A stretch of DNA of 45,632 bases. It comes from Campylobacterota bacterium. Lineage in GTDB: Bacteria > Campylobacterota > Campylobacteria > Campylobacterales > JAADDX01. Made by a program: the position numbers and the translations under genes. The notes under the pieces are model-generated. The model saw only the letters and a program-made list of their open reading frames with translations. It was not told where the DNA came from and ran no database searches. The stretch covers positions 1-45,632 of the forward strand of contig JAADDX010000083.1 in the NCBI GenBank assembly GCA_013153685.1, given 5' to 3'. Of this stretch, positions 1-45,632 are shown in pieces (the first letter of the stretch is position 1; each line of letters opens with the position of its first letter).

Positions 1-1630
1 AATCTCTTAATACATTTCCTGTAACTGAAATTGTATTTAATCCTCTTCTTGTTCTTTTTAGAGTATATCTCATAGCTAATTTTGGTGCCATGATGTGGTA
101 TTCGATCTCTTTTTTAGCTAAATATTCTGGTAAGTAAGTTACTACTTTTTTGATCATATTAGCATCGTGAGCTCTATTGCTATCAAGCCAAAATACGATA
201 GGATCACCAGTAATACTTCCTCTCTCGTGAGCTAATCTAATCCAATCTTTAATAGCTACATCTTTTGCTCTATAAAGTCTCCAAATATCACCTTTTTCAA
301 CTTTATGGCTCATTAAAACTTTTCCATCTTCATCTTTTACTTCCATTAACCCATCTTCACTTACTCTAAAAGTAGTTGGATGAGAACCATATTCTTCTGC
401 TTTTTTAGCCATTAATCCCACATTTGATACATGTCCCATAGTTGCTACATCAAATTGCCCATTTCTTTTTGCATCTTCAAGGATTTCATTATACATTAGA
501 GCATAACTTCTATCTGGAATTACTGCAAGAGTTTCTTGTAACTCTCCATCTTTATTCCACATTTTTCCACCTTCTCTAATAACCGGTGGCATAGAAGCAT
601 CGATGATGATATCGTTTGAGAAGTGTAGGTTTGTAATTAGATTATCGCTATCTACCATTGCGATATCTGGATTACCTGCTTTGATAATTCTTTCGATATC
701 AGCTTTGATTTCATCTTTTTTATCTGATTTTTCGATTTTTTTAAGTAAATCACCAATTCCTAAATCCGGATTAACTCCAATTTTTTCAAATTCATCAGCA
801 TATTTTTCAAATAATTCTTTAAAGAATTCTTTTACGGCAATACCAAACATGATAGGATCTGATACTTTCATCATAGTAGCTTTTAAGTGGATTGACCATA
901 AAAGCCCTTTTTCTTTTGCTTCTTCGATAGTTTTTGCTAAAAAGCTTGCTAATTTTTTTGCACTCATAAATGATGATGATACAACTTCACCTGCTTCAAC
1001 ATCAGTAAGTTCTTTTAATACTTTCCCATTAAGCTCAATAGTAAGTTTTGTTGGTTTTTCAATAATTACTGATTGTTCGTTTTCATAGAAATCACCCTCA
1101 TCCATATAAGCAACTTTTGCTTGGCAATTTTCATCGAATGGTTTTAATCTATGAGGATTTTTTTGTGCGTATTTTTTTACTACGTCTGCAGCTCTTCTAT
1201 CAGAGTTTCCTTCTCTTAATACTGGATTAACCGCACTTCCTAGGCAAGTAGCATATCTTGCTGCGATCTCTTTTTCTTCGTCTGTTTTTGGCTCTTCTGG
1301 ATAATCTGGTAATGGATATCCTTTTGATTGTAATTCTGCGATAGTCTCTTTAAGCTGTGGAACTGATGCTGAAATATTTGGTAATTTGATGATATTACCT
1401 TCTGGTTTTTTAACTAATTCACCAAGATAAGCTAATTCATCCGCTATTCTTAATTCTTCTGGTAACATGTCGCTAAAAGCTGCGATAACTCTTCCTGATA
1501 ATGAAATATCTCTCTCCTCTACATTCACACCTACTTTATCTGCAAATTTTTGCACAATAGGTAATAATGAATATGTAGCTAAAGCTGGAGCTTCGTCAAT
1601 TTTTGTCCATACGATAGTTGCTTTACTCAT
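1..1630 (-). CDS. icd: Monomeric NADP-dependent isocitrate dehydrogenase (partial; 3' end runs off the left edge)
   Basis: Not in ORF track. Manual minus-strand translation from ATG 1630 (AAAGGA RBS) gives [29 protein letters not shown]...[15 protein letters not shown]...[17 protein letters not shown], diagnostic of monomeric IDH. Confidence 0.96.
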
Positions 1631-1665
1631 CGTTCATGTCCTTTATTATAATTTTTTGTCACCGA

Positions 1666-1674
1666 ATTGTAACA
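1666..1674 (-). promoter_or_regulatory. Putative extended -10 (TGtTACAAT) for icd, inside palindrome AATTGT-A-ACAATT (1665-1677)
   Basis: Reverse complement of attgtaaca, about 35 nt upstream of the icd start. Confidence 0.45.
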
Positions 1675-1734
1675 ATTAATTTATTTTTTTGGTTTTTATT
1701 TGGCAAAAACAGCAAAAAATTAATTAAAAATGTT

Positions 1735-2616
1735 TCATTTTTTCACATTTTTTAGATGTTGTTTGTAAGTAGTGCTAAATACATGTTTATTACCTACTTT
1801 TACGAAGTATAAATAATTGGTTTTAGCTGGAAATATAGCTGCCAAAATAGCATCCAAACTCGCAACGCAAATAGGCTTTGGAGGTAAGCCAAAATATTTA
1901 TAAGTATTAAAATGTGACGTATCGTGCTTAATCATATAAGGTGTGACTTTGGTGTGTGAAAATTGACCATAATTAAGCGTCCCATCCATCTGCAATCGCA
2001 TGTGGCGTTTGAGTCTATTGTAAATAACGCTACTAATCAACTTCATATCGTATTTATTTTTGGCTTCTTTTTGGATAATTGAAGCTATAATTAAATAATG
2101 ATAATACTTATCAAAATTCCACATTCCAAAAATCTTATTGGAGATTGCTTTGTGTCTTTTAAGAGAGATGTTATATAAGTAACTACACAATCTTTGTTTG
2201 CTAAATCCATACGGGATATAATACGTATCGGCATATAAAAACCCAGTAGGAATAGCACACGTTAAATCTCTAAAATGCATTGTTTTAGCAATCTTTTTGT
2301 AGATGAAATAATCAGTCTCCCCAGGGATAATCGTAATTTTTTTAAGAGCGGCTTTTGAGTGAGTAAGCTTGTATAGAAGATCCAATTTTGTCAGTGTGGT
2401 AGATTTGAGATCTATCCAGCCACTTTGGACATTTCCGAGTATGTAAAGGATATATTTATCTAGATTCACAATATCCACGTTTTGATGTTGAAGTGATGTA
2501 ATTACTTGAGTGAGATTGACCTTTGGAATATATACGATCCTCCTTACATGCACCGGCTGTGCCAAATAAAAGGTGATAAATATTGCAAAAACCAAAATAA
2601 CACTTATAATCCTCAC
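1735..2616 (-). CDS. mltG: Endolytic peptidoglycan transglycosylase MltG (YceG family)
   Basis: N-terminal TM; IASIIQKEA, VIYNRLK..MRLQMDGT..YG, FNTYKYFGLPPKPI and YLYFV motifs. Confidence 0.93.
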   Translation of the reverse strand: MRIISVILVFAIFITFYLAQPVHVRRIVYIPKVNLTQVITSLQHQNVDIVNLDKYILYILGNVQSGWIDLKSTTLTKLDLLYKLTHSKAALKKITIIPGETDYFIYKKIAKTMHFRDLTCAIPTGFLYADTYYIPYGFSKQRLCSYLYNISLKRHKAISNKIFGMWNFDKYYHYLIIASIIQKEAKNKYDMKLISSVIYNRLKRHMRLQMDGTLNYGQFSHTKVTPYMIKHDTSHFNTYKYFGLPPKPICVASLDAILAAIFPAKTNYLYFVKVGNKHVFSTTYKQHLKNVKK

Positions 2617-2643
2617 TACAAACCCCTAAAAGGAAAGAACCTT

Positions 2644-3138
2644 TTAGTGATGACATCCACAACTATTGCAGCTACCGTCGTTGCATCCACCGCCAACAGT
2701 CCCGCTTAATACTTCATCAGCTGTTGCTTCTCTTTTGTTGAGTAATTTAATATCAAATACCAAATCTTCCCCAGCTAATGGATGATTATAATCGATTGTA
2801 ACTTCTTTATCGTTAAAGTCTTTTACCGTTACTGCAATTGTCTGACCATCTGGTCCTTGACCATAAAGAGTCATCCCTTTTTGCAATTCAATTCCTTCGA
2901 ATTGTTCAATAGGTAATGTTTGTAATAAATCTTCTCTATATTCCCCATAAGCATCTTTGCTTGCTACTTCTACTGTCTTTTCTTCACCTACTTCCATCTC
3001 TTCTACCGCTTTTTCAAAAGCTGGAATCATCTGTTCTTTATTGCTGATAAATTCCAAAGGAGCTTGTCCTACATTACTATCTAAAACTTCTCCATCTTTA
3101 TTTTTTACGGTGTATTCCACGCTATATACATTGTTCAT
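2644..3138 (-). CDS. slyD: FKBP-type peptidyl-prolyl isomerase / metallochaperone SlyD
   Basis: APLEFI, DAYGE, IDYNHPLAGEDLVFDI motifs; Cys/His tail GGGCNDGSCNSCGCHH. Confidence 0.95.
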   Translation of the reverse strand: MNNVYSVEYTVKNKDGEVLDSNVGQAPLEFISNKEQMIPAFEKAVEEMEVGEEKTVEVASKDAYGEYREDLLQTLPIEQFEGIELQKGMTLYGQGPDGQTIAVTVKDFNDKEVTIDYNHPLAGEDLVFDIKLLNKREATADEVLSGTVGGGCNDGSCNSCGCHH

Positions 3139-3384
3139 GTTGTATCCTTTTTGTTGTGTATCTTAACCAACTAGAATGATATCAAAATATTAAATTTTTA
3201 GCAAATAAAAACCAAAATAAAAAGATATCAAACCATACGGCCTAAAAAAGAGTAATTAAACTTTACCAAAATCAATTAGGACATAGTAAAGCTTGTGCAG
3301 TTCTTAGATTAGCAAGATATAAAACTTGCAAAAGAGTTAAAAATGATATATAATATAACTTACAAAACACTAAAGGAGTGTCGT

Positions 3385-3660
3385 ATGATGACTACTAATA
3401 TAAATTCTATGCAAGCACATCAAACATTAATGAACATTAACGCCAACAACATCGCCAATGTTAATACTCAAGATTTTAACGCTAGTCAAGGAAATATAAA
3501 CGATAATTTAGAAGTATCAAGTACTAATACCAACAATCCAACATCACTTACTAAAGAGATTCCTAATCAAATCGTAATAGAAGACGGATTTGAAGCACAA
3601 ACAGTTGCTATTAAAACACAAGATGAGATGGATGGGAGCGTATTGGATCTAAAGGCATGA
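3385..3660 (+). CDS. Small flagellar basal-body rod/hook-like protein (N- and C-terminal motifs only)
   Basis: AAGGAG RBS favours ATG 3385 over 3343. ANNIANVNT is the axial rod/hook N-terminal signature; C-terminus AIKTQDEMDGSVLDLKA resembles the rod C-terminal helix. Confidence 0.7.
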   Translation: MMTTNINSMQAHQTLMNINANNIANVNTQDFNASQGNINDNLEVSSTNTNNPTSLTKEIPNQIVIEDGFEAQTVAIKTQDEMDGSVLDLKA

Positions 3661-4127
3661 ATAAAGCTGTCTTTTTAGATAGGGATGGAGTAATTAACGA
3701 AGATTTCGGATATGTGTATAAAAAAGAAGACTTCGTATTTAAAGAGGGGATTTTTGAATTGCTTCGACATTTCCAAAGCCAAGGTTATAAACTCTTTATT
3801 ATCACCAATCAATCAGGCATAGCACGAGGCTATTATACTACTGAGGATTTTTGGGAACTTATGGAGTGGGTAAAAGATAAATTTAGCAAAGAAGGTATTA
3901 CAATAGATGATATAGCGTTTTGCCCATGTCATCCCGAGTTTACATCCACATGCGAATGTCGCAAACCAAATCCCAAGATGATTTTGGATCTGGCAAGGAA
4001 ATATGATATCAACTTGAGCCAATCTATCTTGATTGGGGATAAACAAAGCGATATACAAGCCGCCAAAAACGCTGGAATTACCAAGACTTACTTAATCAAA
4101 GACAAATTGGACGGGATTATAAAATAA
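3657..4127 (+). CDS. gmhB: D-glycero-D-manno-heptose 1,7-bisphosphate phosphatase
   Basis: HAD motif FLDRDGVIN, TNQSGIARG, Zn motif CPCHP...CECRKP, IGDKQSDI. Confidence 0.93.
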   Translation: MNKAVFLDRDGVINEDFGYVYKKEDFVFKEGIFELLRHFQSQGYKLFIITNQSGIARGYYTTEDFWELMEWVKDKFSKEGITIDDIAFCPCHPEFTSTCECRKPNPKMILDLARKYDINLSQSILIGDKQSDIQAAKNAGITKTYLIKDKLDGIIK

Positions 4128-4148
4128 CTACTATTTTTGGATAATTTT

Positions 4149-4157
4149 TGATATAAT
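4149..4157 (+). promoter_or_regulatory. Extended -10 promoter (TGaTATAAT) for yidC
   Basis: Exact TGnTATAAT about 40 nt upstream of the AAAGGA-preceded ATG. Confidence 0.6.
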
Positions 4158-4195
4158 GCTACTTTTGATTCACAACCTCACACAAAAGGACAACA

Positions 4196-5755
4196 ATGCA
4201 AGACACACAGATGAGTAGAAGGATTTTTATTGCTACGTTTATATCATTTTTGGTATTTATGGCATATGATTATTTAGTAGTCCAACCACAACTAGCCAAA
4301 CAAGCATCCACAAATACCACCATCCATACCAAACAAACTACCACCGATACGACATCTCAAACTACCGATATAAAAAGTGTTGATTCATTGCAAAATAAAG
4401 TCATAACCACGATAGAATCGGATGCGTTTAAGATACAAATAGATAATTTAGGTAGAATATCAGATTACATTTTAGAAAAAAACATCTTTAACGATTCTAA
4501 GGGTAAAAAACTACATATCTTAAGCAAAGAATTACCAAAAGTTCTAGAGATTAGATTCAAAAACGAAGCTCTAAATAAAGAAGCGTTTAATACGCCAGTA
4601 AGTGCTGATAAAACGTCAATCATCATCAAAGACAAACCACAAACTCTCACACTTACCCAACATCTAAAAACCCTAACTATCACCAAAGTAATCACATTTT
4701 ACCCAGACGGGCACTACGATCTCAAACTCAACTTATCAAAACCGGCTAAATATTTCCTCGCAGTAGGGAGAGTAAATGCCAATGTTAACATGTATGCTTT
4801 TCATGGTGCACTACTTGTAAATGACGATGATAGCTTGGAGATGATAGATGATGGAGAAGGTGAAGTAAAAACATTTACCAACATCAAAATAGCCGCAAAC
4901 GTAGATCAATATTATACTACGTTTTTATACAACCTCAAAAACAAAATGACAGTATATGAAACCATAGATAATCTCAAAAATCAAAATCCTTTATTATTCA
5001 TACAAGGAGACCAAAACCTAGACCTACACGGATATATAGGTCCAAAATACGTAAAAGTACTAGAAAATATCAATCCTACCTTAACCAAAGTAGTAGAATA
5101 TGGTATCATGACATTTATGGCTAAGCCAATGTTTTATGTATTAAATAGATTTTATGAGATGACTGGCAATTGGGGTGTGGCGATTATTTTATTTGTTGTG
5201 CTTGTGAGAATCTTGTTATTTCCATTAACATACAGAGGAATGGTGAGTATGTATAAGATGAAACTCATCGCTCCAAAACTACAAGAGCTCAAAGTCAAAT
5301 ATGCCAAAGATCCTAAAAAATTCCAAATCAAAACAATGGAACTTTACAGACGAGAAAATGTCAATCCACTTGGTGGATGCTTGCCGTTGCTAATCCAAAT
5401 CCCTATCTTCTTCTCTATTTATAGGGTATTGGTAAATGCGATCGAGCTTAAGGGAGCATCGTTTTTATGGATTCATGACCTAAGTAGCATGGATCCTTAT
5501 TTTATCTTACCTGTTTTGATGGGTGTGACTATGTATGCTCATCAGATGATTACACCAAACAACTTTACAGACCCTATGCAAGAGAAAATATTCAAATTCT
5601 TACCGGTGATTTTCACATTTTTCATGGCAACGTTCTCAGCTGGACTTGTGTTGTATTGGACTGTAAACAACATCTTATCTTTCATCCAACAATACATCAT
5701 AAACAAAAGCATGGAAGCAAAAGGACTAATGGATAAAAACCACAAGAGAAAATAG
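4196..5755 (+). CDS. yidC: Membrane protein insertase YidC
   Basis: N-terminal TM, periplasmic domain, GNWGVAII, NPLGGCLPLLIQIPIFF, WIHDLS..DPYFILP, GLVLYW. Confidence 0.96.
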   Translation: MQDTQMSRRIFIATFISFLVFMAYDYLVVQPQLAKQASTNTTIHTKQTTTDTTSQTTDIKSVDSLQNKVITTIESDAFKIQIDNLGRISDYILEKNIFNDSKGKKLHILSKELPKVLEIRFKNEALNKEAFNTPVSADKTSIIIKDKPQTLTLTQHLKTLTITKVITFYPDGHYDLKLNLSKPAKYFLAVGRVNANVNMYAFHGALLVNDDDSLEMIDDGEGEVKTFTNIKIAANVDQYYTTFLYNLKNKMTVYETIDNLKNQNPLLFIQGDQNLDLHGYIGPKYVKVLENINPTLTKVVEYGIMTFMAKPMFYVLNRFYEMTGNWGVAIILFVVLVRILLFPLTYRGMVSMYKMKLIAPKLQELKVKYAKDPKKFQIKTMELYRRENVNPLGGCLPLLIQIPIFFSIYRVLVNAIELKGASFLWIHDLSSMDPYFILPVLMGVTMYAHQMITPNNFTDPMQEKIFKFLPVIFTFFMATFSAGLVLYWTVNNILSFIQQYIINKSMEAKGLMDKNHKRK

Positions 5756-6715
5756 ATGCTTGGCAGTTTTAGATTCTTATTGGCATGGATAGTGATGCTA
5801 TCACATCTGCCATTTGCTCCTTTTAGCAAAGCATTCAATCCCGCAGTTAGCGGGGTGGTGATGTTTTATTTTATTAGTGGATTTTTAATGTATCATAGTT
5901 TCAATAGTGCCAAATCTATCCTTAAATTCTACAAAAAAAGATTTTTTCGTTTGTATCCTGTGTATTTTATCGTATTAACACTTACCATATTGGCAATAAC
6001 CTTATGGCACAATCCTACCATACCTCTTCTTAATCAACACCTAGATATTACTAAGCTTATACTAAATTACCTCTTAGTATTTAACAATTACGTATTTGCA
6101 CCATTTACGATACATACGTTATTGCCTCATCCACTAATCCCTCCTACATGGTCGTTATCTACTGAGATTCATTTTTATATTTTGGTGCCGTTTTTGTTTG
6201 GGTTGCTACAGAGCAGATCTAGACTGTTTTATGTTATCTTTTTAGGTTCTATGATTTTTGAGTTTGTTGCGTTTGCATATACAAAACCTACATTTAATTC
6301 CGATATATTTGGATATAGATATATCTTTGGGGTATTGTGGATTTTTATGTTTGGATTTTTGTTTGGGCATGATAGGCACTCTAAGTTTATCAAGTTTGTA
6401 TATGTTTGTATTGTTGTATATTTTATGTTTGTTGGATTTTATTTTACCAATCACGCTTATGTGAAGGAAATTTTATTAGCATTGCTATTTTTACCATTGA
6501 TACTTGTAATAAAAGATATGAATTTCAAATACGATAAATTACTAGGAAGCTTGTCATACCCTATTTTCATATCGCATTTTTTTGTATTTTATGTGGTATC
6601 TTACTTTACGCACAATAAAATATTGTTTTTTGCAGGAGTGTTTATAGGAGTCTTGGGTATATCTATAATACTTGCAAAAATACAAAATACAATATACCAA
6701 AAAGGAAAACAATGA
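5756..6715 (+). CDS. Acyltransferase family 3 (OafA/YrhL-like) membrane O-acyltransferase
   Basis: R..LA..V..SH, FYFISGFLM, FYKKRFFRLYP, TWSLSTEIHFY, LG.LSYPIFISH; multiple TM segments. Confidence 0.88.
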   Translation: MLGSFRFLLAWIVMLSHLPFAPFSKAFNPAVSGVVMFYFISGFLMYHSFNSAKSILKFYKKRFFRLYPVYFIVLTLTILAITLWHNPTIPLLNQHLDITKLILNYLLVFNNYVFAPFTIHTLLPHPLIPPTWSLSTEIHFYILVPFLFGLLQSRSRLFYVIFLGSMIFEFVAFAYTKPTFNSDIFGYRYIFGVLWIFMFGFLFGHDRHSKFIKFVYVCIVVYFMFVGFYFTNHAYVKEILLALLFLPLILVIKDMNFKYDKLLGSLSYPIFISHFFVFYVVSYFTHNKILFFAGVFIGVLGISIILAKIQNTIYQKGKQ

Positions 6716-7536
6716 AATTTCAAAAAATTGAATTCTTAAAACAAGCATTAAAAGAGGATATAGGACGAGGTGATTTAGCAAGAGATGTATTACCATCAAC
6801 CAAAGCTACAGCACACATTATAGCCAAAGATAACGGTATTTTAAGCGGTGTAGAATATCTAAGATATATCGATGAACTAGCTGAGCTTAAGATAGAGTGG
6901 TTCAAACAAGATAGAGATAAAATCTCAAATCAAGACATAATCTGTAGCATTAGCGGAAATAGTAAGGATTTGTTGAGTTGTGAGAGAGTGATATTAAATA
7001 TCTTACAACACTCAAGCGGTATTGCGACTAACGCACACAAATTCGCCAAACTAGCAAAAGGCAAAATCCACATCCTAGATACACGCAAAACACGACCGCT
7101 ACTTAGGACATTTGAGAAATATTCCGCAAAAGTCGGAGGTATCACCAACCATAGATTGGGGCTTGATGATTGTCTGATGCTAAAAGATACTCACTTAGCA
7201 CTCTTTAAGAGTATATCACAAGCCATCGCACATGCAAGAGCAGAAATCCCATGGACTACCAAAATCGAAGTCGAATGTGAAACGTTTGAGATGGCAAAAG
7301 AAGCTATGAAGTGTGGTGTGGAGATAGTGATGTGTGATAATATGACACATAAAGAAATCAAAAAAGTTGTCAAATATAGAAACGAACACTACCCACAAAC
7401 ACTAATAGAAGTAAGCGGAAATATTACATTAGAAAACATCCAAAAATACATATCACTAGGAATCGATGCAATTAGTAGCGGTAGTATCATCCATCAAGCG
7501 GTGTTCCTAGACTTCTCAATGAAAATCAAAACATAA
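6712..7536 (+). CDS. nadC: Quinolinate phosphoribosyltransferase (decarboxylating)
   Basis: EDIGRGD, LDTRKTRP, NHRLGLDD..MLKDTH, IEVECE, EVSGNI. Confidence 0.96.
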   Translation: MKFQKIEFLKQALKEDIGRGDLARDVLPSTKATAHIIAKDNGILSGVEYLRYIDELAELKIEWFKQDRDKISNQDIICSISGNSKDLLSCERVILNILQHSSGIATNAHKFAKLAKGKIHILDTRKTRPLLRTFEKYSAKVGGITNHRLGLDDCLMLKDTHLALFKSISQAIAHARAEIPWTTKIEVECETFEMAKEAMKCGVEIVMCDNMTHKEIKKVVKYRNEHYPQTLIEVSGNITLENIQKYISLGIDAISSGSIIHQAVFLDFSMKIKT

Positions 7537-7574
7537 CCGCAAAACATAGCAACAAGCTTATGCCGGTTGCGGTT
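7535..7574. terminator. Possible stem-loop at the convergent nadC / K+ channel junction
   Basis: AACCGCAA (7535-7542) pairs with TTGCGGTT (7567-7574); long loop and weak U-tract. Confidence 0.3.
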
Positions 7575-9237
7575 TTGGCAAAGATGTAATTTCCGGTCTA
7601 TCTAATACGTATTCTAATTCATAGATGTTATTAAGGATGTATTCAAAGTCCTCGATCTCCTCTGTGTTAGCCGCGATCAACAATCTATCGCCAATTTGAA
7701 TTTCCGTATCATTAGATGGAATCAATACTTTATTTCTATCTCTCTCTAACAACAAGTATACTATTTTGAGCGTATCTTTTCTGTTGGCTCTTGAGCGTTT
7801 TAATTCACCTAGCGTAATACTCTCACCACTTTGCAATCTTCTATGCAACGCATACGCATGATTTTTATCTATCGTTGTCTCATAATATAGTGGATTATCA
7901 CCGATAATTGTTAGCAACTTAGCTACGATAACTTGTCCTAAATGGTCATTTCTTCTATCTTTTACAGTATTTAAGAAATCATTTACCACCGGTCTTGATA
8001 TGATATTGATAGTATAATCAGACAATACTTTCTCTAAAATATAGATCCTATCCATATGTGCCGCTTCAAAAATCGCCGCATCATCTAGTGAATTTTCTCT
8101 TGCGATAGCATAAATATTTGGATTAATCTCTTTGGCTTTATTTAGCAAAGTTAGATTTAGCATATCATCACTTGTAGCAGCAATAATAGCTTCAAAAGTC
8201 TCTAGCTGGAACTGTTGCAATATTTTCTGATCTTCTTCATCACCAAATACCATACTACCCTTCTCTTCTAAATAATCCTTAGGGTCGATATTATATATCT
8301 CATACTCAATATTCGCTTTTGCTAAAGCATCAGCAATAGCACTTCCCATTCTTCCATGACCGCAAATTAAATATTTCCCTTTTGGCAAGAAATCATGATC
8401 ATCAAAAAACAAACTTTGCCCATACACCCATCTCTCTAGTATATATACATAAGGTGTGACGATGTTGTTGTATATTTGACTTGCTACGATTGTAAATGGG
8501 TTGAGAATATGTTCAATCCCAATTGAGTTGTAATAATTGATGTGATTTTTTGATGTAGCTTTTACTATAATGTCTATATCGTGATTTAACAATCTAGCTA
8601 CGGTGATAGCTTGCATGTTTTTCGCATCTTTGTCAAATAATGAAATAATCCCTTTACAATTTGGCAAATCAATCCCCGCTAACGTTAGTATATTCTCACT
8701 AGTAGGATTTCCTACTATAGATGGCACATAAGGGTAGAAATCTTCTAGATTGAGCTCTTCTATATGCAATGGATTTTCATCTATTACTACAAATCTACTA
8801 TACCCATTGGCTTCTTCGATAATATTTTTGGTTACTTTTGTATATTCAAGTATGATATAAAAGTCCTCTTTGAGATTTTTTACTTGTTTTCTAAAACGGT
8901 TGATTTTGATTGCTTTTTGTAACGCTTCATCTTGGATTAGAGATATAATAGCCCCAATAGCATAAAACCATCCTACAACAGACAAATAAATAGCCACACT
9001 CACCCATAATCTTTGAGCATAAGTAAATGTATAAGGAGTCTCACCAAATCCAATAGTAGTAGCCATATAACTAACAAAATAAAACGCATCAAAAAAATTC
9101 AAATGATATACATGTCCATGATTATCAACCCCAGGGACCATAATCATCCCTATGATAGAGATTGAAAAGGTGATGAGTATTACTAAAAACGGAACCCGAA
9201 GTTTTTTTAGAACAATCCAGACTAATTGGTCATTCAT
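7558..9237 (-). CDS. Potassium channel protein (2TM pore plus tandem RCK/TrkA-N domains)
   Basis: FFDAFYFVSYMATTIGFGE pore signature; Rossmann-like GHGRMG in the second RCK domain; C-terminal GDRLLIAA. Confidence 0.88.
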   Translation of the reverse strand: MNDQLVWIVLKKLRVPFLVILITFSISIIGMIMVPGVDNHGHVYHLNFFDAFYFVSYMATTIGFGETPYTFTYAQRLWVSVAIYLSVVGWFYAIGAIISLIQDEALQKAIKINRFRKQVKNLKEDFYIILEYTKVTKNIIEEANGYSRFVVIDENPLHIEELNLEDFYPYVPSIVGNPTSENILTLAGIDLPNCKGIISLFDKDAKNMQAITVARLLNHDIDIIVKATSKNHINYYNSIGIEHILNPFTIVASQIYNNIVTPYVYILERWVYGQSLFFDDHDFLPKGKYLICGHGRMGSAIADALAKANIEYEIYNIDPKDYLEEKGSMVFGDEEDQKILQQFQLETFEAIIAATSDDMLNLTLLNKAKEINPNIYAIARENSLDDAAIFEAAHMDRIYILEKVLSDYTINIISRPVVNDFLNTVKDRRNDHLGQVIVAKLLTIIGDNPLYYETTIDKNHAYALHRRLQSGESITLGELKRSRANRKDTLKIVYLLLERDRNKVLIPSNDTEIQIGDRLLIAANTEEIEDFEYILNNIYELEYVLDRPEITSLPKPQPA

Positions 9238-9240
9238 TGC

Positions 9241-9621
9241 TTATCTTTTTGATTTGATAGTATCAGCTATAAACAAGATCACAGATACCATATTCGCAAG
9301 CAATGCTCCACCAGATAAGGAAATAATAGTAGCCGCAGTTGTGACATTAAAATCACTCACACCATACAAAGCAACTCCCCATACCACAGCCGCACTTAAA
9401 AGTTGCAAATCAGCTACCAAACTTGTAGATAATAACACTGCTCCTAGCTGAGTCTTATCACCGAGCTTCAAAGAAGTCGCGATTAAATTGACAATAATTG
9501 CAGCAAACAATTCATATTGGCTATGCTGTTGGATATTGGTCAAATCTCCATAAAAAAATCCAAAATTCAACGTCATAGCCAAAATGAAAAAAAATCCACT
9601 AACGATTTTATACACGTTCAT
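9241..9621 (-). CDS. Small multi-TM membrane protein (resembles DUF6394 family)
   Basis: Hydrophobic 126 aa with GFFFILAMTLNFGFFYG and LVADLQL; ends 3 nt before the channel start. Confidence 0.75.
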   Translation of the reverse strand: MNVYKIVSGFFFILAMTLNFGFFYGDLTNIQQHSQYELFAAIIVNLIATSLKLGDKTQLGAVLLSTSLVADLQLLSAAVVWGVALYGVSDFNVTTAATIISLSGGALLANMVSVILFIADTIKSKR

Positions 9622-9649
9622 ATTTACGCCCCTTAATTTGATTTAGAGA

Positions 9650-9658
9650 ATTATATCA
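9650..9658 (-). promoter_or_regulatory. Extended -10 (TGaTATAAT) for the small membrane protein / K+ channel operon
   Basis: Reverse complement of attatatca, about 30 nt upstream of start 9621. Confidence 0.6.
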
Positions 9659-9730
9659 CGAAACAATTTCCCCAAATCCAAAAAAATATAAAATTTCAAA
9701 TAATTTTTTACAAAGTGTTACAAATTTTCA

Positions 9731-10375
9731 CTATCGAAAAAGTGCACTCCCTATACGCACCATATTACTACCACACTTAATAGCTAATTCAAAATCATTA
9801 CTCATCCCCATAGAACACACCTTAGCACCATGAGGGCGTAATTGTTCAAAAATCTTATAAGTAAGCTCAAATGATTTGATAATTTCTTTTTGATTATCAG
9901 TATGAGCACCGATAGTCATTACCCCTTGTAGACGGATATTTGGACATTCTTGTAGTATTTGATGATATACATCTACCGCCTCTTGTGCCATAACGCCATG
10001 CTTGCTTACTTCGTTTGCGGAATTAATCTCTAATAGACATCTCATAGGCTTAGTAGTTCTTTTATCGATTGCTTTGGCAAGGTCTACAGAATTGATAGAT
10101 TGTATCATAAAAGGCTCTAGGCTTAATAATTTGTTGATTTTATTTTTTTGTAAATTTCCTATAAAATGCCATTCAATAGGCAAATCACTTAATTGTTGTG
10201 CTTTACTGTACATATCTTGGACTTTGTTCTCACCAAATGCTCTTTGTCCTTGATTGTATAGTTGCTCAATAGCACTCGCATCCACATATTTGCTAACTGC
10301 TATCAATTTTACTATTAGATGTTCATTAACAGACAATCTTGCTTTTTCGATTCTTTGTATAATTTCCTCTAACAT
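9731..10375 (-). CDS. yggS: PLP homeostasis protein YggS
   Basis: LIAVSKY, FGENKVQ, WHFIGNLQKNK, SMGMSNDFELAI..GSNMVRIGS. Start moved to ATG 10375 (10378 possible) behind GGAGG. Confidence 0.94.
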   Translation of the reverse strand: MLEEIIQRIEKARLSVNEHLIVKLIAVSKYVDASAIEQLYNQGQRAFGENKVQDMYSKAQQLSDLPIEWHFIGNLQKNKINKLLSLEPFMIQSINSVDLAKAIDKRTTKPMRCLLEINSANEVSKHGVMAQEAVDVYHQILQECPNIRLQGVMTIGAHTDNQKEIIKSFELTYKIFEQLRPHGAKVCSMGMSNDFELAIKCGSNMVRIGSALFR

Positions 10376-11127
10376 CATCTCCTCCAATACTCAATAGCTC
10401 TTTTTTTGTCTGAAATTATAGCTTGTTTTAACTCATTTAAACTATTAAATTTCCTATTTTCTCTTAGAAATTCGAAAAACTCTATTGTTATTGTTTCATT
10501 GTGAGAGCGATATTGCAATATGTGCGTCTCAATAGCAAACTTAGCGTCTGTAGATCTTGTGCCTATGAATGTGATTGATGGTTGATTGTCAGTACGAGTG
10601 ATATACACTCCATCTTTTGGCAAAGTATAATCACACTCAAGCTTAAGATTAATAGTAGGGAGCAATTGTGCACCAAGCCCTTGCCCTACAATCTGCCTAC
10701 CTTTAATGCGATAAGGATGATTTAGAAGCTTATTAGCCATGGTTATATTGGCATCTTTAATAAATTGCCGGATCACATTTGCATGAATACTTATACCATC
10801 TAGCTTAATTTCATCTATTACCTTGACATTGAAAAATTTCCTCAACAATGCTATATCACCTGCTCTATCTTTACCGAATCTAAAATCATACCCAACAACA
10901 ATCAACGAAGGATTATAATTTTTTAGTATATGTACAAACTGCAAAGCCGTGAGGTGTTTAATCTCATCAAGCAGATAAAAATGGCACGGCTTATCGATAT
11001 ATTCGCACATCTCTTTACAAGGAGTGAGGGTTGGGTGCTTTTGGATAATAATCACCTCATCCGAATATTTTAACAACTCTTGGTGAGCCAAATGCACACC
11101 ATCAAATCCCCCAATTGCCAATCTCAT
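10375..11127 (-). CDS. ribF: Bifunctional riboflavin kinase / FAD synthetase
   Basis: AIGGFDGVHLAHQ, VVGYDFRFG, GQGLG..LLPTINL, IETHIL, LRENRKF. Start moved to ATG 11127 (TAATG overlap with the upstream stop). Confidence 0.93.
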   Translation of the reverse strand: MRLAIGGFDGVHLAHQELLKYSDEVIIIQKHPTLTPCKEMCEYIDKPCHFYLLDEIKHLTALQFVHILKNYNPSLIVVGYDFRFGKDRAGDIALLRKFFNVKVIDEIKLDGISIHANVIRQFIKDANITMANKLLNHPYRIKGRQIVGQGLGAQLLPTINLKLECDYTLPKDGVYITRTDNQPSITFIGTRSTDAKFAIETHILQYRSHNETITIEFFEFLRENRKFNSLNELKQAIISDKKRAIEYWRR

Positions 11128-12359
11128 TATATTTTTACCGCTGAAGCTAGATTCCACATAGGCAAAAAGATCCCAAGAGCCAAAAGCAACACAAATCCAC
11201 CAATTACCACTACCATAATAGGCTCTATTTTAGCCGATAATCCATCAATTACTCTATCAAACAAACTCTTATAATACCCACTAGCATTCTCCAACATCAC
11301 ATCCAAACTCCCCGATTCTTCACCCGCCATAATCATCTGAAGTGCGATATTATCCAACAATCCGACCTCTTTTAGAGACGTTGAAAAAGCCTTTCCTTTG
11401 GAGATATTTATCTTAACTTGCTCTACTTTTTCTTTTAATACTTCATTTTCTAATATTTCTTGGGCTATATCTAGCGAATCTACAAGTGAAATTCCAGCAG
11501 CCGTTAGCTCTTTTAGCACAAGCAAAAATTTATAAAAAGACGATTGCAAAATAATATCGCTAAAAATAGGCATTTGCAATAATATCTTATCCACTTTATA
11601 GCGGTATTTATAGCTATGATCATAATAATATCTATGCAAGAAAAAAAGCACAACTATTGCAAGCAGTATAAAAATCCCAAATGATTTTAATATACTCTCC
11701 AATCCGAGCAATATCTGAGTTGGCAAAGGTAAATTCGCCCCAAATCTTTTAAATACGGATTCAAATTGCGGCACTACAAAATAGATTAATATCGTAAATG
11801 CAACCGCAAGAGCTGTCATTGTCATCATAGGATAACGCATCGCTTTTTTGAATCTACGTTTATTTTCTTCAATCTCTTCATAAATTTCCGCCAGCGTCTC
11901 CAAGCTCTCACCAAGCCTACCAGTCTTCTCTCCAAGTTTTACCATCGCAATAGCCAAAATCCCTACTTGAGATTTGTATTTCTCAAATGTGCTTGAGAGA
12001 TTAAGCCCACTATCTATCGCGTTTAGAGCATCCTTAAAAAACTCACTAATCAAAGGATCAGCACTATTCTCAGCAATATTTTCTATCGCTTCTTTGATAG
12101 GAATTTGTGCTTGTATAAGAGTAGCTAGTTGCTTAATAGCACTTACAAACTCATCAACATCAAATGACTTTTGAAAAAACGACAAAACCATGTTTTTTAG
12201 CCGTGCAATTTTAATCTCCAATGGAGCATCAATCTCAACTACGCTAATAATCTTACCATCTATAAATCTAAAAATATTTTTGCTATCGCTTAATTCTTTG
12301 ATAACGGTATGTTTTTTACCTTTTGAGATATAGGTAATTTTGTAATATTGTCCCAACAC
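11127..12359 (-). CDS. Type II secretion / type IV pilus platform protein (GspF/PilC/CtsF family)
   Basis: Two T2SSF domains (QLATLIQAQIPI..A, GEKTGRL, YP; AGEESGSLD, IEP, IFLPMW). Start moved to GTG 12359 (or TTG 12356) behind AAGGA. Confidence 0.9.
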   Translation of the reverse strand: MLGQYYKITYISKGKKHTVIKELSDSKNIFRFIDGKIISVVEIDAPLEIKIARLKNMVLSFFQKSFDVDEFVSAIKQLATLIQAQIPIKEAIENIAENSADPLISEFFKDALNAIDSGLNLSSTFEKYKSQVGILAIAMVKLGEKTGRLGESLETLAEIYEEIEENKRRFKKAMRYPMMTMTALAVAFTILIYFVVPQFESVFKRFGANLPLPTQILLGLESILKSFGIFILLAIVVLFFLHRYYYDHSYKYRYKVDKILLQMPIFSDIILQSSFYKFLLVLKELTAAGISLVDSLDIAQEILENEVLKEKVEQVKINISKGKAFSTSLKEVGLLDNIALQMIMAGEESGSLDVMLENASGYYKSLFDRVIDGLSAKIEPIMVVVIGGFVLLLALGIFLPMWNLASAVKI

Positions 12360-12384
12360 ATATCCTTCAAAAGAGTTTTTTGCA

Positions 12385-12457
12385 ATTATACCATATTTAA
12401 ATAACGAAATTTCAACGAAACACGTTAAAGGGGTATTTAAACTTTTTATGGTATAAT
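12385..12457. promoter_or_regulatory. Divergent extended -10 promoters: TGgTATAAT minus (12385-12393) and TGgTATAAT plus (12449-12457)
   Basis: Two exact TGnTATAAT boxes, each about 25 nt upstream of the pilC-like and frr starts. Confidence 0.6.
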
Positions 12458-12483
12458 ACACAAAAATTTTCAAGGAGAATGTG

Positions 12484-13041
12484 ATGTTAAATGAAATCTA
12501 TGAAAATACCAAAAAACACATGGATAAATCTATCGAAGTATTAAAACACGATTTAAATACTCTAAGGACTGGGAAAGTATCGACTGCTATTATTGAAAAT
12601 ATCAAAGTAGATTATTACGGGACACCAACACCTCTAAATCAAGTAGGATCGGTATTAGCAATCGATGCTACAACTATCCAAATCAATCCATGGGAGAAAA
12701 ATTTACTCAAAGATATCGAAAAAGTAATCCAAGAAGCAAATATCGGAGTAAACCCGAACAATGATGGTGATTCAATCAAACTATTTTTCCCTCCTATGAC
12801 AGAAGAAGAGAGAAAAAAACAATCAAAAAAAGCCAAAGAATTCGCTGAAAAAGCAAAAATCGCTATTAGAAACGTAAGAAGAGATAGTAACGACAAGGTA
12901 AAAAAACTACTAAAAGATAAAGAAATTACAGAAGATGAATCTAAAAGTGCACTCGACGAAATCCAAAAAATCACCGACAACTACGTAGCCAAAGTAGATG
13001 AGATAGTTGCTAAAAAAACAGACGAGATTATGAAGGTATAA
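12484..13041 (+). CDS. frr: Ribosome recycling factor
   Basis: [35 protein letters not shown]; AAGGAG RBS. Confidence 0.97.
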
Positions 13042-13042
13042 A

Positions 13043-13651
13043 ATGAATTTAAAAAAAATTTACGAAGAAAACAATGCCCTATTGACAGGGCATTTCAAAT
13101 TAAGTAGCGGAAAGCATAGTCCCAATTATCTCCAAAGTGCAAGAGTCTTAGAAAATCCAAAAGTAGCACAAGAGCTATTATCCGCTTTAGCTAAACAAAT
13201 CCAAGAGTATGGACTAAAAGTCGATGTGGTATGCTCACCAGCAATCGGTGGACTTTTGGCTGGATATGAACTAGCAAGAGCTCTTGGGGTGAGATTTATC
13301 TTTACTGAGAGAGTTAATGGAGTGATGACTTTGCGTAGAGGATTTGAAGTAAGAGAGGGTGAGAGAGTCTTGATTTGCGAAGATATCATCACCACAGGTA
13401 AAAGTGCACTTGAAGCGGCAAAAGAGGTCGAGAAATTTGGTGCTAAAATAGTAGGATTTGCGGCTATTGCAAATAGAGGACTTTGTAAAAGAGTAGGAAG
13501 TGATCTTGAAGCAAAATCGGAGTGTAAATTACCAAGTGACGTACCGTTTTTTGCACTTGATGATTTTATTTTTGAGACATACGAAGCAGATAAATGCCCT
13601 ATGTGTAAAGAAGGTAGCCAAGCTATCAAACCAGGAAGTAGAGGCAATTAA
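13043..13651 (+). CDS. pyrE: Orotate phosphoribosyltransferase
   Basis: [15 protein letters not shown] motif [14 protein letters not shown]-terminal CPMC...KPGSR. Confidence 0.95.
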
Positions 13652-13660
13652 GGATTAATA

Positions 13661-15809
<2,149 letters not shown>

Positions 15810-15818
15810 GGATTTGTA

Positions 15819-17234
15819 TTGAAAAAAGTTTTATTATTAATTCAAGGGAATGAAGCAAAACGCTTCATTCAAAGCATTATCAAAGATTATATAAATGTAG
15901 CGGAGTTTGATATCGTATATCAAAACGACGACGATATCAAAGAGGATTTCAAAGTTGATGGTATTAGCTTTTATAAAATTCCATTTAGTGATTTTACCAA
16001 GTTATCATACTTCAAAGATAAAGATTATTCCAAGGTTATCATCGTAATCAAAAACAAATTTTTCGCACTAAATGCACTAAAAGCTGTAGAGTTTTTTATC
16101 AGCAAAAATATACTCATTGAGCTGGTGAAGTTTTGGGATATCGAAATCCAAAGCAAAAATATCAACGTCATCACAATCCCGAATATTATCAATTCTACAC
16201 TCATTGATCTTTTGCCAAACGTGCCGGTGTTTGCCAGAAATATAGGGCTTGGTAAAGAGGAAATTATGGAAGTAGAGGTGCCAGCAAGTAGTGTGTTTGT
16301 ATATAGGAATGTAGAACTTTTAAACAATGAAAACAAACAAAAATGGCGAATAGTAGCTATTTATAGAAATGATAAATTGATTTTACCCAACAAAATGACT
16401 ACTATTCATCATTACGATAAATTAGTAATCATCGGGCAAGCCAATATCCTCAAAGACGTCTACAAAAGTATCAAAAAAGACGTTGGATTATTTCCAGCCC
16501 CTTATGGAAATAATATCTACTTGCTAATTGATAGAAAAACCATGAATAGATTGCAAGTAAGTAAGCTTCTAAAATCCGCAATTTATTTACATAGAAAATT
16601 AAAATCCAAAAAACTTATCATCAAAATTATCAATCCAAATCTCCATCGATTCAAAAAACTAGACAATATAGAGGGTATTGAGGTATATGTGGATTATCAC
16701 GCTACTGATATGTATGAAGTCATTATGCAAGATATACTCAAATTCAGCATCGGTATGTTTATTATCGATAACAAATTTTATTACAAAAACATAAATTTCC
16801 TCCTCAAACTCAAAAAACCATTTCTCAAAATCGGAGATGAAGAGAGTATCAAAAAATGCACTCAAAGTGCTTTGATTTTGGAAGATAGTGATGCTATTAC
16901 GGAAATATCGCCGTTGGTATTTGATATCTCAAGCCAACTAGAATATAAAATCAAATTTTTAGACATCGATCCAGAAAATGTCAAACTCACCAAAAAAGAT
17001 ATCACCATCTACTACGAAAATATCTCAAAAATGTACTATTACAAAAACGTAGAATTCATAGTCAAAAACAGCAATCCGTATTTTGAGATTCAAAAAATGC
17101 ATAATGTTTGCTTTTTTATGCCATTTAACAACAAAATCCCAAAAAACAAATTACTCTCATACTTGTTACCAAACAACACCAATATCCAACTACTACTTGA
17201 TAAATACAATCAATTCATGATACCGACAAAATGA
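15819..17234 (+). CDS. COG3400-like protein (degenerate RCK-N, TrkA-C domain, USP-like C-terminal region)
   Basis: NIGLGKEEIMEVEVPASSVFVYR, WRIVAIYRN, FPAPYG resemble the Campylobacterota COG3400 family; no TM segment. Confidence 0.75.
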   Translation: MKKVLLLIQGNEAKRFIQSIIKDYINVAEFDIVYQNDDDIKEDFKVDGISFYKIPFSDFTKLSYFKDKDYSKVIIVIKNKFFALNALKAVEFFISKNILIELVKFWDIEIQSKNINVITIPNIINSTLIDLLPNVPVFARNIGLGKEEIMEVEVPASSVFVYRNVELLNNENKQKWRIVAIYRNDKLILPNKMTTIHHYDKLVIIGQANILKDVYKSIKKDVGLFPAPYGNNIYLLIDRKTMNRLQVSKLLKSAIYLHRKLKSKKLIIKIINPNLHRFKKLDNIEGIEVYVDYHATDMYEVIMQDILKFSIGMFIIDNKFYYKNINFLLKLKKPFLKIGDEESIKKCTQSALILEDSDAITEISPLVFDISSQLEYKIKFLDIDPENVKLTKKDITIYYENISKMYYYKNVEFIVKNSNPYFEIQKMHNVCFFMPFNNKIPKNKLLSYLLPNNTNIQLLLDKYNQFMIPTK

Positions 17235-17242
17235 TATTGATT

Positions 17243-17265
17243 TTTAAGATGAAATTCATTATAAT
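17243..17265 (+). promoter_or_regulatory. Putative promoter (TTTAAG...TATAAT) for the repeat-protein / two-component operon
   Basis: TATAAT at 17260-17265 with upstream TTTAAG in a 57-nt gap; AAAGGGGAG RBS before ATG 17292. Confidence 0.5.
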
Positions 17266-17291
17266 TTGATAGTAGATTTGAAAGGGGAGAT

Positions 17292-19091
17292 ATGCGAAGA
17301 TTATTAATACTTTTAATTAGCTTAAATATTTTATTTGCTTACAAGGTAAAAACACCAAGCGATGTATTTTCATACGCAATGCTCTTGAAAAAAAAGGTAG
17401 AATACCTCAGAGCACAATCACATATCACTTCTCCATTCCCTAAAGTTCCGCCACAACACAACAAATATCCACGACACGTAATCCAAAAGGCACTAGAGAT
17501 TTTAAGCAAAATCAACTTATATAGAATCTCTAAAGGGTATGGAGCTATTTTTATCCCTCCGTATCCGGCACGGGAAATTACGCCAAGTGACGTATACGAG
17601 ATGGTAAAACGACTAGATGCGGAAGTGACGCCATTTATTAAAGATAGACAATTTCTAGAACACTTAACTCTTGTAAAATATCACAACAAAACCCCAAACG
17701 ACGTATATCAGCTATTGTGGTCTATCTCTTTGGCATTTGATAGCTTACTCGGTATTCATGGTTATACACCAACAGACGTATATGCTCTCTCACAAAAACT
17801 AGTAGAGACGGTAAAATTCATCAGAGAGACACAAAATATGTATAACATGCCATCAAAACCCAAAAAAATCCCAAATCTTCACCCAAATCATGCCTTATAC
17901 GCAAGCTATGATTTCCTCAGCAAAGTAAGAACTAGTGAGAAACACTTGTGGATAGATCCTACGGAAGTGCCTAAAAAACCACATAGAGTGATCACACCAA
18001 CAGACGTATATGATTCACTCCAATACAACATTGCAGAATTACAAAGGATCAAATACAGACTCGGTGTGGAGCGATACTTCAAGCTCAAACCGGTAAAAGG
18101 GAGTAAGACTCCAAGTGATGTAGTGCAAAATATCAAATACGCAAGAAGACTAATGCCGATTTTTTCTTTTGATAAGGAATTAATCCAATATCCTATCTCA
18201 TCACTACAAAAAACTCCTAACAACGTATATGCCGTAACAGAGGAAATACTCAAAAAAATCGATATTCTCAAAAACATCAAAGGGATAGCACAAAAAGCCA
18301 AAAATCCTCCATATATAGCGGGACTCAGACCAATCCATGCTTTCCAAAAAGCGATAGAAGCCACCGAAAAAGCGATTAGATTAAAAGTGCAAATGGGATT
18401 TTACCCTTCGGAAGTACCAACAGAACCGCTAAGGGAAATTACACCAAATGAAGTATATGAAATGGTAATTAGGCTAGATGGAATTATTACGATTTTACTA
18501 CACAAAGCCGGATACCACAAAACAGAAGAATACATCTACAAACCAAACAAAGAAATCCCATCATCAAAAACACCAAGCGATGTGTATCATAATTTGTGGT
18601 ATATCTCAAACAACCTAGACGTATTACTCGCAAGCGAATACACACCAAATGAAACATTCGCTATCTCAAATAGAATCAAAATCAAAATTTTATCTTTATT
18701 GCACAAAATGAAAATCAAAAAAAGTGCTATTGATGAGATTTTACACAAAAATATCATCCTAACCGAATCCAAAACACCAAAAGATGTATTTAATCTCACC
18801 CTTAGATTATATCACCAAATCAAACATATCCAAAAAAGAATGAATATGAGTGAGACAAGTATCATCATCCCAAAAGAGAGAATCATTACGCCAAATACCG
18901 TATATAACGCATTGCGAATCATTAATGCTAGTATCAACGAAATCCTTATTTACAAAGATATTGATGAATCTGATATCATATATCCTATGGTATTGCCAAA
19001 AGATAAGACACCAAGTGACGTATACAAAAACGTAACTAAGCTAAGAGAGTTGTTAGGATTATTATATCAAGAGAGTGATTATGAAGATTAA
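17292..19091 (+). CDS. Exported repeat protein of unknown function (16 x ~38-aa TPxDV-helix units)
   Basis: 599-aa ORF with RBS; Sec-type signal MRRLLILLISLNILFA; no family recognised; 3' end overlaps the kinase start. Confidence 0.85.
   Translation: MRRLLILLISLNILFAYKVKTPSDVFSYAMLLKKKVEYLRAQSHITSPFPKVPPQHNKYPRHVIQKALEILSKINLYRISKGYGAIFIPPYPAREITPSDVYEMVKRLDAEVTPFIKDRQFLEHLTLVKYHNKTPNDVYQLLWSISLAFDSLLGIHGYTPTDVYALSQKLVETVKFIRETQNMYNMPSKPKKIPNLHPNHALYASYDFLSKVRTSEKHLWIDPTEVPKKPHRVITPTDVYDSLQYNIAELQRIKYRLGVERYFKLKPVKGSKTPSDVVQNIKYARRLMPIFSFDKELIQYPISSLQKTPNNVYAVTEEILKKIDILKNIKGIAQKAKNPPYIAGLRPIHAFQKAIEATEKAIRLKVQMGFYPSEVPTEPLREITPNEVYEMVIRLDGIITILLHKAGYHKTEEYIYKPNKEIPSSKTPSDVYHNLWYISNNLDVLLASEYTPNETFAISNRIKIKILSLLHKMKIKKSAIDEILHKNIILTESKTPKDVFNLTLRLYHQIKHIQKRMNMSETSIIIPKERIITPNTVYNALRIINASINEILIYKDIDESDIIYPMVLPKDKTPSDVYKNVTKLRELLGLLYQESDYED
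17349..19064 (+). repeat. Intragenic protein-level repeat, 16 units, modal period 38 aa
   Basis: Motif prolines at aa 22, 60, 98, 135, 160, 198, 236, 274, 309, 347, 385, 428, 452, 496, 534, 574 (counted by hand). Confidence 0.9.
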
Positions 19092-21126
19092 AAAAATATC
19101 TCTATCAATCAAAATTGCATTGTTAGTAATGATAGTATCGTTTTTTGGGATTGCGACATTGGCGTATATCTCGTATGACCAATCCAAAAAAATCTTTACG
19201 GATCATACAGCCCAAATCTTGGCTAAAAATATCGATCAATATACCAATTTTATACGGGAAAATATCCAGAAACTAAGATACAATATCACAATTTTCTCAT
19301 ACAATCCATCGGTAAAAGGTTTTATGAGAAGTTATTTTAACAAATACAAATATGACGAAAAAACAAACAAAACATTTAGTCAATACAAAAAAGATATCAT
19401 CGCTATGATGCTATTTACAATGAAACAAAATCCAGCATATTTTCAGATGAGAATTATTGATGCGACAAATGGAGAGGAAATTGTTAAGCTAATTAGAAAC
19501 AACAATCAAATCCAAATCGCCAAACCTCATCTCCTACAAAACAAATGGAATAGAAATTATGTGCAACAAACACTAAAAAAACGTAAAGGTTGTTATATAT
19601 CACATATTAATCTCAACAAAGAATTTCACACTATAGAATACCCAATCAAGCCAACTATTAGGATAGCAAAAGTAATCTATGCCAACGGCAAAAAAGCCGG
19701 AATTGCAGTAATTAACGCGGATATCAAGAAATTGTTTGATTTTGATAAATTGATTAAAGCCAATGATTCTACGACTTTTATCGCCAATGAGGAGGGGTAT
19801 TATCTATTCAATCCGATTCATCCAGAGAGAGAATTTGGGTTTGAATTTGGTAGAGAATACAAAATCTTCTCGCGATATCCAGAATTAAAAGAATTTTTCA
19901 CCTCAAAAGACACCACGTTTTCTTATATTTGTTACAAAAACGACAAAATCCTAGAAGCAAGGAAAGTATTTATCTATCCGGATAGATTTATAGTAGTGTT
20001 AAAAACAACGACTTCATCAGTATTCCAAAACAAAGCCAAAGCCTATACCAAAAACCTCATCATCTCCATCATACTAATTACGCTTATTATTACGCTAATT
20101 ACGACTATTTTGGTAAGAATACTTACAAGTCCTATTAGGAAATTGACCGCTATTGCCAATAAAATAGCCAGAAACAAAGGTGCAGAACACTACAATATCG
20201 ATATTAACACCAATGATGAAATCGGAGAATTGGCACATTCGTTTGATGTGATGTTAAGTGCGATAGAAGAGAGTAAAAAAGAACTAGAAAAATTTGCTGA
20301 AAAACTAGAAGAGGAAGTGGAGAAAAAGACAAAACAACTCCAAGAAGTAAACAAAAACCTACAAAAGATAGTAGAAGAAAAAGTAAAAGAATTACGACAA
20401 AAAGACCAAGCCTTAGTACAACAATCAAAAATGGCAGCCATGGGAGAGATGATAGGTGCTATTGCTCATCAATGGAGACAACCTCTTAATTCACTAGCTA
20501 TTAATATCCAAATGTTGGAAGATATGGCTGATAATGACGAACTCACTCCTGAAGTATTGCATGATTTTATAGACAAAAATATGCAAACAATTGAATTTAT
20601 GAGTAATACGATTGATGATTTTAGAAATTTCTTTAGAAAAGATAAAGAAGCTGTGCGATTTAATGTAAAAGAAGCGATTGAAAAGACGATAAACTTACAA
20701 AGAGCACAACTAAGCAATCACAACATTGAAGTGATAACCGATTTACAAGATGGTTATACTAAAGGATTCAAAAACGAATTTATGCAAGTTATACTCAACT
20801 TAATATCAAATGCAAAAGACGCTATTGAGGAATATAGAGCCAAAACTAATAACAATTTCAAAGGCAAAATCTATATACAAACAAAACCTAAGGACGATAA
20901 AATACTCATTATCATGAGAGATAATGGAGGCGGTATTGAGCCAGAAGTAGCAAATAGAATCTTTGAGCCGTATTTTACAACCAAGGATGAAGGAAAGGGG
21001 ACTGGAATGGGATTGTATATGGTAAGAGAGATTATTAATAGAATGAATGGTTCAATTAAAGTCTCTAATGCACAAGATGGAGCGGAATTTATCATAGAAT
21101 TACCAAAGGATGACGATGAGAACTGA
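19081..21126 (+). CDS. Sensor histidine kinase (TM-dCache-like-TM-HAMP-coiled coil-HisKA-HATPase)
   Basis: Two TMs flanking a periplasmic domain; HAMP (PIRKL...DEIGELAHSF); H-box AIAHQWRQPLN; N-box NLISNAKDA; DNGGG; FEPYFTTK; GTGMGLY. Confidence 0.94.
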   Translation: MKIKKISLSIKIALLVMIVSFFGIATLAYISYDQSKKIFTDHTAQILAKNIDQYTNFIRENIQKLRYNITIFSYNPSVKGFMRSYFNKYKYDEKTNKTFSQYKKDIIAMMLFTMKQNPAYFQMRIIDATNGEEIVKLIRNNNQIQIAKPHLLQNKWNRNYVQQTLKKRKGCYISHINLNKEFHTIEYPIKPTIRIAKVIYANGKKAGIAVINADIKKLFDFDKLIKANDSTTFIANEEGYYLFNPIHPEREFGFEFGREYKIFSRYPELKEFFTSKDTTFSYICYKNDKILEARKVFIYPDRFIVVLKTTTSSVFQNKAKAYTKNLIISIILITLIITLITTILVRILTSPIRKLTAIANKIARNKGAEHYNIDINTNDEIGELAHSFDVMLSAIEESKKELEKFAEKLEEEVEKKTKQLQEVNKNLQKIVEEKVKELRQKDQALVQQSKMAAMGEMIGAIAHQWRQPLNSLAINIQMLEDMADNDELTPEVLHDFIDKNMQTIEFMSNTIDDFRNFFRKDKEAVRFNVKEAIEKTINLQRAQLSNHNIEVITDLQDGYTKGFKNEFMQVILNLISNAKDAIEEYRAKTNNNFKGKIYIQTKPKDDKILIIMRDNGGGIEPEVANRIFEPYFTTKDEGKGTGMGLYMVREIINRMNGSIKVSNAQDGAEFIIELPKDDDEN

Positions 21127-21793
21127 TGCACACCCTTATTTAAAACAACTAAAATGCCTCTATGTAGAAGATGAGGAAATGATTAGAGGCTCTTTTAGCA
21201 AACTATTACAAAAACACTTCAAAGAAGTAATCGTAGCTACAAACGGACAAGAAGGGATCCAGAAATATACCAACGATATCGATATCGTAATTACCGATAT
21301 TAGAATGCCCCAAATCAGCGGTATTGAGATGGTCAAACAAATCAAAGCCAAAAATCCTTTTGTTTTTGTGATTTTTGTAACTGTGCTAGATGATATGAAA
21401 TACCTCAAAGAAGCGATTAATCTAGGGGTTGAGGGATATATTAGCAAGCCGGTGGAATTTAATAAACTCATAGACAAGCTCAATCAACTTGCAGAAATAT
21501 TAGAACAAAAACATAACACCAAAAAACTCTTAACACTCCTTCAAGAGATTTTTGATACACAACCAACACCGATGATTTTATTACAAAATCAACAAATCAA
21601 GCTTGCAAATCAAGCTTTTAGCAAATTATTTAGCGATGTAAAAACGATAGAAGATTTGAATGAATATTTCCATATTGACTATACCAAACAAAGCCAAAGC
21701 ATCACAATCTATTACGAAAACAAAGAGATGTTGTTGAATATCTTTATTAGAAAGATTGATGATACGTTTTGTTTGATTTCGTTTAAAATCTAA
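21116..21793 (+). CDS. Response regulator (receiver plus short PAS-like tail, no recognisable DNA-binding domain)
   Basis: LYVEDE, TDIRMP (phospho-Asp), FVT, ISKP; tail PMILLQNQQIKLANQAF is PAS-like. Start 21110 or 21116. Confidence 0.88.
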   Translation: MRTDAHPYLKQLKCLYVEDEEMIRGSFSKLLQKHFKEVIVATNGQEGIQKYTNDIDIVITDIRMPQISGIEMVKQIKAKNPFVFVIFVTVLDDMKYLKEAINLGVEGYISKPVEFNKLIDKLNQLAEILEQKHNTKKLLTLLQEIFDTQPTPMILLQNQQIKLANQAFSKLFSDVKTIEDLNEYFHIDYTKQSQSITIYYENKEMLLNIFIRKIDDTFCLISFKI

Positions 21794-21802
21794 AGGATTC
21801 GT

Positions 21803-23338
21803 GTGAGAGTATTGTGGTTATTGATGTGGGTGGTATTTTTATTTGGTGCAGATAATAACACCACAATTGAACAACTAACACACAACCTACAATCAATCGA
21901 TAAAAAACTCTATGAGATGGATTTTTATGTAAAGTATGAAAATTACCAAAAATTACTTCAATTACAACAAGCCTTGGAGCTTATCCAAAAAGAGATTATC
22001 AAGCTCAAAAGACACAGACAAACATACAAAATCAAAAAACAACTCGACACTCTCAAACTCAAACAAATCGCTTACAAAAAGCAACTCGAGATAATGAGTG
22101 GCGGTAAAGACAATTTATTTGACGCACTAATTTCCATCTCACCACTACCAAAACCGTTTAGTATAACCAATCCATTTGCGATTTTCAGTGCTATTACCTA
22201 TATCAAAAACATCCACGAAACTATCAAAAAATACGAAGAAAAATACAAAGAACTAGATACGATTATCGAACTACTAAATCAAAAAATGGCTTTATACAAA
22301 AGCCTACATAAAAATTACGCCGATATCTACCAAACTATCCAAGATTTTACTCTCGCTAAGAGTATCTATTACTCAAAGCTTATGCAGCTCAAAACAGAAG
22401 CCAAGCTGTATATCCAAACGATGAAAAATGAAGAAAAAGCACAAATACAAAAGCTTATCACATTAATTATCACCATTTTTATTTCGGTGTTTGTATTTAC
22501 ATTGGTAAAGATGGCTTTTAGGAAATATGCTAACAATCTAGAAAATATCTATCTTATCAACAAAGTGATAAATTTCCTCAATTTCTCCGTAATTGTGTTG
22601 ATTGTGGCGTTTTTTTATATCGATAACGCTACTTATTTGATCACTATCTTGGGGTTTGCATCAGCAGGGATTGCAATTGCAATGAAAGATTGGTTTATGA
22701 ATATTTTTGGTTGGTTTGTAATATTAATTACCGGAAATTTCAAAGTAGGAGATAGAATCAAAATCATACTACAAAATGGGCAAGTAGAAGTGATAGGAGA
22801 TATTATAGATATTACCGCATCAAGGATAGTTATCCACGAAGATGTCACGCTTACAACATTTATCAAAAATAGAAGAGCTGGTAGAATCATATTCGTACCA
22901 AACAATGTCATTTTCACCAATCCAATCTTCAACTACACCCACAATGGTCTAAAAGCTGTGTGGGATGGAATCGATATTACAATCACATTCGACTCTGATT
23001 ACAAAAGAGCGGAATATCTAGCTAGGGAAATTACCAAAAAATATTCCAAAGGATATACAGACATTACTAGAAAACAGCTCAACAAATTAAGAAATGTCTA
23101 CAATATCAAAAATACCCAAGTAGAACCACGAATCTACACCTTCATAGGGGAGTATGGGATTGTGATTAGTTGTTGGTATCTAAACAACTACGCCACACTC
23201 AATCTACGCAGTAAAATTAGTGCGGAAATATTAGAAGCATTTAGAAACGAGAAAAATATCAAAATCGCATACAATACCATCGATATCAAGGTCAAAGATG
23301 AACAACCTTCTCAAACTAAAACATTTATACAACCTTAA
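21803..23338 (+). CDS. MscS-family mechanosensitive channel with N-terminal periplasmic coiled coil
   Basis: Signal peptide, coiled-coil region, 3 TMs with LGFASAGIAIAMKD, FKVGDRI, GRIIFVPNN. Confidence 0.88.
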   Translation: MRVLWLLMWVVFLFGADNNTTIEQLTHNLQSIDKKLYEMDFYVKYENYQKLLQLQQALELIQKEIIKLKRHRQTYKIKKQLDTLKLKQIAYKKQLEIMSGGKDNLFDALISISPLPKPFSITNPFAIFSAITYIKNIHETIKKYEEKYKELDTIIELLNQKMALYKSLHKNYADIYQTIQDFTLAKSIYYSKLMQLKTEAKLYIQTMKNEEKAQIQKLITLIITIFISVFVFTLVKMAFRKYANNLENIYLINKVINFLNFSVIVLIVAFFYIDNATYLITILGFASAGIAIAMKDWFMNIFGWFVILITGNFKVGDRIKIILQNGQVEVIGDIIDITASRIVIHEDVTLTTFIKNRRAGRIIFVPNNVIFTNPIFNYTHNGLKAVWDGIDITITFDSDYKRAEYLAREITKKYSKGYTDITRKQLNKLRNVYNIKNTQVEPRIYTFIGEYGIVISCWYLNNYATLNLRSKISAEILEAFRNEKNIKIAYNTIDIKVKDEQPSQTKTFIQP

Positions 23339-23939
23339 ATTTCTTAATGAGGAATACTTCGAAGGGTTTGAGATACAAAACGAGATACAAATCCCAAATG
23401 ATTATGAAGAATTAAAACAACTCGTCTCAAATTGCCGCCTATGTCCTCTATCACATCAACGCACTAACGTCGTATTTGGAGAAGGCAATCTCAAAGCTCA
23501 ACTTATGCTAATAGGAGAAGCTCCTGGTAGAGAGGAAGATTTGCAAGGTAGACCGTTTGTAGGGCGAAGCGGAGAGATGCTTACTAAAATGCTCAAAAAT
23601 GTCTTGGCATTGGATAGAAGTGAGGTGTATATCGCAAATATTATCAAATGCAGACCACCATTTAATCGAGATCCAAATATGGAGGAAATTGAAAATTGCA
23701 AACATTATCTTATCAAACAAATAGAAATTATCCAACCCAAACTCATAGTTACCCTAGGAAGAGTTGCGTTTAGTGCACTTTTAAATGATACGACACCTAT
23801 TACAAAGGCTAGAGGAAAGGTGTATAGTTTTATGGGAATCAAAGTCATCCCCACATTTCACCCTAGTTATTTATTGCGAAATCCATCCAAAAAGCGGGAT
23901 GCTTTGGAGGATCTAAACTTCATCAAAAGATTTTTATAA
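23298..23939 (+). CDS. Uracil-DNA glycosylase family 4 ([4Fe-4S])
   Basis: CRLCPL, GEAPGREED..GRPFVG, NIIKCRPP, TFHPSYLLRNP. Confidence 0.93.
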   Translation: MNNLLKLKHLYNLKFLNEEYFEGFEIQNEIQIPNDYEELKQLVSNCRLCPLSHQRTNVVFGEGNLKAQLMLIGEAPGREEDLQGRPFVGRSGEMLTKMLKNVLALDRSEVYIANIIKCRPPFNRDPNMEEIENCKHYLIKQIEIIQPKLIVTLGRVAFSALLNDTTPITKARGKVYSFMGIKVIPTFHPSYLLRNPSKKRDALEDLNFIKRFL

Positions 23940-23948
23940 AGATTGCTT

Positions 23949-24569
23949 ATGAGGTTTGATAGATGCAAAAGACTATTTGACAACTTTGATGAACTACAGC
24001 AATTACAAATCCTAATATGCGGTCTTGGTGGAGTTGGAGGATATGCACTAGATTGCCTATATAAAAGTGGTATTTGCAATATTACCGCTATTGATTATGA
24101 TATATTTGAGATACACAATCAAAACAGACAAATCGGTAGTGAATACGTGCATGAGAAGAAGACTGCCGTATTTCAAAAGCTATACCCAAATATACACACC
24201 ATAGATGTCAAAATCACTCCACAATGGCTAGAGGAATTTGATATAGGACAGTTTGATATAGTAATTGATGCAATTGATGATATTCCAGCTAAAATCGCTC
24301 TTATTAAAAAAGCATATCCCAATATAATCTCATCGATGGGAGCGGCAAAAAGGATTGATCCTACCAAAATCGAAATTACCACACTTAATAAAACTTATAA
24401 TGACCCTTTTGCAAAAGTAATCAGACAAAAACTCAAAAATTACAAAAAATTACAAGTCGTCTTCTCATCAGAAATACCGCGTTGCAAAGAGATGGGAAGC
24501 TTTATAGGGGTTACTGCTAGCTTTGGAATGGCACTTTGTAGCAGAGTGATTCAACTATATGGTAAATAA
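23949..24569 (+). CDS. tcdA: tRNA threonylcarbamoyladenosine dehydratase (ThiF/E1 family)
   Basis: GLGGVGG, NQNRQI, VIDAIDDIPAK, SSMGAA, DPFAK, VVFSSE, GS..GVTASFG. Confidence 0.85.
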   Translation: MRFDRCKRLFDNFDELQQLQILICGLGGVGGYALDCLYKSGICNITAIDYDIFEIHNQNRQIGSEYVHEKKTAVFQKLYPNIHTIDVKITPQWLEEFDIGQFDIVIDAIDDIPAKIALIKKAYPNIISSMGAAKRIDPTKIEITTLNKTYNDPFAKVIRQKLKNYKKLQVVFSSEIPRCKEMGSFIGVTASFGMALCSRVIQLYGK

Positions 24570-25270
24570 CCTCCTTGCCAAATATATACCAACATCCCCC
24601 CAAGTGTCAAAAACGGAATAAAAGGCAATTCATATTCCTTCTTTTTGTAGATATAATAAACTGCGGGCAAAATAGCTAATATAGCAGATAAAAATATAGC
24701 ATACAAAGCTGAGTGTATCCCAAGCAGTGCGGCTAATGTTGCAAATATCAAAATATCGCCCTCACCCATCGCCTCTTTTTGTAAAATCGCACTTAAATAA
24801 TCCCGCAAAAACACGGCACCTCCCGCAAATAATAAAGCATTTTTGATAGTAGTTATCACATCAACATGACTAAATAATGCAAACGTCAAAGGCACTACAT
24901 TCATCACATAACTAATCGCTTTGTATCTCAAGTCGATAAAACTTGCCACAATCAAACTATAAAAACTCAAAAGAGTGCACAAAGCATACCAACTAATCCC
25001 CTCTTTGTAATACACGCAAACAGTAATAACGGCGGATATTATCTCAACTACAATATATTGGTAGGAAATTGGCATTTTACAATACGCACACTTTCCTCTT
25101 AGTAAGATAAATGATAAAATAGGGATATTATGATACCACTTAAGGGGGGTATTGCATTTGGGGCAGTGACTATTTGGATATACGACACTCTTACCTTGTG
25201 GATATCTAATAATCACTACATTCAAAAAACTCCCGATTATCGCACCAAATAAAAAAACCAAAAAACCCAT
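24551..25270 (-). CDS. Prepilin peptidase (A24 family, PilD-like)
   Basis: GSFLNVVI.R.P, CPKC and CAYC Zn motifs, catalytic Asp in FIDL and MGEGD, LPFIPFL. Start moved to ATG 25270 (TGATG overlap). Confidence 0.92.
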   Translation of the reverse strand: MGFLVFLFGAIIGSFLNVVIIRYPQGKSVVYPNSHCPKCNTPLKWYHNIPILSFILLRGKCAYCKMPISYQYIVVEIISAVITVCVYYKEGISWYALCTLLSFYSLIVASFIDLRYKAISYVMNVVPLTFALFSHVDVITTIKNALLFAGGAVFLRDYLSAILQKEAMGEGDILIFATLAALLGIHSALYAIFLSAILAILPAVYYIYKKKEYELPFIPFLTLGGMLVYIWQGGYLPYS

Positions 25271-25938
25271 CAAATACCTCCAAACCTTCGTTCTCTTTTT
25301 TTGTATTGGTTGATGATATCCTCCAACTCCTCTGGAGTAAAATCGGGCCACAAAGTAGATGTAAAATGCATCTCGGCATATGCTATTTGCCATAAGAGGA
25401 AATTACTAACTCGCACTTCTCCACTAGTGCGAATTAGCAAATCTACATCCGGTATATTTGCAGTATCCAAACACTGCACGAAATTCTCCTCACTCACCTC
25501 CAATCCCAAACGACACAGTTTCTTAATAGCACGCAAAATCTCATCTTGTGAGCCGTAATTTAGGGCTAAAATTTGAGTTAATTTAGTAAAGTGCTTAGTC
25601 TTTTCTTTGGTTGTTTGGATCCGTTTTTGGAGTTTGGGGCTAAATTTGGAAATATCGCCTATAACATCGAATTTTACTTCGTTTTTGATATATGTCTCAA
25701 GTTCTTTTTTGAGCCAATTATCCAACAACTTCATCAAAAATTCCACTTCCATCTTCGGTCTTTTCCAATTTTCTGTCGAAAAAGCATACAAAGTTAAATA
25801 TTGAATATCTGGATGATTAGCGGCATATGTAGTGATTTGTTTGACTACATCAGCACCTTTTTTGTGTCCTTCGATTCGTGGTTTGTTTTGTTTTTGTGCC
25901 CAACGACCATTTCCATCCATAATAATTGCTACATGCAT
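25270..25938 (-). CDS. uppS: Undecaprenyl pyrophosphate synthase
   Basis: HVAIIMDGNGRWA, YAFSTENWKRP, IRTSGE.R.SNFLLWQ, RRFGG. Confidence 0.97.
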   Translation of the reverse strand: MHVAIIMDGNGRWAQKQNKPRIEGHKKGADVVKQITTYAANHPDIQYLTLYAFSTENWKRPKMEVEFLMKLLDNWLKKELETYIKNEVKFDVIGDISKFSPKLQKRIQTTKEKTKHFTKLTQILALNYGSQDEILRAIKKLCRLGLEVSEENFVQCLDTANIPDVDLLIRTSGEVRVSNFLLWQIAYAEMHFTSTLWPDFTPEELEDIINQYKKRERRFGGI

Positions 25939-25940
25939 TG

Positions 25941-26663
25941 TTATACCTTTAGATTGAGTAATGAATTTGTCTGTGTGACTTCAAATAATGGTGGAGGAGT
26001 ATCTTGCTTGAGAGTTACATTCATATGCAATTGCTCAATGTGTTTTTGGAGGAAATTTAACGAATTTAAAAACTCCACTATCAAAGTCAAATACAATTCA
26101 TCAGCCAAATAAATCTCCCCTCCTATTGCACCTAGATGTTCAAAATACCCCCAAAATGACAATTTTTGTTTTTTAGTAGGCTTCATTTGAATGATAGCTT
26201 TTGTTTTATCTTTGATAAACAGATGTTTGATGTTTTGATTAAATGCCAAGAACAATTGCGAATAAAACAAAAACTCCTCTTTATTGTTAGCATTTGCTAG
26301 GTGATGCATTAGAAATTGTTTGTATTTTTCGTTGCTTTGTAATGGGTCATCTTCTAATAGATCATCCACACTATAAGTGATACTATCGGGAAATTTCATA
26401 AAAATATTTGGGATTTTATGCAAATTTTTAATCTCTATCTTATCTCCGTGTTGCGTTACTATAGCTTTGTATTGTCTACCTACTTCAAGTGGTGTATATG
26501 AACGTGTCTCTAGCTCTTTATTTCCAAGCTTAAGCAAATATCTGATAGGATTGAGCTGTTTTTTAACCGTGATATTAAGAGGTAAAGTAGCATTAAACTC
26601 CGCTGGCATATTCAAGCGATTGGCTGCTTTTAGAATCTTACCTACTTGCGAGATATCAAACAT
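25941..26663 (-). CDS. Conserved hypothetical protein (C. jejuni Cj0823-like position between coaBC and uppS)
   Basis: 240-aa ORF coupled to both neighbours; FNATLP and LKLGNKELETRS; possible FliK-like C-terminus. Confidence 0.7.
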   Translation of the reverse strand: MFDISQVGKILKAANRLNMPAEFNATLPLNITVKKQLNPIRYLLKLGNKELETRSYTPLEVGRQYKAIVTQHGDKIEIKNLHKIPNIFMKFPDSITYSVDDLLEDDPLQSNEKYKQFLMHHLANANNKEEFLFYSQLFLAFNQNIKHLFIKDKTKAIIQMKPTKKQKLSFWGYFEHLGAIGGEIYLADELYLTLIVEFLNSLNFLQKHIEQLHMNVTLKQDTPPPLFEVTQTNSLLNLKV

Positions 26664-27792
26664 CCAAACTCTCTTTGATAATCTGATTGGCGATAGTAAA
26701 TTTGTCGTTTTGTGATAATATCACCTCTTTATCTTTGCTAATAAAAATCACTTCATTCGTATCACTCCCAAAGTCATTTTTAGTTAGCAAATTCAAACAA
26801 ATAGCATCACATTGTTTTTGGACTAAAGCTTTTTTGGCATACATAAGGGCATTCTCTTCATCCCTCTCAGCCTTAAATCCTATTTTCTTAATTCCATGTA
26901 TGCTTGCTAAAATATCTGGATTTTGAGTCAAATGAAGTGTTAGAGGCTGATTTGTCTTTTTAATCTTTCCGCGAACATATTGTGGTGCATAATCACTCAC
27001 AGCAGCAGCCATAAACAAATACTCACATCGACTCACAAGCTCATCTAAAATTGCCTTAAGTGAAGCTGCGGATGTGTATTTTACAACCTCGATATCCTTT
27101 GGCAAAGATGTATCTTTAGAGGTAACTAAAATAACATTAGCACCTTGTATATACAAAGCCAAAGCCAGAGCATTAGCCATTTTACCAGTAGAGAAGTTAG
27201 AGATATATCTTACATCATCAATCTTTTCTATACTTCCTCCTCCAGTAACAATAACATTCACCCCTTTATATAATCCCGCTGATGTAAGACGCAAAGCTTT
27301 GTAGAAAATATCCTTTACATCCGCCATCTTACCAACCCCCTCATCTTGGCATGCCAGCAAGCCCTCTTGAGCATGAATCACGTTTGGTAGATGTTGCAAT
27401 GCCTTTTGGGTAGTGGGATGTAGATACATATTGGTATTTGCAGCTGGGGCTATTAATACTGGTTTATTACACGCTAGATATACCTGCAATAATAAATTAT
27501 CCGCAATTCCACAATAAAGCTTATTTACGGTATTAGCCGTAGCCGGTGCGATAATAAAAATATCCGCCCATTTTGCGATATCTATGTGATTGTACTCATC
27601 CGCCCAACTCTCGCTTTGTGAAGTGAGGACTTTATTATGTGTGAGAGATTCAAAAGTCAAGGGCGTAATAAAACGACTCGCAGCCTCGCTCATCACCACC
27701 CTCACCTCATCACCGTTTTTGATAAACAATCTAATCAATTCCAACGTTTTATAAATAGCGATACTACCGCTTACTCCAATTAACACATTCAT
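26656..27792 (-). CDS. coaBC: Phosphopantothenoylcysteine decarboxylase / ligase
   Basis: GVSGSIAIYK, APATANT, APAANTNM, LAC...G.GKMA, IDDVRYISNFSTGKM, AAAVSDY, GFKAE. Confidence 0.95.
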   Translation of the reverse strand: MNVLIGVSGSIAIYKTLELIRLFIKNGDEVRVVMSEAASRFITPLTFESLTHNKVLTSQSESWADEYNHIDIAKWADIFIIAPATANTVNKLYCGIADNLLLQVYLACNKPVLIAPAANTNMYLHPTTQKALQHLPNVIHAQEGLLACQDEGVGKMADVKDIFYKALRLTSAGLYKGVNVIVTGGGSIEKIDDVRYISNFSTGKMANALALALYIQGANVILVTSKDTSLPKDIEVVKYTSAASLKAILDELVSRCEYLFMAAAVSDYAPQYVRGKIKKTNQPLTLHLTQNPDILASIHGIKKIGFKAERDEENALMYAKKALVQKQCDAICLNLLTKNDFGSDTNEVIFISKDKEVILSQNDKFTIANQIIKESLDV

Positions 27793-28418
27793 CTCATATC
27801 CTTGCTTAAACGTTTGTTTATGAGGTTGACACTCAATAAAATGATAAAACTAAAAATCAACATTATGATACTATAAACATTTGCCAAATGATAATCCAGC
27901 GTCTCCGTACACTCATAAATCGCTATACTAGCTACTTTCGTCACGCCATCAATATTTCCACCCACCATCAACACCACTCCAAATTCGCCCATAGTATGAC
28001 CAAAAGCAATCACACTCGCACTAAACAAAACCGGCTTGATATTTGGGATAATTACTCTAATTAATGTTTGAATTTTGGTTTTTTTAAGACTATAGCTTGC
28101 CTCTATCAAACTTCTATCAAAATGCTCAATGGCCGCCAAAATTGGATTAAACATAAATGGAAATGAATAAATAACAGATGCTATCAAAATCCCAACAAAA
28201 CTAAACGCCAAATTCGCCCATCCAAGCGTAATTAACAAATAATACCCAAGTACCGTCGGAGGCAATACAATCGGCAATGAAAAAACACTCTCTATAATCG
28301 TCTTAAACTTTCCTTGATAATTTGCCATCACAAATGCCAAAGGCACTGATATAACAAGCAAAATTACAGTAGTTAAAAAAGACAACTTAAAAGAAACAAC
28401 AAACGGAGTAAAATCCAT
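27789..28418 (-). CDS. modB: Molybdate ABC transporter permease
   Basis: LPIVLPPTVLGYYLL, EAA-loop-like LIEASYSL, FGHTMGEFGVVLMVGGNI.G.TKVASIAIY. Confidence 0.9.
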   Translation of the reverse strand: MDFTPFVVSFKLSFLTTVILLVISVPLAFVMANYQGKFKTIIESVFSLPIVLPPTVLGYYLLITLGWANLAFSFVGILIASVIYSFPFMFNPILAAIEHFDRSLIEASYSLKKTKIQTLIRVIIPNIKPVLFSASVIAFGHTMGEFGVVLMVGGNIDGVTKVASIAIYECTETLDYHLANVYSIIMLIFSFIILLSVNLINKRLSKDMR

Positions 28419-28918
28419 TAGTGTAAAGCTTTTTCTACTTTATTGATATATTGATCTTGTTTGGTAGTCACATCTTGATGAGTTATTTTGGCATATATCA
28501 CAGGCCAAAACAAAAATATCACCATAAATACACCAAACAAAGCAGCCGCTATACTATTTCCACCCCTTTTAGCTAAGCATTGTTTATCTATTGGTTGGTT
28601 GCAGTGTTCTATATCTCTATCAATCTTATTGGCTAACATAAAGTAAAAATAAAATCCAACTAATAAATTTGGGGTAATTAATCCCAACAACAAAAACAGA
28701 TAACTATGCAAAATAAACCCGATTTGCACTAGCAACAAGGAAATAATAATCACCGCTAGGCTTTCTAAATATGCCTTTTTATACAATAAATAAAACCATC
28801 CAAACAAAAATCCATATAGATTAAAAATCGCTTTTAGTTTATTATCCTTCATAAACATCTGCACATACTTAACCTCTTCATCACTCAAAGATGGACTGTG
28901 TATCTTAATGTAATCCAT
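28418..28918 (-). CDS. Membrane protein (DUF2628-like)
   Basis: FNLYGFLFGWFYLLYKKAY and KRGG.S motifs; several TM segments. Confidence 0.65.
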   Translation of the reverse strand: MDYIKIHSPSLSDEEVKYVQMFMKDNKLKAIFNLYGFLFGWFYLLYKKAYLESLAVIIISLLLVQIGFILHSYLFLLLGLITPNLLVGFYFYFMLANKIDRDIEHCNQPIDKQCLAKRGGNSIAAALFGVFMVIFLFWPVIYAKITHQDVTTKQDQYINKVEKALH

Positions 28919-29288
28919 AAAGACTCCTTTTTATATTTTCAACATCATCTTGATTTAATACGCCATTTTGCACCAACGGAGTGATTTTGGCTAAAAATTC
29001 CTCCTTATGTGGAGTTCTGATCTTGGCTATTAAGACGTTTTTTTGATATTCATACTCCTCTTGTGAAATCATACCATTTTTATATAGCTTATGCAAATCC
29101 AACATTTTTCTCGAAAAGCTCTCAGGTGTGGTATTTATCACGTATTCTAACAACAACAAAAACAGCAATGTAAACAAAGGTGAAAAGAAAAAAGCCGCAA
29201 ATGACCAAATCCAAAAACTTCTATTGAACTTTTTATATGCAATTAAACCAACAAACATACATATAATACCAAATGCAATCCACACCAT
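28905..29288 (-). CDS. Membrane protein with SHOCT-like domain(s)
   Basis: Two N-terminal TMs; LHKLYKNGMISQEEYEYQK (SHOCT-like) and a second LVQNGVLNQDD. Confidence 0.7.
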   Translation of the reverse strand: MVWIAFGIICMFVGLIAYKKFNRSFWIWSFAAFFFSPLFTLLFLLLLEYVINTTPESFSRKMLDLHKLYKNGMISQEEYEYQKNVLIAKIRTPHKEEFLAKITPLVQNGVLNQDDVENIKRSLYGLH

Positions 29289-29404
29289 ATCGCCTTTTTT
29301 AGTGTAATTATATCCAAAATCAACAAATAACTCAACAAACTAGCCTTTAGGATTTGAGTTATCTTTACAAATAGAGTATAATTCTATCAAAAAAGGAGAA
29401 ACAA

Positions 29405-29767
29405 ATGAGAATCGTAATCCCTACTCACGATAACAACGGTTTGGATTCGAAAATGGGTGCTCATTTTGGAAAAGCCAATTATTATACTATCGTAGATGTG
29501 CAAGATGATACTATATCAGATATCCAAAGCGTAGAAAACAAAGGGCATAGTGGCGGATGTTCAAATGCTGTTGCTAATATCTTATCTTTACAACCGGATG
29601 TGCTTATTGTAGTAGGTATAGGACCCAATCCGGCTATGGGATTTTACAAAGCTAATTTGCCGGTATTTGTAGACCAACAAAGCACTAACGTAAAACAAAG
29701 CATAGAAAAGTTACTAAACAACCAACTTCCTCGCGTTATGATGCAAGGCACATGCAAAAGCAAATAA
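29405..29767 (+). CDS. NifB/NifX-family (FeMo-cofactor-binding fold) small protein
   Basis: MRIVIP, HFGKA.YY.IVD, VEN, GHSGGC, DVLIV.GIG. Confidence 0.85.
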   Translation: MRIVIPTHDNNGLDSKMGAHFGKANYYTIVDVQDDTISDIQSVENKGHSGGCSNAVANILSLQPDVLIVVGIGPNPAMGFYKANLPVFVDQQSTNVKQSIEKLLNNQLPRVMMQGTCKSK

Positions 29768-29770
29768 ATT

Positions 29771-29779
29771 TGCTATAAT
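29771..29779 (+). promoter_or_regulatory. Extended -10 (TGcTATAAT) for folD
   Basis: Exact TGnTATAAT 25 nt upstream of the ATG. Confidence 0.55.
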
Positions 29780-29804
29780 ACAAAAAAATTTCAAAGGAAT
29801 ATTA

Positions 29805-30650
29805 ATGACTATACTTGATGGTAAGAAATTGTCCGATAAAATCAAAACTCAAATCAAACATGAAACGCAGCTTCTCAAACAACAAGGCATCACCCCTGGA
29901 TTAGCCGTAATTTTAGTGGGTGAAGATGAAGCGAGTAAAGTTTATGTAGGGATGAAAGAAAAAGCATGTCAAGCAAGCGGTATTTACAGTAAAGTATACA
30001 AATTTCCACAAACCATCTCTCAAGATGAGCTTCTAAATACAATTAATCAAATCAACAACGACGATACTATTGATGGATTATTAGTGCAATTACCTCTACC
30101 TCCGCACATCAATACCACAGAAATATTACAAGCCATAGACCCTAGCAAAGACGTAGACGGATTTCATCCATACAATGTAGGAAGGTTAGTAGCCGGACTT
30201 GATAGCTTTGCTCCTTGTACGCCTCTTGGAGTGATGGAATTATTCAAAGAATACGGTATCGATGTCAAAGGGCAAGACGCATGCGTAGTAGGTGCTAGCA
30301 ACATCGTAGGAAAGCCGATGCAAGCGTTGTTATTGAATGAATTTGCGACTGTTGATATCTGCCATATCTACACTAAAAACTTAGCAGAACACACCAAAAG
30401 AGCGGATATTGTTATAGTAGGAGTCGGTAAAATCAATCTAATTACGGCAGATATGGTAAAAGACGGTGCAATTGTAGTAGATATAGGTATCAACAAAACA
30501 AAAGACGGTAAGCTTGTAGGTGATGTAGATTTCAAAAACGTAAGCAAAAAAGCAAGCTTTATTACACCAGTACCAGGAGGTGTAGGACCTATGACTATTG
30601 CTATGTTGCTCAAAAATACTATCAAAGCCGCTAAATTACACCTTAAATAA
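29805..30650 (+). CDS. folD: Methylenetetrahydrofolate dehydrogenase / cyclohydrolase
   Basis: PGLAVILVG, LVQLPLP, KDVDGFHP, PCTP.G, SNIVGKP, TPVPGGVGPMT. Confidence 0.97.
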   Translation: MTILDGKKLSDKIKTQIKHETQLLKQQGITPGLAVILVGEDEASKVYVGMKEKACQASGIYSKVYKFPQTISQDELLNTINQINNDDTIDGLLVQLPLPPHINTTEILQAIDPSKDVDGFHPYNVGRLVAGLDSFAPCTPLGVMELFKEYGIDVKGQDACVVGASNIVGKPMQALLLNEFATVDICHIYTKNLAEHTKRADIVIVGVGKINLITADMVKDGAIVVDIGINKTKDGKLVGDVDFKNVSKKASFITPVPGGVGPMTIAMLLKNTIKAAKLHLK

Positions 30651-30793
30651 ACCTTCTAAGCCTTTTGGCTTGCCAATCATAAGTTTAATAATCATATTTC
30701 CATGTGTTTTGGTAAATTGGATTCCAAAATGTAACATCTATCGATAATTTTAACCTTTTTTTCATACAAATTCCCAAATAGATGATAATTATT

Positions 30794-30802
30794 TGTTATA
30801 AT
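30794..30802 (+). promoter_or_regulatory. Extended -10 (TGtTATAAT) for the sdhABE-like operon
   Basis: Exact TGnTATAAT about 60 nt upstream of the AAGGAG-preceded ATG. Confidence 0.6.
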
Positions 30803-30863
30803 ACCCTAAAAATAGCTTTTAGCTTACTACCTTTGGCTTTTAGCTGAAACAAAAGGAGTATAA

Positions 30864-32564
30864 ATGAAATTTGATGTTTTAATAGTAGGTGCCGGTGGAG
30901 CTGGGCTTTATGCGGCACTTGAAGCGGCAAAAAACGCAAAAGATTTAAAAGTAGGAGTGCTAACCAAAGTATATCCTACAAGAAGTCATACCGGTGCGGC
31001 ACAAGGTGGAATCAATGCGGCACTTGCAAATATTGATCCGATGGATACACCAGAGGCTCATGCTTTTGATACAATCAAAGGGAGTGATTATTTAGCAGAC
31101 CAAAAAGCAAGTGAATTTCTATGCCAAAAAGCTCCAGAAATTATCAGAGAGCTTGAACACATGGGAACGCCATTTTCAAGACTTAATAACGGAAAGATTG
31201 CTCAAAGACCTTTTGGTGGAGCAAGTCACGATAGGACTTGTTTTAGTGCGGATAAAATGGGGCATGTAATGCTTCATACTTTGTTTGAACAATGCCTAAG
31301 ATATGATGTGGAGTTTTTAAACGAATGGTTTATGCTAAATTTAGTGCATAACGGTGAAAAAATGCAAGGTGTAACCGCTTATGATATCAAAACCGGTAAA
31401 ACAGAGTTTATCGGGGCAAAAAGCGTGATCTTAGCTACAGGTGGACATGCTAGAATTTACTGGGGTTATACGTCAAACGCTCTTGGTTGTACGGGTGATG
31501 GAACCGCTGCGGCATTAAGAGCTGGAGTACCTCTAAAAGATATGGAGTTTTTACAATTTCACCCAACAGGACTTAGAAGAAGCGGTGTGTTAGTAACAGA
31601 AGGTGCAAGAGGAGAAGGTGGATATCTCTTAAATAACAAAGGTGAGAGATTTATGAGCAAATATGCTCCTAGTAAGATGGAACTTGGACCAAGAGATTTG
31701 GTAAGTAGAAGTATTATCACTGAAATTAGAGAAGGTAGAGGTTGGGTTGATAGTGAAGGTAGAGGATATGTTCATTTAGACTTAACACACCTTGGTGAGA
31801 AAAAAATCAAAGAAAAATTACCACAAATTAGAGAATTGGCAATCGATTTTGAGGGAATTGACCCAATTAAAGAACCAATCCCTATCAAACCAACAGCACA
31901 CTACGCGATGGGTGGGATAGATACCAACGTAAAATGTGAAACCGTAATCAAAGGTCTTTATGCAGCAGGTGAAGCACAATGTGTGAGTGTGCATGGTGCT
32001 AATAGACTTGGTGGAAATAGTTTACTTGATATTGTAGTATTTGGTAGAGTTGCCGGTGAAGAAGCGATTAAATACGCAAGAGAAAATGAATTTGTAAGCG
32101 GTGGTGAAGCACAGCTTGCGGAAGATAACGCATATTTAGCAAATCTATTTGAAAAAGACAACAAAGAAAGCTTAGCCGATATTAGAGATGAATTAGGGCA
32201 CATTATGTATAACTACTTTGGTGTATTTAAAGATGAAGAAGGGATGACAAAAGGTTATGAGAAATTTTTAGAGCTCAAAGCCAGAGCGAAAGATTTGGGA
32301 GTAACGGACAAATCAAAAATATTTAATACGGATCTAATCTCTTTACTCGAATTTCACAATATCATGGAACTTGCCGAAGTTTTAATCGTAGCATCTCTTG
32401 ATAGAAAAGAAAGTAGAGGAAGCTTTAGTAGAGATGATTATCCAACAAGAGACGATGCGAATTATTTATATCACTCAATGATAGTGCAAGAAAAAGGTGA
32501 ACTAAAATTAACAAAAAGCGAGGTTGATATTAGTTTATATGAACCGGCTGAGAGAAAATATTAA
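30864..32564 (+). CDS. sdhA: Succinate dehydrogenase / fumarate reductase flavoprotein subunit
   Basis: GAGGAG, RSHTGAAQGG, QFHPT, EGARGEGG, ELGPRD, AHYAMGG, HGANRLGGNSL; no signal peptide. Confidence 0.93.
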   Translation: MKFDVLIVGAGGAGLYAALEAAKNAKDLKVGVLTKVYPTRSHTGAAQGGINAALANIDPMDTPEAHAFDTIKGSDYLADQKASEFLCQKAPEIIRELEHMGTPFSRLNNGKIAQRPFGGASHDRTCFSADKMGHVMLHTLFEQCLRYDVEFLNEWFMLNLVHNGEKMQGVTAYDIKTGKTEFIGAKSVILATGGHARIYWGYTSNALGCTGDGTAAALRAGVPLKDMEFLQFHPTGLRRSGVLVTEGARGEGGYLLNNKGERFMSKYAPSKMELGPRDLVSRSIITEIREGRGWVDSEGRGYVHLDLTHLGEKKIKEKLPQIRELAIDFEGIDPIKEPIPIKPTAHYAMGGIDTNVKCETVIKGLYAAGEAQCVSVHGANRLGGNSLLDIVVFGRVAGEEAIKYARENEFVSGGEAQLAEDNAYLANLFEKDNKESLADIRDELGHIMYNYFGVFKDEEGMTKGYEKFLELKARAKDLGVTDKSKIFNTDLISLLEFHNIMELAEVLIVASLDRKESRGSFSRDDYPTRDDANYLYHSMIVQEKGELKLTKSEVDISLYEPAERKY

Positions 32565-32574
32565 GGGGTAGAAT

Positions 32575-33531
32575 ATGGCAAATATTTTAATACAAATTCA
32601 AAGATTTAATCCAGAAACTGATGATAAACCGTATATGCAGGATTATGAAGTTAGCAAAGATATATTAACAGGTATGACTATCTTTGATGCATTAGCGTAT
32701 ATCAAAGACAAATTAGACCCTACCTTAACGTATAGAGCATTTTGTAGAAGTGCTATTTGTGGTAGTTGTGCTATGAAAATCAACAACCGTGCTAAGCTTG
32801 CGTGTAAAGAACAGATTCTTTTTCATGTAAAAAACGGCAAAGTTGTCATCAAACCTCTTGAAAATGCAAAAATTATAAGAGACTTGGCAGTAGATGTGGA
32901 TGAAGCACTTGATAAACTCAAACAACTCAAACCATGGCTTGAAGAAGATCCTAAAAAAGTGCCAGATAGCACTAAAAGTGAGAGTTTGGTATTACCTCAA
33001 GAATTTGCACAATACGATAAGCTTACTGATTGTATTTTATGTATGGCTTGTTATGGTAGTTGTAGTGCTAAGAGTGTAAGTGATAATTATGCAGGTCCGT
33101 TTCAATTTACCAAAGCATTAAGATTTATCAAAGATAGTAGAGATGGTGTGGATATAGATGAGAGAATCGAATTGTGTTTGGATAATGGATTGTGGGATTG
33201 TGTGCAATGCCAAATGTGTCTAGCGGCATGTCCAAAAGGACTAACTTCAGCTGATGATATCCAAGAGCTAAGAAGATACGCTATTGCTTGTGGAGATGAG
33301 AGCACAGGTGCTAAGAGAGCTGTTACGTGGTTTAGGGACGTATTTGCAACCGGACAAATTGATAAATACAACTTACCAGTAAACGCAAAAGGCGATATAG
33401 CAAAAAGAGAAGAGTTAGCAAAAGAGTTCGCAAATAGAGGTATCTCACCGGACAAATTCGCACCGCAACCGTTCGAGAAAATTGATGAATTTAGAAAATT
33501 CATCAGAAAAGTAGAAGAGGAGGTAAAATAA
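32575..33531 (+). CDS. sdhB: Succinate dehydrogenase / fumarate reductase Fe-S subunit (type E-like)
   Basis: CRSAICGSC...C [2Fe-2S]; CILCMACYGSC; CVQCQMCLAACP (four Cys); C-terminal extension. Confidence 0.92.
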   Translation: MANILIQIQRFNPETDDKPYMQDYEVSKDILTGMTIFDALAYIKDKLDPTLTYRAFCRSAICGSCAMKINNRAKLACKEQILFHVKNGKVVIKPLENAKIIRDLAVDVDEALDKLKQLKPWLEEDPKKVPDSTKSESLVLPQEFAQYDKLTDCILCMACYGSCSAKSVSDNYAGPFQFTKALRFIKDSRDGVDIDERIELCLDNGLWDCVQCQMCLAACPKGLTSADDIQELRRYAIACGDESTGAKRAVTWFRDVFATGQIDKYNLPVNAKGDIAKREELAKEFANRGISPDKFAPQPFEKIDEFRKFIRKVEEEVK

Positions 33532-33532
33532 T

Positions 33533-34378
33533 ATGGCATACGACAAAAAAGTAGGAATTTATCCGGGATGTTGTTTTCAAGGTGCTGATGAGCATAATTA
33601 TGATTTGATAATAGACTTTTTAGATAAAATGGAAGTAGAAGGGATTTTGCTTGATAGAGCCGCATGTTGTGGTGGTGGAGTAATTGATGAGACCAACAAA
33701 ATCGTCACTTACGCATTAAACGCAAGAAATATAGCATTTGCCGAACAAGCGGGTGTGGATTTGTATACACCTTGTAATACTTGCTATATGGTGATTGCAA
33801 AAAGTAAAATTGCACTTGATAACAATCCGGAAATGAAAGAGAAAGTAAATAAAATTTTAGCTGAAGAAGGGCTTGAATACAAAGGTGAAGCAAAGATATA
33901 TCATACACTAAATTTGATAGAAGATTTAATCGGGCTTGATAATTACAAAAGTAAACTTACTAGAAAACTAGAAGGATTGAAAGTAGCTCCATACTACGGA
34001 TGCCATGTATTATCTCCGGATGAAATTAGTCTTGATGATCCAGAAAATCCTACATTGCTTAAGGAAATATTAGAACCTTGTGGGGTGGAAATTATTGAGG
34101 GATATCAAGATGAGCTGACTTGTTGTGGGCACCATAGTGAATATACCAATCCAGAAGTTAGAAAAAAACTAGCAAATAAACCGCTTGATGGTGCACATGA
34201 TGCTGGAGCAGATGTATTGGTAACTCCTTGCCCATTGTGCCACAAAACCATGGATGCAGTAGGAGAAAATGAACCGGTCCTCCAACTTATTCAAATTATT
34301 AATGTTGCATGTGGACTAAGCAGCGACAAATCACACTGGAATATCAACAAAAACAAAGTAAGAATGACCTTTTCTTAA
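33533..34378 (+). CDS. CCG-domain (HdrB-like) anchor subunit of a type E complex (SdhE/MfrE-like)
   Basis: YPGCC, ACCGGG, TPCNTC, YYGCH, TCCGH, TPCPLC (two CCG domains); no TM helices. Confidence 0.88.
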   Translation: MAYDKKVGIYPGCCFQGADEHNYDLIIDFLDKMEVEGILLDRAACCGGGVIDETNKIVTYALNARNIAFAEQAGVDLYTPCNTCYMVIAKSKIALDNNPEMKEKVNKILAEEGLEYKGEAKIYHTLNLIEDLIGLDNYKSKLTRKLEGLKVAPYYGCHVLSPDEISLDDPENPTLLKEILEPCGVEIIEGYQDELTCCGHHSEYTNPEVRKKLANKPLDGAHDAGADVLVTPCPLCHKTMDAVGENEPVLQLIQIINVACGLSSDKSHWNINKNKVRMTFS

Positions 34379-34380
34379 GC

Positions 34381-34402
34381 ATCCGCCAAGGTTTTGGCGG
34401 GT
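34381..34402 (+). terminator. Hairpin after the sdhABE-like operon
   Basis: CCGCCAA-GGTT-TTGGCGG (34383-34400), extendable by 2 bp; weak U-tract. Confidence 0.6.
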
Positions 34403-34464
34403 ATGTAAAATCGTAACATAATCTACATTTTTCAGCTCTATTTGACTTCTTCTTCGTGATTTTG

Positions 34465-34473
34465 TGTTATAAT
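34465..34473 (+). promoter_or_regulatory. Extended -10 (TGtTATAAT) for the chemoreceptor gene
   Basis: Exact TGnTATAAT about 30 nt upstream of ATG 34505. Confidence 0.55.
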
Positions 34474-34504
34474 TTTATTTCCAAAATTATTAGAAGGGGT
34501 AAAG

Positions 34505-36634
34505 ATGAGTATCAAAACCAAATTACTATCTATCATCACAGCTAGTGTTGTCGTAACAGTATTTTTTATGAGTTTGGTTCTAACCATAAACTTAAATAAA
34601 TTAGAAGACGACTTAATAGCAGATGCCAAACAAGAGATGATGTCGCAAGTTAAGAATCATATTATGAGTAATGTGAATTTAGCCGTAAGTGCAGCACAAA
34701 GTATTATTAAACAAGCTATGAGTGCAAAGGAAATTCTCAAATCAAATACTCAAACTCTAATGTTTCTTTTGAATAATTACTACAACCAAAACAAAAACAA
34801 ATTATCACAAGAACAATTAGCACAAAATATCAAAGCTATTATCCAAAATTTCAGATACAAAATCATTCCTACAAGCAACAAAGCAAACGGTTATTTCTTT
34901 GTATTGGACTTCAAAGGAAATATCATAATGCACCCGCTAAAACCACAACTAAACGGTAAAAACCTTATTAATTTCACAGATAAAAAAGGTAATAAGCTAT
35001 TTTATGACATGATTCAAGTGTGCAAACAAAAAGGTTCTGGCTTTGTGCATTATATGTGGACTAATCCAAGAACGGGTAAACTAGAAGAGAAAACCACATA
35101 CGTTACCGTATTTAAACCATTTAATTGGATCATAGGAACCGGAATTTACGCATCTGATATTCATAAATTAGTAGAAGATAAAGTAATCCAAACATTGAGT
35201 TCTATGAGATATGGAACAAATAAAAACGGATATTTCTTTGCGTATAAATGGGATAAAAAAGGGAATTATTATTTTGCATTCCATGGAGTAAAAAGCAGAC
35301 TTAACAACAAAAAAACAAACATTTTCAAACCAGACGTAAAAGGGAAAGTATTTAGAGCTAAACTAATCGAAGCAGGTAAAGCCGGTGGTGGATTTGTATC
35401 ATATCATTACAAAAAACCATCAACAGGAACTATAGAACCAAAACTTGCTTATGCTAAGCTAATCCCTGGATTAAACTGGGTAGTAGTAACTGGAACATAC
35501 ATTGATGGTATCCAGAAAAAAATGGATATGATGTCACAAAAAATATCAACTAAAATCACTAAAATTATCGTATATGATATCATAGTATCTCTCATTATCC
35601 TAGCTTTAGTGTTGATTGTAACTATGATGGTAATTCAAAAATCTATCGTAGCCCCTATTAAACAACTAGAACAAACAATCTCAAAAATCGTAAAAACAAA
35701 AGATTTCTCAAGCAGAGTGGATATTCACCAAAATGATGAAATTGGCGAAATTGCAAATAGCGTAAATACTCTAATAGATACGGCAGATGAGCTATTAAAA
35801 GATACATCTAAGATAGTAGAGATTAATTACCAAAATACCTCAAAAGTAAATGAAGCTTCAAGAGAGCTTAAAAAATCTTTTGATGATGAAAAACACTATA
35901 TCGTAGAAGTAAAAGACAACTACTCGGTAGTAAAAAAAGAGATCGTTAACACCATAGACAAAACATCTCAATCATCAACACAAATCCAACAAACAACAGA
36001 CTCTCTAGCAAGCATCAAAGAAAAAATCGATAATCTCAATCATGTAATTGAAGAGAGTGTATCAAAAGAGATAGAAATAGCAACCAAAATGAATGAACTA
36101 ACCAACAACATCACAGATATCAAAAATATCTTAAACATCATCAACGATATCGCAGATCAAACCAACCTACTTGCACTCAACGCAGCCATTGAAGCAGCAA
36201 GAGCGGGTGAGCACGGTAGAGGATTTGCTGTAGTTGCAGATGAGGTAAGACAGCTTGCGGAAAAAACACAAAAATCACTCAATGAAATTAATTCAACAGT
36301 AAATATCGTTGTGCAAGAGATCAATACGTCAAATGAGGAAATCGGTAAGACAGCTAACGAATCAAAACATTTAATTGACATCTCAAAAGAGGTTGAGATG
36401 GAGATTGATAACATCAATCAAACAATGCAAGATAGCGTAACTACTATCGTAGAAGTGACACAACAAGCACAAACAAATATAGAAAAAATCAATCAATTAA
36501 ACGAAATCATGGACAAACTAGATAATCAATCTAAAAATAACGAACAAAAAGTAGACTTGATTATCAACAATATCAATGAACTTACATCAACCATGACGAC
36601 TCTTGAAGAGAAAATTAAAGAATTCAAAGCATAA
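34505..36634 (+). CDS. Methyl-accepting chemotaxis protein with two sCache_2-like sensor domains
   Basis: Two TMs; duplicated NGYFF...G.GFV.Y...P..G..E.K..Y......W...TG.Y; HAMP; [34 protein letters not shown]. Confidence 0.94.
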
Positions 36635-37119
36635 TGGATAGATTATATGCACCATGGAGACGCGAATATCATTTGACAAAACGCACGGGTTGTGTGTTTT
36701 GTGATATCGCTCAAAGTGCAAATGATGATGAAAATTATGTCTTTTACAAGGATGAGATCTGCTTTTTTGTCATGAACAAATTTCCATACAATCCAGGACA
36801 CTTCATGATAATCCCCAATACACATACCCCCAATCTAGAAGACTTAACCCAAGCACAAATAACCCACTTATCTCTTATGGCTCAAAAAGCGGTAATTATT
36901 CTTAAAAAATGGGGTGCTGATGGGATTAATATCGGATTTAATTTGGGATTTGATGGTGGAGCGGGTATCCCAGAACATATTCATATGCAAGTAGTCCCAC
37001 GATTTAGAAGAGATGTGAATTTCATGACTACTATTGCAAATACACGTGTATTTAGTGCTGATTTTGATGAAGTGTATCAGCAAATCAAAAAAATAGCAAA
37101 AGATATTTTAGGAGAATAG
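36634..37119 (+). CDS. HIT-family nucleotide hydrolase / phosphorylase
   Basis: LYAPWR, CVFC, MNKFPYNPGH, NIGFNLG..GGAGIPEHIHMQVVPR. Confidence 0.9.
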   Translation: MDRLYAPWRREYHLTKRTGCVFCDIAQSANDDENYVFYKDEICFFVMNKFPYNPGHFMIIPNTHTPNLEDLTQAQITHLSLMAQKAVIILKKWGADGINIGFNLGFDGGAGIPEHIHMQVVPRFRRDVNFMTTIANTRVFSADFDEVYQQIKKIAKDILGE

Positions 37120-37365
37120 ATGAGAGTAGATAAATTTCTCAATACGGTAAACATCACAAAACGACGCTCAATTGCGGAAGATATGTGCAAAAGTGGTGTG
37201 GTAAAAGTAAATTCCAAAGTTGCTAAAGGCTCAAAAGATGTCAAAGTAGGCGATGTTATCGAGATAGAATATCTCTCAACTACCAAAAAATTTCAAGTAT
37301 TACAAATCCCCACTACAAAAACCATCCCAAAAAGTGCAAAAGAAGAATATGTAAAAGAGATTTGA
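37120..37365 (+). CDS. S4-domain RNA-binding protein (RqcP/Hsp15-like)
   Basis: MRVDKFL....ITKRRS.A...C..G.V.VN...AK.SKDVKVGD. Confidence 0.9.
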   Translation: MRVDKFLNTVNITKRRSIAEDMCKSGVVKVNSKVAKGSKDVKVGDVIEIEYLSTTKKFQVLQIPTTKTIPKSAKEEYVKEI

Positions 37366-37370
37366 TAATT

Positions 37371-37390
37371 TTTTGGTATAATTACCAAAA
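37371..37390 (+). promoter_or_regulatory. Extended -10 (TGgTATAAT, 37374-37382) within inverted repeat TTTTGGTA-TAAT-TACCAAAA
   Basis: Perfect 8-bp arms in the 45-nt gap upstream of mobB. Confidence 0.5.
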
Positions 37391-37410
37391 GTTTTATATA
37401 AAGGTGTTAG

Positions 37411-37896
37411 ATGAAAAGAGCTGTTGCATTTACAGGTCCGAGCAATTCCGGAAAGACTACTTTGATTGAAAAAATAGCCTCTAGATTGATTTCCACATAC
37501 AAAATAGCTATCATTAAAAATGACCCATCCAACAAAGCACAATTCGATAAAGAAGGTAAAGATAGTTACAAATTCTACCAAACCGGTGCCGAGGTGGTAG
37601 TCACTTCTCCCACAAGAACGACATACTTCTCTCACAGACAAAAAAATCTAGATGAAATTATTCATATGCTAGGGGAATTTGATTATCTATTTGTAGAAGG
37701 ATTAAAATACCTACCACTACCGCGTATTGGGGTATTTAGAAATGAGATAGATAATAGTTATTTTGATTATATCAAAGCTGTAGCTATCGATGATACCATA
37801 GATAAAAATACTATACCAAGCACAATAGACATTTTGGATTTGAATAATATCGACCAAATAATTAGTTGGATATTAAAAAACGCAAAGGAGATATGA
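37411..37896 (+). CDS. mobB: Molybdopterin-guanine dinucleotide biosynthesis protein B
   Basis: P-loop [24 protein letters not shown]; adjacent to fbp as in C. jejuni. Confidence 0.88.
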
Positions 37897-38744
37897 TGAC
37901 AGAGATTATTAACGCTATCAAAAAAGCGGCAATAAAAATAAACGAAGCTATAAAATATGAAGATACTTCAAAAATCAACTCTACAAATAGTAGCGGAGAT
38001 GAACAAGTCAAATTGGATGTAATTAGCGATGAGATTATTGAAAAAGAATTTTCAACAGTAAGTAGTATTTGTGAAATTATTAGCGAAGAAAAAGACAGTA
38101 TTGTAAAGATCAATCCAGCTGGAAAGTATCTAGTAGCATATGATCCGCTAGATGGAAGTAGTTTGATTGATGTAAATCTAAGTGTAGGAAGTATTTTTGG
38201 TATATACAAAAACAGCTTTGATGGCGAAAATATCGTAGCAAGCGTATATGTGGTATATGGACCAAGAGTGGAGATGGTGATTGCTAGGGATAATGTGGAA
38301 TTATTCAAGCTTGATGAAAAAACCGGCGAATTCACATACCAAAAAGAACTACGCCTCAAAGAAAAAGGGAAAGTATTAGCACCAGGTGGAACGCAAAAAG
38401 AGTGGCTTGCACATCATAAAAATCTAATTGAGAGCTTATTTAAAGAAGGATATAGATTGCGTTATAGCGGAGGAATGGTACCAGATCTTCACCAGATTTT
38501 ACTAAAAGGTGGAGGATTGTTTGCATATCCAGCTACACATGACAAACAAAAAGGAAAGTTAAGAATGTTATTTGAAGTATTTCCGTTTGCTTATACATAC
38601 AAACTAGCTGGTGGACTTGCAATCGATGGGCATAATGACCTCTTGGCATTAAGACCAGATTTCCTACACGATACGACACCTTGCTTTTTTGGAAGCGATT
38701 ATGAGATTAAAAAAGTTTTACAAGCATATCACAACAAAGGGTAA
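37893..38744 (+). CDS. fbp: Class 1 fructose-1,6-bisphosphatase
   Basis: [46 protein letters not shown]. Start 37893 or 37896 after AAGGAG. Confidence 0.95.
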
Positions 38745-38746
38745 CG

Positions 38747-40336
38747 ATGGTAAAAGTGCAAAATTTAAAAAAAGCTTATGGAAGTAAAGTTTTATTTGAA
38801 GATGTAAATTTAAGTCTTGATAAAGGTAAAAGATACGGGCTTATTGGGGCTAACGGTGCTGGTAAATCGACATTTCTTAAGATTTTAGCCAAACAAGAAG
38901 AAGCCACAGAAGGAGAAGTAATAATCCCAAGTGACTTAAAGGTAGGAGTGTTGGGGCAAAATCAATACGCCTTTGAGGATTTTACACTTTTTGATGCAGT
39001 TTTATATGGAAATAAGAGATTATATGATGCTATTAAAGAACAAGAAAAACTATACATGAGTGAAGAATTCACAGATGAGATTAACAACAGAATCGGTGAA
39101 CTTGAGATGATCAAAGTAGAAGAGGATCCTACTTACGAATATGATGTTAGAATCACGAAAATTTTAGAGGATTTAGGATTTAGCAAAGATGATCATTATA
39201 AGCTTATGAGTGAAATCCCAAATGCGGACAAATTCAAAATCCTCCTAGCACAAGTGTTATTCCCAAAACCGGACGTATTATTCCTTGATGAGCCTACCAA
39301 TAACCTCGATATGGAGACGATTTCATGGCTTGAGAATCAACTTCAAAGACATGAAGGGACAATGGTAGTAATCTCGCATGATAGACATTTTCTAAATGCA
39401 GTAGTAACACACATACTTGATGTAGATTTTAAGAAAATTAGAGAATTTACCGGTAATTATGATGATTGGTATATGGCATCTACAATCCTCCAAAAACAAG
39501 CTCAAGCCGAAAGAGAAAAAAAAGAAGCTCAAAAAAAACAACTCGAAGAATTTATTAGAAGATTTAGTGCTAACGCATCTAAAGCAAAACAAGCTACCAG
39601 CAGACAAAAACAACTAGAGAAATTGGATATTAAGCCTATTGAGATATCAAGCAGAAGAGAGCCGAGTATTGTTTTTAAACAAGCTAGGGAAATTGGAAAA
39701 GAGATCCTTTTTGTAAAAGATATTCACAAAAGTTTTGATGAGAAAAAAGTATTAAATGGTATAACATTCACTATGAATAAAGGTGATAAAATCGCACTCA
39801 TTGGACCAAATGGTGTAGGTAAAACGACATTATGCGAAATTCTAGTAGGTAATCTCAAACCGGATAAAGGTGAAGTAGTATGGGGAGCAAAAGCGGATGT
39901 AGGATATTTCCCGCAAAATACCACAGATATCATTACTGGTGATGAAAAATTGTATGATTGGCTAAGAAGCTTCAAAAAAGATGCGGAAATTAGCGATATT
40001 AGAAACGCTCTTGGTAGAATGCTTTTTAGCGGAGAAGAGCAAGAAAAATCTATCCAAAATTGCAGCGGAGGAGAAAAGCATAGAATGATGCTCTCTAAGC
40101 TTATGCTTTTGGGTCCTAATGTATTGATTTTGGATGAACCAACAAACCATTTGGATTTGGAGGCAATTATCGCTTTGGGTGAGGCTTTGTATAATTATGA
40201 CGGGCAAGCTATTGTAGTATCGCACGATAGAGAGTTTATCGATTCGTTTGCTAATAGGATTATTGAATTACATCCGGATGGAAGTTATACCGACTTTATG
40301 GGAACGTATGAAGAATATTTAGAGAGCAAGCAATGA
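38747..40336 (+). CDS. ABC-F family ATPase (YbiT-like)
   Basis: Two ABC domains (GANGAGKST / LDEPTNNLD; GPNGVGKTT / SGGE / LDEPTNHLD), linker with QATSR, no TM. Confidence 0.93.
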   Translation: MVKVQNLKKAYGSKVLFEDVNLSLDKGKRYGLIGANGAGKSTFLKILAKQEEATEGEVIIPSDLKVGVLGQNQYAFEDFTLFDAVLYGNKRLYDAIKEQEKLYMSEEFTDEINNRIGELEMIKVEEDPTYEYDVRITKILEDLGFSKDDHYKLMSEIPNADKFKILLAQVLFPKPDVLFLDEPTNNLDMETISWLENQLQRHEGTMVVISHDRHFLNAVVTHILDVDFKKIREFTGNYDDWYMASTILQKQAQAEREKKEAQKKQLEEFIRRFSANASKAKQATSRQKQLEKLDIKPIEISSRREPSIVFKQAREIGKEILFVKDIHKSFDEKKVLNGITFTMNKGDKIALIGPNGVGKTTLCEILVGNLKPDKGEVVWGAKADVGYFPQNTTDIITGDEKLYDWLRSFKKDAEISDIRNALGRMLFSGEEQEKSIQNCSGGEKHRMMLSKLMLLGPNVLILDEPTNHLDLEAIIALGEALYNYDGQAIVVSHDREFIDSFANRIIELHPDGSYTDFMGTYEEYLESKQ

Positions 40337-41052
40337 TTATCATCCCAGCAAGACTCGCTTCTAGTAGATTACCTAAAAAGGTGCTAGTGGAAATTGATGG
40401 TATACCTATGGTAATAAGGACTGCTTTGATAGCAAAGGATGTGGATGATGTAGTCATCGCTACTGATTCACAAGAAGTAATGCAAATAGCTAAAAAATAT
40501 TCAATAGACGCTGTCATGACTAGTCCTCATCACAAATCCGGAACTGATAGGATAAAACAAGCAAGCGATATCTTACAGCTCAAAGCCGACGATTTTATTA
40601 TCAACCTACAAGCGGATGAACCGTTTATTGAAGGGCAGATACTGCTAGATATTAAGCGTAGTTTGATGGAAATTAGACAAAGAGATTTTGTAATGGTAAG
40701 TTGTTATAAACTAATAGATGAATTAAGTGCAGAAGAAGCCAATCTCGTAAAAGTAATCCTCGATAAAAATAGCGATGCTATATATTTCTCACGCAGCAAA
40801 ATCCCTTATAATAGGGATAATAGTGTTCATCAATACAAAGGGCATATCGGAATTTACGGATTTGATAAAAGAAGCTTAGATATATTTTGTCAACTCACAG
40901 CACCAATTGAGGATATTGAGAAATTAGAACAATTGCGAGTCATTTACAACGGTTACAAGATCAAAATGATAGAAGTAAAGACCAATTCTTTTGGAATAGA
41001 TACGATTGAAGATCTAAATAAGGCACAAATATATGCAAGAAGTCGCAATTAG
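40333..41052 (+). CDS. kdsB: 3-deoxy-manno-octulosonate cytidylyltransferase
   Basis: IIPARLASSRLP.K, SGTDR, NLQADEP, YFSR..IPY, HIGIY, EKLEQLR, GIDT.EDL. Confidence 0.95.
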   Translation: MIIIPARLASSRLPKKVLVEIDGIPMVIRTALIAKDVDDVVIATDSQEVMQIAKKYSIDAVMTSPHHKSGTDRIKQASDILQLKADDFIINLQADEPFIEGQILLDIKRSLMEIRQRDFVMVSCYKLIDELSAEEANLVKVILDKNSDAIYFSRSKIPYNRDNSVHQYKGHIGIYGFDKRSLDIFCQLTAPIEDIEKLEQLRVIYNGYKIKMIEVKTNSFGIDTIEDLNKAQIYARSRN

Positions 41053-41929
41053 TATCGGAGATCCCAATGGTATAGGGATAGAAATAGCACTCAAAGCTCA
41101 TTCTATAATTACACAACTAGTAAAGCCTATCTATTGTATCAACGAACATATCCTCCAACAAGCCTCACATCTCCTAAATATCCCAATTCCTAGGGATTTT
41201 GAAATATACCCGACCAAAGGCACTCTTTGTATACAGCCTGGTAAAGTAGATAAGTTAGCTGGCCAGTATAGTTATGATTCGTTTATGGATGCTATTAATA
41301 TCGCTAAGACTACCAAAGCACTATGCACTTTGCCTATCAACAAAGAAAGCTGGGCTAAAGCAAATATCAAATACAAAGGGCATACGGAAGTGTTGCGAGA
41401 CGTATTTCAACAACACGCTATTATGATGCTTGGATGTGAGGAGTTGTATGTGGCCTTGTTTACCGAACATATTCCTATTAGTCAAGTTGCACAAAACATC
41501 AAACAAGAAAAATTAGTCAAATTTTTTCTTGACTTTTATCATGACAGCAAATTTGATAAAATCGGTGTGTTGGGACTCAATCCTCATGCCGGAGATTGTG
41601 GCGTAATAGGACAAGAGGAAATTACACAAATCATACCCGCTATTAATCAAGCCAATCAAATACTCAAACAAGATATTTTCTATGGACCATTGGTAGCAGA
41701 TGTGGCGTTTTTGTCCAATCGCGTATTAATTGCTATGTATCACGACCAAGGACTTGGTCCACTCAAAACACTATACTTTGATAAAAGTATCAACGTGAGT
41801 CTAAATCTACCTATTCTAAGAACATCTGTAGATCACGGCACAGCATTTGATATCGCCTACCAAAACAAAGCCAAAATCACAAGCTACATAGAAGCTATCA
41901 AGTTTATCGATAAAAATTTCAAAAAGTAA
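41033..41929 (+). CDS. pdxA: 4-hydroxythreonine-4-phosphate dehydrogenase
   Basis: GDPNGIG.EI, GHTE, GLNPHAGD, AMYHDQGL.PLK, RTSVDHGTAFDIA. Confidence 0.95.
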   Translation: MQEVAISIGDPNGIGIEIALKAHSIITQLVKPIYCINEHILQQASHLLNIPIPRDFEIYPTKGTLCIQPGKVDKLAGQYSYDSFMDAINIAKTTKALCTLPINKESWAKANIKYKGHTEVLRDVFQQHAIMMLGCEELYVALFTEHIPISQVAQNIKQEKLVKFFLDFYHDSKFDKIGVLGLNPHAGDCGVIGQEEITQIIPAINQANQILKQDIFYGPLVADVAFLSNRVLIAMYHDQGLGPLKTLYFDKSINVSLNLPILRTSVDHGTAFDIAYQNKAKITSYIEAIKFIDKNFKK

Positions 41930-41950
41930 TTTACAATTTATCAATATTAC

Positions 41951-41979
41951 TTGACTTATTTCAATTAAAATTGTAGAAT
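41951..41979 (+). promoter_or_regulatory. Sigma70-type promoter TTGACT-N17-TAGAAT for the rpsP operon
   Basis: -35 at 41951-41956, -10 at 41974-41979, 17-nt spacer. Confidence 0.65.
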
Positions 41980-42011
41980 TTCATACAAAAAAATAGATTA
42001 AAAGGATAAGA

Positions 42012-42239
42012 ATGACAACAATTAGATTAACAAGAATGGGTAGAAAAAAAAGACCTTTTTATAGAATAGTAGTAACAGACAGCAGAAAAAGAAGAGATAG
42101 CGGTTGGATCGAAAGTATTGGATATTACAATCCTATGACTGAGCCAGCAACGCTTAAAATCGATGAAGATAGATTAAATTATTGGTTAAGCGTTGGTGCA
42201 CAAATGAGTGCTAAAGTAAAAAAACTTGCAGGTAAGTAA
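42012..42239 (+). CDS. rpsP: 30S ribosomal protein S16
   Basis: [26 protein letters not shown]...GYYNP. Confidence 0.98.
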
Positions 42240-42478
42240 TGATAGAATTTGTTGAAAAGTATGCTAAATTATTAGCTTTTTATCCTAATGAAGTAAGTGT
42301 AAAAGTGGGTGAGAAGAAGGATGACTTCATAGAAATTCTCATCTACGCCAATAAAATAGATGCGGGACGTATCATAGGTAAAAACGGTAGCATGATAAAA
42401 GCTATCAAAACAGTATTGAGTGGTTGCAAAGCAAAAGAAAATATTTCATACAAAATATCAGTTCATACCAATGAATAA
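42239..42478 (+). CDS. khpA: KH-domain RNA-binding protein KhpA
   Basis: D.GRIIGKNG.MI.AI; canonical position between rpsP and rimM. Confidence 0.88.
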   Translation: MIEFVEKYAKLLAFYPNEVSVKVGEKKDDFIEILIYANKIDAGRIIGKNGSMIKAIKTVLSGCKAKENISYKISVHTNE

Positions 42479-42983
42479 AATCCCTATTATCAAAATCGGC
42501 AAAGCCCATGGTGTTAGAGGATGGAACAAGTTTCATCTCCTAACAGACTTTCCTCAACAACTCAAAGAGGGTCGCACATTCAAAAGCGATAAGATATCAC
42601 TCACTATCCAAAACATTGATCGCAAAAACAATCTTATTAAATTCCAAGGTTACGACACGCCAGAGATGGCCAAAAAACTCACCAATCGACATCTATACAC
42701 CACACAAGAAGAATCAAGAAAAAATATCAAGCTCAAGCCGGATGAGTGGTTTTGGTTCGATATTATCGGCTCAAAGGTTATCGAAAATGACCAAACCTTA
42801 GGAGAAGTAATCGACATTAATAGAATCAACGACATCGATTATGTCGTAGTACAAATAAATCCACAATTAGGATATAAACAAAAAAGATATCTATTTGATT
42901 TCAAACGACACATCGTAGATGTAGATACTGATAATCAAGTTATTATAGTTAAAGATACTCTACCTATCCTAGAAGCAAGCTAA
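42471..42983 (+). CDS. rimM: Ribosome maturation factor RimM
   Basis: IGKAHGVRG...TDFP, PEMAKKLTN, EWFWFDIIG. Start moved to ATG 42471. Confidence 0.92.
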   Translation: MNKIPIIKIGKAHGVRGWNKFHLLTDFPQQLKEGRTFKSDKISLTIQNIDRKNNLIKFQGYDTPEMAKKLTNRHLYTTQEESRKNIKLKPDEWFWFDIIGSKVIENDQTLGEVIDINRINDIDYVVVQINPQLGYKQKRYLFDFKRHIVDVDTDNQVIIVKDTLPILEAS

Positions 42984-43693
42984 TGAAATTTGTATTTGTC
43001 ACCCTATTTCCACATCTTATTCAACCGTATTTTGAAGATGGAATACTAAAAAGAGCTATTGATAAGCAGCTTTTTGATGTGGAGTTTGTAAATTTTAGGG
43101 ATTATAGCACTAACAAACACAAGAAAATAGACGCACCGGCAGTAGGCGGTGGGGCTGGGATGGTAATCGAAGTAGATGCATTACACACAGCCCTTACCCA
43201 TCTTAAAGACAAATACCCATCAAGCAAAATCATCTTTACTACCCCTCAAGCCAAAGTGTTTCACCAACAAGATGCCAAACGTCTCTCTCATGAGGAAGTA
43301 ATCGTGCTAGTAAGCGGGCGATACGAGGGTTTTGATGAACGATTAATTGAAGAATTTGCAGATGAAGTGCTGAGCATAGGGGATTTTATATTAAGTGGCG
43401 GCGAACTTGCGAGTATGGTCATAGCAGATAGCATAGCACGTAATATTCCAATGGTGCTTGGCAACCAACAAAGCCTAGAGACGGAAAGCTTTGAGGGTGA
43501 ATTGCTCGAAGCCCCTACCTTTACCAAAAAAACTTCAAAAACTCTTACACATAATCATATTATTTCAGAATTTTTTAAGGGAAATCATGGTATAATATCG
43601 TCTCTTAAAACTGAATTAGCAATTGCTAAAACAAAATATCATCGTCCTGATATTTTCAAAAAATACAAAACAAGGAAAAAGTATGAGAAATAG
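42983..43693 (+). CDS. trmD: tRNA (guanine-N1)-methyltransferase
   Basis: [44 protein letters not shown]. Confidence 0.96.
43574..43596 (+). promoter_or_regulatory. Internal promoter (TTTAAG...TGgTATAAT) inside the trmD 3' end, probably for rplS-rpsT
   Basis: TGGTATAAT at 43588-43596 preceded by TTTAAG, about 85 nt upstream of the rplS ATG. Confidence 0.5.
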
Positions 43694-44039
43694 ATACATT
43701 GAAGCTTTTGAAGCCTCTCAAATTGCAGACAAACAGTTACCGGAATTTAGAGCTGGAGATACAGTAAGAGTCGCTGTGGAAATCGCAGAAGGTGACAAAA
43801 AAAGAATCCAAAATTTTGAAGGTGTGTGTATCTCTATTAGAGGAGAAGGAACCGGTAAAACTTTTACAGTGAGAAAAATCGGTGCAAACAACATCGGTGT
43901 TGAGAGAATATTTCCACTTTACAGTGAATCAATCAAGGGTATTGAAGTAGTAAGAAGAGGAAAAGTAAGAAGAGCTAAGCTATATTACCTAAGAGGAAGA
44001 AAAGGTAAAGCAGCAAGAATCAAAGAACTTAGAAAATAA
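43683..44039 (+). CDS. rplS: 50S ribosomal protein L19
   Basis: [40 protein letters not shown]. Start moved to ATG 43683 after AAGGA. Confidence 0.98.
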
Positions 44040-44061
44040 ATCTCAATAAAGGAAATATATA

Positions 44062-44331
44062 ATGGCTAATCATAAATCGGCTAAAAAAAGAATCAAACAA
44101 ACAATCAAAAGAACAGAAAGAAATAGATTTTACAGAACAAGAATCAAAAATATCACAAAAGCTGTAAAAGAAGCGGTAGAAGCTGGTGATTTACAAAAAG
44201 CTCAAGAAGCTTTTAAATTGGCAAATAAAAAATTACACTCTTATGTAAGTAAAGGTGTATTAAAGAAAAATACGGCAGCAAGAAAAGTAAGTAGATTAAA
44301 CAAACTTGTAAAAGGGTTGGCGACAGCTTAA
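44062..44331 (+). CDS. rpsT: 30S ribosomal protein S20
   Basis: [12 protein letters not shown]...[19 protein letters not shown]. Confidence 0.98.
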
Positions 44332-44348
44332 TCCTTTTGGGGTTTGAT

Positions 44349-44774
44349 ATGAACTTTTTATACAACAAAGACTACAGAACGCTCGTCAACAAACAATCAA
44401 AACAACAACTTTTGTATCTTATTAAGCATTCTATTGACTTTAGTGTGGTTGTCAATATGGATGAAGGTATTACGTTTTCACCTCAATTACCGGATGAAAT
44501 TATGTCTGGATTCAAAGATATCGTGATATTTGCAATTGCGGGATACACTCTAGGTAGTGCATTTGTGGAAAACGATATTTTGGTATTCGAAGCGGGATTT
44601 GGTAGAGATAATTTCGGCTCTATTGTCAAAGTGGATATTGATCGTATTATGCAAATACTTGTGCAAGATAATCCAATTTTTATCAACCTCACAGCAACTC
44701 TGCCTAAACAAACTTCCAAAGATAGCTTGGATGTATTCATCAAAAACCCAAAAAACAAGAAATTTTTCAAATAA
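44349..44774 (+). CDS. Conserved hypothetical protein (possible SspB-like fold)
   Basis: LP.EI...F...V.FAIAGYT..SA......L.FEAGFG..NFGS; start 44337 (TTG) or 44349 (ATG). Confidence 0.7.
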   Translation: MNFLYNKDYRTLVNKQSKQQLLYLIKHSIDFSVVVNMDEGITFSPQLPDEIMSGFKDIVIFAIAGYTLGSAFVENDILVFEAGFGRDNFGSIVKVDIDRIMQILVQDNPIFINLTATLPKQTSKDSLDVFIKNPKNKKFFK

Positions 44775-44800
44775 AACTCCCGAGTCTTACAAGCAATTTA

Positions 44801-44809
44801 TGTTATAAT
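44801..44809 (+). promoter_or_regulatory. Extended -10 (TGtTATAAT) for cysE
   Basis: Exact TGnTATAAT shortly upstream of the AAGGAG RBS. Confidence 0.5.
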
Positions 44810-44828
44810 TAGTGCTAAAGGAGTCGTG

Positions 44829-45518
44829 ATGTTTGATCTTATAAAAGAAGACTTTTTAGTGGTATATCAAAAAGACCCTGCAATTAAATCAAAAATAGAA
44901 TTGTTTTTTAATTATCCAGGGGTATGGGCGATATTTTGGTATCGTATTGCTAACAAATTATACAAAAACAACTTCAAAATCCTAGCAAGAAGCATTATGG
45001 GAATTACACAAATCTTTACAAACATTGATATTCACCCAGCAGCAACAATAGGTCGAAGAGTGTTTATTGATCATGGTGTAGGTGTAGTGATAGGGCAAAC
45101 GGCAATCGTTGGAGATGATGTGACTATCTACCAAGGAGTTACGCTAGGAGGTGTAAGCCTTCATGCTACCAAAAGACACCCCACTATCGAAAATAACGTC
45201 ACAATAGGAGCCGGTGCTAAAATTTTGGGAAATATTACCATCGGTGCCAAAAGTAAAATAGGAGCAAATTCAGTAGTGGTAAAAGATGTGCCACCTCATT
45301 CAACAGTAGTAGGCATACCCGGTAAAATCATCCATAGGAAAGATAACGAACCTCTTAGTCACAACAAATTACCGGATATCGATAAAGAATTGTTCGTATA
45401 TCTATTTGAACGCATCAAAACACTAGAAGATGCACTCAAACAGCACGATATAGACATCCAAACCAACCAAGAATTACGACAAAAATATGCCGAATACATC
45501 AATAGTATTAAGAAATAA
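44829..45518 (+). CDS. cysE: Serine O-acetyltransferase
   Basis: DPA, YPG, DIHPAA.IG..VFIDHG.GVVIG, GVTLGG, KRHPT, IGANSVV.KDVP. Confidence 0.96.
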
Positions 45519-45587
45519 ATATATTTTGGTTGATATATTTAACAAGCTTCAAAGTTTGATGGATTATACAGTTTAAAAGGATAGTAA

Positions 45588-45632
45588 ATGAAAAAAATAC
45601 CATACGGAATAAGCAATTATAAACTAATAAAA
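45588..45632 (+). CDS. Partial ORF; N-terminus resembles the AAA-ATPase-like family (often fused to a PD-(D/E)XK nuclease)
   Basis: AAAGGA RBS then MKKIPYGISNYKLIK, running off the window; only 15 codons visible. Confidence 0.6.
   Translation, partial: MKKIPYGISNYKLIK

Follow-up and report, generated by a model that had tools for sequence, protein, structure and literature searches.

A candidate three-part sensing locus in a Campylobacterota bacterium, with a putatively exported repeat protein as probable partner of a dCache histidine kinase

Some bacterial sensor kinases are modulated by a separate protein that acts on them from outside the cytoplasm. One of the closest parallels to the locus described here is the ExoR-ExoS-ChvI system of Sinorhizobium meliloti (Rhizobiales), in which the periplasmic protein ExoR, 268 aa long and with six Sel1 repeats, binds the sensor domain of ExoS, a PF13756 domain, with relief by proteolysis (PMC4550343). 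The CpxP-CpxA and QseG-QseE pairs of Enterobacteria likewise include an accessory protein, periplasmic or of the outer membrane and not of the solute-binding kind, that is reported to modulate the kinase via its extracytoplasmic domain. The dimeric CpxP is small and helical and has LTxxQ motifs; QseG is a lipoprotein. LuxP-LuxQ, TorT-TorS and ChvE-VirA, too, pair a sensor kinase with a periplasmic protein that is co-encoded with it or acts on its periplasmic domain, and LuxP, TorT and ChvE have the alpha/beta two-lobe solute-binding fold. An earlier, sequence-only reading of the present DNA took such folds to characterize the known accessories, which is right for LuxP, TorT and ChvE but incomplete in view of ExoR, CpxP and QseG.

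The window, that is, the whole analysed stretch of 45,632 nucleotides, carries three overlapping genes encoding a repeat protein (hereafter REP), a sensor histidine kinase along with a response regulator. Our best explanation, to which as a whole we assign a probability of about 0.6, is that they constitute one operon for a three-part sensing system. Exported REP would dock, as modelled, through its HPNH and RVITP loops onto a YD...N loop that connects two helices in the N-terminal part of the kinase dCache domain; docking would alter kinase activity, with REP bringing the signal, holding the kinase off until removed, or serving as a scaffold; and the kinase would phosphorylate a REC-PAS-GGDEF regulator and so set c-di-GMP levels. 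If this is true, REP would represent a novel sort of accessory to a sensor that is very widespread in bacteria.

The likeness to ExoR-ExoS-ChvI consists in an exported helical-repeat protein, a two-transmembrane kinase and three components, although binding in the case of REP is predicted. The two differ in the accessory (268 aa with Sel1 repeats in ExoR, 599 aa with a TPxDVY unit of its own in REP), in the sensor (PF13756 in ExoS, dCache in the REP-linked kinase) and in the output, which is an OmpR-type transcription factor in the former and, going by domain content, c-di-GMP synthesis in the relatives of the latter. Furthermore, exoR is not known to be adjacent to exoS, whereas the REP gene overlaps that of its kinase. 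REP shows no sequence relation to CpxP or QseG, no lipobox cysteine follows its signal peptide on direct reading, and its model, made of helices only, sets it apart from LuxP, TorT and ChvE. REP is an unnamed family, new within the known principle of periplasmic kinase partners. Of the earlier proposal of a new type of co-receptor, the new family stands, but helical kinase partners outside the solute-binding class were already known.

Layout of the locus

The genes and the signals ahead of them are as follows.

17237-17265, forward strand: promoter-like TTGATT-17-TATAAT (10 of 12 matches), in the 57-nt gap ahead of the REP gene
17281-17289, forward strand: Shine-Dalgarno-like purine-rich AAAGGGGAG, ending 2 nt ahead of the REP ATG, read directly
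17292-19091, forward strand: REP, 599 aa, gene call
17292-17342, forward strand: signal-peptide-like N-terminus of REP, residues 1-17, MRRLLILLISLNILFAY, read directly
19075-21126, forward strand: sensor histidine kinase, 683 aa from GTG, with an alternative ATG at 19081
19177-20049, forward strand: periplasmic dCache (double PDC) sensor of the kinase, residues 35-325, AF2 pLDDT 88.4
21110-21793, forward strand: response regulator, 227 aa, with a second ATG at 21116, the start used in the database copy (P0270)

The three overlapping genes noticed from the letters were borne out, with overlaps of 11-17 nt at each of the two junctions (REP/kinase and kinase/regulator), as was a candidate ribosome-binding site ahead of the first. 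The promoter proposed earlier, TTTAAG...TATAAT, survives in its TATAAT half; TTTAAG, 6 nt further inward, makes a poorer -35 element than TTGATT. The resulting site is the top-scoring forward-strand promoter-like site within positions 17000-24000, where such sites are rarer than expected (20 observed against a shuffle mean of 31), and it is position-appropriate, its support being positional and not statistical. The same region holds no terminator-like site on the forward strand.

The repeat protein and the kinase

The N-terminus of REP has the look of a Sec-type signal peptide, which has low pLDDT in the AF2 model, and hydrophobic N-termini recur in 12 of 12 aligned homologues; like the sequence-only reading, we infer export to the periplasm. 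The protein contains 13 units of TPxDVY plus helix (searched as TP-x-x-[VT]-[YFV]) and is a tandem duplication of an approximately 300-aa unit whose halves are 28% identical (E 5e-26). Its AF2 model (pLDDT 88.3, pTM 0.86) consists of 20 helices, without any strand of at least 3 residues, the helices being joined by long, conserved loops of about 17 residues that are unstructured in the model. REP matched no Pfam or NCBIfam family, and none of 20 members of its family matched any Pfam model; the sole Pfam match of REP at E up to 0.1, PexRD54_WY, is sub-threshold (19.7 bits against 27). A Foldseek comparison of the model with the PDB yielded nothing at E <= 0.001 and no convincing match, while the best VIA match, IglD (Z 6.2 over 92 residues, with the model taken whole), is in the generic-helical range. 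Signatures of known classes were considered and set aside: a solute-binding protein is at odds with the helices-only model and the lack of a match to any such family, a Sel1 or TPR sequence signature with the lack of a match to either model, and membership of the CpxP/Spy (LTxxQ) family with the absence of that family among the matches.

The kinase comprises a first transmembrane helix, the dCache sensor, a second transmembrane helix, HAMP, HisKA and HATPase_c, and by the last two is a class I histidine kinase. Residues 35-325 are flanked by two hydrophobic stretches, at about 5-34 and 323-354 (windows starting at 5-16 and 323-336), which on this reading places the sensor between two membrane helices and hence facing the periplasm. 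Over residues 102-282 the sensor matches PF21623 with 39.1 bits, the curated cut-off being 27, several orthologues additionally match dCache_1, and HAMP (43.8 bits, 346-398), HisKA (33.0 bits, 456-524) and HATPase_c (78.6 bits, 568-679) follow. In the sensor model, a long helix (10-75) precedes two strand-rich, PAS-like modules at 122-216 and 233-313. The best Foldseek match is 3lid_A (E 6.7e-13, target-normalised TM 0.81, rmsd 3.0), which a profile comparison with the PDB also returned (3lid, E 3.7e-21), and below it stand the dCache chemoreceptor domains TlpC, TlpA, Tlp3 and PctD, of the same fold. The dCache-HAMP kinase of the sequence-only reading is thus confirmed, its periplasmic domain sharing its fold with the vpHK1S-Z8 sensor of Vibrio parahaemolyticus (PDB 3lid, 3lie, 2p7j). 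The 3lid-type and dCache chemoreceptor structures mention no partner protein in their entry titles. The distal module shows little or no variation at R126, Q155, K157, Y162, Y174, S176, N181 and R196, which suggests that the kinase may itself bind a small ligand.

Linkage, predicted contact and rival readings

The sequence-only reading had named a lack of conserved linkage to signalling genes as what would speak against it; instead, of 33 genome loci, 30 have the cognate sensor gene directly after REP (confirmed by Pfam for those scanned). The 33 loci are related to one another and not independent samples, with about 20 from Campylobacterota, many of them Sulfurimonas. The others come from Gammaproteobacteria, Magnetococcales and Rhodospirillales, and REP identities range from 33 to 79%, which speaks against a single recently transferred island. 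Cultivable bacteria with a REP orthologue include Caminibacter pacificus, Hydrogenimonas thermophila, Sulfurimonas hydrogeniphila and Oceanospirillum beijerinckii. The first aligned sensor codon falls between -19 and +27 nt of the REP stop in 28 loci, at +105 in one and at +371 in another; two of the three remaining loci stop at REP, and the third (L040), with a degenerate REP of 376 aa, has no kinase. One genome (G014) has REP without an adjacent kinase but keeps on another contig a kinase that ranks fourth against the profile of REP-linked sensors (290 bits) and bears the same YD...N motif; the link survives gene separation there. Beyond the regulator, the genes vary between loci, with no conserved protease gene nearby, and a search for fused REP-sensor proteins found none, which is weak evidence. 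Half-size REP genes extend the pattern: in Campylobacterota, four of six precede dCache or HAMP sensors and the other two PAS-GGDEF(-EAL) proteins, and in a gammaproteobacterial sample a HAMP or dCache sensor comes next in 13 of 22 loci and a MASE1-CHASE protein in one more. For the remaining 8 of 22, the adjacent position yielded no membrane sensor, the neighbours being methyltransferase, GyrB, CheW, and opposite-strand or unassigned ORFs. The REP-kinase link is strongly supported, and the earlier claim of a partnership between repeat protein and dCache kinase gains from synteny, half-size paralogues and complex prediction alike.

Predicted contacts map to three segments.

17880-17891, forward strand: HPNH of REP, residues 197-200, predicted kinase contact
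17982-17993, forward strand: HRVI of REP, residues 231-234, opening a TPxDVY unit, predicted kinase contact
19339-19383, forward strand: kinase loop 89-103 (Y93, D94, N98), between helices 78-88 and 101-118, predicted REP docking site

The prediction for REP with the kinase sensor, of the kind proposed earlier, gave ipSAE values of 0.70, 0.69 and 0.65, where the best of three controls scored 0.00, with a partner pLDDT of 90 and contacts 100% shared between runs. Among solved complexes, 58 of 80 attain the mark for this score, as do 2 of 110 mismatched pairs; the calibration is only rough here given custom alignments, and the score is the model's own confidence. With 18-20 contacts, the interface so predicted is small. 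H(P/S)NH is found in 23 of 23 aligned pairs, N199 and H200 never varying, and (R/K)V(I/V)(T/S)P in most of them (variants being E-V in L018, P-V in L029, and K-I/R-I in L023 and L027); in the kinase loop, D94 and N98 are invariant and Y93 is 96% conserved. On this modelling, REP probably docks on the outer dCache domain of the kinase. The extra invariant R...(Y/F)D...N loop distinguishes the REP-linked subclade, and 10 of 14 related PF21623 sensors do not have it: among the 14 such sensors of 41 relatives, YD...N occurs in four, exactly those of the genomes with a full-length REP, but the four carriers are orthologues and may share the motif as a mark of their clade that has nothing to do with REP. 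Neither interface motif is present in the half-size paralogues and their sensors, and any binding mode is therefore not general in detail.

That REP and kinase adjoin by chance, or as a local quirk of a compact genome, we consider highly improbable. Tight overlaps are indeed frequent in the window, the caveat raised by the sequence-only reading, and forward-strand terminator-like sites are missing around the locus, but retention of the pair in so many loci of distant lineages outweighs this and counts as refutation; besides, in the 1.3 Mb of the window's own genome (G000), with 16 HAMP matches, the single PF21623 sensor adjoins the single REP. It is improbable as well that REP is co-transcribed without touching the kinase, whether as a structural, protective or enzymatic protein of the envelope tied to the system in dosage or as a product regulated by it. 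Conserved operon membership by itself does not prove contact, and the small interface, the REP genes of G014 and L040, which have no kinase beside them, and the half-size loci without an adjacent membrane sensor would fit such a role, yet in both size classes and across phyla REP is always the first gene and its end overlaps the start of the sensor gene, an arrangement typical of stoichiometric partners. The complex prediction moreover passed its controls (0.69 against 0.00), the interface falls on residues invariant in both proteins, and G014 retains REP and a motif-bearing kinase even though they are unlinked.

A third reading shares the partnership with our best explanation, of which it is a sub-variant differing in sign and in what is sensed: by analogy with ExoR-ExoS or CpxP-CpxA, REP would be a periplasmic kinase inhibitor, removed by proteolysis or titrated away by a stress signal, instead of a co-receptor that carries a ligand. 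We regard it as possible but rather unlikely. REP and ExoR are both helical repeat proteins, the unstructured inter-helix loops of REP would be accessible to proteases, and small-molecule sensing could stay with the kinase, given its invariant distal dCache residues; on the other hand, the present evidence does not touch the sign of the effect, the neighbourhood conserves no protease gene, and REP, with no Sel1 or TPR match, has over twice the length of ExoR. As to the periplasmic co-receptor first proposed, the partnership of REP and kinase stands, in which REP may carry a ligand, inhibit or act as a scaffold.

The regulator and its GGDEF-bearing relatives

The window regulator consists of REC (residues 17-124, PF00072, 88.4 bits) and a sub-threshold PAS_8 (21.3 against 21.8 bits); no GGDEF or other output domain was matched in its 227 aa, and the GGDEF part of a related 394-aa regulator (L009), to whose residues 1-224 it aligns, found only chance-level similarity in the window (best E 0.17). 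The remaining homologues, 11 of 11, have 373-392 aa and a GGDEF domain, and by sequence comparison the window copy derives, by truncation, from REC-PAS-GGDEF regulators such as those of related operons. The earlier label of an output-less regulator accordingly suits this copy but not its relatives: a GGDEF domain lies at most two genes downstream in 21 of the 26 related loci scanned, in regulators of REC-(PAS)-GGDEF architecture. Judged from these domain matches, this is the usual partner regulator, and the output of the system would therefore be c-di-GMP. The architecture is that of PleD/WspR-type REC-GGDEF regulators, compared with which the window regulator has REC but ends where GGDEF would start. 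The window's genome also encodes, on another contig (C68), a 390-aa REC-PAS_8-GGDEF paralogue with the full PleD/WspR-like architecture; one may speculate that this full-length protein is the likely enzymatic output, with the short regulator of the window a likely competitor or phosphate sink.

Three overlapping genes and two of their products

The three genes lie on the forward strand and overlap at both junctions, just as the sequence-only reading had perceived, behind the highest-scoring promoter-like site of the interval 17000-24000:

17237-17265, +, promoter-like site TTGATT-17-TATAAT, top match (10/12) in 17000-24000, inside the 57-nt gap 5' of REP
17292-19091, +, gene for the repeat protein REP, 599 aa
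19075-21126, +, histidine kinase gene, 683 aa from GTG, with an ATG at 19081
21110-21793, +, response regulator gene, 227 aa, with a second ATG at 21116

Since this interval is poorer in promoter-like matches than shuffled sequence (20 versus a mean of 31), position alone supports the site; 2 nt separate the purine-rich AAAGGGGAG from the REP start codon, and no terminator-like site was found on the forward strand across 17000-24000. Contigs of three vent RNA libraries cover parts of all three genes with 0-1 differences; such libraries can contain DNA (a caveat of the tool itself), no record bridges any gene junction by 31 nt on each side, and the contigs prove neither transcription nor an operon. 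Every run contained less than one fifth of the sampled words, and no habitat is therefore named. A contig from an RNA library (X1, depth 9.2) has an extra A after 21520, in the regulator gene, and three base differences close by; the insertion, which could be a strain difference, gene decay or a contig error, would break the frame in the PAS-like part in that relative or read set. Directly 5' of REP, 15819-17234 encodes a 471-aa protein whose sole match is TrkA-C (residues 149-218, 40.6 bits), and 10 nt past the regulator starts a 511-aa MscS-like channel (21803-23338) with a signal-like start, a long N-terminal extension (about 200 residues) and a Pfam match to the beta-domain alone (39.6 bits). 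In tblastn searches, none of the TrkA-C protein, the channel, a UDG and a ThiF-like gene was found in any related locus; REP, kinase and regulator alone belong together.

REP begins with MRRLLILLISLNILFAY, which, read directly from the sequence, resembles a Sec-type signal peptide and has no lipobox cysteine, and the N-termini of all 12 aligned homologues are hydrophobic. The motif TP-x-x-[VT]-[YFV] recurs in 13 copies, spaced by 76-37-25, 76-38-35, 76-43-24 and 44-38-40 residues, and an amphipathic helix follows every copy. Because its halves are alike (28% identity across 290 residues, E 5e-26) and each is also hit by a profile built from relatives of ~300 aa (E 5e-69 and 4.5e-49), REP is, on sequence grounds, a ~300-aa unit duplicated in tandem. 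Its AlphaFold2 model (12 homologues; pLDDT 88.3, pTM 0.86) comprises 20 helices, long connecting loops and no strands, and appears to have no convincing relative among solved structures: Foldseek returned no PDB match at E <= 0.001, VIA-align against 48,161 chains reached a top Z of 6.2 over 92 residues, in the generic range for helical proteins, and the best PDB match of the sequence profile had E 0.19, all comparisons of the whole protein, a single half of which may have a known fold. Searches of Pfam and NCBIfam with REP gave sub-threshold noise only, and its matches in a protein atlas are exclusively unnamed clusters (594, 611 and 303 aa).

The kinase matches PF21623 (39.1 bits, cut-off 27), HAMP, HisKA and HATPase_c, and its residues 35-325 are flanked by two hydrophobic segments. 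The modeled sensor region (pLDDT 88.4), a long helix and two strand-rich modules, is most similar in Foldseek to the Vibrio parahaemolyticus sensor 3lid_A (E 6.7e-13, TM 0.81 to target), followed by dCache chemoreceptor domains, and a profile of 23 orthologous sensors retrieves 3lid from the PDB at E 3.7e-21, which bears out the earlier description of this domain as dCache-like.

REP and its sensor: gene order and predicted contact

The gene order of REP and sensor is strongly conserved. A scan of one genome per species yielded 33 loci with a REP relative (33-79% identity), distributed over Campylobacterota, Gammaproteobacteria (Oceanospirillum, Oleiphilus, Sulfurivirga), Magnetococcales, Rhodospirillales and a zetaproteobacterial MAG. 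Linkage among homologues, proposed with the sequence-only reading as its check, came out in its favor: profile searches of all stop-to-stop ORFs place a cognate same-strand sensor ORF immediately 3' of REP in 30 of these loci, which are kin and hence non-independent (about 20 are campylobacterotal). In 28 loci the sensor's first aligned codon falls between -19 and +27 nt relative to the REP stop; in L031 it is at +105 and in L041 at +371. Among the remaining three, two (L022, L033) have at most 102 nt of sequence beyond REP, and one (L040), with a 376-aa REP copy of degenerate N-terminus, is followed by 7.9 kb without a kinase. The Pfam scan, which left out L026, found PF21623 in 25 of the proteins 3' of REP and dCache_1 in one further; three others, hybrid kinases of the Oceanospirillum type, are matched by the sensor profile (E 1e-54 to 1e-64). 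The pair is kept across classes at 33-40% REP identity, and the window's own genome has one REP, one PF21623 sensor and 16 HAMP matches in 1.3 Mb, REP adjoining the PF21623 sensor. REP homologues at 73% identity, with kinase and REC-GGDEF genes adjoining, also occur in MAGs labelled Persephonella (Aquificota; L010, P0014-P0016), either as mis-binned campylobacterotal contigs or through recent transfer.

Multimer prediction, likewise proposed earlier, favors a contact between the two proteins. A single complex prediction of sensor residues 36-325 with mature REP (18-599), based on 23-row alignments from the same loci, gave ipSAE values of 0.70, 0.69 and 0.65 versus 0.00 for the best of three controls, with a partner pLDDT of 90 and 100% contact agreement between runs; 58 of 80 solved complexes attain the score mark, as against 2 of 110 mismatched pairs, counts that are only roughly valid here because the alignments were author-built. 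We know of no similar complex, which makes it unlikely that the model reproduced a solved structure. The predicted interface is small (18-20 contacts, kinase 89-103 with REP 197-200 and 231-234) and sharply defined, formed by HPNH and RVITP in REP and YD...N in the kinase, whose loop would lie between helices 78-88 and 101-118, before the first strand-rich module. These residues are the most conserved ones in both proteins: D94 and N98 of the kinase are invariant and Y93 is 96% conserved (mean conservation 0.59 at the predicted interface versus 0.48 for the whole periplasmic domain), while in REP N199 and H200 never vary and H197 and P198 stand at 91%. All 23 pairs have H(P/S)NHAL in REP and R...(Y/F)D...N in the kinase, and most have (R/K)V(I/V)(T/S)P in REP, with the variants E-V (L018), P-V (L029) and K-I/R-I (L023, L027); the four Oceanospirillum-type pairs also retain the interface motifs.

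A full-length REP can also stand apart from its kinase. In the genome G014, a 570-aa REP is flanked by an intein-bearing gyrA and a Mur ligase gene, with no adjoining kinase, and on another contig a kinase ranks fourth (290 bits) on the profile of REP-linked sensors, behind three that adjoin full REP, so the pair is separable without loss of either member. The divergent gyrA neighbor (L045:2313-7379, contig C67) encodes a 1689-aa GyrA with intein-splicing and LAGLIDADG domains. Among 14 PF21623 sensors from 41 relatives, the motif R-x6-9-[YF]D-x3-N-x-[TSK] occurs in four, namely the three adjoining full REP and the unlinked G014 kinase, and is absent from the other 10, including two paired with half-size REPs; since the four carriers are orthologues, this co-occurrence fits the model and is not independent proof of it. 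We put the probability that REP is physically coupled to the kinase at roughly 0.6.

Half-size relatives, the REP family and known accessory proteins

The genes of half-size REPs (300-332 aa) lie ahead of dCache-GAF hybrid kinases in G020 and G014, and ahead of a PF21623 sensor and a HAMP protein in G090 and G006 (contig C28). On contig C44 of G006 (L044, 4187-9851), two tandem cassettes each consist of a ~305-aa half-size REP and a PAS-GGDEF(-EAL) protein with no Pfam match over its first ~260 residues, and more GGDEF-EAL genes flank them. Among 400 evenly drawn Gammaproteobacteria genomes, 23 have a match (E <= 1e-10), giving 22 half-size or other loci. The next same-strand protein has an N-terminal region of ~210-390 residues plus HAMP, or PF21623, in 13 of the 22, and is a MASE1-CHASE sensor in one; three (L078, L089, L094) are followed by ORFs without a family, four by a methyltransferase, GyrB, CheW or an opposite-strand glycosyltransferase, and one (L090) has as neighbor only a 65-aa ORF, left out of the scan. 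Both interface motifs are absent from the half-size paralogues, whose sensor binding, if any, must therefore differ.

The family comprises at least 309 proteins at 90% clustering and, at 50% identity, 1068 clusters at E <= 0.001, 651 at E <= 1e-10 and 141 at E <= 1e-30, in size classes near 600 and near 300 aa. Members named by their sources are mostly called "hypothetical protein", and one (P0106) is a "dsDNA-binding SOS-regulon protein" in JGI; none of 20 members scanned matches any Pfam model. Proteins of 1050-2995 aa include no REP match, which is weak evidence against fused forms. In a limited library, searched without supplements, no literature on the family was found, including by the motif string TPSDVY, and the family is likewise absent from the papers listed there on dCache accessory proteins and Campylobacterota c-di-GMP signaling.

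dCache domains are among the commonest bacterial extracellular sensor domains and are usually seen as self-contained binders of small ligands. A widespread, unnamed and putatively periplasmic family appears to accompany a subset of them, and if REP is a true partner, ligand screens with isolated sensor domains would miss the real input, and a new fold would join the short list of kinase accessory proteins. Somewhat short of an even chance, we would tentatively read the large TPxDVY repeat family, outside Pfam and NCBIfam, as dedicated periplasmic partners, with a fold of their own, of dCache/HAMP receptors of all output classes (kinases, chemoreceptors and GGDEF-EAL enzymes), letting the sensor read cues beyond direct binding.

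The core of the sequence-only reading, that the repeat protein works with the dCache kinase, stands; its interpretation needed correcting in three respects. Its view that known accessory proteins have solute-binding folds was incomplete: the 268-aa periplasmic protein ExoR, made up of six Sel1 repeats, binds the kinase ExoS at its periplasmic domain, and proteolysis relieves it (PMC4550343), and CpxP-CpxA and QseG-QseE are other kinase-accessory pairs that do not involve solute-binding proteins. The principle proposed for REP and its kinase is already known; what is new is the REP family, with its own repeat unit and neither a Pfam model nor a convincing structural relative.

Regulator and output

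The window's regulator consists of a REC domain (17-124) and a PAS_8 match just below threshold (21.3 bits, cut-off 21.8) and nothing more, which agrees with the earlier label "output-less" for this copy; the label fails for the relatives, 21 of 26 of which, among related loci with downstream genes scanned, have a GGDEF domain within two genes of the kinase.

Output arrangements at the 26 related loci
REC-GGDEF: 8 loci
REC and GGDEF as two ORFs: 1 locus
REC-PAS-GGDEF: 7 loci
REC-PAS-GGDEF-EAL: 4 loci
Relay ending in REC-GGDEF: 1 locus
REC-SpoIIE, REC-HATPase, REC plus REC-kinase (two loci) or no downstream regulator: the remaining 5 loci

This frequency of GGDEF argues for c-di-GMP as the usual output, and the REP family appears tightly coupled to dCache/HAMP sensors feeding c-di-GMP in vent and marine sulfur- and iron-oxidizing lineages.

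The alignment of the window's regulator with the 394-aa one of L009 covers residues 1-224 of the latter, whose GGDEF spans 235-384, and no GGDEF remnant was found 3' of the window gene. In a collection of 5.8 billion proteins, each of the 11 other homologues (E <= 1e-20) is a REC-GGDEF protein of 373-392 aa, the top one only 48% identical, versus 83% for REP of the closest relative. The same genome, which has 14 GGDEF matches in total, encodes on contig C68 (26694-27863; L054:799-1965) an orphan 390-aa REC-PAS_8-GGDEF paralogue, without an adjoining kinase, that shares 49% identity with the window's regulator and, at 51-56%, is closer than the latter to the operon regulators of relatives. The regulator tree, with one of 12 inner branches supported, does not settle which of the two copies is the orthologue; their branch lengths are 0.80 (window) and 0.39 (C68). 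The regulator gene may have been duplicated and the operon copy may then have lost its GGDEF, in which case catalytic output would probably fall to the C68 enzyme, and the short window regulator could serve as a competitor, as a phosphate sink or, via its PAS-like part, as a partner.

Two further loci depart from the usual arrangement. In a Hydrogenimonas MAG (L015:11805-13044), two ORFs, of 143 aa (REC) and 262 aa (GGDEF), take the place of a single operon regulator, through a frameshift or as a natural split, a second route to uncoupling REC from GGDEF. In a Campylobacteraceae MAG (L020:2563-7276), the sensor linked to REP is a hybrid kinase of 1165 aa that bears three receiver domains, and after it comes REC-SpoIIE (PP2C phosphatase) as regulator in place of the GGDEF one.
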